Shown here piece by piece: positions 1-64,000 of a stretch of DNA of 64,000 nt; positions within the stretch are counted from its first letter, which is position 1, and every line of letters begins with the position of its first letter. A program made the position numbers and the translations under genes. The stretch is taken from contig OZ218955.1 of assembly GCA_965112735.1 (NCBI GenBank), forward strand, positions 1,984,001 through 2,048,000, written 5' to 3'. The notes beneath the pieces were generated by a model, which was not told where the DNA came from, searched no databases, and saw only the letters and a list, made by a program, of their open reading frames with translations. Origin of the DNA: Phaeosaccion multiseriatum. Lineage: Eukaryota > Protista > Ochrophyta, other classes.

Positions 1-55
1 GCCCCAACCTCCTGCATTCCCCCCTCCTTTGTGCTATCCCATTGTGCTGCCGCAG

Positions 56-2222
56 CTTGGCGATGGGGGTAACCAAGGAGGGGCCGGGATTCGAGGCTTT
101 AGATGGGGAGGCAGTGAGGGTAGGCATCATCAAGACGCGATGGAACCCCGAGATCATCGGCGGACTTAGTGAAGGAGTCAAGGAGGCACTCAAGAAGTGC
201 AACGTCACGGTGAGGAGAGGCATATTACCACTGCACCTGCTTCGTGACTGGCGTGCGAATCCTTAAAAGACCGTCCACGTCTTTCTCAGGCTTGACTCCT
301 CCCTGTCTCCCTCTCCCCCATCCGCTCGTCGTCCCTGCCCTCTTCTCTCTCTCTCTCTCTCTCTCTCGCCCCACAGGAGGCCAACATCTTCGAGACTGAG
401 GTGCCGGGAGCCTTCGAGCTTCCCCTCGCCGCAAAGTTCCTCGCCGCCTCCAACCGCGTGGACACCATCGTTTGTCTCGGCTGCCTCATCAAGGGCGACA
501 CCATGCACTTTGAGGTCCGTGTGCTGGCTTGTCACACACATGCACGTACATACACACACTCACACACATTCACACACTCACACAACACACGAGAAGCTCT
601 GTAGAGCACCATCTTTCCGATCAAGCGGAGTGATGGCAGCAGGCCCGCATTGACCCCTTGGCGCCTCTTTTCTCCATCTCTGCTCTCTCTGTCACCCCCT
701 CTCTCTCTCCTTCTCTCTTGTCTTATCTGTCACCCTCTCTCTCACCCTCCGCAGTACATCGCGGATGCCGTGTCCAAGGGGTTGATGAATGTAGGCCTCA
801 ACGCACAGGTGCCGGTGACCTTTGGGGTGCTCACCGTGCTGAATGAGCAACAAGCCAAGGATAGGTGAGAGAGAGAGAGAAAGAACAGAGAGAAGAGGAG
901 AGAAGGGGGAGGAAGAGAGATTGGATGGGAAAATGGCGAAAGGAGGCAAGCACGACAATTCCGAGAGAAAAGAGTGGAGCTCCGCGTCCCTCCTTGTTGT
1001 GCAGACCTGTTCTCCGACTTTCTGGTTCCTTTACTTTCCTCACCCACACATATACGCACCTCCGTGTTTGTTGTGTACTTTCTTCTCGTTCTGCTCTCCT
1101 CTCCTCTCCTCGGCTCTCCCTCATTCTACTTGGCTCTCCTCTACCCTACTCTACCCTCCTCTACTCGACTCTACCGTCCTGTGCTCTACTCTACCCTACT
1201 CTACCACCCTACTGTACCCTCCTCTACCCTCTTCTCCTCTACTCGACCCTCCTCTGCTCTCCTCTACTCAACCCTCCACTGCTTTCCCCTACCCTCCTCT
1301 GCTCTACTCTACTCTGCTCTACTCTACCCTCCTCTGCTCTACTCTACCCTCCTCTACCCTCCTCTACCCTACTCTACCCTCCTCTACCCTTCTCTGCTCT
1401 ACTCTCCTCTCCTCTACCCTCCTCTCTACTCTACCCTCGTCTCTCCTCTACCCTCCTCTGCTTTCCTCTACCCTCCTCTGCTTTCCTCTACTCTCCTCTA
1501 CCCTACTCTACCCTCCTCTACCCTTCTCTGCTCTACTCTCCTCTCCTCTACCCTCCTCTCTCCTCTACCCTCCTCTGCTTTCCTCTACCCTCCTCTGCTT
1601 TCCTCTACTCTCCTCTACCCTACTCTACCCTCCTCTGCTCTTCTCCACCCTTCACTGCTTTCCCCTACCCTCCTCCGCTTTCCTCTACCCTCCTCTGCTT
1701 TCCTCTACCCTCCTCTGCTCTACTCTACCCTTCTCTGCTCTACTCTCCTCTCCTCTACCCTCCTCTCTCCTCTACCCTCCTCTGCTTTCCTCTACCCTCC
1801 CCTGCTTTACTCTTCCCTCCTCTGCTCTACTCTACCCTCCTCTGCTTTCCTCTACCCTCCTCTGCTCTCCTCTACCCTCCTCTGCTCTCCTCTACCCTCC
1901 TTCCTCTGTTCTCCTCTACCCTCCTCTGCTCTACTCTGCTCTACTCTGCTCCACTCTCCCTCGCGAATATCGCAGGTCGTCTGGAGATAACAACCACGGG
2001 GTGGAGTGGGGCATGACTGCAGTAGAGATGGGCCTGCTAAGGATGTCCGCTCTGGGGCAGAAGGGTGGAGCAGCGGCGAAGGAGAAGGTGGTGTTTGGCA
2101 AGCTCGCGAGCAAGAAGGATGCGGCAAAAGGGAAGGAGGGCGAGAAGGACGAGGGAGACGGGGCAAAGAAGAAGGAAGCGGACGGGAAGGCACCTGCCAA
2201 GAAGCAAGGCATCGGCTTCTAG
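56..2222 (+). CDS. ribH: 6,7-dimethyl-8-ribityllumazine synthase (riboflavin synthase beta chain), spliced; 5' exon(s) probably outside window
   Basis: Exons 56-209, 377-514, 755-864, 1976-2222 join in frame across GT-AG introns: [80 protein letters not shown]. An acceptor-like cgcag at 51-55 precedes the ATG at 63. Confidence 0.95.
1095..1960. repeat. Pyrimidine-rich degenerate pentamer minisatellite (CTCTA/CCCTC/CTCTG) in lumazine synthase intron
   Basis: About 860 bp built almost entirely of CTCTA, CCCTC, CTCTG and CTTTC units; it creates the stop-free ORFs at 843, 865 and 974. Confidence 0.9.
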
Positions 2223-2832
2223 ACGACAGGAGAGGGGAGGATAAGAGAGGAGAGGAGAGGAAGAGGTATCACCACCACCTCGACGGGACCACCGAGGGTT
2301 TTGCAGATGGGAGATAGGGGGTAAAGGGGGGAGGGGGGGGGGGCTAGGAGAGGAGGGTGGGTGGGTGTGTGTATGTTAATAGATTATGGCCGGCCGCCGC
2401 GGAAGAGGAGGATGGAGCAGAGCTCTCTTCTGCACAGGGACGCCGTGGCAGAAAGGCAGGCGCAAGCGTAGGCGAGGGACTCAGAGACGGAGTGCTAGTT
2501 TTTATTTTATTTAAAACGGGATATGAGATCACTGGAGAGGCGTAGTAGCGTAGTAGAGCCGGAGAGGAGGAGGGCAAAACGGGAGGCACGGCGAACGACA
2601 GAAGCGTAGAGAGAGAGGACGCGGATCGTGAGCAGGGACGGGAGAAACAGAGGGAGAGCGGCGCGTAGAGAGAAAAAAAGAATCCTCGTGCCACCACCTT
2701 TTGTATTCATTGTATTACTTCAACTTATTTTTCAGTGATGCGGCGGTGGTGGGAAATGTGATCGAGCAGCTTGCCTCAGTGTATGGGATACGCAGGAGGA
2801 GGAGGAGGAGGAGAAGGGAGAGAGATCCAGAG

Positions 2833-3600
2833 TCGGCTCCAGACACGCCTAACGGGGTTGGTTCTAGATCTAGGCCGCTCGTAGGCCGCCGCTAGGCCGC
2901 TCCTAGGCCGCCTCTATGCCACCTCGCTGCGAGCGGGCGAGTGGGAGAGTGTGCCCATGCCCCCTTTTTCCCTTTTTTTTTCTCCGTAGCATATACTGCG
3001 CAGGGCGGGGGAGGGGGAAAAGGCAACAATTGCCGCCGGCCGGTAGGTCGCACGTCAGGACCACGGCAGCAGCACACCGGCCGGCAGGCTGGTACTCCTC
3101 TCGCAGGACAGCCGAGGCGCGCAAGCGACGCCCCCAATAAGTAGACTTCAATAATACGAGACATATGGGAGAGCTCCGGGCCAGCCACCAGCCAGCCAAA
3201 CCAGGGGCAAATTCCCCCCCTCGGCCTATCAGCCCCAGGCGAGGTTTCTCTGGCCCCCGATAAGCAGAAGCCAGAGGCGGCCTGCGACCAGCAGAAGCCA
3301 TCACCAGCGGCGGGAAAGAGTGACAAGCCAGAAGCCAGAGGCGGCCTACCGCCGAAAGCCGAGAAGGCAGCGTTGGCCTGCGGCCAGAAGCCCGAAGCCA
3401 GGAGGGGGCTACAGCCCAGAAGCAAGGAGCCAGAGAAAAAAACCTCGTGGGGGCCGACGGCCTTGCACGTCTTGCCGGCGCAGCCACGAGACCGCGGCCT
3501 AGAAATAGGCCGAGGCCCTCTCTGAAATAGGCCGAGGCCTTTTCTGGACCGAAAAATTTCTAAAGTGAAGGTCTAGGCCGCTAGGCGTATCTGGAGCCGA
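2833..3600. mobile_element. Non-autonomous TIR DNA element (MITE-like), TCGGC-terminus family
   Basis: Left end tcggctccagacacgcctaacgg and right end ccgctaggcgtatctggagccga form a 23-bp inverted repeat with 2 mismatches. Subterminal ctaggccg repeats and internal similarity to the 7241-7987 element. No clear TSD. Confidence 0.8.
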
Positions 3601-3928
3601 AGTTGCGAAGACAGGAGGAGGCCCAACCCTCTGCTTTTTGTCAAATGCTCTCTCCTCTCAAGCTCTCTTTGATTGTGCCGAGATCCGACGGCGGTGTAAC
3701 GGGCCTAACGGGCCACTTGAAAAATTGCGCCGTTCGCAAAGGCAAGAATGGCCAGGCTCCACTACAAGAAGCAACCGGAACGACACCTCACAGTGTCCCA
3801 CGTGACAACTCATCGCCTGTCATTTATATTCACCGCTCCTCCTCCGCCCATCCCTCCGTGTGCTGCTGTATCGCCCAAGAAGAAAGGGAGGACGAGGTCT
3901 CTATTTCCCGCGCCCTGAGAGCCTGGTC

Positions 3929-4429
3929 ATGAAGGCGGAGGGAAGACAGGTAAGCACGGTTGCTGGGGAGAGCTACACAACAGGGTCGGGACTGCACAAT
4001 TTAAAAACCGCTCTGGCAGCTTCCAAGCAAGTTACCTCCTCCTCCCTCCCTCCCTCCTGTGCGGCACTCTCGACGTGTCGCTGCATCACTTGCAAAAACA
4101 TCACGCAGATGTTTGCACTGGGCTTGGCATCCCTGGTTGGGATCCCCCTCGCCACCCCCACTGCGAAAACGGCTCTGCACACCGTCGCGAGGCGCCTACC
4201 CCCCTCCGAGGGTAAGTACTGGGGGAGTAGGGGATTGGGATGTTCATCCTTCCAGCGTATTGCTGAGATGGAAACCGCTTGCGGGAGAAGGCGACAAAGC
4301 CATGACCTAGGGACATCGAACAAATAGAACAGATGTGGTCGGACGGGTGAAACGGATGGGATGGTTGCAGGCTGATTGCCCTTGACGGAGACTGCAATAG
4401 CCTTCGAATCTTGATGAGCTGTGTGTGTG

Positions 4430-4460
<31 letters not shown>

Positions 4461-6715
4461 GCAACGGATGGCATGGTGATGGGTTCGGCAGAGACAGCGG
4501 CAGAATCCTTGCGACAGATATCTTCACAGTAAATGGATGGGGGGGGGGGGGGTTATCATCATCCGTCGTCCCCATGTTGAAGCAAGTTACAGCACGACAT
4601 TCATTCCCCCACCCCATCCCCATCCTCTGTCTACTCCCCCCCTCGTTGACACACCGCAGAGTACACCTATGCCCCGCTGTGCCCCGAGGAAGGCCCCTGC
4701 TCGAGCTGCTCCCCGGATGGGAGGGAGTACCTGACCAGATACGGAAAGATCGTTCGCGAAGACTCGTCCTGCGAGGTGGACCCAGGCATTCACTGCAACT
4801 TTTGGGGCAAGGAGGGCTGCCGGGCCTGCTTCACGAATTGTGAAGGAGCGATTCAGTATGAGGAGGACGGACTCCCCATGGAGGAGATAATCTTCTGCGA
4901 CCCGGAGTTTACATACGCGGACTGCTTCACCCCCGAGCCAACCCCTACCCCGACGGCAGGTAAGAGGGGGGGGGGTCTTGCAACCTTCTTGTACATGCTT
5001 TCCTCTGCCCTCCCTCTCCCTCGCAATCTCATCACTCACACACACATACGTATAGAACACTCACTCATTCTCTCTCACACGCGCATAGAACACTCACCCA
5101 TTCTCTCTTTCTCCGTTTCACACACACATGCGCATGGACACTCACTTGCTCACTCACTCACTCACTCACCCCGTTTCTGCCACCGTTGCTGCTGCCGTGT
5201 GTGCGTTTCTTCCCCCCCCACTGTACTCTTTACCTTTCTTTGCACAGCGCCCACCATAGCCCCTACCGCCCCACCAACGGCTGTACCCACTGCCCCACCG
5301 ACGGCTGAGCCCACCTCCCCACCGACGGCTGTACCCACCTCTCCACCGACGGCTGTACCCACCTCTCCACCGACGTCTGTACCCACCTCTCCACCGACGG
5401 CTGTACCCACTGCTCCACCAATGGCTGTACCCACTGCTCCACCGACGGCTGTACCCACTGCTCCACCAACGGCTGAGCCCACCTCCCCACCAACGGCTGA
5501 GCCCACCTCCCCGCCGACGGCTGTACCCACCTCTCCACCAACGGCTGTACCCACTGCTCCACCCACGCTTCCACCGACCCAGCCTCCCACAATGCCACCC
5601 ACCCTTCCACCCACCCTTCCGCCCACGGTCGAGGAGACCCTCATCCCGGACGTTATCACGGCGCCTCCGACAGCTACGCCAACGACTCCGCCGACGGTTT
5701 CACCAACGGCCCCTCCCACACTGCCACCCACGGCGCCTCCTACAACCCCTCCCACCAGCCCGCCCACGACACCGCCCACCCCTCCGCCTACTGTCGAGGA
5801 GACGCTCACCCCGGACGTCGTCACGGACCCTCCCACGCTTCCACCAACGGCACCACCCACGGCAACTCCCACAATGCCACCCACCAACCCGCCCACAGTG
5901 CCACCCACTAGCCCACCCACCACGGCCGCTACCCCTCCTCCTAGCGAGGAGCCTCTCATCCCTGACGTCACGGCCCCTCCTACTGAGGAGGAACCCCTTG
6001 CTCCGGACGACTCGACGTGTGAATGTGAGATTCCCTCGGAGTGTGCGGTTACAGATGTTGACGTGGCCTACCTCCAAATCTTTGACGAGTGCCTGGCGAT
6101 CAACGAGGAGTGCGTCACGGGTCCAAACATGCCGTCTCATTGCAACATGTTCGGTTCGGGCCAGGCATGTCAAGGCTGCTTCCTCAGGTTGGTTGGTGGG
6201 TTGGGTGGTGGGTTGGTTGGTTGATTCGCTGGTTGCTTACTTGGTTGATTGGTTGGTTGGTTTGAAAGGGCGGGGTCTCTTGTTCCTTCCATCACTCCAC
6301 GTCCCGCCTTTCTGACCTCTGTGTTTCTGTCTCTCCTCCTTCCTCCCCCCTGTTCTGTGTACCTGCCTTTGCCATTCCATCCCCTCTCCTCTCCTCTGCG
6401 GTACCCTGCTCTCCCCTCTGCAGCTGCGAGGGCGCCCATGAGTACCTCCAGTCCTTCCCCGATGCCCCGGCCTCGGAGTTCCATTTCTGCGCGTGCACGG
6501 AGCTGACCTACGAGCTGTGCTTCACCACGACCACCACGGAAGCACCCCTCGGCGACACGACCGCGGAAGACGACGTGTGTGCGTGTGACGGTTACGGAGA
6601 GACTTGCTTCACCGACGAATCGTGTGCCCCTGGCAAGCTGGGCTGTAACGTCAAGGGTGTAGCTTCGTGCAGATTCTGTGGCTTCTCTGTCTACGCTGGC
6701 ATTGCCTGCCCCTAA
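3929..6715 (+). CDS. Secreted Cys-rich protein with Pro/Thr-rich mucin-like stalk (putative cell-surface/wall glycoprotein)
   Basis: Exons 3929-3949, 4109-4211, 4660-4959, 5248-6187, 6424-6715 are phase-consistent. Hydrophobic N-terminus (MFALGLASLVGIPLA), two related Cys domains (HCN.G..C..CF..CEGA..Y...FC...TY..CF), PTAPPTAV repeats and a C-terminal C..D.SC..G.LGC...G...CRFCGF..Y..I.C module. Confidence 0.8.
5248..5990 (+). repeat. Coding 24-bp/12-bp tandem repeats (PTAPPTAV / PTxP)
   Basis: Repeated ccaccgacggctgtacccac units translate as PT(A/S)PPTA(V/E). Confidence 0.9.
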
Positions 6716-7240
6716 GTTTTTCATGGGGTGGGAGGGGCGAAGAAGAGAAGGACGTTCCATCGACTCGGAGACTGCTGATCAAGTACAGGTGTCTTCCGCG
6801 CCAATCAATCAATCGATTCAAGGAACGAGAATGAGCTAAGCCCAGGGCGGGAACAGCGGGATGAGCCGAGTATCCACGCACACACCCTTTGGGGGAGTGC
6901 AGACAGACTCGTCTCGATATACAACATGTCCCGCACCGTTACTGACTTACTCAACTTCCTCACCCCCTCTCCTCTCCCTCCCCTCTCTTTTTTTACTACT
7001 TCGTAGTACTATTTTTGATATTTTGCGTGCCGTTTCGTGTTTGTGTCCCGCCCGTGTTTGTGTCCCGGCCGGCTCTGTGTGAGCCCGATGGATAATTCCA
7101 TCCTCAATTTTTTTTTAATTATTAAAAGCCGGCTCTATACTCACCATTGCGTGTTACGGTACGCTCGTACGCGGTAGCGCCCTTTCTCTCAACGTACTGA
7201 AGGGTCATTGCGGCCTAAAAGAAGGGATACAAGGATAAAT

Positions 7241-7987
7241 TCGGCCCCGTGCACGCCTAGCGGCCTAGGCTCTAGGCCGCTAGGCCGCTCGGCCTTCGGC
7301 CGAAATAGGCCTAGGCCGGCGGCCTCCGGCCGCTCTAGGCCGCTCACTTTTCAGCCCTAGGCGGTCTATAGCCCGCCTCTAGGCAGGCAGCCTCCCAGTG
7401 ACCGTGGGCGCGTGCGTGGTGCCGCCCAGCCAGTGGGTAGCAGCACACCTGTAGGCCTGCACTCCTCGTAGGGCCAGCGAGGCGGAAAGAGACAACACGA
7501 ACCAAGTCAAGTCTACTCCTCCCTTTTCCTTAACATTTGCTTAAAACTGACGACACTTGGGCGGGTTCCGGGCCAGCCCAGGGGCATATAGTTGGCGTCT
7601 CCCCTAGGCCGCGGGCCTCCGGCCCCCGCCTAGGCCGCCGTCTAGGCGGCCTACAAATAGGCCGAGGGCCTACGGCCCTCACGGCCCTCGCTAGGCCGGG
7701 CAATTTTCCAAAATAGGCCTAGGCCGCTAGGCTCGGCCCCTGACAAGGTTCTGAGGCGACCCTGGCCAGAACCTGGAACCTGGCCGGCTGACGCCAGCCA
7801 GAACCTGGAACCTGGCCGGCTGACGCCGGCCAGAACCTGGAACCCAGGTTCTACCAGGTTCAGGGGACCTTATCATTGCCTTATTACACGGCTTTTTCCG
7901 GGGAACCTGGAACCTGGCCGGCTGACGCCGGCCAGAACCTGGAACCCAGAACCTTGTCAGGGGCCGACTAGGCGTGCACGGGGCCGA
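7241..7987. mobile_element. Non-autonomous TIR element with 7-bp TSD (GATAAAT), carrying a nested element
   Basis: tcggccccgtgcacgcctag (7241-7260) is the exact reverse complement of 7968-7987. gataaat flanks both sides (7234-7240, 7988-7994). The TIR extends to 30 bp once the nested insert is removed. Confidence 0.9.
7733..7967. mobile_element. Nested 235-bp MITE with 21-bp TIR and 6-bp TSD (CTAGGC)
   Basis: tcggcccctgacaaggttctg ... cagaaccttgtcaggggccga perfect TIR; ctaggc duplicated at 7727-7732 and 7968-7973; internal 32-bp direct repeats (gccagaacctggaacctggccggctgacgcc). Confidence 0.9.
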
Positions 7988-8231
7988 GATAAATCAGAAT
8001 CGTTGTCCAGTTGTGACTCAAGAGTAGATTCCAATACCTTTTTTCTCTCCCTTCAGAGGTACGCAATCTTCCCCCTCTCCACCATCCTCTCTCCGACAGT
8101 TGGCCCTATTCATCCTCTTCTTCTTTTCTTCCTTCTCTCCCTTCCCCTCTCTCTCCTCTCCTTAAACCCCTTTCGTTCTCTTTTCTCCTCGCTCCTCCCT
8201 TGCTCTCTCTCTCTCTGCCCCCTCTTTCAGA

Positions 8232-9409
8232 ATGTCGTGCTACATCATTGAGCGCTCGCCCGATGCTGTGAGGGCTGCTGCCGATGCGAAGCTCCAAATC
8301 TTGCTCCCTCTAGAGTTTAAGATGACCAATGGGCTGAGAGTCCAGATTTTCAGGCTCGACAGAAGCAACAAGGAAGAGCTCGACATTCTCCACCATCTCT
8401 TGAACGAAGAGGTGAGGGTGGGAGGGGAGGTGAAGGGGGAAGGGTGTGCGTGTGTTGATCCAGACATCTTGACATTTCCTGCTCGTTGTAGATCAGGGCA
8501 GGAACGTATCCGCAAGACCGGGAGCTGGACATTCAGGGCTTTCTGGCATACTACTGTAGCGAGAGTGTCTTCGTTGCACGAGCCTTGGTACCGGACGAGA
8601 CCGAAGCAGCAGCAGGAACGACCTTTGAGCTGTGCGGCTCTTTCTATGTCAAAAAGAACTTCCCCGGCAGATGCGATCACATTTGCAACGGAGGATTTCT
8701 CGTTCGAAAGGGTTGGCGGGGCAAGGTGAGCGAGCACGTGAGCATGATTTCTGTGTATCTGATCCTCTTTAGAACCTTCAGCAGCCCTCACCCGCCCTCC
8801 CTTCTTCCCTCCCTCCCCCTCGTTGCTGCTGCTCACTACCGACATGGCCGAGGGAGCAGGGGGTTGGCAAGGCTCTGGGCTCTGCCTTCCAGCAGGTGGC
8901 CCCCGCCCTGGGCTTTCGGGCCTCTTTCTTCAACCTCGTGTTTGTGGACAACCCCGCGTCCATCGCCCTCTGGGATGGGCTGGGCTTTCGTAGGGTAGGG
9001 CGGTGCGTTGAGTGTTGAGAGAGAGAGAAAGGGAGGAAGGAGGAGGGGAGAGAGAGAGAGAGAGAGAGAGGGAGGGGAGAAGGAGGGGCTTACAGCAGTC
9101 ACAGCAGGGGGCTTGCCTATCGCCTGTGATTTGTCCCATGACGATTGTTTTGCTGTGTACCGAACCCAACCCGTGGGTCTTCCTCGTCCCCTCCTGCCTC
9201 CCCGCGTCACTTAAGCGAGCGCCTTTCTACGCCCTCCTACTTTTTCCTCATGTGATGTCCTCCTTCTGCGGCTGCTGCTTCCTGCCAGGGTCCCCGAGGC
9301 GAAGATTATCGAAGATGGGACCGGTGTTGACGCTCTCATGTACTACATGTGCTTTGATGTTGGTACCGAGAAGGAGGACAAGGACAAAGAACAGGTGGAA
9401 AGTGTGTGA
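8232..9409 (+). CDS. GNAT N-acetyltransferase, Mpr1 (azetidine-2-carboxylate acetyltransferase)/Spt10-like
   Basis: Exons 8232-8411, 8492-8725, 8860-9002, 9289-9409: LNEEIRAGTYPQ..GSFYVKKNFPGRCDHICNGGFLV..WRGKGVGKALG..FFNLVFVDNPASIALWDGLGFRRVGRVPEA, characteristic of this subfamily. Confidence 0.88.
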
Positions 9410-9522
9410 CTGACAATGGCTCGGAAGGAGTAGGGAGAGGGCACGCTCACCACGTATGTGTTGGAGGAGACGACGGAGTGTGTTTGTCTGGCCGTAGGCT
9501 GCGCCGCCCTTGCTCCGCTGGG

Positions 9523-9650
9523 CGAGGAGGAGGAAGAGGAGGAGGCGGAGGAGGAGGAGGAGGAGGAGGATGATGATGATGATGATGAGGAGGAGGAGGA
9601 GGAGGAGGAGGAGGAGGAGGAGGAGGAGGAGGAGGAGGAGAAGGAGGAGG
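9523..9650. repeat. (GAG)n/(GAT)n trinucleotide microsatellite downstream of the GNAT stop
   Basis: Visible GAG/GAT run. Confidence 0.9.
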
Positions 9651-10667
9651 CAGTGCGCTGGGGGAAGTACTCTGGGCTGAAAGGTCTCCACGCTGGTCCA
9701 ACCTATAGCTGAGCGGCGTCAGCAGGGAGACCCGGCCCAACCAGGGACAACTCTCCCGTTTTGGTTGTGCCATCGTACGACGACCCAGACCCTACCGATG
9801 GCCACACCATGAGCCTACCCTCCTGTCTGCCTTTCTTCCCTCTCTCTCGTCCCTCCCTCCCCACCATCTGACACGTTTGACGCTGGACTACGCTGCTAGG
9901 GCGGTCCGTTGTCGCACCGAGGTCTTAAGGCAAAGAAGGGGTCAGCGAGACATAAAACTGACACTCAAGCGTAGCGGAGGAGAGGAGTGGGGTGGGCGGT
10001 AGAAGAGGGCCTTGTCAAGGGGGATGGTGCAACCCTTCGTCCCAGTGTGGCTCCCACCTCGGTACCCACTCCAAAGGATGGTTTAACCGCCTCCCCTCCC
10101 TGCCTCTCCTTTTTGGCTGTGGAGCCCTCCAGACCGGCCCTTTCGGTAGACGGTGGATGGATGGGACACTGCGCGAGAGGGAGTGCGCGCACACGCACCC
10201 GCACAACCACCAGCGGAAGAGGCCCCCGGTGGGTAAGCTTGGCGTGTGTTTGGGGGCGGGATGCCTTTTTTGAGAAGCCCCCCGCGGAGCCCCCCCGGAG
10301 AAGGGGGGGAAGGACGTCGCCTAGCCAGGGTCTTCGCTTTGGAGTATGCGGCGCTCAGGACATCGCCCCGGCTCTTGGGAAGGAGAAGAGCAACGAGAAC
10401 GGACCGCTCCTTCACTTCCATGTAGCGTCCCTTGCCCAAGGGCAAACTCACGGCTTGTCCAAACAACCAAGAGCTACGTATCATTTTTTTGTTTTGAAAG
10501 AAAGGGGTGACTAACTAACATATGCGTGCGTGTGTGTTTGTGGCTTCTCTCGCCCGACGACTTGAGCTTTCTTTTCTCTCTCTCTCTTTCCTAAGAGCCA
10601 ATTACAATCCACACCTCATGGGGTACGTGGGCAGAGAACGTGGTTCGAAAGATAGGCGCAGAGTCCA

Positions 10668-10715
<48 letters not shown>

Positions 10716-11336
10716 TCTCTATCTGTCTCTCTCTCTCGCTCTTCCTTGGTCATCATCCATCAGCTGCCATCTCCTACACACAGCACGATAGGTAGGACGG
10801 CCCGCACACCGCACTCGGCCGAGTGCGGAAACCTCTCGGCCCATCACCACACTTGCCCTCGGCCCTGGCCCAGTCTTCCATCTTCTGCCTCTGCCTTCCG
10901 TGCCATGCTTCCGCTGAGTATGACTCCGGCCACCTGCTGCCTTGCGACGGCCCTTGGGTTGCAGACACTCTTTGAGGTCCGTTTCCGTTCGTCGCCGTTC
11001 CACGCGAATGGACACAAGTGGGCAAGTCGACAAGTCTGTCTGTCTTCATGTCTGCCTCGCGCATGAGCAGTGTCAGTGTTCCCCGTCCTCGCCCCTGGCA
11101 GCCAAGCTTCTCCTCTTCGCTCCCTTCTCTCGCGCCCCACCCCCAGGCCCATTCCCAATGGACGCCCCTCTCCCTCCAAGCATAGACAACCAACCAACCA
11201 ACCAACCAACCAACCTACCAACCAACCACCATCCTCGCAGAGCATAGGTAGAGGCAGAGGGTGCCTCTGTCCTTCCATCGAAGGAACTCAAGCCAACCCA
11301 GCCAGAGGTCAACCAACCAACCTCCCACCATCCTCG

Positions 11337-14300
11337 TCATCTCCGCCCACGACCGCCCCCCTTCTCCTTGACAGGCTTCTCTGTCTCCATGTCATCCTCG
11401 TCTCCGTCAGCCCCTCCGAGGGTGTCTGCCTTGTGGATGGCCAGCACGTAGCGGGCCACAAGGCGGCGCTGTGGGGTGCGGCCGTTCTCGTCGTCGTCGT
11501 CTGCAAACTTCACCAGCAGCTGTTGTGTGCGTGTGCGTGTGTGTGTGAGAGAGAGAGTGTGTGTGTGTGTGTGATGCAACAGAACAGGACAGGAAAGGGC
11601 GGACAAGACATGAATTTTGTCGAGAGTTAGGATTGAGTGAGGAACGTAACAGAGTCAACAGAGCTCAGATTGGGCTCGGCCTGACCCTCTACCGATGGCT
11701 TGCCAAGCATCTCCGCTCCTCCTCTTCTCCCCTCCCGAGGTAAAAGCTACGCAGCACCGTCTAGTCTCAGAGGGCGAGAAGGAGGGTGAGCAGCACTACT
11801 CTACACCTCCTAATGCTGTCCTCACCCCCACGCACACGCACGTACGCACGCACCTCTAGCTCTGGCCTCTTCTTGTCGGTGTTGGCGATGGCCTCCTTCT
11901 TGGGCATCTTGAAGACCTTTCCCCTGTAGAAGGAAGTGGTGTCGGGAAACACCGCCAGCACTTCGTCCCCCTTAGCGATGCCCTCCACGCTGTCCTCCAG
12001 CCGAAGGATGCCCTGATTGATTGATTGGTTCGTTGATTGATTGATTCCACATAGCACAGCAATTGGCGACGCAGCACATCACAAACACACGAGTGAGGAC
12101 ACGTGCATGAAGGAGGAAGTCAAAACCGCGCAACGCTCCCCCAGGCAAAGGAGTGCAAAGCTCAAGTCTTTCCGCTGATCGCACCCATCCTCCTCCTCCT
12201 CCTCCTCCTCCTCCTCCTCCTCCTCCTCCTCCTCCTCCTCCTCCTCCTCCTCCTCCTCCTCCTCTTTGAAAAGCCTCTCTCGATCTCTACCTGTCTTCCT
12301 CCTTGTCAAGTCCCCTGTCTCTCCCCCCCCCCCCCAAACCTTCCCTCCCCGCCTATCTCCCTGAATGTCTCTCTCGGTGAATGCCTCTATGCATGTATGC
12401 CTTGTCTCTATCCTCACCTCCGCTGGCACTCGTATGACTCTATCATGGTCGTCTTCGTCCTTGACGTCGTACTGGTCTATGTCTGCGTGGTAGCGAGTGG
12501 CACGAGCCAAAATCCACTCATTGTCGTCCAGAGCAGCCACCTGGGGAGAGAGAGAGGAGAGAGAGAGAGAGAAAGACAGAGAGTGTGTGTGAGAGGGAGA
12601 GAGGAGGGGGAGAGAAAGAGACAAGGAGGGGGAGAGAAAGAACCAAGGAGAGAGGGGGGGGGGGGAGAGAGGAAGAGCGAGAGAGGAGAGAGATGTAGAG
12701 CCATCGGGCAGGAAACTAAAGCTTGACACTAAACCAAACCCAACCCACCCAACTCAACCCAACCCCCCCCCCCTTCCCCCACCCCCCCCCCCAAACGGAA
12801 CCCACTCGGGAGCCCCTCCCTCCTCCTCCCTCCTCCCTCCTACCTGTTCTCCGCTCCTGGCCCGGCCCATCTTTGGGTTGACGATGGGAGTCCCCGCAAC
12901 CGCTCCCACCCCGCTGTCCCTCTTTCCGCTGACAGCCCCGTGTCCGTTGCCGCTTCCGTTTGAGTGGCCATTGCCGGATCCCTTCCCATTGGCGTGACCG
13001 TTGGCATGCCCCCCCGGCCCTCCTCCGGCGCCATTACTGCTGCTTCCGTTGTTATGTTTCCTCTTCTTTCCAGCCCCTCCCCCACCAGAGCCGTTGGCTT
13101 ATAATAGTCATTGGGAGAGAGAGAGAGAGAGAGGCAGGAAGGGGAAGAGAGAGAGCGAGAGCGAGAGAGGGGGTTACACGAAAGCGAGCAACAAACACGG
13201 GGGATAAGGATACAGTACACTTTCACAGCCTTGCACCACTTGCGAACAAACATCGACTATACAATCGCCCGAGCACCGCACCACTGTGGCATAGCATAGC
13301 GCAAATCGCGCCCTCTCTCTCTCTTTGAGGCGGGCTTAGGACTGGGGTTCGAATCCAAGCGGAACCAGGACACATACCCACCCACTCCACTCAAGCCTCC
13401 TCCCCTTCTCCCCTCTCTCTCACCTTGGGAGCCGGCCTTGCCCGACGTCTTCTTCCCGTCGTCTCCCGCAGCCTTCCTGCCGGTCTTCTTGCCGCCGCTC
13501 CCTCGCTCTGCTCCTTGCTGCTGCTGGTGGTGGTGCTGTTGCATGACTTGTTGGTGATGGTACGCGCTGTGGTGCTGTTGCTGCTCGGGGTGATAGAAGC
13601 CATTGCCCCCTCCTCCATACATGCCGCCACCGCCACCGCCACCGCCACCGCCATACATTTGGTGCTGATGGTAAGCATCTGTGGAGTAGAGTGGAGTGGT
13701 GTGGAAGTGTTGGGGTGAGTGGGTGAGTGCGTGCGTGAGTGAGTGAGTGAGATGAGATGAGATTCGGATTAGAGCCATACACAAGCAAAAACTGAAGCAA
13801 AGTAAGCAGCCAAAGGCCCCTGTCACTATGCTTGACAGCTTTGTTTGAGCCACACCACACAACACACAAGGGCGAGAGAGAGAGAAGGAGAGCATGATGG
13901 CTCGCCGAACAGGGCAGGCGTCTCCGTCGATGGAAAACGCGGAAATTTGTCAACACAGGTCCAGTGAATGAAACGAAGGGCCGTGCAGCCTTGCTGTTCC
14001 CTTGCTGTTGATTGACTGGCATGTGGGTGTGGCGCACTCACCGAGACTGATCATGGGCTGGAAGGGCTTGCCCGGCACGTGGCACTTTCTAATGAAATCC
14101 CCCAGCACGCCCTCCTCATTGACCGGCCTGGCCTCAAAGTGCCTTGCCACAGCCACTGCCAGCTCCGCCTAGAGTGTAAGAAATAAGGGAGAGAGGGAGG
14201 GGGGGTGAATGAGTGAGAGGGAGTGCGCGGGGAGGGAGCATGAGAGGAGGGGGGGGGCGAGTGGGGGACGGAGAAAGAGTAAAGGTACCGAGGCAGGGAA

Positions 14301-14928
14301 GGAAGTAGAGAGCAGGAAGGAATCGTGCAGGTTAGAGGACAAACAGAATGACATGCTATGCGTGCGAGAGAGAACACACCATCCCTGCCTCCCCCCCCCC
14401 CTTCCAGTCCCTCCACCCCTGCCCCCACACCGTTCGTTCGAAATTCATTCCTTCTGTTTCTGTGGACAAACCTGCGTGCTATCGGGCCTGACGTTAATGT
14501 TGTAGTGCTCCACGTAGCTTTGTAGGGAACGATACTGTGAAGAAAAATAGGAGGTGGAAGAAAAAGAAGAGGGAGAAGAGGAGAAGGAGGAGGGGGATGA
14601 GCAAGGTGGGGAGGACCTCTCAGGACCCTCCCAACCGCTTTCCTCCCACACTCGAAACCAGGCCAGGACATTTAAAGAAAACAAGCGGTGTTGAGTGTAT
14701 ACGAACAACGGTCGACTCCAAAGACCCGGACGATGAAGCGTGTAGGGAAGGGCACTCGTTAGAGTGGAAGGCCGAGGAGGAAATACGTACGGCCTTCACA
14801 CACGGCCTTCGTACCTCGAGCTTCCGGAAGTCCACTTGCATGCTGCGTGGGTACTTTTCGTAGCGGTGGAAAGGAAGATAGGTCCCCTTCTTCCCTGCAG
14901 CGCCGGAGCCGCCCCCCTTGCCGCTCAT
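11337..14928 (-). CDS. Chromatin protein: N-terminal SAP30 Sin3-binding domain fused to C-terminal SGF29-type tandem Tudor domain
   Basis: Eight phase-consistent exons: 14928-14815, 14534-14472, 14168-14042, 13678-13424, 13097-12844, 12540-12418, 12012-11854, 11519-11337. N-terminus: VDFRKLEYRSLQSYVEHYNINVRPDSTQAELAVAVARHFEARPVNEEGVLGDFI. C-terminus: GEQVAALDDNEWILA..YDVKDED..GDEVLAVFPDTTSFYRGKV..VKFADDDDENGRTPQRRLVARYV. Confidence 0.85.
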
Positions 14929-15566
14929 TGTGGACTCTTTATCTACTGGGGGGGGAGGGGTCGAGCCTTCCACGTTCGAAGAGAGTTCAGGTTCAGGTTC
15001 AGGATAACAGCTTTCTCCTATAGTCGCGACCAAGGCAGCTCACGCTCCGCTACTCTCAAGCAGGCTGGTATCTCCACGCCGTGCTTTACTTGTTTGTCTC
15101 TCTCTCTCTTGTTATTGGTTGGGGGGAGGATGGGGGGGGTTGATTTGCAGGGACTGCCCCCTCGGGCCCGAACGTGTCATGTACGAGTGTAGAAAGGGCA
15201 AATTGCGAACTGCCGTTGACTGCCATCTTTTCCCTTCCTTCTTCATTCTTTTTTTGTTCTTTCTATTTTCTCCATCGCAGACATGTGTGTGCTTGCTTTT
15301 TTCCCCCCTCTCCTTTACCCGTGACGTATTACCGTCATTTTTCTTCGGCAGCATGCTACCACTACCGACCTACTCCGGGCGCTAAGAGCTAGCTGGCCTA
15401 TAGCCACATAGTGTCGGCTGACGCTGCCAACAGACTGCAGATCAAGGCACGCCCAAACAGGCTCTATCTACATTGTACATCCCTGCCCTCCGCCATCAAC
15501 TGCCATCCCCGTTAACTCGCAGGGAATGGAAGTGAAGTCCCCGAAGGAACAACAGCGGAGAGCCCG

Positions 15567-16713
15567 TTAGCAGGGAATGGAACTATAGTCCCCGAAGGAA
15601 CAAAAGCGACACGTCTGCACCCCGCCCGCTCCACAGCCCAGCCCGCCAGAGGCACAGGACGGATCAGTCTTGCACTGCTCACCCGCTGCCGTGTTGCATT
15701 GGCAGCTCCCGGTCTCGCCATCGCCGGTGCAGGGAATGGAAACGTACGCTCCGAATCCACAGAACCTGCAAGTCTCCTGACCGCCCGCTCCGCAGCCAAC
15801 GCCCCCGTCCACACACGAGGCGTCCACCTGGCACCTCTCCCCCGCTCCAGTGTTGCACAGGCAGTCCGATGGGGCTGGGGTGGGGGGCGCAGTCTCACAC
15901 GTCTCACACGTCTCACAAGTCTCACACGTTTCACACGTCTCACACGTCTCACACGTTTCGCATGTTTCACACGTTTCGCAAACCTCGCACTCCGTCGGCA
16001 CTGTGGGGCAATTGAGCCTCAACTCTGTGTGGTTCATTCCCGCGGTCGTCGCCTCGAGGGCCGCCAGGTGCGTGTCGTCAAAGTAGGTGATCGGGTGGAG
16101 GGTGCCTGTCGGGGGGGGGTGCAAGTCGGGAGTACGATAGGACGGGGGGTAGCAAGCAGCAGCAGCAGCGGCAGCAGCAGCAACGGGACAGGCAGCAGCA
16201 GGACAGGCAGCAGGACAGGGGGGGGGGGGGAGATGCCGGTCAGTAAGAAGGTGATTGATGAATGAGGCGACACACCTCTTAATAGGGAATGGTGTTGGCG
16301 TTGGTGCAGGGCGGCATCGGAGCCGCCAACTGAGAGTAAGGAACTGGGACTTACTGACTGGGCTGGAAGAGCAGTCCGGGTTGAATGTGACAAATACGGC
16401 CTGGTTCGAGCATGTTCTGCCGCAAAACTCGATGAGGCCCTGTCCCAGCGAGCTCACGACATCAAAGGCTATTGAGGCCCTGAATGCTGCGCGCGCGGTG
16501 ATCGAAGTGAGGGGAGGGGGTGGGGGGTGGTTAGAGAGTGGATCGCCGTTTTGTGGCAGTAAAGCCCAAGCCAGCCCACTCACCCTGATTCGTGCAGTCC
16601 AAGCCTGGTCGCATCCGGAAGCTGACGGACATTCCCCCTGGACAAGTTACGTTGAAGGCCCGGGCAGGCGCGAGCACAAGCAAAGCAAGAGCTGCAACAT
16701 ATCCACCCAGCAT
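15567..16713 (-). CDS. Secreted Cys-rich protein with (CET)10 repeat and two Cys modules, copy 1
   Basis: Exons 16713-16584, 16486-16355, 16105-15567 (phase-1 introns with gtgagt and gtaagt donors). Signal peptide MLGGYVAALALLVLAPARA, then CEV(CET)10 and 2x C.C....GE.C..D.SC..GG.GCGAGG...CRFC.FG.Y..IPC. Confidence 0.82.
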
Positions 16714-17144
16714 GGTGAGTGAAGTTGAATATTGATATGGCTGGGTGCTTCCGTGCTTTTGCTGCTACTGCTTTACGGTGCGTCTCGTGCTTCTCCCGCT
16801 ACAGTACTGCCGCTGCTACACCTTGATTAAAAAGTGAGTGTAGGAAAGGGTAAGGTATGCAAGCTATTTGCCACTGCATCAACCTGTCACGGTTTAGAAA
16901 TTTTGTTAGCTTATGCTTGCAAAATTCCAGCTGTAAAATTCGCTCGTCTCCTCGAGTTTTCTCTCCCTCTCTCTCTCCCCTCTTCACCCCTCTTTCTCCT
17001 CCATTCCTTCTCTCCTCCTCCCCTCCCTCTCTCTTCTCTCACTCACCTCCGAGACACCTAAAAGGCGATTGGCGTAGTGGAGAGTGCCAAAAAGATTCGA
17101 GGGATGTTGCACTCCCCTTACCCTTACCTCGACTTACCCACCCC

Positions 17145-17261
17145 TTCGACCCCTGATGCACTATCGCCCACATTCTCAATAGTGCGCTATCGGCCGCCGG
17201 CCGATAGCGGATAGCACGCCGGCGATAGCGGATAGCGGATAGTGCATCATCAGGGGTTGAA
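17145..17261. mobile_element. Short foldback/MITE-like inverted-repeat element in array spacer 1
   Basis: ttcgacccctgatgcactatc ... gatagtgcatc(atc)aggggttgaa inverted termini; internal cgctatcgg/ccgatagcg palindrome. Confidence 0.55.
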
Positions 17262-17848
17262 CCCCTACCTGGTGAACCTGGGACGCGTAACCAAAACTGC
17301 TCAACTCGGCGATAGAGGCACTTTAGGGGGGGGGGGGAAGGGAGGCCCCTCTGGGCTGCAAGACACCCTTATGTAAGACCCGCGTGGCCCTTCCGTAAGG
17401 TTAAGGAGTTTCAGTTTGTCAGGCATCCACACGTTGCAGGGCCATAGAACTGAACTTGATAGAGGTTACAGGCCGGCATTTGACTTGCCGCTAAAACAGT
17501 AGTTTGGGATGGAAGGGGGGGTCGTTTGGGTGTCTCTAAAACGGAGGTGAGTGAGCTCTCTTATATATATATATATGTGTGTGTGTGCGCGTACCCCCGT
17601 CTCCAGACCCCTAAGACGTACTACCGTCATTCTTCGGCAGCGTGCTACTACCGACCTCCTCCTCCCCTTGGGAGCTAGCTGGCCTATTATAAGCACATCG
17701 TGTCGGCTGACGCTGCCAACAGACTGCAGATCAAGGCACGCCCAAACAGGCTCTACCTACATCCCTGCCCTCCGCCATCAACTGCCATCCCCGTTAACTC
17801 GCAGGGAATGGAAGTGAAGTCCCCGAAGGAACAACAGCGGAGAGCCCG

Positions 17849-19002
17849 TTAGCAGGGAATGGAACTATAGTCCCCGAAGGAACAAAAGCGACACGTCTGC
17901 ACCCCGCCCGCTCCACAGCCCAGCCCGCCAGAGGCACAGGACGGATCAGTCTTGCACTGCTCACCCGCTGCCGTGTTGCATTGGCAGCTCCCGGTCTCGC
18001 CATCGCCGGTGCAGGGAATGGAAACGTACGCTCCGAATCCACAGAACCTGCAAGTCTCCTGACCGCCCGCTCCGCAGCCAATACCCCCGTCCACACACGA
18101 GGCGTCCACCTGGCACCTCTCCCCCGCTCCAGTGTTGCACTGGCAGTCCGATGGGGCGGGGGTGGGGGGCGCAGTCTCACACGTCTCACACGTCTCACAA
18201 GTCTCACACGTTTCACACGTCTCACACGTCTCACACGTTTCGCATGTTTCACACGTTTCGCAAACCTCGCACTCCGTCGGCTCTGTGGGGCAATTGAGCC
18301 TCAACTCTGTGTGGTTCATTCCCCCGGTAGTCGCCTCGAGGGCCGCCAGGTGCGTGTCGTCAAAGTAGGTGATCGGGCGGAAGACCTCTGTCGGGGGGGG
18401 GTTGCAAGTCGGGAGTACGATAGGACGGGGGGGTAGCAGCAGCAGCAGTAGCAAGGAAAGAAGAAAAAGAGGAGGAGGAGAGGGGCGGGGGGCGGGGGGC
18501 GGGTAGGAGATACCGGTCAGTAAGAAGGCGATGGATGAATGAGGCGACACACCTCTTAATAGGGAATGGTGTTGACGTTGGTGCAGGGCGGCATCGGTGC
18601 CGCCAACTGAGAGAGCACGGAACATGGAACTTACGGACTGGCAAGGAAGCGCACTCTTCGTTGAATGTCACAGATACGGCGCCCGAACATTGGCGGTTGT
18701 TGTTTCCGCCGCAAAACTCTCGGAGGCCCTGTCCCAGCGAGCTCACGACATCAAAGGCTATTGAGGCCCTGAACGCTGCGCGCGCGGTGATCGAGGTGAG
18801 GGGAGGGGGTGGGGGGTGGTTAGAGAGTGGATCGCCGTTTAGTGGCAGTAAAGCCCAAGCCAGCCCACTCACCCTGATTCGTGCAGTCCAAGCCTGGTCG
18901 CATCCGGAAGCTGACGAACATTCCCCCTGGACAAGTTACGTTGAAGGCCCGGGCAGGCGCGAGCACAAGCAAGGCAAGAGCTGCAACATATCCACCCAGC
19001 AT
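17849..19002 (-). CDS. Secreted Cys-rich protein with (CET)10 repeat, copy 2
   Basis: Exons 19002-18873, 18775-18635, 18387-17849. Same structure as copy 1; exon 2 is 9 nt longer and divergent. Confidence 0.82.
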
Positions 19003-19440
19003 GGTGAGTGAAGTTGAATATTGATATGGCTGGGTGCTTCCGTGCTTTTGCTGCTACTGCTTTACGGTGCGTCTCGTGCTTCTCCCGCTACAGTACTGCC
19101 GCTGCTACACCTTGATTAAGGAGTGAGGTAGGAAGGGGTAAGGAATGCAAGTTATTTTGTGCCACTGCATCAACCTGTCACGGTTAGAAAAGCTTTAGAA
19201 GAACGAATGCAGAGATTTTTTGTTAGCTTATTCTTTCTTGCTTCGCTCGTCTCCTCGAGTCTCCCTCTCCTCTTCGATCCTCTCTCCTCCTCTCTCACCC
19301 CTCTTTCTCCTCCATTCCTTCTCTTCTCCTCCCCTCCCTCTCTCTTCTCTCACTCACCTCCGAGACACCTAAAAGGCGATTGGCGTAGTGCAGTGCCAAA
19401 AAAGATTCGAGAGATGTTGCACTCCCCTTACCCTTCAACC

Positions 19441-19544
19441 TTCAACCCCTGATACACTATCGTCCACATTCTCGATAGCGCGCTATCGGCCGGGCGGCCG
19501 ATAGCGGACAGCGGCCGATAGCGGACAGTGCATCAGGGGTTGAA
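19441..19544. mobile_element. Short foldback/MITE-like inverted-repeat element in array spacer 2
   Basis: ttcaacccctgatacact ... agtgcatcaggggttgaa; paralog of 17145-17261. Confidence 0.55.
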
Positions 19545-20112
19545 CCCCTACCTGGTGAACCTGGGACGCGTAACCAAAACTGCTCAACTCGGCGATAGAG
19601 GCACTTTAGGGGCGGGGTTGGAGGCCCCTCTGGGCTGCAAGACACCCTTATGTAAGACCAGCGAGGCCCTTACGTAAGATAAAGGAGTTTCAGTTTGTCA
19701 GGCATCCACACGCTGCAGGGCCATAGAACTGAACTTGATAGAGGTTGCAGGAGGCAACGATGCCGGCATTCGACTTGCCGCTAAAACAGTAGTTTGGGGT
19801 GGAAGGGGGGGGGGGGGGGTCGTTTGGGTGTCTCTAAAACGAGTGAGTGAGCTCTCTTATACATATATGTGTGTGTGTGTGCACGTACCCCCGTCTCCAG
19901 ACCCCTAAGACGTACTACCGTCATTCTTCGGGAGCATACTAGCTGGCCTATTGTAAGCACATCGTGTCGGCTGACGCTGCCAACAGACTGCAGATCAAGG
20001 CACGCCCAAGCAGGCTCTATCTACACCCCTGCCCTCCGCCATCAACTGCCATCCCCGTTAACTCGCAGGGAATGGAAGTGAAGTCCCCGAAGGAACAACA
20101 GCGGAGAGCCCG

Positions 20113-21210
20113 TTAGCAGGGAATGGAACTATAGTCCCCGAAGGAACAAAAGCGACACGTCTGCACCCCGCCCGCTCCACAGCCCAGCCCGCCAGAGGCA
20201 CAGGACGGATCAGTCTTGCACTGCTCACCCGCTGCCGTGTTGCATTGGCAGCTCCCGGTCTCGCCATCGCCGGTGCAGGGAATGGAAACGTACGCTCCGA
20301 ATCCACAGAACCTGCAAGTCTCCTGACCGCCCGCTCCGCAGCCAATGCCCCCGTCCACACACGCGGCGTCCACCTGGCACCTCTCCCCCGCTCCAGTGTT
20401 GCACTGGCAGTCCGATGGGGCGGGGGTGGGGGGCGCAGTCTCACACGTCTCACACGTCTCACAAGTCTCACACGCTTCACACGTCTCACACGTCTCACAC
20501 GTTTCGCATGTTTCACACGTTTCGCAAACCTCGCACTCCGTCGGCACAGTGGGGCAATTGAGCCTCAACTCTGTGTGGTTCATTCCCCCGGTAGTCGCCT
20601 CGAGGGCCGCCAGGTGCGTGTCGTCAAAGTAGGTGATCGGGCGGATGGTCCCTGTCGGGGGGGGGTTGCAAGTCGGGAGTACGATAGGACGGGAGGGTAG
20701 CAGCAGCAGCAGGAGGAGGAGGAGGACCGGCAGCAGGACAGGGGGAGGGGGGGGGGGGGGGGAGATACCGGTCAGTAAGAAGGTGATTGATGAATGAGGC
20801 GACACACCTCTTAATGGGGAATGGTGTTGACGTTGGTGCAGGGCGGCATCGGTGCCGCCATATTAAAACTGGAACTGGGACTTACTGACTGGGCTGGCAG
20901 AGCACTCGTCGTTGAATGTGACAAATACGGCCTGATTCGAGCATGTTCTGCCGCAAAACTCGATGAGGCCCTGTCCCAGCGAGCTCACGACATCAAAGGC
21001 TATTGAGGCCCTGAACGCTACGCGCGTGGTGATCGAAGTGAGGGGAGGGGGTGGGGGGTGGTTAGAGAGTGGATCACCGTGTAGTGGCAGTAAAGCCCAA
21101 GCCAGCCCACTCACCCTGATTCCTGCAGTCCATGCCTGGTCGCAAGCCTGGTTGCATCCGGAAGCTGACGAACATTCCCCCTGGACAAGTTACGTTGAAG
21201 GCCCGGGCAG
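20113..21210 (-). pseudogene. Third array copy lacking start codon and signal peptide (probable pseudogene or non-secreted truncation)
   Basis: Exons 3 (20651-20113) and 2 (21017-20886) are intact. Exon 1 homology stops at ~21210 (gcccgggcag); the ATG and signal segment are replaced by a short C/T tract, and upstream homology resumes at ~21235. Confidence 0.7.
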
Positions 21211-21493
21211 ACCCATCCCCCCCCCCCTTTTCCCCTGCTATACCTTGGTTAAGGAGCGAGTATAGGAAATGAAACACAACTGTAAAGGCAGGTAATTGTG
21301 CCTGCGGGGCGCCCGGTGGGGAGGCGCTGGTGTCGCCCCCGGGGCGCACAGGCCTCGGCGTCTCGTCGCGCCTCACATGGTTTTTTTTATGTGATCATTT
21401 TTGCTTTTTCCTTTTTTGTTAGCTTACACTGTGGTCGCACTACTCCCTCTGTGATCAGGCATGGGCGCCTCATGAGAGAGGGGGCGAGATTGG

Positions 21494-23104
21494 ATGGGCG
21501 CCTTCTTGAGGCCCTCGTGCCAGCGCCAAGGCGCAGCGCTGCTCTCCGCAGTGTCATTGCTCGTGAGTGTCTCGACAAGGCGAGGAGGAGGGGCCTTCCT
21601 TCTCACGTCGCCGAAGGGATGTCGGAGTAGAGCGGAAGGATCGCGCAGGTGGCACTCCTCAGGCACAGCATCAGCGTCACGCCGTGTGTCAGTGCAGGAG
21701 TACTTGTCTGACCTGCGTAAAGTGCTTCCTCTCTCCACTCTCTCGACTGACAATGGCTTCAGGAAGGGTCGAGGGGGAAGGCAGCAAGAGGAGGAGAAAG
21801 AGCATGATGGGGACTTTTTGAACTTTCACGTAGCCTGGCCCCCCTCGTTCCAGTACGCTGAGCGGGTGAGGTATGACGAAATGGCCGCAGAGGAGCTCAA
21901 CGCGGCCGTCCGAGTGTGGGCCGAGGGGGCGTTCAACACTGGAGAGACCAAAGTGCTAAAGATGCTGGAGGGGTTCGACTTGGGGCATCTCGCCTGTCTC
22001 ATGTACCCCAGTGCCTCCTCCGAGCGGAGGACATGGTTTTGCAAGTACACGTTCCACATAGGGCTCCTTGACGAGTTTCTCTTCGAAGGAGGAGTAGGAG
22101 GGGAAGGACAAGGGGGCGAAGAGGACAGCTCCTTCGCGCTTGCCAAGCAGTGGTACGATGTACTGCTTCCGGAGGGACACAGCGACAGCGACAGCGGCAG
22201 CGAGGTCGTGCCAACACCGGCGACCATGCAAGGCCTTCCTCTGGCCCACACTTGGAGAGAAGTATGCGAAGAGGCCAAAGCTTTCGCCACGGAGGAGGAG
22301 CTTCGAGCGCTGAGAGCGCAGTTGCTGCACTCCGTTGAGGCCTCGGCCATGGAGCGCGTGGTCCGGGAGGAAATGAGAAGCAGCAGAGGGGCGACGCAGG
22401 GGGGGGGGAGGTGGTGCTTGACACTGGAAGAGTACGGGTTATTGCGGGTGAGCGCTTCCAACGCGTGGGCCTTCTTCGACGTCCCCATTCTGGCGTGGAT
22501 GAACAACGAGGATGCCGACAGTTGTGACAGCAGCAGCAGCAGCAGCACTAGAAGCGACAGCAACAACAGCGAGAACAACGATAACAGCAGTGTGCTCTGC
22601 CACCACAGCCCCGCAGTGATGCGCTACGTGTTTAACTTGGTGCTTATTGTGGACGTTTTCAACGACTGTATATCCGCAGCGGATGAGCACGACAACGAGG
22701 GGGCGCTCAACATCATCAAAATAATGCAGCAGTTGGTGATACAGCAGCAGCAGCAGCAGGAACAGCAGGAGCAGGACAGTGGGAGTTTAGCAGGCACCGG
22801 CGGAGGTGGTGGTGGCCCTGACGTGGGAAGGCTGACCAAGACTGTGGAGAGGGGGCTGCATCGCCTGCTGCAAGAGAACGAAGAGGAGCTGGCGCAAGCG
22901 GTGCGCAGCGGCCTTGTGCAGCTCGACCCGTTTACCCTGCGCACACTCTGCCAGAGCCGACAGGCGTGCCTGGGCATGGTGCATTGGCACCTCGTGGCTC
23001 GGCGATACCGCAACGCCCTGACTCTGACGGGTAAGCGCCCAGACGGCTACCCGGCCTTGAGAGTGACAATGGCGGAGGCGGAGGTGGAGGTGGAGGGGGC
23101 GTGA
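21494..23104 (+). CDS. Microbial-type class I terpene synthase (terpene cyclase), intronless, possible organelle-targeting leader
   Basis: 536-aa single ORF with ordered motifs: LACLMYP, Asp-rich-like LLDEFLFE (22070-22087), LEEYGLLR sensor Arg, NSE/DTE NDCISAADE (22661-22687) and WHLVARRY = WxxxxxRY (22985-23008). Confidence 0.85.
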   Translation: MGAFLRPSCQRQGAALLSAVSLLVSVSTRRGGGAFLLTSPKGCRSRAEGSRRWHSSGTASASRRVSVQEYLSDLRKVLPLSTLSTDNGFRKGRGGRQQEEEKEHDGDFLNFHVAWPPSFQYAERVRYDEMAAEELNAAVRVWAEGAFNTGETKVLKMLEGFDLGHLACLMYPSASSERRTWFCKYTFHIGLLDEFLFEGGVGGEGQGGEEDSSFALAKQWYDVLLPEGHSDSDSGSEVVPTPATMQGLPLAHTWREVCEEAKAFATEEELRALRAQLLHSVEASAMERVVREEMRSSRGATQGGGRWCLTLEEYGLLRVSASNAWAFFDVPILAWMNNEDADSCDSSSSSSTRSDSNNSENNDNSSVLCHHSPAVMRYVFNLVLIVDVFNDCISAADEHDNEGALNIIKIMQQLVIQQQQQQEQQEQDSGSLAGTGGGGGGPDVGRLTKTVERGLHRLLQENEEELAQAVRSGLVQLDPFTLRTLCQSRQACLGMVHWHLVARRYRNALTLTGKRPDGYPALRVTMAEAEVEVEGA

Positions 23105-24436
23105 GCTTTGGTTTCTGTTTGACTTGACCGTCCGTCTGGTGCATGGGTTGTTGCTGCGGCAGAAATCCAACTTGGTACGAGAGGAACCGATGGTTTTATG
23201 TTTGTTTTTTTCTTCTTCCCTTGGACATTTCTTAATTTAAAAGATTTATTTTTTTAATTTTTTTGAATTGAGGCCTGCTGCTATCCAATGGGATATTCTC
23301 TCTCTCACAGAGACAATAGTCTTCCAACCCTTTTGGAGGGAGGCAGGGAAAGGGGGGGGGGGGGCGGAAGAAGTTCGTGACGGTATCGAACTATGGTCTT
23401 CGCGACGCCTCCAGCCTGACACACAGGCAACGAGGCCTCCCGTGCGAGGACATGACCCGCTCCTTGTCCGCTCAAGCTGTATGCCCGTAAGCCATCACCC
23501 GGTACCTTCGCCCCTCTTGGCTGTCCCCTCTCCCACTCTCCTTCCCTTCTCCACCAGTATCCCCGGCAGGTATACCGTCCTTCGCTTTGTAAAAAAAGTG
23601 GTACCTTGTACAGCACCGCCCCCAATCTTCGCTAGGGACGGCACACGAGAATCAGGGACAGAGCTGACAAATCCTCGCCCTTTCACTCTCCTCGGGGGGC
23701 CAACATTCGTCTGAGGAGAAGTAACACGCTCGACTCAAGCCTTGGGAGAGGAGTCTTCATCCCTCCATTCCTTCCTTCCTTCCATCCTTCCTTCCTTGCT
23801 TCCTTCCTTGCTTCCTTCCTTCCTTCTCAACGGTGCCCATCAAGGCCAGTCTCGAGTGTCGCATGGCCAGGCACGTAGAGCGTCAGGACAAGTACATAAT
23901 AGTGTACATAATATAGCACTCCCACAGAGGCGCCTAGGCGTGACGACACGACCGCGGAACCTGCTCCTCGCGACCTCCACAAACAGCGCGCGCTCTCTCT
24001 CTCTCTCTTCCTCGCCTTGGATGATTGGAGACGGACCATTCCGCGCGAGAGGTGTTTCGCCCTCCTTCTTCCTCTTCTTTCCATGTGTCTCTCAGCTGAC
24101 GCGAGCGTGCCCATGCTCTTGGTACTCCTCCTCCTCATTTCATCTCAGCGCCCTTCCGAATCCTTGCCTGCTCTGTTCCGTGCCTCCCTACATCGGTAAA
24201 GTGTGAAGTGTGAATGTGCTCTCCGCCGCTCCAGATGAGCAGCCCCGTGTCACGGCAATTTCCGCCCCTCGGTCTCGCTACGCCCCAAGTCCCTCAATCA
24301 AAACACACACGCACGCGAGCGCTGTACATCGCATTGTGTTCACGCCACCTCCTTTGCCCTTTGCCCTTTGCCCTTCGCCCTTTCGTCCTTCTCACGCAAA
24401 CAAATGTTCTTTTGACTCAAGTTCCTCACTCATCGC

Positions 24437-25603
24437 TCAAACGAAGCGGTCGATATCTTCTTGGTCGGGCACTCTGCACTCATCCCTCTTGCCCATGAAG
24501 CGGTAGCGGTTATCGGCAACGACGTCATATGCCCTGTCTCGGATGAAACGGGGTACGAGAGCGCCGCCTACTTTGGAGAAGAACGGTACCGGTCCCTGCA
24601 GTACGTCGCCGATCTGCGGGCGGGGGGAGGGGAAGGAGAGGAGTACATGAGGGAGGAGGGAGATGGGGATGGGAGGCCACAGACAAGCCAAGCCACTGCG
24701 CGTCTATTTACGTCAGGCATAGTTCTGTCATTTCGGGGGTTGTTCGCATGAGTGACTTGAATGACACTCGTCCTCCCTGTAGAGAGAGAGAGAGAGAGAG
24801 AGAGAGGCAGCCCCACCTTGAGGATGGCATCACTCTTGAGCGCAAAGTCCGTCTCATCCACGTACACGATGGACGAGATGTCGTCGGGGGACCTCCCACA
24901 CCTCTCCTGCAGCAAGGCCTTCGACTGAACGGCGCCGGGGGGGGGGCAGGGGGGAGGAGGGGGGGGTGGTTCATATGCAGGGCGAGAGTCAAGTGGACGC
25001 CCGGAGATAAAGGCGCTTCGGTTCAAGCTTGGGGCGGTGATGCTGCCACCTCTGCAGTAGCAAAAGCATCGCTTTTATCTTCGTCCTTTCTTACCGCGTC
25101 AGACTGCAGAGGCGAGAAGCGGAGTTCTCGCTTCGGGTCCATGTCCAAAGCCAGATTTACCCACGTATTGCACCAGTTGCACACCCCATCAAAAAGAATC
25201 ACTGCGATGAAGAGCGGGTTCAGAGAACGGGTGGGCGGAGAGAGAAGGTGAGGTTCAGTTGCCCCCCTCAGCTGTTTCCTGAGTCATTTAAGGGGGGGAG
25301 GAGTTCTCTCGCTGGAATTTACTTACCAGGTCTCTTGTCTGTAGCGAAGATCTCCTTTGCCAGGCTCTGTGCACTTTTCACCCCTCCTGCTGCTCCCGCT
25401 GCTGCGGCTGGGGCGGCTGACGTGGAGCTCGTCCCCCTTGCGCCATTGTCAATGGCGCTCACCATGCGCAACGACTGCTCCGCTCTGGGCCCAGCTTGGT
25501 GCCTATACCCTCTGCTTAAAGATGCCGCAGGGGCAGCAAGGAAACACGTCGCCCGGGGCAGGCGGGTCATGGCAAGCAGCAACGACATGACTGGAAGCTT
25601 CAT
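24437..25603 (-). CDS. DCC1-like thiol-disulfide oxidoreductase (DUF393 family), probably organelle/plastid-targeted
   Basis: Exons 25603-25327, 25201-25095, 24924-24817, 24613-24437: RPVILFDGVCNWCN (DxxCxxC), RFSPLQS, KSDAILKI, PRFIRDRAYDVVADNRYRFMGKRDECR. N-terminal signal-like plus transit-like extension. Confidence 0.9.
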
Positions 25604-26071
25604 CAACAAATCTCTTTCTTCTCTGTGGAGTTGTGGGGTTCCAAGCAAATCCGAAGCTCTACTGCCACTACAACTACTACTTGATCCAAGCTCCCCTCCG
25701 GTGTACAGCGTGGGAGCAGAATGGTATGGTTGCTTTTACTAAAGACAAAAATAACGAGCGACGGAGAATCGAAAATCGGGCGCAACGGACTCCGAGTCGG
25801 CAGATTTGGATTTTGTCGCGATCCGATCTCCCCCCCCAGACGGGGAAGAAGGGGAGGAGAGCCAAGCAGTAGGATTATACGTGATGAGATCAAGAGCTCA
25901 AAGGAGCAGGTGATACTTCTAAGCAAGGAAGTAACCGTAGCCGCTGCGGCGCCGGAAGGAGAGCAAGGTCTGACAGGTCCTCCCCTTCTTCCTCTGGGTG
26001 GACAACACCACTGCCCTGCCTTGCCTTGGGGGGTTGCGAGGTTGACTTGAGAGCAGCAGTAGCAGGCCACC

Positions 26072-26939
26072 ATGGCGTCAGGAGGCAAGTTCCATGTCAA
26101 GAATCGGGCGCCCGCTCCCATCCAAATCTCGGCGGAGCAGATCCTGCGGGAGGCGAGAGACCGGTCTGTCGATGTTGAGATCAAGGCACCACGGCAGCAG
26201 ATCACTGATGCAGAAGAGCTGAATGTGAGTACTATTGCTGTGGATCGTCTCATGGGGTCCTGGGGGCGGGGCTAGGAGAGGGTCGAGGCAGGGGAAGAAG
26301 GTGAAAGCAATGAGATTGAAAACAGCAAGGACTAGGCGACCCTCCTCCAGCTCACAAGGGCGAAATTCTCAGGCGCGGAAGGAGGCTATAGAGTACGCTG
26401 TCGTAAGACGAGGCGTCTTGGGGGGGGGGTGGGAGGCGGGTAGATGCACCTAGATGCAGCTCAGCTTATGGTGAGTACCACGGGCTCTTGCTCACTCACC
26501 CCTTCCCCTTCCCCACACGTACCCGGGTCGTTGCCCACAGGTATTTCGATCGCGGAAGCGCAAGGAGTTCGAGGACGCTATCCGGGGGCAGAGGGAGTTC
26601 ATTGGGACATGGATGAAGTATGCCTCGTGGGAGGAGAGCCAGCTCGAGTTCACCAGGGCACGGTGCGTGTGTGCCCCCCTCTCTCTCTCTCTCTCTCTCT
26701 CTCGTCAATCTGCGCTCGCTGAAGTCCACAGAGCGCTACTTTGCTTGCCCTCCCGAAAGAAGATGTATTGCAGCACCGCACATACACCCCAGAACAGGAA
26801 TGCACCGTTGAACGGGACCTCGGCCGAGTGCTCAAGGGCAAGCAAGCAAGCCCGTCTCGTCCTGACCTGCCCTTGCCGTCTGAACCCCACCCCCCAAGAA
26901 CCAACCAACCAACCCTTCAACCAACCAAGTATCTAACGA

Positions 26940-26975
<36 letters not shown>

Positions 26976-28085
26976 TCTCCTTCCACTTCCCCCTTTATTC
27001 TGTCGCCGCCGTTTGGTGCCATGCATGTTCCAATCCACCCACCCATCCCCATCTCCTTTGACACTTTGACGCAAACAAACAACCAAACAAACAAATGAAC
27101 ACCAACCACACAAGGTCGGTGTACGAGCGTGCCCTCGATGTGGACCACAAGAACCGCGGCACCTGGCTCAAGTACGCAGAGATGGAAATGCGGAACAAAT
27201 TCGTCAACCATGCACGGAACATTTGGGACCGTGCAACGACCCTGCTGCCACGAGTGGACCAGTTCTGGTACAAGTATGCCTATATGGAGGAGATGGTGGG
27301 GGAAATAGGCAAGGCCCGAGCCATCTTCGAGCGCTGGATGGAGTGGGAGCCTGATGTAAACGGATGGGGCGCTTACATAATGTTTGAGATGCGTCAGGAG
27401 GAAGTGGGCCTCGCGAGGAAGGTTATGGAGAGGTACGTTACTTAGTGGCCGTTTCACGGTTGGGGGTGGCAGATGGAAGGGTGGAATCGGGGGCATGCAC
27501 GCATGCACGCACGCACGGACGCACGCACACACGCACGCACACACGCACGCACGCACACACACATATCACATGCAGCAACAACAACGAACTCACCTGAACG
27601 CACCCTTCTTGTTTGGATCTTGTTTGTCACTCCCTCTCACGCGCAGGTATGTGAACTGCATTCCATCCACGGCGTCTTTCCTCAAGTGGGCGAGATGGGA
27701 GGAGAAGCAGGTGAGGGTTTCGCGAAATTCCGCTGTTTCGTCTCTGGAAAGGGAAGGGGGATGGCACACAGCACATGTAACTGACATCATCCTTCGTTTT
27801 CTTTGCAGCAGCAGCAGCTCCTTATTATTCTCTTGTCTCTCTCTCTCTCTCTGTGTCTCTGTGTATGTGTGTGTTGTCACCCCCCCCCCCTCCCCTCCCC
27901 AGGGTCAGAAGCAGCTCGCTCGGCAAGTGTACGAGAAGGCGCTGACGGAGCTCAACGAGGAGGAGCGCACAGAGAAGCTCTTCATCAGCTTCGCCAAGTT
28001 CGAGGAGAGGTGCAAAGAGATCGACAGGGCACGCGTCATCTACAAGTTCTCTCTGGACCAGAGCAGCAAGGACCAGGTGTGTGCG

Positions 28086-28133
<48 letters not shown>

Positions 28134-28255
28134 TGTGTGTGTGCATGTCAAAATGTCTCTCTCTCTTTGTAGTTGTGTGTGGGGGGGTGTAAGTGTGTGT
28201 GGGTCATTACCATTCTCATTCACCCCCTGTGATGGCCTTCCCTTTCCTTCTCTGG

Positions 28256-28296
<41 letters not shown>

Positions 28297-28555
28297 TGTG
28301 TCCCTCCCACAGGTCCCGCTGCTTTACAAGGAGTTCATCTCCTTCGAAAAGCGACACGGCTCACAGCAGGGTAAGTTGAGAGTGAGAGCCGAGCGTGTCA
28401 TCCCAGCACAGTGCACCACACCCTAGTGGTGGAGGGGGAGGGGGGGTGGGGGTTATACAACTGGCGACGCTGGCTTTGATGGGCTCTTTCCCAACTATTT
28501 ATGACAGCATTACACTCCATCCATGCGTGGCGCCGTTTTGGCTCGTTCTCGTGGC

Positions 28556-28616
<61 letters not shown>

Positions 28617-28847
28617 TTCACCTCACTCTCGTCTCTCTCTCATCCCACTCCTCCGCGTCATATAATACGATCTCAATGGTGGAATGACCCCCCCTCCACC
28701 CCCCCTTCCCCCCTTCCCCAGGCATTGAGGAGGTGATAGTGAACAAGCGTAGGGTGCAGTACGAAGAGGAGGTGGCCAAGGAGCCCTCGGATTACGACTC
28801 GTGGTTCGACTACATCCGCTTAGAGGAGGCCGAGGGGGACTTAGACA

Positions 28848-28905
<58 letters not shown>

Positions 28906-29787
28906 TCCTCCTGCTCCTCCTCCTCCTCTTGCGCTTCCTCCTCCCTTCCCTGACCCTCCTCCTCTTCTCCTGCCGGCATATCAGATCAGAGAAGTGTACG
29001 AGAGGGCCATCGCCAACGTGCCCCCCGTGGAGGAGAAGCGCTTCTGGAGGCGTTACATTTACCTGTGGATCAATTACGCCCTCTTCGAAGAGCTGCAGGT
29101 GTGTGTGTAGGTGCGGGCCTGGGTGCTGCGTGGGTGCGTACGTGGGTGGAGATTGCGTGCGTGCGTGCGTGGGTGGGGATATGCCTTGTGTGTGTGCGTG
29201 TGTGCGTGGGTAGGGACGGGTGTGTGTGTGTGTGTGTGTGGGAAGGGTAGAGGTGCGCGTGGTGGGGGGGGGTTGGGTTGCGTTTCGCAAAGGTGTCCCT
29301 CATCATAGCATGCCCTTTCACTTCGTGTGTTGTACCTTACGTATACCTTACGTGTACCTTACGTGTGTGTCGTGCGTCCCTTCTTCCCTATCTCCTCTCC
29401 CCTAACCCCTCTCCCCTCTCTTCTCACCCCCCCCCCCTCTCCCTCTCTCCCTCCACTCCCCCCCCCTCCCCTCTCATCTCAGGCCGAGGACATGGAGAGG
29501 ACACGTGAGGTGTACAAGGCGGCGCTGTCCGTCGTCCCCCACAAGGCATTCACCTTCGCCAAGCTGTGGATCATGCTCGCGCACTTTGAAGTCCGCCAGA
29601 GGGACCTGCAGGCAGCCAGGAAGGTACGTCATTACTCTCTCTCTCTCTCTCTCTCACTGTGTGTGTGTGAGAGAGAGAGATTGTGTGTGTCATGCAGCCA
29701 GGAAGGCTCCGTGTCCGTGAGTGTGTGAGTCTTGCGTGAGTGCGCCTGTATGTGTGTGTGTGTGTTGCACACCGCTTCTCCCTCTCT

Positions 29788-29843
<56 letters not shown>

Positions 29844-31534
29844 TACACACAAACTCACGGCATGTACACCGGTACTCAATACACAAATCAGGTGCTGGGG
29901 CAGGCCATCGGCCAGTGCAAGAAGGAAAAGCTGTTCAAGAAATACATTGAGCTCGAGCTGCAATTGGGAGAGGTGGACCGCTGCCGCATGCTCTATAGCA
30001 AATACCTCGAGGCCATGCCCTACAACTGCACCGCTTGGGCCAACTTTGCTCAGCTAGAGAGCAGTGTGGGCGAGCTGGAGAGGGCGAGAGCGGTGTTTGA
30101 GCTGGCCATTGAGCAGGAGGAGTTAGACATGCCAGAGGCTCTGTGGAAGGCCTACATTGACTTTGAGATTAAGTCAGGGGAGGCGGACAGGGCCAGGGAG
30201 CTGTACAAACGCCTCCTCGACAAGACTCAGCACGTCAAGGTGAGGATGGCAGTGGATGGGAGGGGAATATATTTTATTGACTTCTTACAGGCATCACCTA
30301 AGAAACTGAAAGTGTGATTGTGAGTGTGTGCGTGTGTATATGTGCGCGCGTGAATGGGAGGGGTGGGGAGTGAGAAGTGTAGTGAGGATGGCAGTGGATG
30401 CGGTGCGGCTCCTGGTTGGGCCTGTTCGAGGGCTAGGTCTAGGGCTGGGGCACCATTGCCGACCACCGGGCCGAATCCCCTCGGTATTCCGTCTCCGGAC
30501 CACTGTTGCGGTCTTTCCGAGGGCTTGACATACAGACCACATACCCATTTCCTCATCTCACTCCCTCCCTCCCCTCTCTCCCCTCCCTCCTTCCCTCCCT
30601 CTCTCCCTCCCTCCCTCCCCCAACTCCCTTCCTCCCTCCCCCAACTCCTCAGGTGTGGACGTCCTACGCCAAGTTCGAGCAGCTGTCTGGCGACGGCATG
30701 GCGGCAGCACGTGACGTGTACACAGCAGGTTACGCCGAACTGAAACGGCAGGGACTCCGAGACGAGAGGGTGGTGCTGCTGGAGGACTGGCGCAACGCGG
30801 AGAAGAGCGTCGCTCAGGCCGACGGAGGGGAGGGATTGAAGAAGGTGAGTGAGGAGTGAGGGAAGAAGGCAGACAGTGGCGGAAATTGAATGGATGAGCA
30901 AACGTATTGTTTAGGTAGGTGGGTAGGTAAGTAGGTGGGAGGGGAGGAGGAAGAAGGTGGTAAGGTAGGTAAGTGTCGGTAGGTAGATGGTTCGGTAGAT
31001 CGGTAGGTAGGTAGGTAGATTCAATCAATGAACTGAACAACTAACCATCCTACCTGCCCCCCATCGCCCCCCCAACCCGAACCACCACAACCCAAACACA
31101 AACCCTACCACAACCACAAAACCCCCCCTCATTAGGTAACCGCCATGCTGCCTCGAAGATTCAAGAAGAAACGCATGCTCACCTCGGACTCCGGAGAGGA
31201 CATGGGATGGGAGGAGTACTACGATTATCAATTCCCAGACGACGAGAAGGCCCCGGCCAATCTCAAGATCTTGGAGATGGCGCAAAAGTGGAAGAGTGGA
31301 GGGGGGATGGGCGCGATGCTGGCAAACGCCAAGAAGAGGAAGGCGCAGGAGATGGGGGAAAGCGGTGGGGAGGGTGGGGGTGGGGGTGGGGGTGGGGGTG
31401 GGGGGAGGGAGGAGGAGAAGGGTGGCGAAGACGGAGAGGGGAAGGAGGATGAGGAGGGGGATGAGGACGAGGGGAGGGAGGAGGAGAAAGGCGGCGAAGG
31501 CCGGAAGGACATGGACGACGACCAAGAGGATTGA
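26072..31534 (+). CDS. CRNKL1: Crooked neck pre-mRNA splicing factor (CRNKL1/CLF1/SYF3), HAT-repeat protein
   Basis: 12 exons: 26072-26224, 26541-26662, 27115-27432, 27647-27710, 27903-28076, 28313-28370, 28722-28849, 28985-29098, 29483-29623, 29892-30239, 30653-30844, 31136-31534. Motifs [89 protein letters not shown]. Confidence 0.96.
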
Positions 31535-31977
31535 TTGATTGATTGCTTGTTTGGTTAATGTCGCAGCTATCTGGGTGGGTTCGAGTGTGTCCCGCTCTCC
31601 TTGCTGCGCTGCCCTAGACGACACAGACCGACCGAGTGTCACTTCGCTCACTGCTCTTTTTTATAGTTATACAAGTACAAAAGAGAGAAAGAAAGAAGTT
31701 TGATTTTTCAAAATTTTGAGTTTTGAGTTTTGGGAGAGCTCAGCAAAATGTCGGTGGGAGAACCGCTAATAGCTCTTCGTGTAGCTCTTTGAGATGCCTA
31801 TCGATCCATAGTCTTTCAGCTTTTCCCTGCTTGTCAGCATTTCAAGAGCACTCACCCTTGCCGCCCGATCTCTGAAAAACGGGCGATTTGGGCGATTCTT
31901 ACTCGTCCACCCACGAGCCCCCCTTCACCCTCACCCTCAGCCTCAGCCTCTCATCCTCCTCCTCCACCACCCATAAG

Positions 31978-32141
31978 AAGCAAGTCGTCTGACCATCACA
32001 GGAGAGCTGAATAAGTTGGCTCATAACATCGTCGCCGGCCGAGAGATGCTGGGAGTGCACTACCGCTGTGACGGCGTGGAGGGCATGAAGCTGGGGGAGG
32101 AGGTGGCGATGGCCTACTTGCAGGCCGAGCTCGATCGACAG
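31978..32141 (+). pseudogene. Orphan exon encoding C-terminal active-site segment of a vanadium-dependent haloperoxidase
   Basis: Manual translation (not in ORF track): ASRLTITGELNKLAHNIVAGREMLGVHYRCDGVEGMKLGEEVAMAYLQAELDRQ. This matches the algal/cyanobacterial vBPO pattern LT..GE(L/I)NKLA.N...GR.M.G(V/I)HYR.DG..G..LGE. Preceded by a pyrimidine tract plus AG and followed by GT donors. No upstream vHPO exons seen. Confidence 0.75.
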
Positions 32142-32869
32142 GTGGGTGAGGAGGGAGGGGGGCGGTGTGGAGGCTCCTAGTCTCACTCCCTCCCTCGCTC
32201 ACTCACTCACTCACGCACTCTCTCACTCACTCGCTCACTCACTCACTCTCTCACTCACTCACTCGCTCACTCACTTACGCACTCACTCACTCACTCACTC
32301 ACCCACCCTCCCGGACCAAGTGAAGGCCGTTTGTAGTTGAGTTGGTCAGAGAGACTCTCGTCTCCTTGTCGTCTCCTTGTCGTCTCCTTGTCGTCTCCTT
32401 GTCGCCTCGTTGGATAGAGGCGGTCAAGGATGGATATCAAGGTCAAGGAGGGCCGTGGGCGAGTCCACTCGTCCTGTAGGACGGTCCGTCCGTCCGTCCG
32501 TCCGTCCGTCCATCCATCCGAGCTCGAGGCCCTCTCTGGAGTTTGGTGGGGGCGGTTCCCTTGCTTCCTTACACACCCTTACTTACCTCTCTTCCACACT
32601 GCTGCACATGTACTCTTTCGGTGTGCCGTTACAATACCCGCCACCTCACTTGGATGACCAACTCCCTTCCGATCCGAAGCGACCCAACCGACGCCATCCC
32701 TAGACCTGAAATTCCATTGGAGACCTTTACGAAGCTCTGACGCACTACCTCACAGCGAATGAATGAATCATTCGGGAGGGAGGGCTTCGATCAGAGAAAG
32801 AGTGTGGGTGTCGCCCTCTCCCCTCTCCCCCCCCCCCAACTGGCTCAACGCAATGCTGCTGCTCCACAC

Positions 32870-32923
<54 letters not shown>

Positions 32924-33061
32924 GCTGCCGTCCTCCTCTCCGGACCGCCATCACAAAGGGGTCAATGTCCCCCGTCCTCCGCGTGTGTGTGTGTTGCTGC
33001 TACTGCTGTTGGTCATACGCTTGCCTGGAGTGGAGCCCTCCTACGTAAGAGGTCCCATATA

Positions 33062-33652
33062 TCAGGTGGGTGGTGGCTCCGAGAACAAGAGGGAGGCATT
33101 GGTTCCTCCAAAGCCGAAGGAGTTAGACAACGCGGCTCGGATTTCCCGTGGCTGCGAACAGTCCTTCACCCTCACGTGAGTAAAGCCAAAGTCGCCTGCG
33201 CGGCCCGAACATACGCAAGTCACACATCGCCCAGGTCCAGTTCAAGGCGTACAGGTGCAGTTCATGTCACACGGCCGACCAACGTACAGGGGGGGGGGCG
33301 TCGGGTGCAAGGGGGGTTGGGGGGTGGGTGAGTGTGTGAGTCAGTGAGTGGGTGGTTCGGTGAGTAGGTGGTGGCGGGTGGGCTGGGGTGGGGTGGGCTG
33401 GGGCGGGGTGCAGTGCAGCAGCAGGGGGGATGTGGGCGAGGAGATGCGAACAGAAAGCGGTTATTGAGAAATCACTACACCATCCCATGAACGAAGGGAC
33501 TCACTCACTAGCCCAGAAAAGAGCACAAATCTTGTCTCTGCCGTCAAGCACGCGCGCACGCACGCACACACGTGCACACATTCACACACATACGCTTACG
33601 CGCACCACCCACCCACCCATACCCACGCACACACACACACACACACACTCAG

Positions 33653-33683
<31 letters not shown>

Positions 33684-34255
33684 CATGCACACGCACACAC
33701 AAACACACGCACACACACCGTCCGGGTCGTCCAGGTTGAGGGTGGGCGGAGCAAGGCCGTCCCGAATAGCCAACATGGCAAGGGCTGCTTCCACCGCCCC
33801 CGCCGCGCCGAGGAGGTGCCCCGTGGCGCCCTTGGTGCTTGATACCAGCAGGCTGTCTGCAGAGAAGGGACGGAGAGAGAGAGAGGGCAGACGGAAGAGG
33901 CAGTGGATGGCAGCAGATGGCAGTAAGACGTCTGAATGAGTTTTCAGTTGCACGCTGTTGCATGGTGTGTGTGAAGTAGGGGTGTGCCAACTCGGGGGCG
34001 GGAATCAGTGAGTGAGTCAGTCAGTGAGTGAGACAGTCAGCCAGGTAGTCTGTACGGCAGAATTACGTATGAATACGTACTTCTCCGTCCGAAGACGGTG
34101 TCGATGGCTCTGCCCTCGGCCAAATCCCCGAGGGGGGTGGAGGTAGCGTGGGCATTGAGATACCCAACATGTTCAGGCTGCAGGCCGGACTGCTCCAATG
34201 CCATTCGCATCGACTTGAGATGAGGACCAGAGAGAGGGGATCGAACGGATGAAGC

Positions 34256-34321
<66 letters not shown>

Positions 34322-35843
34322 TAGCAATGACGCAAAGAGATAGAGTGGCAGAGAGACTGAGAGACAAGGTAAGTCCAGTGTCAAAGGAAAAAAGAGGGTG
34401 AGGAGCCCCCATTCCACAAGCATACAAAAGAGTCAAAGACGAACCTGCACGGCGCCTCTGCCGTCTTCCCACGGTGCAGTGATGTGGTTAGCATCTCCTG
34501 AGAGGCCGTACCCGCGTACCTCTGCCAGCAATGGGGCTCCACGAGCGAGGGCAGAGTGGAGCTCCTCCAGCACCACCACCCCCGCTCCCTCGGCCACGAC
34601 GAAGCCGTCTCGGCCTTTGTCGAACGGCCTTTTTTATAACGTTAAAAAGTTTGGGGGGGGGTGGGGTGGGGTTGATTGGATTGGGTGGGGTCGGGATGGG
34701 CTGAGTCGGGCTGAGGGCTTGCGGGGGGGGGGGTCGCAGGAGCGAAAACAAAAACAAAAGACAGACAGCCCCATAGTTGCACACAATACCTCGAAGCCTT
34801 GGCCGGTTGGTCGTTGTACCCTGTGGACAGGGCGCGCATCCTGCCGAACCCTGCGAGGGAGAGGTGATTGACACATGCCTCCGTGCCTCCTGCCACCATC
34901 ATGTCGGCGTCTCCGAACTTGATGAAGCGAAAAGCATCGCCGATGGAGTGGGCGCTGCAAGAGCAGGAGGGAGGGGAAGGGTGTGAGCCACACTGACACA
35001 CGTAACTCAAACACACACATTTGCACACCCACACCCACACCCACACCCACACACACACACACACATAGGGGCGGTTCAAAGGAGAAGAGGAAGCAGCAGG
35101 GACACGGGGTGGGAGACAAATTGGAGATGCTCGAAGCGAGAGAGGGAAATACTCGGACACTGGGGATTCCGGAAGGGAGGAGACACGCGAGACACCAGCA
35201 TGACAAGCCTACTTCAAAAACCTACTTACCCTGTTGCGCAAGCGGTAACGACGGAGTGATTGGGCCCCCGTAGCCCGTGCTTGATGCTTACATGTCCAGC
35301 CGCCAGGTTGAGCAAGATCTTGGGGACGAAATGCGGCGAAAGCTTCCGATACCCTCCTCTCCCTCCTCCTCCCTTTTCCCGCAAGATTCTATCCGCAGCC
35401 CACACGTCCTCCAACGCTCCAATGCCGGCACCGATGGAAACGCCTGCGCGCAAGTTTCTCCCCTCTCCCCCCTCCCACCTGGCCATGTGAAGGGCTTCCT
35501 CGGCCGCCGCGAGGGCAAACTGCACAAACCGGGAGACTGACTGTGGCTGGCTCTTCACAGAGAACAGACCACTCCCTTCTCCCTCAGGCACTGTCGCAGC
35601 CAAAGGCGTGGGATAGCTCTGCAGCCCCCCCCATGGTGATGCGTCTCCGCTTCCACTGTCGTCTGGCGGCAGGATGGGGTGGGTGGGGTCGTGTTGGCCC
35701 TGCAAGGCTCGCACGCCAGTCTCCCCCTTCATCAGGGCCGAAAGAGTGGCCTTCACACCGTTTCCCAGCGGCGTCACCATACCGATCCCCGTCACCACTA
35801 CCCTGCGCTGGGCCAGCAGTGGCGGGGCGAGGAAGGGGGCCAT
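33062..35843 (-). CDS. OXSM: 3-oxoacyl-[ACP] synthase (FabF/OXSM type, probably mitochondrial FAS II)
   Basis: Exons 35843-35230, 34954-34790, 34628-34445, 34213-34081, 33856-33719, 33195-33062: [28 protein letters not shown] (catalytic Cys), [60 protein letters not shown]. Confidence 0.93.
34257..34320. repeat. (GACA)n microsatellite in KAS intron
   Basis: Perfect tetranucleotide run. Confidence 0.9.
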
Positions 35844-36059
35844 CTCTCCGCTTCCCTTCCTGCTTCGAAGACTTTGAGCACGCCTCGACTCACAGAATTT
35901 TGTCTCCCGGGGGTTGAGGGATCACATTGCCGCACAAGGGGAGCGGGGCTAACCATAGCATGTGGTTGTGCAGACGTGCGGAATAGGTCTGTGTTCCCCA
36001 ACTTCTTGTGGTTGTGGGGGAGCGGAGATATCTTTCGCAATTGAAAATAACAACTTTCC

Positions 36060-37602
36060 ATGGATACGAAATCGGGCAGCAAGCGCAAGCTTGAAGAGAG
36101 GGAGGGACAAGGAGGAGGAGGAGCAGGAGGAGGAGGAGATGGTGGAAGTGGTGCCAGTCGAAGTAGGGCTGGGACGAGCCGAGCGAGGAGGGGGGGCACA
36201 ATGGCGGAGGTCAGGGAGGAGGGCCCGGAGGAGTCCTCCGCACCCGTCCATCCCCCTCAGGAGATCGGAGGGGGCAGCGTCAACAGGCTTTTGTCCTGCT
36301 TAGCTCAGCATCTGGCTCTGGGCCCTCCTTTGTCGTCTTCTCCGTCGCCGGCTTCGATTTCTGCCACCTCCGCAGCCATCTCAGGCACAACCGCTGGTGC
36401 TTTACTTGAGGCGAGAGGTGAGAAGAGTAGTAGCAGTTCTAGGCTTCGCAGCAGCACTGCGCCCCCAACAGCCTCTGAAGCTGGTGACGGTGAGGCGGGA
36501 GCGGAGGCGGGAGAAGCATCTACAGCAGCAGTTGAAGGGGAGGTGCCCCTCCCGCCTGTGGTGGGTCCGCTGCTCGCCAACGCCGTGGGCTGTATTATCC
36601 GCCACATGGCCCGAAGACTCCAGTCTTCTGCCCCTGGCTCTTCAGCTGCGTCTTCTTCTAGTGCCAATGTCGGTCAGCGCTTGACTGGGGGGGCTGCTTC
36701 CTCGCCGGAAGGGCATCACCAGCGGCCTCACAGGGGCACAGGCGGCAGTGGTGGAAGCAGCGGTGGAAGCAGCGGCAGCGGCATGAATGGAAGGAAGGGA
36801 AGCGGCGGCAGGACCGGTAGGAGTGGTAGCAGCAGCAGCAACAACAGCAGCAACAGCAGCAGCGGTAGCAGTGGCGGAGAAGTGTTTTCCCGCGACGAGG
36901 CTCCCGCGATGCTTCTCTTCGCAGAGGTGGGCACTGACCTGCTGGAGTCGATGCTACTGGTGAGTGCAGGGTGGATGGGCTGAAGAGCGCATCAACGGGA
37001 AGGATTGCACGAGGGCAGGCATGTGGGAGGGAGGGACCGGGAAGGCACGAGCGTACAGGAGAGGATTCCCCCCCCCCTCCACTCCTCACCCTCTCTCGAC
37101 CTCTCCCCCTCTCGGTCTCTCTCCCTCTCTCGATCTTACTCCCTTGCTCTCCCTCTCCCCACTCCCTTCTTCCTCCCTCCCTCCCTCCTCCCCCCTTCGC
37201 CCCTGCCGTTTGCTCGTACCAGGCTTCCTCTGGCAGTGGGAGCACCCCCGGAAGCTCTGGAAGACGCGCCTCTCCCGCCCCCTCCTGCTCGCCCCTCTGG
37301 GGGGCCGTTCCTCCTCAGCTTGTGCAGCGCCTTTGTCAGGAGCTGGCCTCTTTCGCAGTAGGTGGGTGCTGGACGGCCTGAATGGGGGTGGGGTGAAGGC
37401 TTATCTCCTAACCAGTACAATAGCGAGTGGGAGCTGAGAACAAATGCAAGTTATCAGCATTACTGCGGTTTTGCGGTTGATTGCCCCCCTGAAGCCGATT
37501 TGAGCAAACCTTGAACAGAAATCCGTCCCCCACCCACCGTCTGGCTGCAGTTTTTTTTTCTTGCTGTCCGAAGACCCTTTTCCGCCCTCTTACAGTGAGA
37601 CG

Positions 37603-37638
<36 letters not shown>

Positions 37639-37945
37639 CCTCGGTGTTTTTGTCATTGGCTTCCTTCCGCCGCCCCCACATCATATAGGGTTGCTGGAGA
37701 GGATCTTGGAAATGGACAACATACCACAGAGGCGTAGTATGGAGGATGTGTGGGGTATCGTGAGGCTGATCGAGTGCTCCGCCACCCTCGCAGGGAGAGG
37801 AGAGAGCGCTCGAGGCTTGGCAGCAACAGCAGCACCCAGAGGAGGAGCACCCAGGACAGGAGGAGGGGCGGGACGACTTTTGCCCTCCATAGGCGATAAG
37901 GAGGCGGCGGTCGGGGCACCGGCAGCGTCGAGTGGTGGGGGGGCT

Positions 37946-37977
<32 letters not shown>

Positions 37978-40900
37978 CGGCAGCGGTGGCGGCCGGGTGA
38001 CAAGGAGCCAGTTCAGTCGGAGGAAACGGCGGAGTGGGGACAGTAGCAACGAAGACAAGGCCGTTGTAGTGGGCGTGGCAGCGGGCGCAGGAGATGGGGT
38101 CGCGACTACGGGGAGCAGCAGCAGCAGCGTCAGTAGTAAGAGCCGAGGAGGCACGGGTGAGGGTACACTGCCCGGCAAGCGCTCCTGGGCGAATCTTCCT
38201 CTCATCAGTGTAACCGACTCCGATCTCTGCTTGGACGTGGACTTGCAAGATACGCTGACAAATACGGTGGACCAGATCGAAGCCAGCCTTTCTGCGGCTG
38301 CGGCAGGGGCAGGGGGAAGAGTGGCACGACCTGCGCAATTATCCGCAGCAAGCAGCGGTGGAAGCAGCAGCAACAGTAAGGAAGGCACAAAGAAGAGGGG
38401 GAGGGGAGGGGCAAGGGCCGCAGGAGATAGAGGAGGAGGAGGAGGAGGAGGAGGAGGAGAAGGGTTGGAAGGGGAAGGAAGTGCCGTCAAAGCAGTGGAC
38501 GATGCAGAGGGCATGCTGCTTCGCCTGTCCCAGCTGGGACATTTTGTTACAGTCCGTCGCAGTCCGGAGAGCGTCAGCTCTGAGGCCAACGCGCGTGAGG
38601 TTGTAGGGGGGGGCGAAGCAGGTACTGGTCGTGGAGGCGACTCGTCTTCGCCTGCTCCAGGCCTCGTGTCTTCTTCAAGGCGGCAAGGCGGCGGAGGTAG
38701 GCGGGGTAGCGGCGGCCGCGGTGGAAGCGGAGCTGCAGCGGGGGGTGCCGCGTCAGCAGCGGCAACAGCAGCAGCCGCAGCAACAGCCGCAGAGTCAGGA
38801 GCAGGAGGAGGAGGAGGGGCGGGAGGAATGAGCCAGAATGTCCTGTCGCTCGTTGGTGATGATGCGATAGGCAGGCGAGCGGTCCGATGGTGTACAACGG
38901 CCTGTCTCAGTGAGGAGTGGAGACTGTTCTGCTCGCAGGAGTTCCTGAAAGAGAAGCAACAGCACCAGTTGGTGATACAGGAGCAAAAGGAGGAGGAGGA
39001 CGAGGAGGGCGAGGAACACTCTGCCGGAGACGGCGACGCAGATGTGCAGGAGATGGAGGAGGGCGACACTGATGAGGAGGAGGTACGCACGGTGTCTAGT
39101 GTCTACGTTTAAGAGTCTGTGTTTGGGTTTTTGTCTCAAGTTTTGCCAGTCGTTGGTTGTTGAAGCACTATGCTGGGCTTTTGAATGCGACCGAAGCCGA
39201 ACCACCGACCACAGGCGCCAGGCGCTGCCCCCTTCTTACCTCTCGCCCCCCGAACCTTTTTGATTTTCTTGCCATGCTGTGTCTATCTTCTTTTTCCTGT
39301 CTTGACATACACGCACAGCCCAACGCGGAGGCCGACCACGAGCGTGGCGAAGGGAAAGACGACGGAGCACGGGGGCGGAGGCGCAAGGCGAGGAGAGTCG
39401 CCTTCTCCTCACAATCACCGGGGGGGGCCTCCTCCGCCTCCTCTTCTTCGCGTCGACGGGCGCCGAGGACGAGTACAGAAGGAGGTGCGCTGGGAAACAC
39501 TGATTTGAGCAGCGTCGTTGTCGGTGGGAGTGGGGGGAGCAGCTCTGCTGTGGTGGAGACGGAGACGCCTGATGGAGCACCAACTCTCGCAGGCGGGAGG
39601 GGGGGGGGGCTGTCTCTTCTGTTGAGACTTGTCACAAAGGTGATACATGCCGTCAAGGAGGCCCAATCACCACCCAACGGCAGCAGACCTCCTTCAGCGG
39701 CAGTGTTGGGCTCCGGCAGGAGTGGTGGTGCTAGTAAAGCTTCCGCAGGTGATGGTTCAGACGGTGGGGAAGGAGCAGCAGCATTGAAGGCCTTGGAACT
39801 AGGTCGCGTGGATGTCGCCGCAGCAGTGGATGCTGTGTTCGACCTCTACGAGACAAGGTTGGTCGAGGGTTCTGATTGCCAGCCCCAGCCCCCGCGGCAG
39901 CAGCAGCAGCAGCAGCAGCAGCAGGTGGAAGAAGGGGGGTCTGGAGGAACGGAGGAAACAAAGACACAGGATGTAAGCAAGGGAGGACGATACGTACATA
40001 CTACAAAGAGAGGAGCAGGGGAGGAAGTGGCGGCTGGTGACGACGAGGACGACGAAGTGGAAAAGCTCCTGAGCACTATGCCGCCAGCGCCTGTGCGAGA
40101 GACTTGTTCCCACTTGTCCCAACGCATGCACACCGTCACCTCTGCACTTATGCCTCTCGTTCTCGTTGATGAGCGCGGGGCTGGTGGGGCGGCGGGCAAG
40201 GGGGGAGCCGGGGCGGAACAACAACGCCAATCGCTGGGTATGAGCGTGCCTCTACTGGAGGATTTGAGCGGGCTCTTTGGGATGGCAGGCGACAGCAGCC
40301 AGCAGGGTCTGGGTCAGGGTCAGGGTACAGGTCAGGCGAGGACGTCATCCACTTCTAGCAGAAGCAGCGGCAAGTCTGGCGGGGGTGGATGGTTTGGGGG
40401 GAACCCAAAAGACGGGCCCAGCAGCAGCAGCAGCCGCAGCAGCAGCGGGTCCAACGTGTCGTCCGGTGCGAGTGCCACTGCTGCAGGCCTGGCCTCAACC
40501 ATGCGTGTGTACTGCGCCTCCCGCGTGCTGGCCACCCTCCCCGGTCAACGTCAGATGGAGGCACTCCTGCAATTGGTCGGAGGAGAAGGAGAGGACCTTG
40601 CAGGTACGATTCGGCTCGCGATGTGCGGGGGGCTGCCTACCTTTGCCCTTCCCTTTGCCTTTGCCTTTGCCTTTGCCCCCCCTCTCTTCTTTTTTCGCTC
40701 CGTGGTGACGGGATTTTTATCTCTCGGTTGTTCCATCTCTGCTTTTCCCTCCCAGATTCTCTATTGCCATCCTGTACTTGTTTTCCACATGATTGTACTC
40801 CTCTGAGCATTGCCTTACCTCCCCTCTGAGCATTGCCTCACCTCCCCTCCCCTCCCCTGCCTCCCTCCTCCCCGTCCTCCCACCCCCCCCCTGTCCTCAG

Positions 40901-42647
40901 GAGGGCTTGAAGATGTGCTCCTCGCGACGGCAATACCCTCAAAGGTCCTTCCAGGGGGTCTGGCCAGCTTTGCCATCAAGAACGTTCTGGACACCGTCCG
41001 ATCGGCCGCTTCTTCGCAAAGCTCGACCTCCAGTACGACTACTGCCGCCACCACCACCACCACCACCACGACCACGACGTCATCATCACCACCCCCCTCT
41101 CACACTACACCAGGCTCGATAGGAGGAGGGCGCGCGTACACACTGTGTACAGGGCAAGGCGGTACTTGTGGCACTTTTGATCGCCGCCTTGCACTGTTTG
41201 TGTCCGCGTTTTTGCCGTGGCCGTCGTCATCAGGAGAAGGGACAGTGGCAGCGGCAGCAGCACCGGCGATGATGGTGAGCCCCCAGGACATGCGTGGGGA
41301 GGAAGGTACAGCCGCCGCGTCTGCTCTGTTGGATACTCTCTGTACGTGCCTGCTGGCCGCGGTGGTCCATGAACGGGAGCGAGTTTATCTGAAAGAAGGA
41401 GATGGGAGCAGTAGCAGTAGTAGTAGTAGTAGCAGCAGCAGCAGCAGCAGCAGCAGTGGGAAGAACACCTCAGTGGGCGGGCAGCTCCAGCACCGGCGGC
41501 CGACGGTGTCAGGGGCAGAGGTGCGCACGCTGGATAGCATCGTGATGCGTACGTACGCGCTCCTCGCTTCGGTATTTAAGGCCGCGAAAGGTGGCAACAA
41601 CGTCAGCAACACCAGCAAGCAGGGCAAGGTCACAGACGGCAGTGGTGCGGCGGCCGCAGCGGACGACAGCGGTACCGGTAGCAGAGGTGGTGGGGCGAAG
41701 TACTCCGTGGCAAGAGGGCCAACGAGTGAGAGGCAACCGCTGGGAAGCAGTAAGAAGCAGCGCGTCTCGAGTCCTTCCTCTGATACAGGGACGGATGGAG
41801 GAGGAGAGGCGTCCTCTATCACCGGCCTTATTTCCTCCGGCCTACCGGACCTGCTGACGACGGCTTTCCGTGAGCGCCACGTGCGATTGCTACTCATGGC
41901 GACTGCTGCGTGGGACCCCTGGTCTGGGCTAGCACCGGCACCGGCGAACACGGGACTAGTGATGAAGAGGAGCAAGTCGACGGCCGGGTGGCAGACGAAG
42001 GTTTGGGCGTCTTCAGGCAACCTTATGGATGCAATGGCGAGCTTCTGTGCGTCGGAACTGACTCGCCGGAGCCGGGAGGCTGAGCAGGCCAAGCGGGAAG
42101 AGAGGGAGAGGCAGCTGGCCAAGCAAGAAGAGCAGCTGACGGAGGAGATGCAGCAAATCCAAATGATGGAGATGATTCAGCAGCAGCAGAAGCTCCTGAC
42201 GACGGCAGAGGGCGGTATGGTAGGGGGCTGGGGCGCAGTGACGGGTACCCCGGTGGGTGTCGACCCTCTCTCTAACCTGCAAGTGCCACCCATACGCCCC
42301 CAGCAGCCGCCTCAGGGAGTTGCACAGCCGCCGTCTGCCCCTCCTCCCATCCCCACCCAAGCTGTTGCGTTTTCACATGAGTTGGTGAGCGCGGCATTGG
42401 GTGTCGGGGCGGGGGTGGGAGGGTTCGGACTGGAGCAACAACAGCCGCCGCCGACGGCTAGATCGCGCTTATGTTTAGACATTGCCTCCGTCGTTCTCCT
42501 GCGCAAGCTGCTGGTGAAACTCACGCAGGAAGGTCACAGGGCATTGGTATCAGAGTTAGGTCTGGTGGTATGGGTGACGTTCTTGGACAGCTTGGAGCGG
42601 CACCTTCAGGAGTTTCAAGAGAATTTCCATGGCATTCAACAAGCCTT

Positions 42648-42687
<40 letters not shown>

Positions 42688-43912
42688 AGCGGGGGGGATG
42701 CTGAAGGGCATGAGGGAGAAGGAGCTCGAGCGGAGGGTGCCAGGACGCGGAGACTGAGGGCGAGAATGGTGCAGAGTTACTGGGGAAGCTTTTGTCTCTC
42801 TCGCCCTCAGCTACAGCTCCTGGCCTTCGCGTACTACCATCTGTCGGCGGCAGTGCATGATGTTGAGCATGGCGAAGGGCCCGCCGAAGACGAAAAAGAC
42901 CAGGATGTGGTGGAAGAGGAGGAGGGGGAGGAGGAGGAGCAGAAGGAGCGCCGAGTGGTGCTGCTGGCGCGGCTGCAGGTGAACGCCATCGCGCTCATGG
43001 CTACGGTCACTGCGGTGGGGGGATCCCAACAAGGTGTGGAGTCGGTGGAGGAAGTACTACCTGCGAACGAGGGTATGGATGAGGCCACAGCAGCAGGAAC
43101 AGCAGGAGCAAGAGGACAAGGAAGGATAACTTGGCAGCCCTTCCTGCGGCAGATACTGCAACTCCTTTCGTTTTGCGTCACGCACGTGGATGAGCGAGAG
43201 AGCAAGGAGCTCATTTCGCCCGACTACATGCTGAAAGCATGCGCTGTGACGCCCGTGGTACCCCCATTCTCCTCCTCTCCCAGCCCCCCCGCTTCTTCTT
43301 CTACATCTTCTTCGTGCAGTTCCTCCTCGAGGGCTGCTGTCCGGCGTCGCGGCCAGGCTCAGGGGCAGGGTCAGGCGGGGGGCGGCAAGCAGCAGCAGCA
43401 GCAGCAGGAGGTTGAGACCATAGAGCATGTATACTGCTATACCGCGCTACTCGATCGGGATGTGGACAGGCCCGTTGTGTGGCATCGCAGGACCGAACGA
43501 GCCCAGCGGGTTCTGGCGCGGGCCTCCTTTGGGGGTTCTGCTGGCTTTAGTGGTGAGCTGCGGCGCTGTGTGGAGGAAATCATGCGGTGTGCCAGCGCGC
43601 CTTCGCTGGCAAGGTCATCCTCCTCAGCAGGGAAGAGCTCCGGGCAGCAAGTCGAGACACCTTCAGCCGTTGTCAGCTTGAGGAGCAGCAGCGGCGGCAC
43701 ATCGAAGAAGAGACGGAGGCCTGCCACTCTAGGGAGCGCTGCCTCGTTCGCACCGGAAGGACCGGGAGACGTGGAGGCCTTGAGGCTTGTAATGACAGGC
43801 TGGAGAGTACTTTCTCTGCTGCCGGAAGACGTGTTTCTGTCTAGCACTGGGCCTCTGATTCCTTTCAGCACTAGCAACAGCAGCAGCAGCAGCAGCAGGA
43901 GCAGTAGTAGCG

Positions 43913-43952
<40 letters not shown>

Positions 43953-46900
43953 GGCGGAGCATTCGCCGCCCAAAGGCCTGATCGGCAGTGCTGCTACTCT
44001 GAGAGCCGCTCTGCTTTGCCTACAGTCTGCTGCCGAGGGCACCGGGGGCAGTGCAAGCCACACACCGACATGCATCGGGTCCACGACTCTCCAGACTATT
44101 ACGCAGGAAGTGTGCGGAGCGGTGGGAGAGTGGTGTGCATTGAGGGTGGAACGCAGTGGCAGCAGCAGCCGCAAAGAACCCACCAAGGGCATGCTCCTCT
44201 CCCCTCTGGAGGAGCACTATCAGCTACACTGTCTTGTCAATTGCTTCGGTGTCTTTGTCAGAGCCGCTGTTGCTCAAAGGAAGAAGCATCAAGCGGTCTC
44301 CGACGTGTCGAATGCAGTTGATGGGCAGGAAGAGGACGCATCTCCTTCTCCGGCTGCCAGCAGTACTGCGACCGTCCCTCTGTCCGAGCTGACCAGTCTG
44401 GTGAAGCAGTTGGTGACTCTGACGGGCGCGTGGAGGAGATATAACGAGGCCCTTCTGCAGGACTGTGTCGTGTTGGTGATACAGCAGCAGCAACAGGTCG
44501 TCGCCGGAGATCGAAGCGGGGTATGTGAGGGAGACGGCCAAGCGGACGGAATGGAGGACGAAGACCAAGAGATGGCACCAGATGGGTCAGGGGCGAAGTC
44601 AACTGCAGAGACAGGGGCCGCAGCAGCAACCGGAGAGGAAGAGGGTGCAGCGGGGCGCGCCGAGGGACAGGTGGGTGTACACGTCAAAGTGTGGGGGACA
44701 ATGGGGCCCGGAGGTTACACTGCTTAAAAATTGTGTCCCAGTTATGTGTGTTTACGTTTTGTGTGGCGCGCGTCTCGCGCACGGGGTTCTCTCCTATCGT
44801 ACGTACATCCGGAGCTGGAGCTAGGTTTAGGCTCTTCTTGGGTGGCTTTTGTGTTATCGCTCTGCGGTCCTCGCCCCTTCCCCCCACTCTCCTTCAAACT
44901 AACCTTCGTTCACGCTTTTGTGGGCTGTGTCTGTCTTTGTCTCTCGTACTGCGCACGCGGTGCCGCTATGCCTGCCCACAGGTCCAGCTGCAGCACGAGC
45001 AAGCTCTGCTCACTGCGGAAGCTTCCATGTTGGTGGCAGCTTTGAGCTCCGAGAGCGGAGTGGTGGAGGGCTCGCACGCCATGACCCAGGCTATGGACTT
45101 TATTGGGGGTGAGTGAGTGGGTCTCTGAGCATCTCGTTTCGTCTCCTCTCCTCTCGTCTGCGCGTGGGCTTGGTTGGTTGGGAGGCAGAGAACCCCTTGG
45201 GTCCATTGAGGGCACAACAAAGTAAGCTGTTGTGCACTTTTCCCCATCCCTTGGACATTTTCTCAGAGCCTTCTTGAATTGTTTGCATTGAGCACAGCAC
45301 AGGGCGTAACGCGCTCTCATCCAAGCGCCTTGCTCTACTGACCAAACAGCGTCGCTTGTTTTTGGTCTTCTCTTCTTCTGTCTCCCCCCCCCCCCCTCCC
45401 CCGCTTCCGGTCTTTGTTACCTCTGTGCAACCAGACGTCCGGTCGGTCGCCATCGGGAAAATGATTGCAGCCGGGGACGGAGGGCATAAATCACAGACAC
45501 TGCTCGGCATCTCACCGTCATCAGAGGGAGAGCTCCCTGTGTGGCATAGCCTGTGTGAGGCAGCCACGTCTGTCAACGCTCTGTCTCAGCCCGACACGGA
45601 CGCGTCTGTGTCTTGGGAGTACCTCATGGCGAGGCACGTGTGTGGATCTGCAGTGTCCTCACGGCGGGGCGGGGGGCTCCTCGAAGAAGGGACAGGAAGC
45701 AGCAGCAGCAGCAGCAAGGAAGTACGACAAGGCTTGGTGAACCTCTGCGTGGCCTCACGCTGCACGCTGGGCGGGCTCCTGGCCTGCTGCAGGGAAGCAC
45801 TGGACCTCTTGTGGGCAGAGCTGCAGCTGCACAGGGCGGAGATGGAGGGTGGTGAAGGTGGTAAAGGAGCCGTGGGAGGAGGAGAAGAAGAAGACCCAAC
45901 GGTCGATGGGCAGTACAAGACGGCGGCCGTGGTGGGTGGTATTTTTGAGATGGAGCGGAGCAGCAGTCAGAGCAGTACCGCACAGTGTATGGCCCTCTTC
46001 GGAGAGGTGTTGGCGGATGACACTCTGCGGCCGTTGCATGCTCTGCTGGACAGCAGCAGTGGCAGTAGCAATGAAGGCTTCTTCAAGGGGGTGAAGGAGT
46101 GCTTGCGAGCGGCAGCAAGCGACCGGACCCTACAGAGAGCCCTGCAAATGATGGAGATCGAAAAGGAGCTGATTTGCCGCGGTGTGGAGGTTGGGCAGCA
46201 GCAGCAGCAGCACCAGGAGGAGGAGAAAGAGGAGGAGCACGTTAGAGAGGAGGAAGATGTGGCGGGCAGAAGCGTTGCGGAGCGGGTGGTGTGGCAGAGT
46301 CTATCGACCTTAGTGTCGACGTGTAAGCATCGCAAGACTGCGGAGTCATCCTCCACCACCAGCGTCGTCGGTTCGGCGAGCAGCGCAAGCGTAGTGCCCT
46401 GTCTCTCTTTCTTCACTCGGTACGGCTTGCCGTCGTCGGTGGACATTCCGGACTGGCAAGGCAGCCGCTCCAAGATGGAAGGAGGCAGCAACAGCAGTAG
46501 CAGTACTAGCACGGCAGCAGCAGAGAGTGGACAAGGGCAAGCGATTGACAGTGACAGCACCAGGGCAATCATAACTCTCGTGGCGATTCCCTCCCCCGTG
46601 GCCGGGCTGGAGGGGGTGTCGACTGTGCTCGGGAACCGCCAGCTGGGGGCCCAGCGAAGGTGTCTGAGGCTGTTGTACTTGCTGCTGAGTGAGGCGTGGT
46701 GCCTGCAGCTGCAGGGAGAACAGGAGCAGAAGGTGACGAGGAAGAGCGATGAGGATACAAAGGGCATCACAACGCCCCCTCTTCGTCGTGTCTCTGTCTT
46801 TGTGGACGTGGTGTCCATGATTGCCTCTGCGCTGATTCGGTGGCCAAAACAGGTGCTCGCAGACTTTGTGAAAGACTGTGTGATTCGTCGAAGGGAGCTG

Positions 46901-49900
46901 TACGGCCTTGAGAATACAGCAACGCGGAGCCCCAACACGGGTGGGTTTGACTTTCATGTGCTTTCTCTGCTGCTGGGCTATCATGGCTACCCTGGAAGAC
47001 GGAGGACAAAGCAGCAGGAAGGGGAGCATCTGAGTACTGACCCAATCGATGTGATGCAAGAAGCCTTTCTTGAGCAGTTCTGTGGCCTGGCGGAGTTATG
47101 GCTACCAACGAGGGGGAAGAAGTACAAGGGCCTTGAAACTGGAACTTCAGGGTCGCCTGCCTCTGGCTCTGGCTCTGGCTCGGGCTCTGGCTCTGGCGCT
47201 TCCCCCCCTGGGCCGGCGACAACAGCATCCGGAGGCCTGAAAGAGTCAAGTTCCTCCTTGCGTGGAGAAGCGAGCAACAAGGGGAGCAGCGACGGAGTGG
47301 TGGGGGTTTCCGCTCTTGTACCCACAGGCACGAGTACACACAACCTTGTGGTGCACCTGGCTTCGACCCGTAGGCAATTGCCCAAGCTGGTTAAGGCCCT
47401 GTTGGGTCTGGCGACGAGCGCTGTAGAGAGCTCGGTAGTGGGAGAGCGAGGGGAAGGAGGCGGCAGCAGCGTGTCAGGCCTAGCACCCATGGACGTTGAC
47501 GCCGGTGGAGGACCACCACGGCAGCAGCAGAGAAGCGAGCTCTTTGCTGGTGAGCAGCGCAATAGGGTGGCCCTTGTGGCGCGGAGCTTGGAGATGCTGG
47601 AGGGTATGCTTCGTCCCTGTGCATCCCTTCCCTCGGGGGCCGGGGAGCTTGATGATGGCGTGGGTCTGAGCTGGACCCAGGAGCAACCGACGACGAGAGT
47701 GTCGACCTCAGCACTGGCACGGAAGGCGAAGAGCAGCACCCGCCGGAGCAAGAGCGCAAGCGGAAAGGGAGGCGATATCGATATCGATGTGGCCTCTCGC
47801 ACCTGCAGCTTTGTGCAGACAGGGGGGTCCTTCTCAGAACAGCATTGGTACAACTGCCACACGTGTGGGCTGGAGCAGGACAAGGGTTGCTGCTCCCTCT
47901 GCGCCAAGGTTTGCCACAAGGATTGTGACGTGAGTTACTCGCGCCTCTCCTCCTTCTTTTGCGACTGCGGCGGCGATGCATCTGCAGCAGCAACGGCGGC
48001 CAGTGGTAGCGGTGGCGACAAGAGCACACGGGGAGGAGCCAATGAGAGTGACCCAAGCGGTGAGAGTTCGAGCGCACGGGCGGCGGCGGCCTCGAGAGGG
48101 GGCAAGGCTATGAAATGCCATTGCCTCAAGCCCCTGCCTTCTGCTGAGATGCGAGCTCTTTCGGCGCTTCCCTGGGAAACAGCTTCAATAGCAGCCACCC
48201 CAGCAGGGACAGGAGCAGGGGCAGGGGCAGGGGCAAGCCTACCTGCTGCAGCGGCCGGAGGAGCCCCTGCTCAGAGTCGTTTCCAGGCCTTCCACATTGC
48301 AAACCCCAACACCGCCACCGCTCGTGCGCAAGAGAAGCGAAGGAGGGCCGGCAGGAAAGGTCGGCAACCGGCAAGCGCAAGCGCAAGCGACAGCGGCGCC
48401 GGTGCAGCTTCTTCCGCATCTGCTGCTCCTCGAGTGGCAGTCTCCAAGAGTGACAGCCGCGGGAGCAGCAGCATCACAAAAGCGGGACAGTCAGCAAAGA
48501 AGACCTCTTCCTCTCGGTCTTGTAGTGGCGTCCCAGCAGCAGAAGGAGCAAGCGCAGGACGAGGGCAGCTGCGACGAGGCGCGAGGACTTCACTGAGCAC
48601 CCCTGTACCGCTGGTGACTGTCAGCGCCGTGTGGGACGATGCTCAGATTTCTCAAGTGCGTCATATTCTCAGTGGGAGGGGCGGTAGTGATGCGGGCGCT
48701 GGTGGTGGTGGTAGCGCGGGGAGGGAGGGCGCATCGAAAGCGCAGACGGACGAGAAGGGTGGGAGTCTCGAAATGGTTTGTGACTGGCTCTTTGACCAGC
48801 TTTGCACGGAGCGAAAGGAGGGGAAGATTCCCCTCACACCGTGGGCGGCTGCTGCTGATGGCAAAGGCGCCACCGGAACCACATCACCATCTTCTTCACC
48901 TTCGGTAGCAGCAGCGGCGGCAGCAGCAGCAGAAGCAGCAGCAGCAACGGCATCAGCAGGAGGAACAGGCGACAGTGGGCAGATGCCCGTGCTGTCCCGC
49001 TGTGACGACATTGCTCTTCCCCTCCGAGCTGCCAAGGCGGGTACTGTGGAGGTTTCAGGAGGGGCCGCTGCCCGCAGCCTGCAGGCTGAGCTCGGTCTGT
49101 CTGCTGCCGGGGGAGGAGGAGGAGGGGCGTCTTTATCGTCTCGAGCTAGGGCAAACAAGGTGGCGATGGCCACACACGGCATCGTGCAGCAGGCGTTGGC
49201 TGCGACCCCCTCGGGATGCTTAGTAGTGGCCGAGGGGCAGCAAGTGAGCTTCTTTAGAACGGAGAGCTTCCTGCTGGGCACGGTGCCTGCGGTCTTACCA
49301 CCACGAGCAGCAGCAGCAGAAGCAGCGAGCGCACCAGCTTCTCCTTCTCCTTCTTCGTCTTCCCTGCCTCCATGGGGAGAAAGTGGCGCTGGCGGGTCGA
49401 GTTTCTCCATGGGCAGGCACTTTTCATCCTCTTCATCAGGAGGAGCACCAGCAGCAGCACCGGCACCGGGATCAGCGGCGGCAGCCGTAGCAGCAGCGAC
49501 AGCGGCGGCTGCAGCCGAAGCCAAGAGGGCTGCTGACTTGACTGCCAACATGGCGGACGTGAGCTCCCTCTGCTGCTCGGGGAAGTTCTCCGTGGGCTTT
49601 GATGTGGTGGGTGTGTCTGTCAACTCGCGCAACGAGCGCCACGTGGCAGCGTGGGGCCTTCACAACGTCGCCATAGTAGTGACGGACGATAGGGGGGCGC
49701 CTCGAAGCAAGATCGCGGTGGATCTCAGCATGATGATGAGCGGAGGAGGAGGAGGGCCGGGGGCAGGGGTAAGCGACAGGGGCGGGGCAGGAGGACCGTC
49801 CGCTACCGTGGTGCTCAAGGCGGCTTGGCTGCCGGGCAGTGATGTGCTGTTGATGGTGGCGTGCACGCAGTTCATTCGCATCTTTGACTTGTCCGCCTCT

Positions 49901-52900
49901 GCGTGCAGCCCCACTACGGACCCTATGTTCCTTCCTGCCGACGCGTCGGGGCTCTCTACGAGCATCACTGATGTGGCCGTTGTGCCCCCGCCGAGGGTCG
50001 TGGCGAGGGCAGTGGAGCCCTTGTCTTCGTCGCTGCCGGTGTCGTCGTTGTCTCTCTCCCATGCGCGCTACCCCAGCGGAGAGGGGGAGATGCAAGACGA
50101 AGAACAGGAGGAAGAAGAGAAAGAGGGGAGGGAGGAGGCGGAATCGAAGGAGGAAGCGAAGGAGGAGAGAGAAGAGAAAAGGGGCCAAGAGAAGAAGCAG
50201 AAGCAAGAGGGAGGCGAGAAGGATGGACCGGCGCTTCGAGGTGGTGCAGGGAATGGCGACGGACCGACGCCCGCGACCGGGGCCCTGCTCTGCACCATTG
50301 TGGTGCTCGCTAGCCACGGAGGCATCCTTTATAAGCCCGTCTACGCCCCTGCTTTGCTTCCTCACGACCGCACTGCAGGCTCTGGCTCGGGCTCGGGTGC
50401 AGCCCCTGATGAGGCTGGCGGAGAAGTACAGCCCCAGGAGCAGACGGGCTGGAGAGGGGGGGGTGAGCTGGCCCTATCTCTGGAGCTGCCTCCACATTTG
50501 GCGGGGAAAGTACTCAGCTCCAAACATCAGCAGCTGCAACAGCAACAGCAGCAGCTCTTGCGAACGAGCCAGTCGGGAGAGACGAGAAGAAGAAGCAGCT
50601 CAAGCGATGACGATGCGTTTGAGGCCGTCCTTGGCAGCATGCTGCAGCAGGAGGGGGGAGGAGGAGGAGGCAGACGCAAGGTTTTCCCCTCCTCGCCATC
50701 CTCCTCGGCAGCGGCGTCCACCCCTCGTTGCTTGCACTACTCTGCCTCTACCGGCTTGCTGCTTGTGGGGCTGTCGGGAGCCTCCGGCGTGACTTTGGCT
50801 GTGGAGCTGCGTGGAGAGGCAGACAACAGGCTGGTGACGACGGGAGGCTTTGTGCTGCTGCCCGAAGGAGGACCACCTGGCACACCAACGGCGGCCGCCT
50901 CAGTGGCAGCGAGGGCGGCGGGGCTGAAGAAGGCCAGCGGGGGCGCCGAAGTCCTTTCTGGGCTGCAGTGCTCTGCGCCGTACATGCGGTGGCTTGACTG
51001 GAGGCAAGGTGGAGAAGAGGAGGAGAGGGAGGATGAGGTTGAAGATGAAGACGGTGCCGAAGACGAAGAGGAGGCGAACGGCAGCGATGATTGTAGTGAT
51101 GACGACGACGACGACAACGACGATGACCGTGGTGCCGGCGACAGTCGACGAAGCGCGGTCCTTCTGTGCGTGGCCAATGCCCTCAAGCCTCGCGCGGAGC
51201 GGCTGCTCGCCTTGCGACTGTGCGATGTGGCCACTTCCGCATCGGCAAGGGCGGGTCGTGCTGTAGCACCAACTCCTGCTACTGCTGCTCCTGCTGCTGC
51301 CAGTACGAGTGCCAGTGCTGAGCAGGGCGGCGGGGGTGGGGTGACAGGAGCAGGTGCGTTGGCTGTGGACGTGCAGCCCTTGCAGTGGCCCTCACCTTCT
51401 TCTCGGCGCCCAGGGACGACTTCCGCCCAGGCCTCGCTCTCGTCTTCCATGCTCATGTCGAGCTCTGCTTCTTCGGCATCAGCCGCGGCTGGACAGGCAG
51501 GAGGAGGTGGTGCGGTGCCCCTGTCTGCGCGCACGTGCGGGAACATCATTGGCATGTGTGTGTTGCCACTCCCGCGGATGGACACCACTTCCACCAGGAT
51601 CTCTTACAATGCGCCGCCACTTGCTCCGGCGCCGTCCGCCAGTGAGTACGCGCACCTGCTGGTCTTGTTTGAGAACGGGTCTATGCAAAGCTACTCCCTT
51701 GCACCCGACTTGAGGCAGCGGCGGAAGAGGAAGAAGCTGAGGAGGGGAGGGAAGGATGCTAAGAAGAGGGGGCTGGGGAGTGGTGGGCAAGGAGGTGCCA
51801 AGGCAGGTGCGAGTGGTGACAACAAGAGAGGAGAGGAGCTCAAGGCAACAGCAGCAGCAGCAGCAGCATCAGCAGAAGGGGGGGCAGTGGCAGAAGCTGG
51901 AGGTGGGGGGGAGGAGGGTTCGAAGAACGCCTCCCCTGCTGCGCCTGCTCCCGCGCCTGGTGGTCGTCGTTCAGAGCCAGGAAGGCAGGGAAGGAGCTGG
52001 CCCCTCCGGACGGGCTTTCTGTCTTCCTCTGCACAGGCTCGGCGCTCTGCAATGGGCGCTCCTCCGGCCTTCCGCTTTGGGTCCGGGGCAGCGGCGGCCA
52101 CAGACAAGAGCTCTTCCCCCGCACAGAGTGCGAGTCTGCACCGCCTGGGCCTGCGACAACTTGCTTCTTCTGCTGCTACTGCTACTGCTGCCACCGCTGG
52201 TGCTGGTGCTGGTGCTGGTGCTTCTGCAGGGAGAGGAGGCGGTGCGTCGACGTCTTGTAGTCCGGCTTCTTCCCCCTCTGCCGCTCTAGGGGCTTCTCCC
52301 CGGGCTGCGGCCAGAAGCGCGAGTACTGCGGCGGGGGTGCTTGACGCGGCTGCCGCGTCGTCTGCGGGGCTCAGTAGAGCGGAGTATATGCTCCTGAGCA
52401 GCGGAGAGGGCGAGAGGCAAGAAGAGGAAGAAGGAGCCGGCGGTGAAGGAGAGGATGGCGATGGCGAGGAAGGGGCAAGTGATGAAAGGCGTGAAAGACA
52501 AGTGGGCTCCCGGGGAGGAGGACGGGCAGCAGAGACGCGGTACGTACTCGACCCGTCCGCAAGGAGGGGCGCGCCAAGGTGGTTGAGGAGGGACGGGAGT
52601 GACGCGGAGGGAGGATTGTCCAGCATTGCTGCCGCGGCTTCGGCATTGGCATTGAATGCCGCTGCTGCGGCGCCTGCGGGCACTGGCCAGGCCGACGGAG
52701 GTGGGGGTGCTCCCGAGCTGTTTGATAGCGCAAACCTCGACGAGGAGGCCTACATCCTGCCGAGAGGCGTCACTAGCACAGCAAGGTATTCGGCAGGAGG
52801 CGCCCGTGACAGTGGCACCTTCTCAGGTGGGGGGGCAGACACAGTAGCAGAGGCAATGGCGGCAGCAAGGCGGGGAAGGCGGGGGAGGGCTGTAGTGAAG

Positions 52901-54512
52901 GGCAGCGGCGGCGCTGGGGGCGGTGGGGGAGGAGATGACGATGATGATAACGATGACGACGACGACATAGACGACGAGGAGGATGATGTCGATGTTGATG
53001 ATGAGGGCGAGTCTGGAGAAGAGTTTGGTGGGGGCTTTGCTGACCTCTTCCCCAGCATGAGCAGACGCGGCGGGCTGAGCCGGCGATCTTTGGGAAGACG
53101 AGGCGATGCCGGAGGAGGAGGAGGGCGAGCATCAGCAGTAGCAGCGGGGGGTGCAGCAGCGAAAAAGGCAAAGTCGGACCTTAAGGGGGGCGCGGTCCCC
53201 TCAGTTGTTGCGCCGACCTTTCCCATTGACGCGTTTGAGTCTATGGAGAACCTGAGCAGCTCAACGGTGTTCTTTGGCGATGGGTTGGGGACGTGCACAG
53301 AGCAGCAGGCCAGCGCCAAGCTCTTGAGGGGCAACAATGACTATGTCATGATGCCACGGATGGAGGGCGGCTGCATTGCCCTGTGTCTCAAGGACACCGT
53401 TGCAAAGGTGCGTTTGGGTGTGCATGTTGGTTGATGTGGGTTGGTGTGTATGTTGATGTGCCTTTGGGTCTGACTAGGTCCGCGTTTGTTTGGAGACGGG
53501 TTCGTTCCGTCCTTCTGCTGTTGCTCTTTGGACAAGAAAGGCTGCAGTGGCTCGCTCGGGTGCTATTCTATTATTCTCACCCTAGCGCTTTCTTCCTGCT
53601 TCTTACACTCTCTCTCCCTCCCCCCCCCTCTCTCTCTTGGATACCCAACCCTCCCCACCCACCCCCTCTTCCACAGGCATGGGCCATTACTGGTGTACGT
53701 GTGCATCTGGGCCACGCCAGCGTGGAGCACCTTCCCAGCGAGCTGAGGGTCATGGGGCGTAGCAAAACAGTGTGGGAAGGGGTGGCCAAGTGGTACGACT
53801 TGCCCCTGACGGACTACGAAATCGCCTATGCTGCCCGGAAGGGAGTGGGTGCTGTCGTGGTTAGTGTGGGGCAGTGCCGAGAGAGAGACGACGGAGGCAA
53901 TCGCGTCATGCCCCTCATCGACAGCGTCGAGGTGTATGGGAAGATGCACTCCCAGCTGAAGGGCGTGCGGCAGCTCTTACCCGCGCCGTCCGGTGCCATC
54001 GGAAGGAGTGCTGGGGGCAGCAGCACAAGCAGCAATAGCATAGATGTCCTGCTGGCCACCATCGGTAGTGGGAGCTCTCCTCTTCTTAGTCGCAGAGGAG
54101 GAGGACGAGGAGAAGGAGGGCTGGCCACAACAGCGTTGGCAGTCGCCAGGGGAGGGTCACCATCGCCTCCCCTTCCTTCTTCGAGGACGGGCGTAGTCAG
54201 TGCTCTGACATCAGGTATGCTTGCCTTGGCATATGTGGAGTCGTCCCTTGGGACCAACTCTCTGGGCCCAGCCGCGGCCGCTGGGAATGACAACAAAGAG
54301 ACTGACGTGGGCGTAGAAGGAGGCGGAGGTGGAGATGGAGGTGGAGCATTGGCGGAGCCTGCTCCTTTGTCGTTGCTCTCGGCGGGGCTGCCCCGTCGGG
54401 TGTTGTCTGTGCTGAGCTCGACCTGCTTGGACCCCAGAGTGCACAAGTGGGCGCCTCTGCGACGAAGCTGTCGGGTTCTCCTCGGCTGCATCATGAAGCA
54501 GCCGCAGCAGCC

Positions 54513-54544
<32 letters not shown>

Positions 54545-57506
54545 GGGGTGCACAGAGCCAGGGCCCTCGGCTGGCGCTGCAAGACTCCACACACTTGAGC
54601 GAAGTGGGTAGACACCTCAGGAACCCCAACATTGCGTACGGCAACCTGCGCTTGTGTCTGCAAACGTGCATATTTGTGTGCAAGCGACGCCCTGCCAATG
54701 TGATGGCGGGGTTGGCAGGCACGGCGGCGCTCGTGACGGGCCGTCAGCAGCAACATGCCACCTGTGGAACTGGTGGGTCGCTCATCTTCCCTCTCTTTAT
54801 CCGCAAGTTTTGGGCGCTGTGCGGGCGCAACTCGTCGACTTGGGAGGGACTGAGTCTTGTCCACATGAGGGCTCTGCTCAGTGATATCTTCCTCTTCGCA
54901 TCCCATGAAATGTGGGCGAGAGCAACGGGTGCTGCGGACGGAGGAGAGGAGGCAGGAGCAGGAAGGCAGCGGAAGGCAGTGGAAGGTGGAGGAGGGGAGG
55001 CAGTGGTGGACCCCTCTCCTCTCCGCCAAGGCTTGGCGGAACTGATGCCTCTGCTGCAGTCCCCTATTGTCGCTGTGTCTGTTATCGCGACGGAGACGCT
55101 TGCTGCCCTTCTTGGTAGCAGCAGCAGCAACGGACGCTCGACAGGCACTCATGCGAGCAGGAGTAGAAGTAGCAAAGCGAAGGCGAAGGCGAGCACGGGA
55201 GGAAAGAAGCGAAGTAGTGGTGCCGGCTTGACGGCGAAGGCTGCTGCCGCTGCCAGGAGGATTGAGGAAGATGCTCGGCCGCCAGCAAGTGGTGGAGACA
55301 GCACAGGTGCAGGAGGAGGTGGCAAAAAAGGGGGAGAGAAGAAGCCTGAAGGAGAGGGAGGGGAGGGGGGCGAAACGGAGCAGCAGCCTCGACGCAGGGG
55401 CGTCAAGAGGAGGGCCTCTCGGGGCCGCATGAGCAGCAGCAGTGGGGCGGATGGCGATGGCGAGGGTGGTGAAGACGAAGCCACAGGCAACAGCAGCGGT
55501 GGCGGCAGTGGAGGGATGGATGCGGTGCGAGCTCGTCTTGCTGCTGTCCGGGCTGAGGTGGAGGCCTTGCAAGGAGGACGACGCGGTGGGGCAAATGCAC
55601 CTCCTATCCGAATGGAGTACCGCTGCGATGGTTGCGACGCCTTCCCCTTGAAAGTCGGCCGCTTCCACTGCCGTGTGTGCCCGGACTTTGACCTGTGTAG
55701 GAGGTGCTACGAGAATCTGCACGGGGAGGAAGGGAGCGATCAGGCTGTGGAGGCGTGGGGAATGAACTTGGGCGACCACTCCAGGTTCCACTCCATGCGG
55801 TACGAGGCCATTCCTGCGGATACGTCGGCACCCTCGTCGTCGCCTGCTGGGGCTACTGGCGGCGGCGGTGGTGGTGGCGGCGTTGGTGGTGGTGCGTCTT
55901 CTGCTTCTGCTGCTGCTGATGCTACTCTTGCTGCACTTCTTGCTAGCAGCGCAGAGCCTAGTGACGAGGAGGGCGGCATTCGAAGGGCTGCTCAAGATCA
56001 AGCGTATCGCAACAGGCGGACCCGACGGCGCATCACCTCTGGCCCGAGCGGAGAAGGAGAGAGCAAAGAGGGTGGGGAAGAAGCGGAAGAAAAGCAAGAT
56101 CATGACATGGAGGAAAGTGAGGAGGAGGAACATGAGGACGACGAGGGCGAGCACGACCATGATCATGACGAGGAGGAGGACAAGGACGAGACCGAAGAGG
56201 AGGGCGACGAGGGCAAGCAAGGAGAGGGAGAGGGTGCCGAAGAGGCCAAAAGTGGGGCGGAGAAGCAGGACCCACCCCCCAACAACGGAGAGCAGGAGGA
56301 AGACGAGGTCGACCGTATCGAGCAGTGGGATGACGCTGTCGAGCAAGAGTGGGTTGATGGAGAAGAAGAGGGCGAGGAGGAGGAGACCGGGGGGGAGGAG
56401 ACGGGTGGGGAGGGAAAGGAAACTGACATTGAAGCATCGGGGGGGTACGATTACGTCGCTGAGAGCGCCATGGTTGATGACGAAGGAGAGGGCGAGGACG
56501 AGGAGGCGGACGCAGAGGAAGTGGAGCCCGCCGAAGACGAAGACGAGGAGTATGAGATGGAGGAGGGCGGTGCTGTGGGTGGAGACGAAAGTCAGGAGGA
56601 GGTGGAGGAGGCGAGCTTGCGCGGGCGTGAGGAGGAAGAAGGAGAGGATGGCGATGGTGAGGAAGAGGAGGACGACGAGGACCAGCCGGGAGGAGTCGGA
56701 CCAGGGGCGGATGTAGACAGCAAGGAGGAGGGAGAAGGGGAGATGGTGGCCAGTAAGGCTGTGGACCATGCGGACGGAGGGGAGGCATCGGCACGAGCTG
56801 CATCGGCTACAGCTACAGCTAAAGCCACCACCATAGCAACGGCAGAGTGTACCAAGAGCGAGGCTAAACCACCGGCAGTTGGTGAGGATGGGCAGTCCGC
56901 CGAAGAAGGGGCAGCATACAGGATGCTGTCTGCATTGGATGGGGATCCCTGGACACCCGCCTCGATGCCTTCCATGTCAGGTGCGTGCATGAGATACGGA
57001 CAGCGCGTGCAATTATTGTGACACTTTCGTGAATTGAGGGACGTGTGTGCAGAGAGAGAGAGGAAGTAGTACGTGAGTAGTGCTTGGGTTATGTTCTGTT
57101 TTTTCTGCTGTTTCCTTTGTTATTTTCAGTCAGATTCCTATGGGGCGAAAGGGACGGAATTAGCTCGTTGCCCTCTCTTCACACGAGTTTATATGCACAC
57201 ACGCACACCAGATGCACACACTCACTCACACCCACCCACCCACCCACCCGCACTCTCACCCTTGTATGAACGCAGAGGCTCTGCACTTGCCCGACGCAGC
57301 TCGAGCGACGCTATCCCACGCGCTGTTCCCTCAGCTGCTGGAGAGTCTACCCCAAGCCCTGGAGGGAGGAGGGGGGAGAGGAGGAGCCCCGTCCGTAGGG
57401 TCACAGGGGTCACACAGCAGCGCGCAGAGTGTGAGCTGCGCGATGCAGTACCTGAAGCTGCTCATCACCCTTGCCGAGTCAGAGAACGGCGTGTCCGCCG
57501 GCGCCA

Positions 57507-57543
<37 letters not shown>

Positions 57544-60500
57544 CCATCGCGTGGGCCTGCTGATGGGCGCTCTGTTGGAAGAGCTCCGGAAAGTGGATGC
57601 AAAGTTTCTGACTTGTTCCTCAGGGGGGGGTGCGGCGGCGGCGGCGGGGCGCGGTGATTTGGGGGATGCAGCCCATTTCCGTACGCAAACGCCGGAGTCA
57701 AACATTGTCGTTTGCACCACTGTGGCCTCGCAGCTGCTGCTGGCTCGGGCGGCAGCAACGGGGGATTTGGGCGGCGAGGGCAAGGGCAAGGGCGAGGGAG
57801 CACTGCTGATCGAAATGCTGCGAGGTGGACAAGTCGACAGTGAAGGGAGGGGGAGGAGGCGTATGGACGGCATTCTGTGCGGCCTTTTGCGCCACTCCCT
57901 TGCCGCAGTCTTGGCCCAGGAAGGCGTGCCTGGAGGGCCCGGCGCTTCCGCCTGCACCATCAGTGGGTTGGCCGTGAGCAGTCCGAGGGCAGGGGGAGGG
58001 GGCTCCGCGGGAGGAGGAGGAGGAGGAGGAGGAGGAGGAGGAGGAGGAGGAGGAGGAGGAGCGGGCTTGCTTTGCCCCTACGAGGATGTTCGATTGGAAG
58101 GTCCGGTGGCAGACTCTGCTCGACCGTATATGACTGCCATTATGGGGTCGAGGAAAAGCGGCTTAGTTTTCAACAACCCTTCTGCTTCCTCTGCTTCTGC
58201 TGCTTCTGCGACGACCAAGATGTCTTCCTCGGGCACTCGAAGGTCCTCCCCCAGGCCTTCGGTAACAGCAGCAGCAACAGCAGCAGCAGCAGGAACAGCA
58301 GTTGGTGATATAGCAGCAGCAGCGGCGGCGGCGGCAGGAGGCGAGGCGGAAGACGACGTGGTTACAGCGGCAGTTTCGAGTGCCAATGCGAAGGCGGAGG
58401 GGGAGGCGTCAAGCTTCGGAGCCTTGTTCCGCGGCATGCGGAGCCCTGCTCGCATGGTGCTGGCCTCTGTGCTCGACCTGGGGGCCATGCTGGCAGTGGT
58501 GGTGAAGCAGGACAAGGGCAAGCAGCAGCAGCGAGGAGGCCTCGTGGCCCAGGACAAGCAGGAGACGGACAAGCAGGTGGTGATACAGCAGCAGCAGCAG
58601 CAAGAAGAAGGTGCGGAGGTGAATGCCGCTGCTTGTGCTGCTCCTCGTGATTCTCTTTCAGGGGAGGAAGCTTCTACACCTCCCGCCACCGCCGCCACCG
58701 CTGACCCCCTCCACGAGTGGTCTGAGGAGTGGCAGCAGCTGCTGTGCTTTGTGATGATGACCAAACAGCTCAAGGCGGTGCGTCACTTGGCTCGGCGTCT
58801 ACTGAGGCAGCTTTGCGGAAACCCCGAGAGCTACCATCGGGTGAGGGACATGCATCTCTTTACGGTGGAGTTCCACAAGCTCATCGATGCGCTGCCACAG
58901 GGCATGTGTAAGTTGGTGGTACGTCAGCAGCGCCAGATGCATCACCACCACCATCATCGCAACCACCACCAGCAGCAGCAGCAGCAGCAGCATGCACCAT
59001 CGTTTGGCGTCAGCGGCGGCGGAGCGGGCTTGTGGGGTCCGGGGGGTGACGCCGGAGCAGCAGCCGCAGCAGCCGCAGCCGCAGCAGCCGCAGCCGCAGC
59101 AGCAGCAGCAGCGGCAGCAGGAGGAGCAGGAGGAGGAGGAGCAGGGGGGGCTTTTGACAATGCGTGGTCATCGTCATGGTCCCCTCCCTTCTTTTCTGTG
59201 GAGCAAGAGGCGCTGCTCGAGGGTGGGGGAGGGGGAGAAGGAGACCTGGACTTGGAGTACGAGGGACAAGTTGCAATTTGGTCCTGCCTCAGGACACTGC
59301 TGAGGGGAGCGCGCACCCGCCAGGCCAACTGGCAAAGCTTTGCCTCACTTAGCGCGCTTCCCCCTCTTGGCAGCATCTGGGGCGGCGGCGGCGACACTAG
59401 TGCTTCCCCTGGCTACACACGGGGGGCAGCAGCAGCAGCAGCAGCTGGAGGAGGAGGGTTTTTGGGAAGCGCTACTGAGCTTCGCAATGCGCCTCCAGTG
59501 TGCTGCATGTTCCAGTTGTGTAGCCTTCTCCCCGGAGGACTCAAGGTCATTGCTCTACAGCTGCTAGAGGCCGCAGTGGAGCCTTCGGCGCTCGACGACA
59601 GTGAGTGTATCGTGGCACATGAGGAGGAGGAGGAGGAGGACGACGACGACGAAGAGGAGGGGAAGGAAGATAAGGACGGCGACACCGTCATGGAGGCAGC
59701 AGTGGATGCCACCGAGCAGGGAGAGCACCACCCGTCTTATGGGCGCAAGCGCAGCAGTGCGGCAGCGGCGAAGAAGAAGCAGAGCAAGCTAAACAGGCAA
59801 GGAGGAGGAGTGGTGGCCACGCCTCAGTCCCGGCCTCAGCCCCGGCGGCGGGCAGCCCACTTGCTGCTGGAAAGCGGCCTCGTGACTTCGGACACACTCC
59901 TTCAGCTCGCCGAGGGGCTGGTGCTGGTTCACAAGGATCCAGAGGTAAGGTGGACGGCCGGAGCTGTGCTGCACCACCTCTGGGCCGTGAGTGAGGCAGG
60001 TGTGCAAGGCGCGGTGGCAAGGCGCCTCACCCGGCAGCTGCCTGTAGCGGCCAAGCACGGGAGGCGAGCAGGCGAGTGGATGGCCTTCCTGTCAAGGGCG
60101 GTTGCGGCGGGCGTGGCGAAGGAGCAGGAGGAGGCGGAGGCGAGGAGGGTGAGGAGGCAGCGACAGCAGGGAGGAGACAGTGCTGCCCTTGGGGTATCAC
60201 CAACTGCTACTGTCGCTGCTGCTGCTCCGAGCGCTGAGGATCAACAACCCTCCCCCCTGCCCGCGGTACCATCAGCACCGTCGGAGGATGTGGTGCCCTC
60301 CTCCTCTTCGTCCTCTTCGGCCTATCTGGAAGACTTGGTGGGGACCATTTTGACCATGCTGAAAGGGCAGTGCTCGTCTCTGGCGAGTCACCCCAACTCC
60401 GTCTTGTACGCCGCCTTGGAGACAGTGCTCAAGAACACTGGCCACTACCTCGACTCGGAGCCCTGTCTGCACTGCAGAGGCGGCGTCTCTGGAGACAGGG

Positions 60501-62847
60501 CAGGTGGAGCGCGAGGAGGAGGAGGAGGGCAGGCCGCAGCCGCGGCAGTTGGTGCACTAGCAGCGTCGTCGTCAAGCCGCCTTTTCGGGAGAGGGGGCGG
60601 TGGTGGTGGAGGTGTTGCAGGAGCAGCGGCAGGGGCGTCGGAAACTGAAGGTTCAGGAGTCCTGACACCAGCCGCCGCGTTGGCTGCCTTCCTCACTGTC
60701 TCGGGGGGAGGAGAATCAGGAGGAGGTGCTTCGACTGAGGCTCCATCATCGGCTGCTGCTGGTGCTGCTGGTGCTGCTGCTGCCTCGGCCCCTGCCACTA
60801 GCTCGGTCTCGGCCCCCACTACCGCCTCCACTAGTGCTTCGGCGGCCACAGCAGGGGGCTTGGGCGCGTCTTCCGCCTCTGCCATTGGTGCCTCCGCTGC
60901 CTCTGCTGCTGCTGCATCTACAGGAGCTGCCGCAGCCGCCCCGGACCCGGTGTATTCGAGCTTCACTCTGGACAGTATCAAGATGGCTACCAAGACGACG
61001 GAGAATGCTGTGCTGGTGCAGCTTCAGCAGCGCTACAACATTCGCAGGATAGGCGTGCGGATACACGACGCCCACGGGCGGTTCGTCAAGACGCTCAACA
61101 TTTACTATTACCCCAAGCAGGTGTGTGTGTGCGCGTTGGTGTGGGAGGGCGGGGTTGTTCATGTATTGTGTACGCGAGCGTGTGCATGTGCACGTGTGTG
61201 TCTGTGTGTGCTTGGGTGTGTGGTGTGGATCCCACCTATTCTCAACACGTTCCTCCCTTCCCCCCCCCCTGCCTGCCTGCCTGACTGCCTGCCCACCGGC
61301 CCATACGCATGCCCAGGTGATGAGTCTCAACGACTCCTTGCGTATGCCGGAGAACGTGGCCAAGTGGAGAAGGGTGAGTGAGTGAGTGAATGATCCTTCC
61401 TCCCTTCCTTCCTTCCTTCCTTCCTTCCTTCCTTCCTTCCTTCCTTCCTTCCTTCCTTCATACTTGACTGTCCTTCCCATTTGCCGCCTTCGGGCAGGTA
61501 GGCTGTGTGCTTTGAGAGACTGACTACTCTCTCTTTGTTTTCATCAATGTATCGACTACGGCATCCTCCATCTACGATCATCTTCGATCATCTACGATGC
61601 CCTCTTTCTTGCAGTAACACTCATGGCACTCACTCAGTTTCTCTCACCTATCTCCTCCTTCTCCTCTACTTGCTTTTACTTGCGGCCCGCGCTTGCTTGC
61701 TCTACTTGGGTGGTATCTCATTGCTTCAGGTTGCCCAAGTGCACGTCCCTCTGGGCAAGTCGAGCGTGCAAGTGGACCTTCCCCTCCCACTCCTCGCCGC
61801 TAACCTCATGTTTGAGTACGCAGACTTCCATCACGACGACAGCAGCGGAGGGGGAGGTGGAGGCTGTGGTGGGGGAGGAGGAGGACCGGGTGGAGGAGGG
61901 GTGAACCTTCACTGCCCGAGGTGTGGACGGCCCGTAACGGACATGCACGGCATCTGCAGGCAGTGTGGAGAAGTGGCCCTTCAATGTCGACAGTGCAGGC
62001 ACATCAACTACGAGACGTTGGACTCCTTCCTGTGTGTAGAGTGCGGGTACTGCTCCTATGCACAGTTCTCGTACCGTCTCTATGCGGTCAAGTGCAACGA
62101 CGCACCCACAATCACGTGCGAGGCAGAGAGGCTGACTGCCAAGCGCCTTGTTGATGCCGCGGAGCTCAAGGTGGAAGCGGCGAGGGAACAGCTCGCACCG
62201 CTCCGACTCCGGGTGAGTACTCTCTCTCTCTCTCTTTTCTCAAACAATGAATCAATGCTTACGAGCATTGACCTTTAGGCCTTGGCCTGCGCCTTCCCTT
62301 GGTAGGGGGTGGCGGGGGGGGGGAGAAGGCTGTGAGTATCACCTCTTTTTTGTTCTTGTCTTACCCTGTTGGATCTCGATTCGTCGTCTTTGTTTCTTCC
62401 CTCTTCCCTCTTCCATCCTCTATGCTCTGTTTGTATTGATGACTGATTCGATCCTCTTACTCCCCTGTTTTTATTGATGACTGATTCGATCCTCTTATTC
62501 CCCTGTTTGTATTGATGACTGATTCGACCCTCTCTTACAATCCTCTCTTTGTGATGGGAACTTCTGACAGGTGCGCCACTTAGTGGGCACTCTTGTGCAA
62601 TACAGCGGCGCAGCCCTCGGCACCGCTCCATCGCTGGGCAGCTGCTTTCAAGGCACTGGCAGCGCCGCCTCTGCCCTGGCCCTGGCCACAATCTCAGAGA
62701 CGTTGGAGGAGTTGGAGAGGGGGGGGCTCTTGTTGCTGCCTGGAGAGGCCAATGGGGCAGGGGGTGGTGCAGCGGCAAGGCTCGGTGCGATATCATCGGC
62801 GGCTGCTCTTCTGTCGGCGCCCCCATCGTCCACCTCTGCCTCTGCTG

Positions 62848-62881
<34 letters not shown>

Positions 62882-63424
62882 AACAGCGGAGGCCTCGCAG
62901 GCAGCAGCTGCAGCGAGGACTTTGTCCCTGTCCAGACCGGAGGGGCAGCCCAGTTCCGGAGGGACGGCGGGGGCGCGAGCGAGTCAAGCGGCCAACACTG
63001 CGAGACGGACGACGCTGGGCATCCTCCGGGAGATGGCGGGCGAGTCATCGTCCTTTTACGAGGACTTTTATTATGGAGGAGGAGGAGCAGCAGCAGAAGC
63101 AGCAGGAGGAGGAGGAGGAGGAGGAGGAGCAGGGGAGGAAGGAGCACAGTTCTACGAACTGTCAGACCCAGCGCACGGAAGCGCCGCGGATATGAGGGCG
63201 GCGCGCGAACAACATGCAGCACGTGAAGATGCTACAATGGCTGCTCCTGATGGTAAGTGAGGCAGCGAGACATGCGGTGGGGTACCACCCACCCACCCAC
63301 CGACTCACCCGCCCCCCCCCCCGACCCATTCACCTGCCTTACCTCTCTTGACGACGGAACGCCCCCCTTGTCTGCTCTGTTTGGTGACTGCTTGCTTGCA
63401 ACGCCTGATCCTCTCCCGACACTC

Positions 63425-63479
<55 letters not shown>

Positions 63480-64000
63480 TATGTGTGCATAGCTCCGGAC
63501 TCACTGGACCGCATCATGGCATCTCTCCAGCAAGCCGCCGCCTCAGACCCCCTCATGCTTGCTCGGCACGCTCCTGCCCCAGCCGCAAGGTCAGCGCCCC
63601 CTCGACGACGCGTCCCGCCAGCGAGGAGCGGGATTGCCGGCCACGGGACAGGAGCAACGGCAGCGGAGATCGCGAGTCGCCTCGGAATTGGTCCAGGGAC
63701 GGCCAGTAGGGAGGCCCTGTCGTCGTTGCTAGGGGCGGCAGTCAATGGAGCAGGAGGGGCAGGAGCCGGTGGGAGTGGGGCAAGTGCTGCCAGCTCTACC
63801 TCTGCTGCTACGTCCTCCGCGGCGTTTACGACCGCAGCCAGGAATCTTCGCAACTCCTTGGGACTGGTGTACGGCATCGGGGCTCCTCCGCCTGGTGGTG
63901 CATCCTCCTCCTCGTCATCCTCCGCTGCTGCGGCGAATGCTTTGACGGCTGCGGCGAAGGCTTTGACTGCGGCGGCGCCCGGTGGGTTGTCTGCCCTGAT
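36060..64000 (+). CDS. UBR4: Giant E3 ubiquitin ligase UBR4 / auxin transport protein BIG / calossin homolog, multi-exon, 3' incomplete
   Basis: UBR-box CSFVQTGGSFSEQHWYNCHTCGLEQDKGCCSLCAKVCH..SFFCDCG (~47803-47971); propeller segment (VGFDVVGVSVNSRNERHVAAWGL..KAAWLPGS..FIRIFDLS); DOC-like GVRVHLG..KWYDLPLT..IDSVEVYG; ZZ finger YRCDGCDAFP..FHCRVCPDFDLCRRCY (~55618-55710); LASHPNSVLY..YLDSEPCLHC; LHCPRC..HGICRQCGEVALQCRQCRHINYE..FLCVECGYC (~61907-62053). Assignment of the N-terminal exons (36060-45111) rests on splice continuity and is less certain. Confidence 0.88.
62427..62530. repeat. Intronic 38-bp tandem repeat, ~2.7 copies
   Basis: ctgtttgtattgatgactgattcgatcctcttactccc repeated head to tail. 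Confidence 0.8.
63428..63476. repeat. (TA)n microsatellite in UBR4 intron
   Basis: Perfect TA run. Confidence 0.9.

Follow-up and report, generated by a model that had tools for sequence, protein, structure and literature searches.

The 64,000-nucleotide stretch of Phaeosaccion multiseriatum DNA that we analyzed (hereafter, the window) carries on its minus strand, at 14928-11337, one protein-coding gene whose splice model predicts a single polypeptide of about 425 amino acids, in which a SAP30-type Sin3-interaction region (SID) is joined by a long linker to an SGF29-type tandem Tudor. This fusion is no annotation accident: ochrophyte algae share a conserved family of such proteins, of which it is a member. 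Judging from sequence and from analogy, we think that the locus is probably best read as one gene for a Sin3L/Rpd3L-type subunit with its own predicted reader of H3K4me2/3, analogous to the PHD finger of ING2/Pho23.

Structure of the gene

Working manually on the minus-strand sequence, we reconstructed the gene model. The eight exons, all on the minus strand, splice in one frame, as the initial annotation had proposed, and give 1278 nt, or 425 codons and a stop. All seven introns have GT..AG borders, and the exon phases are compatible. The start is the first ATG of exon 1, with an in-frame stop upstream of it, and the frame closes at the TGA at 11339-11337.

The SID occupies the first three exons. 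Besides the start codon and a lead rich in Gly and Lys, exon 1 (14928-14815; 38 codons) contains the conserved YLPFHRYEKYPR..VDFRKLE that leads into the SID, and it was matched in tblastn by the relatives P0045, P0074, and P0008. Exon 2 (14534-14472; 21 codons), which falls between exons 1 and 3 in alignment A3, encodes the predicted helix 1 of the SID (SLQSYVEHYNINVRPDSTQ), and exon 3 (14168-14042; 42 codons plus 1 nt) encodes the predicted helices 2 and 3 (ELAVAVARHFEARPVNEEGVLGDFIRKCH).

The linker is encoded by the two exons that follow. Exon 4 (13678-13424; 255 nt, phase 1 to 1) specifies a low-complexity Gly/Gln/His/Tyr segment with a Lys-rich tail; it has an open frame and AG/GT signals at the correct phases, its skipping would leave the frame intact, and no significant homology was found for it with Pfam or the family profile. 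Exon 5 (13097-12844; 254 nt, phase 1 to 0) continues with a Gly/Asn/His/Ser linker that includes KKRK, and its final codons, GRARSGEQ, open Tudor 1. The sequence joined across the exon 5/exon 6 junction (ARSGEQ followed by VAAL) matches both the family consensus ARPGEQVAAKV and ARPGDKVAARV of human SGF29, while the exon 3/exon 4 and exon 4/exon 5 junctions, which lie within the low-complexity linker, were placed by frame and splice signals alone. Altogether, the linker amounts to about 170 residues rich in Gly, Gln, His, and Asn; it is disordered and contains basic, NLS-like clusters. The Gly/Gln/His linker with KKRK described in the initial annotation lies in exons 4 and 5. Across the family, the linker characteristically contains a basic cluster (profile "akrkrrrsk"), and at about 170 amino acids the linker of the window protein is among the longest, compared with about 40 to 100 in relatives. 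In-frame Met codons occur in exon 4 and close to the end of exon 5.

The Tudor pair takes up the rest of the gene. Exon 6 (12540-12418; 41 codons) covers Tudor 1, where EWILA and the acidic motif YDVKDEDD are found. Tudor 2 is split between the last two exons. Exon 7 (12012-11854; 53 codons), which aligns to LVLALYPQTTCFYRA of human SGF29, contributes its first half, including the cage F and Y in VLAVFPDTTSFYRG, as well as the strand between the Tudors. Exon 8 (11519-11337; 60 codons plus the TGA) contributes its second half, LLVKFADDDDENGRTPQRRLVARYVL, which includes the cage F and D, and then an acidic/basic tail.

The introns are full of microsatellites, and the linker is unusually long and rich in repeats. 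In four sequencing runs from one sample, none of them recorded as RNA, DNA contigs span the introns; the joints observed were repeat-driven, and 0 fell at splice sites. Neighboring open reading frames at 8232-8845 matched no Pfam family.

Domain assignments

We scanned each exon translation separately against Pfam. Exon 2 matched SAP30_Sin3_bdg (PF13867) at profile positions 4-22 (E 0.0046, 17.7 bits), and exon 3 matched it at positions 24-52 (E 5e-7, 30.3 bits, above the cut-off of 22.2). Similarly, SGF29_Tudor (PF07039) was matched at positions 16-44 by exon 6 (E 1.7e-4, 22.1 bits) and at positions 73-103 by exon 7 (E 1.4e-8, 35.3 bits, above the cut-off of 23.8). Given that the matches of exons 2 and 3, and likewise those of exons 6 and 7, follow one another in profile order, we conclude that successive exons continue the same profiles. 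The initial annotation had described a SAP30 Sin3-interaction pattern at the N-terminus, and had staked its claim on SAP30_Sin3_bdg similarity there, as well as an SGF29 double Tudor at the C-terminus; both were recovered.

Comparison with a family profile built from 33 full-length relatives extended these assignments to six exons, which fall in order along the profile (exon 1 at 8-33, exon 2 at 35-54, exon 3 at 56-84, exon 6 at 137-171, exon 7 at 174-215, and exon 8 at 223-264), with scores of 34 bits for exon 3, 40.7 for exon 6, 61.6 for exon 7, and 43.6 for exon 8. When five relatives were compared with the whole window by tblastn, the matches were to the exons of this gene alone, collinear and on the minus strand. 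The motifs VDFRKLE, ELAVAVARHF..PVNEEGVLGDFI, EWILA, VLAVFPDTTSFY, and KFADDDD are all present, and the family-invariant residues (H-F, WILA, DEDD, FPDTTSFY, F.DD, and P.R) are kept in the exons checked. Against PDB sequences, single exons are too short for significance (E 0.37 for exon 7 and 0.58 for exon 6, in both cases to SGF29 chains), and no relevant match was found there for exons 3 and 8. In an Atlas look-alike search, exon 7 returned SGF29 Tudor fragment clusters only.

The N-terminal region of about 90 residues constitutes the SID. The family profile matched the SAP30 SID in its complex with PAH3 (2LD7) with an E value of 4e-8 and yeast Sap30 in Rpd3L (including 8GA8_J) with E values of 7e-5 to 4e-4, and the H-F pair and ELAVAVARHF, where conservation within the SID is highest, align to SAP30 in the PAH3 complex. 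In animals and yeast, the SID is a motif of three helices that grips PAH3 of Sin3. The contact made by Sap30 is known to involve three or more helices (PMC10224958), and binding between SAP30 and PAH3, measured with mammalian Sin3A PAH3, is constitutive, with an affinity of about 10 nM and a stoichiometry of about 1:1 (PMC6295471). The window protein has the same Sin3-interaction region as SAP30 and yeast Sap30, which are core subunits of Sin3L/Rpd3L, although the two differ in layout: the SID lies at the extreme N-terminus of the window protein and at the C-terminus of SAP30, and the YLPFHR.EKYPR lead-in before the SID is specific to the fusion family. In contrast to animal SAP30, the window protein has a histone reader attached and is without the SAP30 zinc finger (zf-SAP30, PF13866), for which no exon gave a Pfam match at E values up to 10; exon 1 contains no Cys.

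For structure modeling, we used the Tribonema ortholog throughout. The AlphaFold2 model of this ortholog has pLDDT values of 81-96 at residues 31-100 and of 84-96 over most of residues 211-280 and 301-330, and ahead of the Tudors it shows one low-confidence helix (residues 156-179, pLDDT about 55). Its Tudor part matched 3ME9 with a Z score of 13.7 and yeast Sgf29 with a Z score of 12.5. Because the Tudor part dominated fold searches with the whole model, we modeled and searched the SID of the ortholog alone. This model consists of three helices with a pLDDT of about 90, and its three best fold matches, which were weak (E 8e-3 to 0.17, TM about 0.5, best 0.52), were all SAP30 SIDs (2LD7, 9A07, and 8HPO_I).

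The C-terminal region of about 150 residues is an SGF29-type tandem Tudor, which the family profile matched to the human SGF29 Tudor (3LX7/3ME9) with an E value of 2e-26. Identity to the human SGF29 Tudor is only about 26-28%. The tandem Tudor, the methyl-lysine cage, and an acidic motif are common to the window protein and SGF29, the H3K4me2/3 reader of SAGA/ATAC (3ME9, 3MP1). The acidic motif in exon 6, YDVKDEDD, aligns to YEVDDIDEE of the human protein (family consensus ydVqDEDD), and some of these residues may line a pocket for H3A1. In SGF29, Tudor 1 forms a negatively charged pocket for the H3 N-terminus (H3A1) (PMC4589357). All four cage positions are kept, with F/Y/F/D at the positions of Y238/Y245/F264/D266 in human SGF29 (roles after PMC4589357); the F and Y in VLAVFPDTTSFY align directly to SGF29, and the F and D in VKFADD align to it transitively, through the family. 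The first cage residue is thus Phe in the window protein and Tyr in human SGF29, a swap that is tolerated, as human SGF29 with Y238F could not be distinguished from the wild type by the thermodynamics of its binding to H3K4me2/3 (PMC4589357). The residue roles cited in this account follow PMC4589357, PMC10889360, PMC10224958, and PMC6295471.

What precedes the Tudors differs from canonical SGF29. As the initial annotation had remarked, the N-terminal coiled coil or helical region of SGF29 is absent, and it is replaced by the SAP30 SID and the disordered Gly/Gln/His/Asn linker. It is through this helical region that canonical SGF29 enters the acetyltransferase module of SAGA/ATAC. Since the region is missing, we do not class the window protein as canonical SGF29, nor as an SGF29 ortholog of the kind that serves in SAGA.

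A fusion family in ochrophytes

Precomputed Pfam assignments place both domains in 34 of the 56 relatives of P0045, a Tribonema protein, and 13 of the 51 closest Tudor relatives have both as well; when 10 further "Tudor-only" matches were rescanned, 4 scored above the SAP30 cut-off. The fusion proteins come from six ochrophyte classes, with Tribonema, Chrysoparadoxa, Nannochloropsis, Chrysophaeum, Octactis, Rhizochromulina, and Ectocarpus among the taxa. Several of these proteins derive from transcripts. A Trinity transcript of Tribonema gayanum yielded P0045 as a complete ORF, which differs from KAG5176280.1, the T. minus genome model, by 4 residues. The transcriptome MMETSP1173 of Rhizochromulina marina supplied P0008, and several MMETSP ORFs of "type:complete" contain both domains. 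Given that dozens of proteins in related algae share this design, we conclude that it is a lineage-wide variant and not a one-off.

When aligned with alignment A3 and the family alignment, the window protein has the architecture of the family, namely a SID, a linker with a basic cluster, and a tandem Tudor, together with the family motifs. The same architecture, order, and motifs are found in T. minus KAG5176280.1, Nannochloropsis oceanica NocV09_02101270, Rhizochromulina MMETSP1173, and Octactis speculum. Two of the seven window introns, the one after KLE (exon 1) and the one before LLVKF (exon 8), have the identical position and phase in the T. minus gene, and a third lies within one codon; the T. 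minus gene also has linker exons separating its SAP30 and Tudor domains. Identity to the closest relatives is 57-66% in the best-conserved exon, in libraries from which the organism's own protein is absent.

Some members of the family carry a further module. Chrysoparadoxa CAM9861885.1 and Chrysophaeum CTAYLR_000015 contain the same fusion plus a Forkhead-like winged helix, which the window protein lacks: tblastn with four winged-helix tails against the whole window gave a best E value of 0.47, and no such exon was found downstream of exon 8. In addition, P0052, one of the closest Tudor relatives, combines an ING N-terminus with the SGF29 Tudor. The existence of both SAP30-SGF29 and ING-SGF29 proteins means that the same reader is found on two protein types that have Sin3L/Rpd3L-subunit counterparts in yeast and mammals.

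The domain pair is already listed automatically in public databases, and one JGI record is auto-named "SGF29 tudor-like domain/Sin3 binding region of ... SAP30." Our literature search returned no paper on a SAP30-SGF29 fusion, or on SGF29 or SAP30 in stramenopiles. The initial annotation had anticipated that similar architectures might exist unstudied in other stramenopile proteomes, and the family bears this out.

Discussion

If the window gene does encode a Sin3L/Rpd3L-type subunit with its own reader, the protein would take the place of SAP30 within a Sin3L/Rpd3L-like deacetylase complex, and its flexible linker would allow the Tudor pair to capture H3 tails bearing K4me2/3. The deacetylase would thereby be held at, or guided to, nucleosomes marked as active promoters, and acetylation at such promoters could be trimmed or reset. 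We infer Sin3 binding, H3K4me binding, nuclear localization, and the effect on acetylation alike. Recruitment of Sin3-HDAC to H3K4me, which the initial annotation had suggested, would fit the intact cage, the predicted acidic-pocket residues, and the match of the SID to 2LD7.

The logic would be that of the tethered PHD fingers of ING2/Pho23, although the reader module differs. Sin3L/Rpd3L is known to contain flexibly tethered H3K4me3 readers, the PHD fingers of Pho23 and Cti6, with ING1b/2 as the mammalian counterpart of Pho23 (PMC10224958). The initial annotation had seen a paradox in the union of domains from complexes with opposing activities, but with such readers already in place the window protein would bring a different reader module to a known job. 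Its closest functional analogues would be ING1b/ING2 and Pho23, in which a complex-bound segment, a long flexible tether, and a reader of H3K4 methylation are likewise combined (PMC10224958), whereas in sequence the two are unrelated: ING/Pho23 pairs a PHD finger with the ING coiled coil, and the window protein pairs a tandem Tudor with a SAP30-type SID.

Several other explanations deserve consideration. The model could have merged two adjacent genes by mistake. In that case, exons 1-3 would form a small SAP30-like gene that stops within intron 3, and an SGF29-Tudor gene with a short N-terminus would begin in one of exons 4 and 5. Both of these exons are of low complexity and without homology support, the Met codons within them could serve as starts, and some relatives have Tudor-only database models (e.g., Chrysoparadoxa CAM9223391.1, 150 aa). 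Furthermore, reading through intron 3 leads to a stop about 26 codons on (ORF 13950-14156), and a product of about 128 aa is therefore conceivable. We nevertheless regard this as very improbable, given that dozens of relatives, including transcript-derived complete ORFs, have both domains in one protein and in the same order, that the phases of exons 3, 4, 5, and 6 fit exactly with canonical splice sites, that exon 5 already encodes the start of Tudor 1, and that the T. minus gene, too, has linker exons between the domains. It is also difficult to see this copy as a silent or decaying paralog of functional SAP30-SGF29 genes. The length and repeat content of its linker are unusual and its introns are full of microsatellites, yet all eight exons retain an open frame and canonical splice sites and every family-invariant residue is present in the exons checked, which makes decay an improbable account.

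Alternatively, the protein may be a real fusion that does something else. The initial annotation had raised the idea of a physical bridge from the SAGA/ATAC acetyltransferase module to Sin3-HDAC, filling the SGF29 role in one complex and the SAP30 role in the other, and the parent domains do come from subunits of those complexes. However, the window protein lacks the segment by which SGF29 is anchored in SAGA/ATAC, the place of that segment before the Tudors being taken by the SID and the Gly/Gln/His/Asn linker, and the low-confidence helix is the only one that the ortholog model offers in its stead. The Tudor pair, moreover, is a histone reader and not a complex anchor (PMC4589357), and we consider a bridge to be exceedingly improbable. 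There is a somewhat greater chance, although we still think it unlikely, that one of the modules has another partner, with the Tudors recognizing a different mark, or methyl-lysine on a protein other than a histone, or the SID binding something other than Sin3 PAH3; the protein could then be, for example, a competitor that shields H3K4me from SAGA and not a recruiter of deacetylase. The identity of only about 26-28% to the human SGF29 Tudor and the weak fold matches of the SID would be compatible with such a role, and the paralogs with extra modules (winged helix or ING N-terminus) suggest functional diversification. On the other hand, the four cage positions and the acidic Tudor 1 motif are kept across the family, and the H-F pair and ELAVAVARHF align to SAP30 in the PAH3 complex.

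More tentatively, ochrophytes might have rewired how Sin3/Rpd3L-type complexes read H3K4me. In this doubtful scenario, the SGF29-type Tudor would have been copied onto SAP30, onto SAP30 with a DNA-binding winged helix, and onto ING, where it would replace the PHD finger, giving rise to lineage-specific paralogous reader-adaptors. The window gene would then represent the simple form with two modules, and it might be the sole SAP30 in these algae.

Chromatin regulation has been little studied in ochrophytes, including brown algae, diatom relatives, and eustigmatophytes. Proteins of this family are currently labeled "SGF29/SAGA-associated factor 29," a label that probably names the wrong complex. 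If our reading is true, the link between H3K4 methylation and deacetylation in ochrophytes would be built from a different reader module than in animals and fungi, and it would be carried by the core subunit SAP30. The family would also represent a natural experiment in the swapping of reader modules between opposing chromatin complexes, with targets for study in the transformable Nannochloropsis and Ectocarpus.

The gene model and its domains

The candidate SAP30-SGF29 fusion gene occupies window 14928-11337 on the minus strand. Its first exon, E1 (14928-14815), opens at the first ATG downstream of an in-frame stop in the minus-strand reading, and its eighth, E8 (11519-11337), ends in TGA; every intron runs from GT to AG, the exon phases are compatible, and the exons sum to 1278 nt, which gives 425 codons and the stop TGA. 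The same eight-exon, in-frame model, first proposed in the initial annotation, was recovered from the reverse complement. A direct E3 to E5 join likewise keeps the frame, and the E3-E4-E5 path is a prediction.

We scanned the eight exon translations against Pfam. E2 (14534-14472) matched positions 4-22 of the Sin3-interaction profile SAP30_Sin3_bdg (PF13867), and E3 (14168-14042, ending in phase 1) matched positions 24-52, scoring 30.3 bits on its own, above the curated cut-off. E6 (12540-12418) matched positions 16-44 of SGF29_Tudor (PF07039), and E7 (12012-11854) positions 73-103 at 35.3 bits, also above the cut-off. One profile is continued across consecutive exons, and chance matches do not behave in this way. 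The N-terminal SAP30 similarity on which the initial annotation had made its reading depend is therefore present, as is the C-terminal SGF29 Tudor that it named. Its Gly/Gln/His linker with a KKRK motif lies in E4 (13678-13424, 255 nt; Gly/Gln/His/Tyr) and E5 (13097-12844, 254 nt; Gly/Asn/His/Ser with KKRK), both low-complexity and both without a Pfam match. The gene leaves no space for the SGF29 N-terminal helical region, in agreement with the initial annotation, which saw no evident coiled coil; zf-SAP30 is absent from the gene, and no winged-helix exon occurs anywhere in the window.

The introns and 3' flank are dense in microsatellites: a (CCT)n tract, roughly 30 units long, in intron 6 (12179-12272), (GT/CA)n adjoining the E8 acceptor (11519-11603), (GA)n beside the E6 acceptor (12540-12680), CCAA-type repeats past the stop codon (11160-11240), and GAGT-type repeats in intron 3 (13700-13760). 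The only public runs that contain the window DNA are four from one sample. Their contigs span introns and end at these microsatellites; joints within them are few, are repeat artefacts, and never fall at a splice site of the gene. Depth in bins 11200-11330 and 13689-13819 is hundreds-fold above the remainder, and these motifs are therefore repeated genome-wide. A poly-C/G tract in intron 6 (12322) varies in length among these runs, single contigs carrying an extra C or CC, which reflects either length polymorphism or homopolymer error. The next sizeable ORF downstream (165 aa, plus strand) overlaps one of 201 aa on the minus strand, both within 8232-8845, and neither matches Pfam.

Comparative evidence for a single gene

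We used comparative evidence to address the single-gene question, searching with the window exons one at a time. A phmmer search with E7 against 1.84 billion representatives returned 54 matches; all 51 that were scanned carry SGF29_Tudor, and SAP30_Sin3_bdg is present as well in 13 of them, a Forkhead-like domain in four, and an ING N-terminus in one. Two giant proteins among the matches, P0001 (3924 aa) and P0005 (2489 aa), each contain about 18 tandem SGF29-like Tudor-2 segments. When the E7 relatives were searched exon by exon, E1, E2, E3, E6, E7, and E8 matched single relatives in that same order, as in the Tribonema ortholog P0045 (residues 20-42, 44-62, 65-96, 205-237, 242-284, and 301-328, respectively). 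P0045 derives from a Trinity transcript of Tribonema gayanum in which its ORF is complete, and 4 residues distinguish it from KAG5176280.1, the protein encoded in the T. minus genome; another relative, P0008, comes from the Rhizochromulina marina transcriptome MMETSP1173.

Starting from P0045, a word-based search returned 56 relatives, 34 of which have PF13867 and PF07039 together in precomputed annotation, several of them as MMETSP "type:complete" ORFs; the automatic name of one JGI record mentions both domains, and 4 of 10 "Tudor-only" relatives exceeded the SAP30 cut-off when rescanned. Named sources span Xanthophyceae, Chrysoparadoxophyceae, Eustigmatophyceae (Nannochloropsis oceanica), Pelagophyceae (Chrysophaeum), Dictyochophyceae (Octactis, Rhizochromulina), and Phaeophyceae (Ectocarpus), bearing out, across six ochrophyte classes, the suggestion that similar architectures exist in other stramenopile proteomes.

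On an HMM built from 33 full-length family members, the exons fall at 8-33 (E1), 35-54 (E2), 56-84 (E3), 137-171 (E6), 174-215 (E7), and 223-264 (E8), and in the N-terminal alignment E1, E2, and E3 adjoin with neither gap nor overlap. The E5/E6 junction, ARSGEQ|VAAL, corresponds to family ARPGEQVAAKV and human SGF29 ARPGDKVAARV; E5 is therefore part of the Tudor-bearing transcript. The T. minus locus also holds an eight-exon gene, in which the introns following ..RKLE and preceding ..VKF have identical position and phase to those in the window, and a third is at most one codon away. Matches of five relatives to the entire window by tblastn were limited to the gene's exons.

Conserved residues and modelled fold

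The family profile matched the human SGF29 tandem Tudor (3LX7/3ME9; E 2e-26), the SAP30 Sin3-interaction region (SID) solved with Sin3A PAH3 (2LD7; 4e-8), and yeast Sap30 within Rpd3L structures (7e-5 to 4e-4). The SGF29 cage consists of Y238, Y245, F264, and D266, and the Y238F substitution leaves the thermodynamics of H3K4me2/3 binding indistinguishable from those of the wild type (PMC4589357). In the window gene, the cage F and Y lie in VLAVFPDTTSFY, aligned directly to LVLALYPQTTCFY, and the cage F and D in VKFADD, placed via the family alignment; YDVKDEDD occupies the acidic stretch of Tudor 1.

In the AlphaFold model of the Tribonema ortholog, block-mean pLDDT is 81-96 for the SID helices (residues 31-100) and 84-96 in most Tudor blocks, and low in the linker. 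The best matches to its Tudor part were SGF29-H3K4me structures (Foldseek 4e-8), with VIA Z scores of 13.7 for 3ME9 and 12.5 for yeast Sgf29. Modelled alone, the SID formed three helices, and its top three PDB matches, at modest scores, were all SAP30 SIDs (2LD7, 9A07, and 8HPO_I).

A candidate SAP30 replacement with its own reader

SAP30 binds Sin3 PAH3 constitutively and with high affinity (~10 nM; PMC6295471). In yeast Rpd3L, Sap30 holds PAH3 through at least three helices, and the PHD fingers of Pho23 and Cti6 are H3K4me3 readers on long flexible tethers (PMC10224958). The most economical reading, in which we infer every binding step, is a SAP30 replacement carrying an H3K4me2/3 reader: the protein would take SAP30's position within a Sin3L/Rpd3L-like complex and contribute a tethered SGF29-type reader, so that deacetylation would be steered to, or kept at, H3K4-methylated nucleosomes. 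The initial annotation had pointed out that the joined modules come from opposing activities. On this reading the paradox disappears, since ING2/Pho23 already work by such a logic, and what is new is confined to the reader module and the protein that carries it. The initial annotation had also offered a bridge between acetyltransferase and deacetylase complexes, but the region by which SGF29 is anchored is missing from the gene, making a bridge unlikely.

Related architectures differ in their modules. In P0052, a 199-aa metagenome protein among the closest Tudor relatives, an ING N-terminal domain precedes an SGF29 tandem Tudor in place of a PHD finger, which fits a role for SGF29-type Tudors in serving deacetylase-complex subunits in the ochrophyte lineage. 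Paralogs in Chrysoparadoxa, Chrysophaeum, and Ectocarpus have three modules, whereas the window gene is the two-module form; in the relatives P0038, P0074, P0091, and P0007, the SAP30 SID and SGF29 Tudor are combined with a Forkhead-like winged helix that scores near or below the Pfam cut-off. Ectocarpus models (CAB1120773.1 and others) have the Tudor and winged helix without the SID; because they begin in a Gly-rich stretch, their annotation may miss 5' exons.

We found no description of the SAP30-SGF29 architecture in the literature searched. Public databases list it under automatic names, usually "SGF29/SAGA-associated factor 29," a label that probably points to the wrong complex. Databases already show the architecture, and the parts allow its function to be predicted. 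The window locus is another member of an unstudied, ochrophyte-wide variant combining two well-known modules, and it offers a neat, testable example of reader-module swapping.

Follow-up and report, generated by a model that had tools for sequence, protein, structure and literature searches.

A divergent homologue of class I terpene cyclases, with prokaryote-style relatives, encoded by an uninterrupted open reading frame in the stramenopile alga Phaeosaccion multiseriatum

Terpene cyclases are known from plants, fungi, bacteria, social amoebae, red algae, soft corals, viruses and some arthropods (PMC11665903), a published distribution that does not include stramenopiles (PMC11665903), and, according to a review of genome mining in eukaryotic algae, almost all of the 'terpene synthases' in their genomes belong to the carotenoid pathway (PMC7073580). 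The closest parallels in concept to the gene described here are the MTPSLs of non-seed plants and the TPSs of red algae, social amoebae, octocorals and arthropods, in each of which a bacterial/fungal-type alpha-domain cyclase is found in a eukaryote and is usually attributed to horizontal transfer. The closest described proteins in terms of fold are the bacterial single-domain PF19086 cyclases, such as selinadiene synthase (4okm), T-muurolol synthase (9hqi) and the N-domain of geosmin synthase (5dz2). In a literature search of incomplete coverage no class I cyclase of a stramenopile was found, in agreement with the statement in the original prediction that no well-characterised example was known. 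A microbial-type cyclase residing in a eukaryote is a known concept, and what is unusual in the present case is the host lineage, the extreme divergence of the protein and the alteration of residues at the diphosphate site.

The window, to which all positions refer unless another contig is named, is the whole stretch of 64,000 nucleotides that was analysed (assembly GCA_965112735.1, contig OZ218955.1, positions 1,984,001 to 2,048,000 of the forward strand). An ATG-started open reading frame (ORF) of 536 codons plus stop was found exactly where it had been placed, at 21494..23104 of the + strand, within an open frame of 542 aa, so that just six sense codons lie 5' of the ATG. All four of the motifs that had been claimed (DEFLFE, EEYGLLR, NDCISAADE and W498 followed by R504-Y505) are present and in the claimed order, and the GC content at the three codon positions (0.62/0.47/0.73) exhibits strong periodicity. 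The features are as follows.

21494..23104, + strand: whole ORF, divergent class I terpene cyclase homologue, 536 aa plus stop
21494..21823, + strand: N-terminal extension, aa 1-110, without homology to cyclases and with no Pfam family
21824..23041, + strand: terpene cyclase alpha-domain core, aa 111-516, aligning end to end with the relative P0001
22070..22087, + strand: variant Asp-rich motif D193-E-F-L-F-E198, aa 193-198, at the C-terminal end of a long helix in the model
22445..22447, + strand: R318 of EEYGLLR, in the invariant column of the diphosphate-sensor Arg
22514..22600, + strand: low-complexity insert rich in Ser/Asn, aa 341-369, modelled as a disordered loop
22661..22687, + strand: complete NSE triad N390-D-C-I-S394-A-A-D-E398, aa 390-398, from the alignment
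22682..22684, + strand: D397, the residue directly before the NSE Glu, Arg or Lys in 19/19 other aligned cyclases
22724..22831, + strand: poly-Q/poly-G low-complexity insert, aa 411-446, missing from P0001 and P0002
23003..23008, + strand: C-terminal R504-Y505 pair, in invariant columns, preceded by W498

The protein is not recognized as a terpene cyclase when it is compared directly with known families. With the Pfam Terpene_syn_C_2 profile (PF19086) it scored 11.3-12.4 bits (E 0.13-0.3), below the gathering threshold of 23.7 bits, and direct family scans with the whole protein and with its halves returned sub-threshold matches only, while NCBIfam gave a faint match to encapsulin-cargo terpene cyclase (E=0.019). 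The HMMER check against PF19086 that had been suggested for the original prediction, if taken literally, therefore fails (11-12 versus 23.7 bits), and intermediate sequences are needed for recognition. Similarly, phmmer with the single query sequence against the PDB returned nothing but low-complexity artefacts, hhalign of the query alone with a profile of canonical cyanobacterial cyclases gave no recognition (E=0.14), and word-indexed searches for homologues, whether made with the query or with the alignment, gave no match, low-complexity words having probably swamped the candidates. A protein-language-model search placed Terpene_syn_C_2 clusters at all of its ten best matches (score 0.91, 193 shared features), and it counts as independent support because no use was made of the alignment described below.

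Recognition was obtained through two intermediates. An exhaustive HMMER reading of 1.84 billion representative proteins yielded a single match, P0001 (439 aa, E=7e-9), which in a pairwise BLASTP comparison aligned with the query across aa 111-516 (2e-19), and whose sole other relative was P0002 (424 aa, 36% identity). Both of them pass the PF19086 gathering score, with 28 bits for P0001 and 31.7 bits for P0002. A profile built from the three members matched only class I terpene cyclases in the PDB (14/14; best match T-muurolol synthase, E=7e-7), and hhalign aligned it with a profile of 13 canonical cyanobacterial cyclases at 97.4% (E=1.5e-11, 294 columns). The product of the ORF is thus, with high confidence, a class I terpene-cyclase-fold homologue of bacterial/fungal type, a membership that is established transitively since the query itself falls below the Pfam cut-off and is not recognized by hhalign on its own. 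The class proposed originally is in this way upheld by the P0001/P0002 chain, by the family profile and by the fold match described below. Collections of metagenome, viral and genome contigs, searched for relatives, gave no further family members.

For structure prediction, an alignment of 20 sequences was assembled from the core of the query, P0001, P0002 and cyanobacterial cyclases. AlphaFold returned from it a model with pLDDT 76 and pTM 0.80, in which low confidence is restricted to the low-complexity inserts, as compared with a pLDDT of 35 from the single sequence. The top 50 Foldseek matches of the model were class I cyclases throughout. With VIA-align the model superimposed on selinadiene synthase 4okm with Z=32.6 and a root mean square deviation of 2.7 Å over 317 residues, and on diterpene, sesquiterpene, 2-methylisoborneol and sesterterpene synthases with Z values of 28-31; against the ESM Atlas, cyclases gave TM values (by target) of 0.77-0.81 and polyprenyl synthases much lower ones. 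The predicted structure corroborates the cyclase fold, and it is not independent proof of it because the alignment behind the model includes cyclases.

In the same alignment ten positions are invariant in 20/20 sequences, namely W142, P172, D193, Y314, R318, N390, S394, N406, R504 and Y505. Since D193, Y314, R318, N390, S394, R504 and Y505 occupy invariant columns, the motif pattern reflects homology and not chance. The third residue of the NSE triad, E398, also falls in a conserved column. In the model, both the Asp-rich motif and the NSE triad are situated where a long helix reaches its C-terminus, which is the location to be expected of them on helices D and H. In the Asp-rich motif the first and last acidic residues are retained and the second is changed (D194E). 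P0001 and P0002 carry DDLFAE at this position and the N-domains of geosmin synthases DDHFLE, so that there is nothing unusual in a spacing of six residues that ends in Glu; the D-to-E replacement at position 2 is found also in a canonical cyanobacterial cyclase with the motif DEQCD, which scores 138 bits with PF19086. The DExxxE sequence would therefore be a mild variant of the Asp-rich motif. The motif is less odd than its original description as non-canonical would suggest, the D-to-E change at the second position being its sole departure, and the argument drawn from it for an unusual chemistry is a weak one, given the DDxxxE motifs of the relatives and of geosmin synthase and the D-E pair of a canonical cyclase.

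A departure that the original prediction had missed may be of greater consequence. At Asp397, directly before the Glu of the NSE triad, all 19 of the other aligned cyclases carry Arg or Lys. We take the basic residue at this position to be the one that touches the diphosphate in the structures of pentalenene synthase and epi-isozizaene synthase, and, with this assumption, the reversal of charge may alter substrate binding. D194E and Asp397, together with the terminal branch of 1.63 changes per site found in the phylogenetic analysis described below, are compatible with a relaxed or altered function. The same three features, along with the many low-complexity inserts, are what speaks for a protein that has kept the terpene-cyclase fold and, through drift after transfer, lost or changed its catalysis, becoming a pseudoenzyme or a binding protein, or else an enzyme that handles the diphosphate in a changed manner. 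However, the frame of 536 codons is intact and its codon-position GC periodicity is strong, the D-E pair is shared with a canonical cyanobacterial cyclase, and the first Asp, the full NSE triad, the sensor Arg and the RY pair have all been kept, which is unlikely after long neutral drift. By taking both sides into account, loss or change of catalysis is considered rather unlikely, and a catalytically active cyclase, as we infer from the conserved residues, is the somewhat favoured reading.

When set beside the bacterial PF19086 cyclases (4okm, 9hqi and 5dz2), the algal protein shares with them the alpha-helical fold (Z 28-33) and, arranged alike and placed in invariant columns, the NSE triad, sensor Arg and RY pair, together with an Asp-rich motif in variant form, the DDxxxE-type spacing of which is that of geosmin synthase. 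In contrast to these enzymes, with which its sequence identity is just 12-17%, it lies below the Pfam cut-off, has Glu as the second of the acidic residues and, in place of Arg/Lys, Asp397, carries an N-terminal extension of 110 aa and about 100 residues of low-complexity sequence, and is the product of a eukaryotic nuclear gene. The two relatives are closer to the query in some respects and not in others. They align with it collinearly across the whole core at 19-25% identity and share family-specific features with it, e.g. the WP start and the LP-G segment; however, at 424-439 aa they are without the low-complexity inserts, they have the canonical DDLFAE and an Arg ahead of the NSE Glu, and their genes have a GC content of 33-39% (GC3 25-32%) whereas that of the query is 61% (GC3 73%).

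At the DNA level the gene consists of a single exon, as had been claimed, because the region homologous to the relatives, aa 111-516, can be followed in a single frame that no stop interrupts. In-frame GT..AG candidates occur within the AG-rich low-complexity inserts (e.g. 22521-22616, 96 nt), as is expected by chance in AG-rich repeats. The inserts total about 100 residues and resemble other coding low-complexity stretches of the host genome; the poly-S, poly-Q and poly-G runs noticed in the original reading are all present and appear in the model as low-confidence loops or as a helix extension. A four-codon upstream ORF (MGAS-stop; 21461-21475, + strand), 33 bases before the main one, opens with 10 bases, ATGGGCGCCT, that are also the first of the main ORF; it may have arisen by a small duplication, or else serve in regulation as a uORF.

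M1 is the sole in-frame Met ahead of aa 129, and the conserved core begins at aa 111, so that the extension belongs to the protein, provided that the gene is a single exon. From hydropathy and composition, the extension consists of a moderately hydrophobic segment (aa 13-27) followed by GGGAF and then by a Ser/Arg-rich stretch that is poor in acidic residues. This arrangement, with a Phe after the predicted cleavage site, resembles the signal-plus-transit leader of algae with complex plastids, and the extension may thus be a plastid/ER leader. In that case the substrate would more likely be GPP or GGPP of the plastid, and otherwise FPP of the cytosol.

Since all the known relatives are prokaryote-style and the ORF lacks introns, the possibility was considered that it derives from bacterial contamination or misassembly rather than from the nuclear genome of the alga. 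Its position is about 2.0 Mb from the start of a chromosome-scale contig, one of the 22 that make up a 67-Mb assembly, and among the host genes that flank it is a downstream gene of the crooked-neck/CRNKL1 type, with HAT repeats, in which the Pfam profile is matched in at least three separate pieces over about 3 kb.

27098-27436, + strand: crooked-neck profile piece, Pfam profile match
27918-28055, + strand: crooked-neck profile piece, Pfam profile match
30039-30209, + strand: crooked-neck profile piece, Pfam profile match

The separation of these pieces indicates that introns occur in the neighbourhood of the cyclase gene, so that the claim that every neighbouring gene is spliced holds for the one neighbour that was checked. 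Contigs from four public genomic DNA runs of one sample reproduced 21181-22731 and 22778-23754 with zero differences and continue past the ends of the ORF with an even depth of coverage, and, of the words sampled from the ORF, 69% also occur in a run of a second study; thus, the sequence of the ORF is not an artefact of the assembly. The GC and GC3 values agree with those of the host and differ from those of the relatives, and the low-complexity inserts are of eukaryotic style. By its position in the contig, its multi-exon crooked-neck neighbour, its host-like GC and GC3 and its host-like inserts, contamination is effectively refuted.

The gene is present in a single copy in the host genome, in which no PF19086, PF03936 or PF06330 genes were detected by a search method that can be considered to work since it recovered cyclases in 26 of 401 cyanobacteria. 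This result bears on whether the gene might have arisen by retroposition from a terpene synthase gene of the alga that contained introns, or else be an ancient eukaryotic gene that has been vertically inherited. Its uninterrupted frame would fit with retroposition. However, the genome contains no paralogue, no parent gene and no other terpene synthase family, and no eukaryotic relative is found among the 1.84e9 representatives, so that both versions are judged very improbable. The original prediction had left the choice between horizontal acquisition and retroposition. Transfer is the part that is favoured, the relatives being prokaryote-style only and one of their contigs cyanobacterial, whereas retroposition from a host parent is unsupported, there being neither a paralogue nor an intron-bearing parent nor any other cyclase gene.

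P0001 is encoded on a bacterial contig of 7530 bp from an ENA metagenome, which also carries genes for a GUN4-like protein, a VWA protein and an NspV-type restriction enzyme with its methyltransferase, as well as for an RtcB-family ligase that shares 95% identity with the RtcB of Caldora/Symploca. The latter are marine filamentous cyanobacteria, and the contig can be assigned by sequence to a cyanobacterium of this kind. The ligase was called as two overlapping ORFs, at 3476-4060 and 2877-3581 of that contig. The cyclase was sought without a match in five genomes of Caldora, Symploca and Moorena, and no close relative was found in the 401 sampled cyanobacterial genomes, in which there were two weak matches, both to ordinary cyclases; thus, a cyclase of the P0001 type is a rare accessory gene. 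In one cyanobacterial genome (G341:C116) the contig that carries a two-domain geosmin-synthase-like gene also encodes, at a distance of about 3-4 kb from it, a divergent cyclase of 397 aa (92 bits to PF19086), and a second genome (G289) contains a near-identical gene for a 397-aa cyclase.

The P0002 contig belongs to a very fragmented assembly (GCA_044343285.1) and has a GC content of 34% and compact, overlapping genes. The neighbours of P0002 are proteins of 1361 aa and 964 aa, with overlapping start and stop codons, one of which has a CBM_5_12 module along with weak signals of phage-tail type. A phage origin was considered and not adopted, as the tail-protein hints given by the language model were without confirmation (PHROGs matches were weak and to families with no assigned function, and tblastn against phage genomes was blank), and the contig may come from a bacterium, a prophage or a virus.

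Maximum-likelihood analysis grouped the query with P0001 and P0002 in a clade (support 100/99) that is set apart by a long branch from the other cyanobacterial cyclases, and the terminal branch leading to the query is itself long (1.63 changes per site). These are the only three sequences of the subclade among about 15 billion proteins. Acquisition of the gene from bacteria is considered probable. The direction, from bacterium to alga, is one that we infer, the three-member clade being one that cannot be rooted, from the overwhelmingly prokaryotic and fungal distribution of the family, the uninterrupted ORF and the absence of another eukaryotic member. From the full amelioration of the gene, the 110-aa N-terminal extension and the inserts, the acquisition would be an old one, and the proposal that the gene has been resident for long is supported by its host-like composition and host-style low-complexity sequence. 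None of the microbial-type TPSs of other eukaryotes is a sequence relative of the query among the 1.84e9 representatives, and the algal gene is a separate acquisition, from a different and much rarer subclade than theirs.

With these assumptions, the following sequence of events can be proposed. An ancestor of the alga would have taken the gene from a bacterium, and after the transfer the gene would have come to the base composition of the host and gained the extension, possibly a targeting leader, and the host-style low-complexity loops. By analogy with the family, D193 and E198 together with N390, S394 and E398 would hold a trinuclear Mg2+ cluster, which with R318 and the R504-Y505 pair would bind and ionise the diphosphate of a C10-C20 prenyl diphosphate, and the resulting carbocation would be cyclised within the helical pocket. 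The explanation as a whole, namely a single-domain alpha-fold class I cyclase of bacterial/fungal type, acquired from bacteria and putatively active, is the one to which we incline, with some reserve. A bolder version, which is regarded as doubtful, would make the protein an active, organelle-targeted cyclase and the first eukaryotic member of an unrecognised, Pfam-invisible clade shared only with rare marine prokaryotes, in which the altered diphosphate site (D194E and Asp397) would lead to unusual handling of the substrate or to a novel terpene scaffold, the host being an alga with an already heavy investment in polyketides.

As to the latter, the host genome contains at least 165 matches to the ketoacyl-synthase profile PF00109, many of them in tandem with a spacing of about 5-6 kb and within open frames of up to 4148 aa, which points to arrays of giant modular type I polyketide synthases. 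Such sites are found on contigs C1 (1.19-1.41 and 2.37-2.46 Mb), C2 (0.50-0.53), C4 (2.00-2.03), C8 (1.91-1.95), C7, C13, C15 and C16. Within the window, a short ORF on the + strand (32016-32180, 54 aa) contains the sequence GVHYRCD...G..LGEEVA, which we take to be like the last motif of the acid phosphatase/vanadium haloperoxidase superfamily; it has no Pfam match and scant room upstream for a full gene. A cluster of the cyclase with a haloperoxidase-like gene is not claimed, the two lying 9 kb apart with the crooked-neck gene between them.

A cyclase resident in a stramenopile alga would lengthen the list of eukaryotic cyclases and, if this reading holds, would be another case of the entry of bacterial natural-product genes into algae. 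Because the gene is invisible to standard Pfam-based mining, other equally divergent cyclases may go unnoticed by such an approach. The clade of three sequences offers a compact target for enzymology, and, since the host genome is rich in polyketide synthases, a terpene product could belong to the chemical ecology of the alga.
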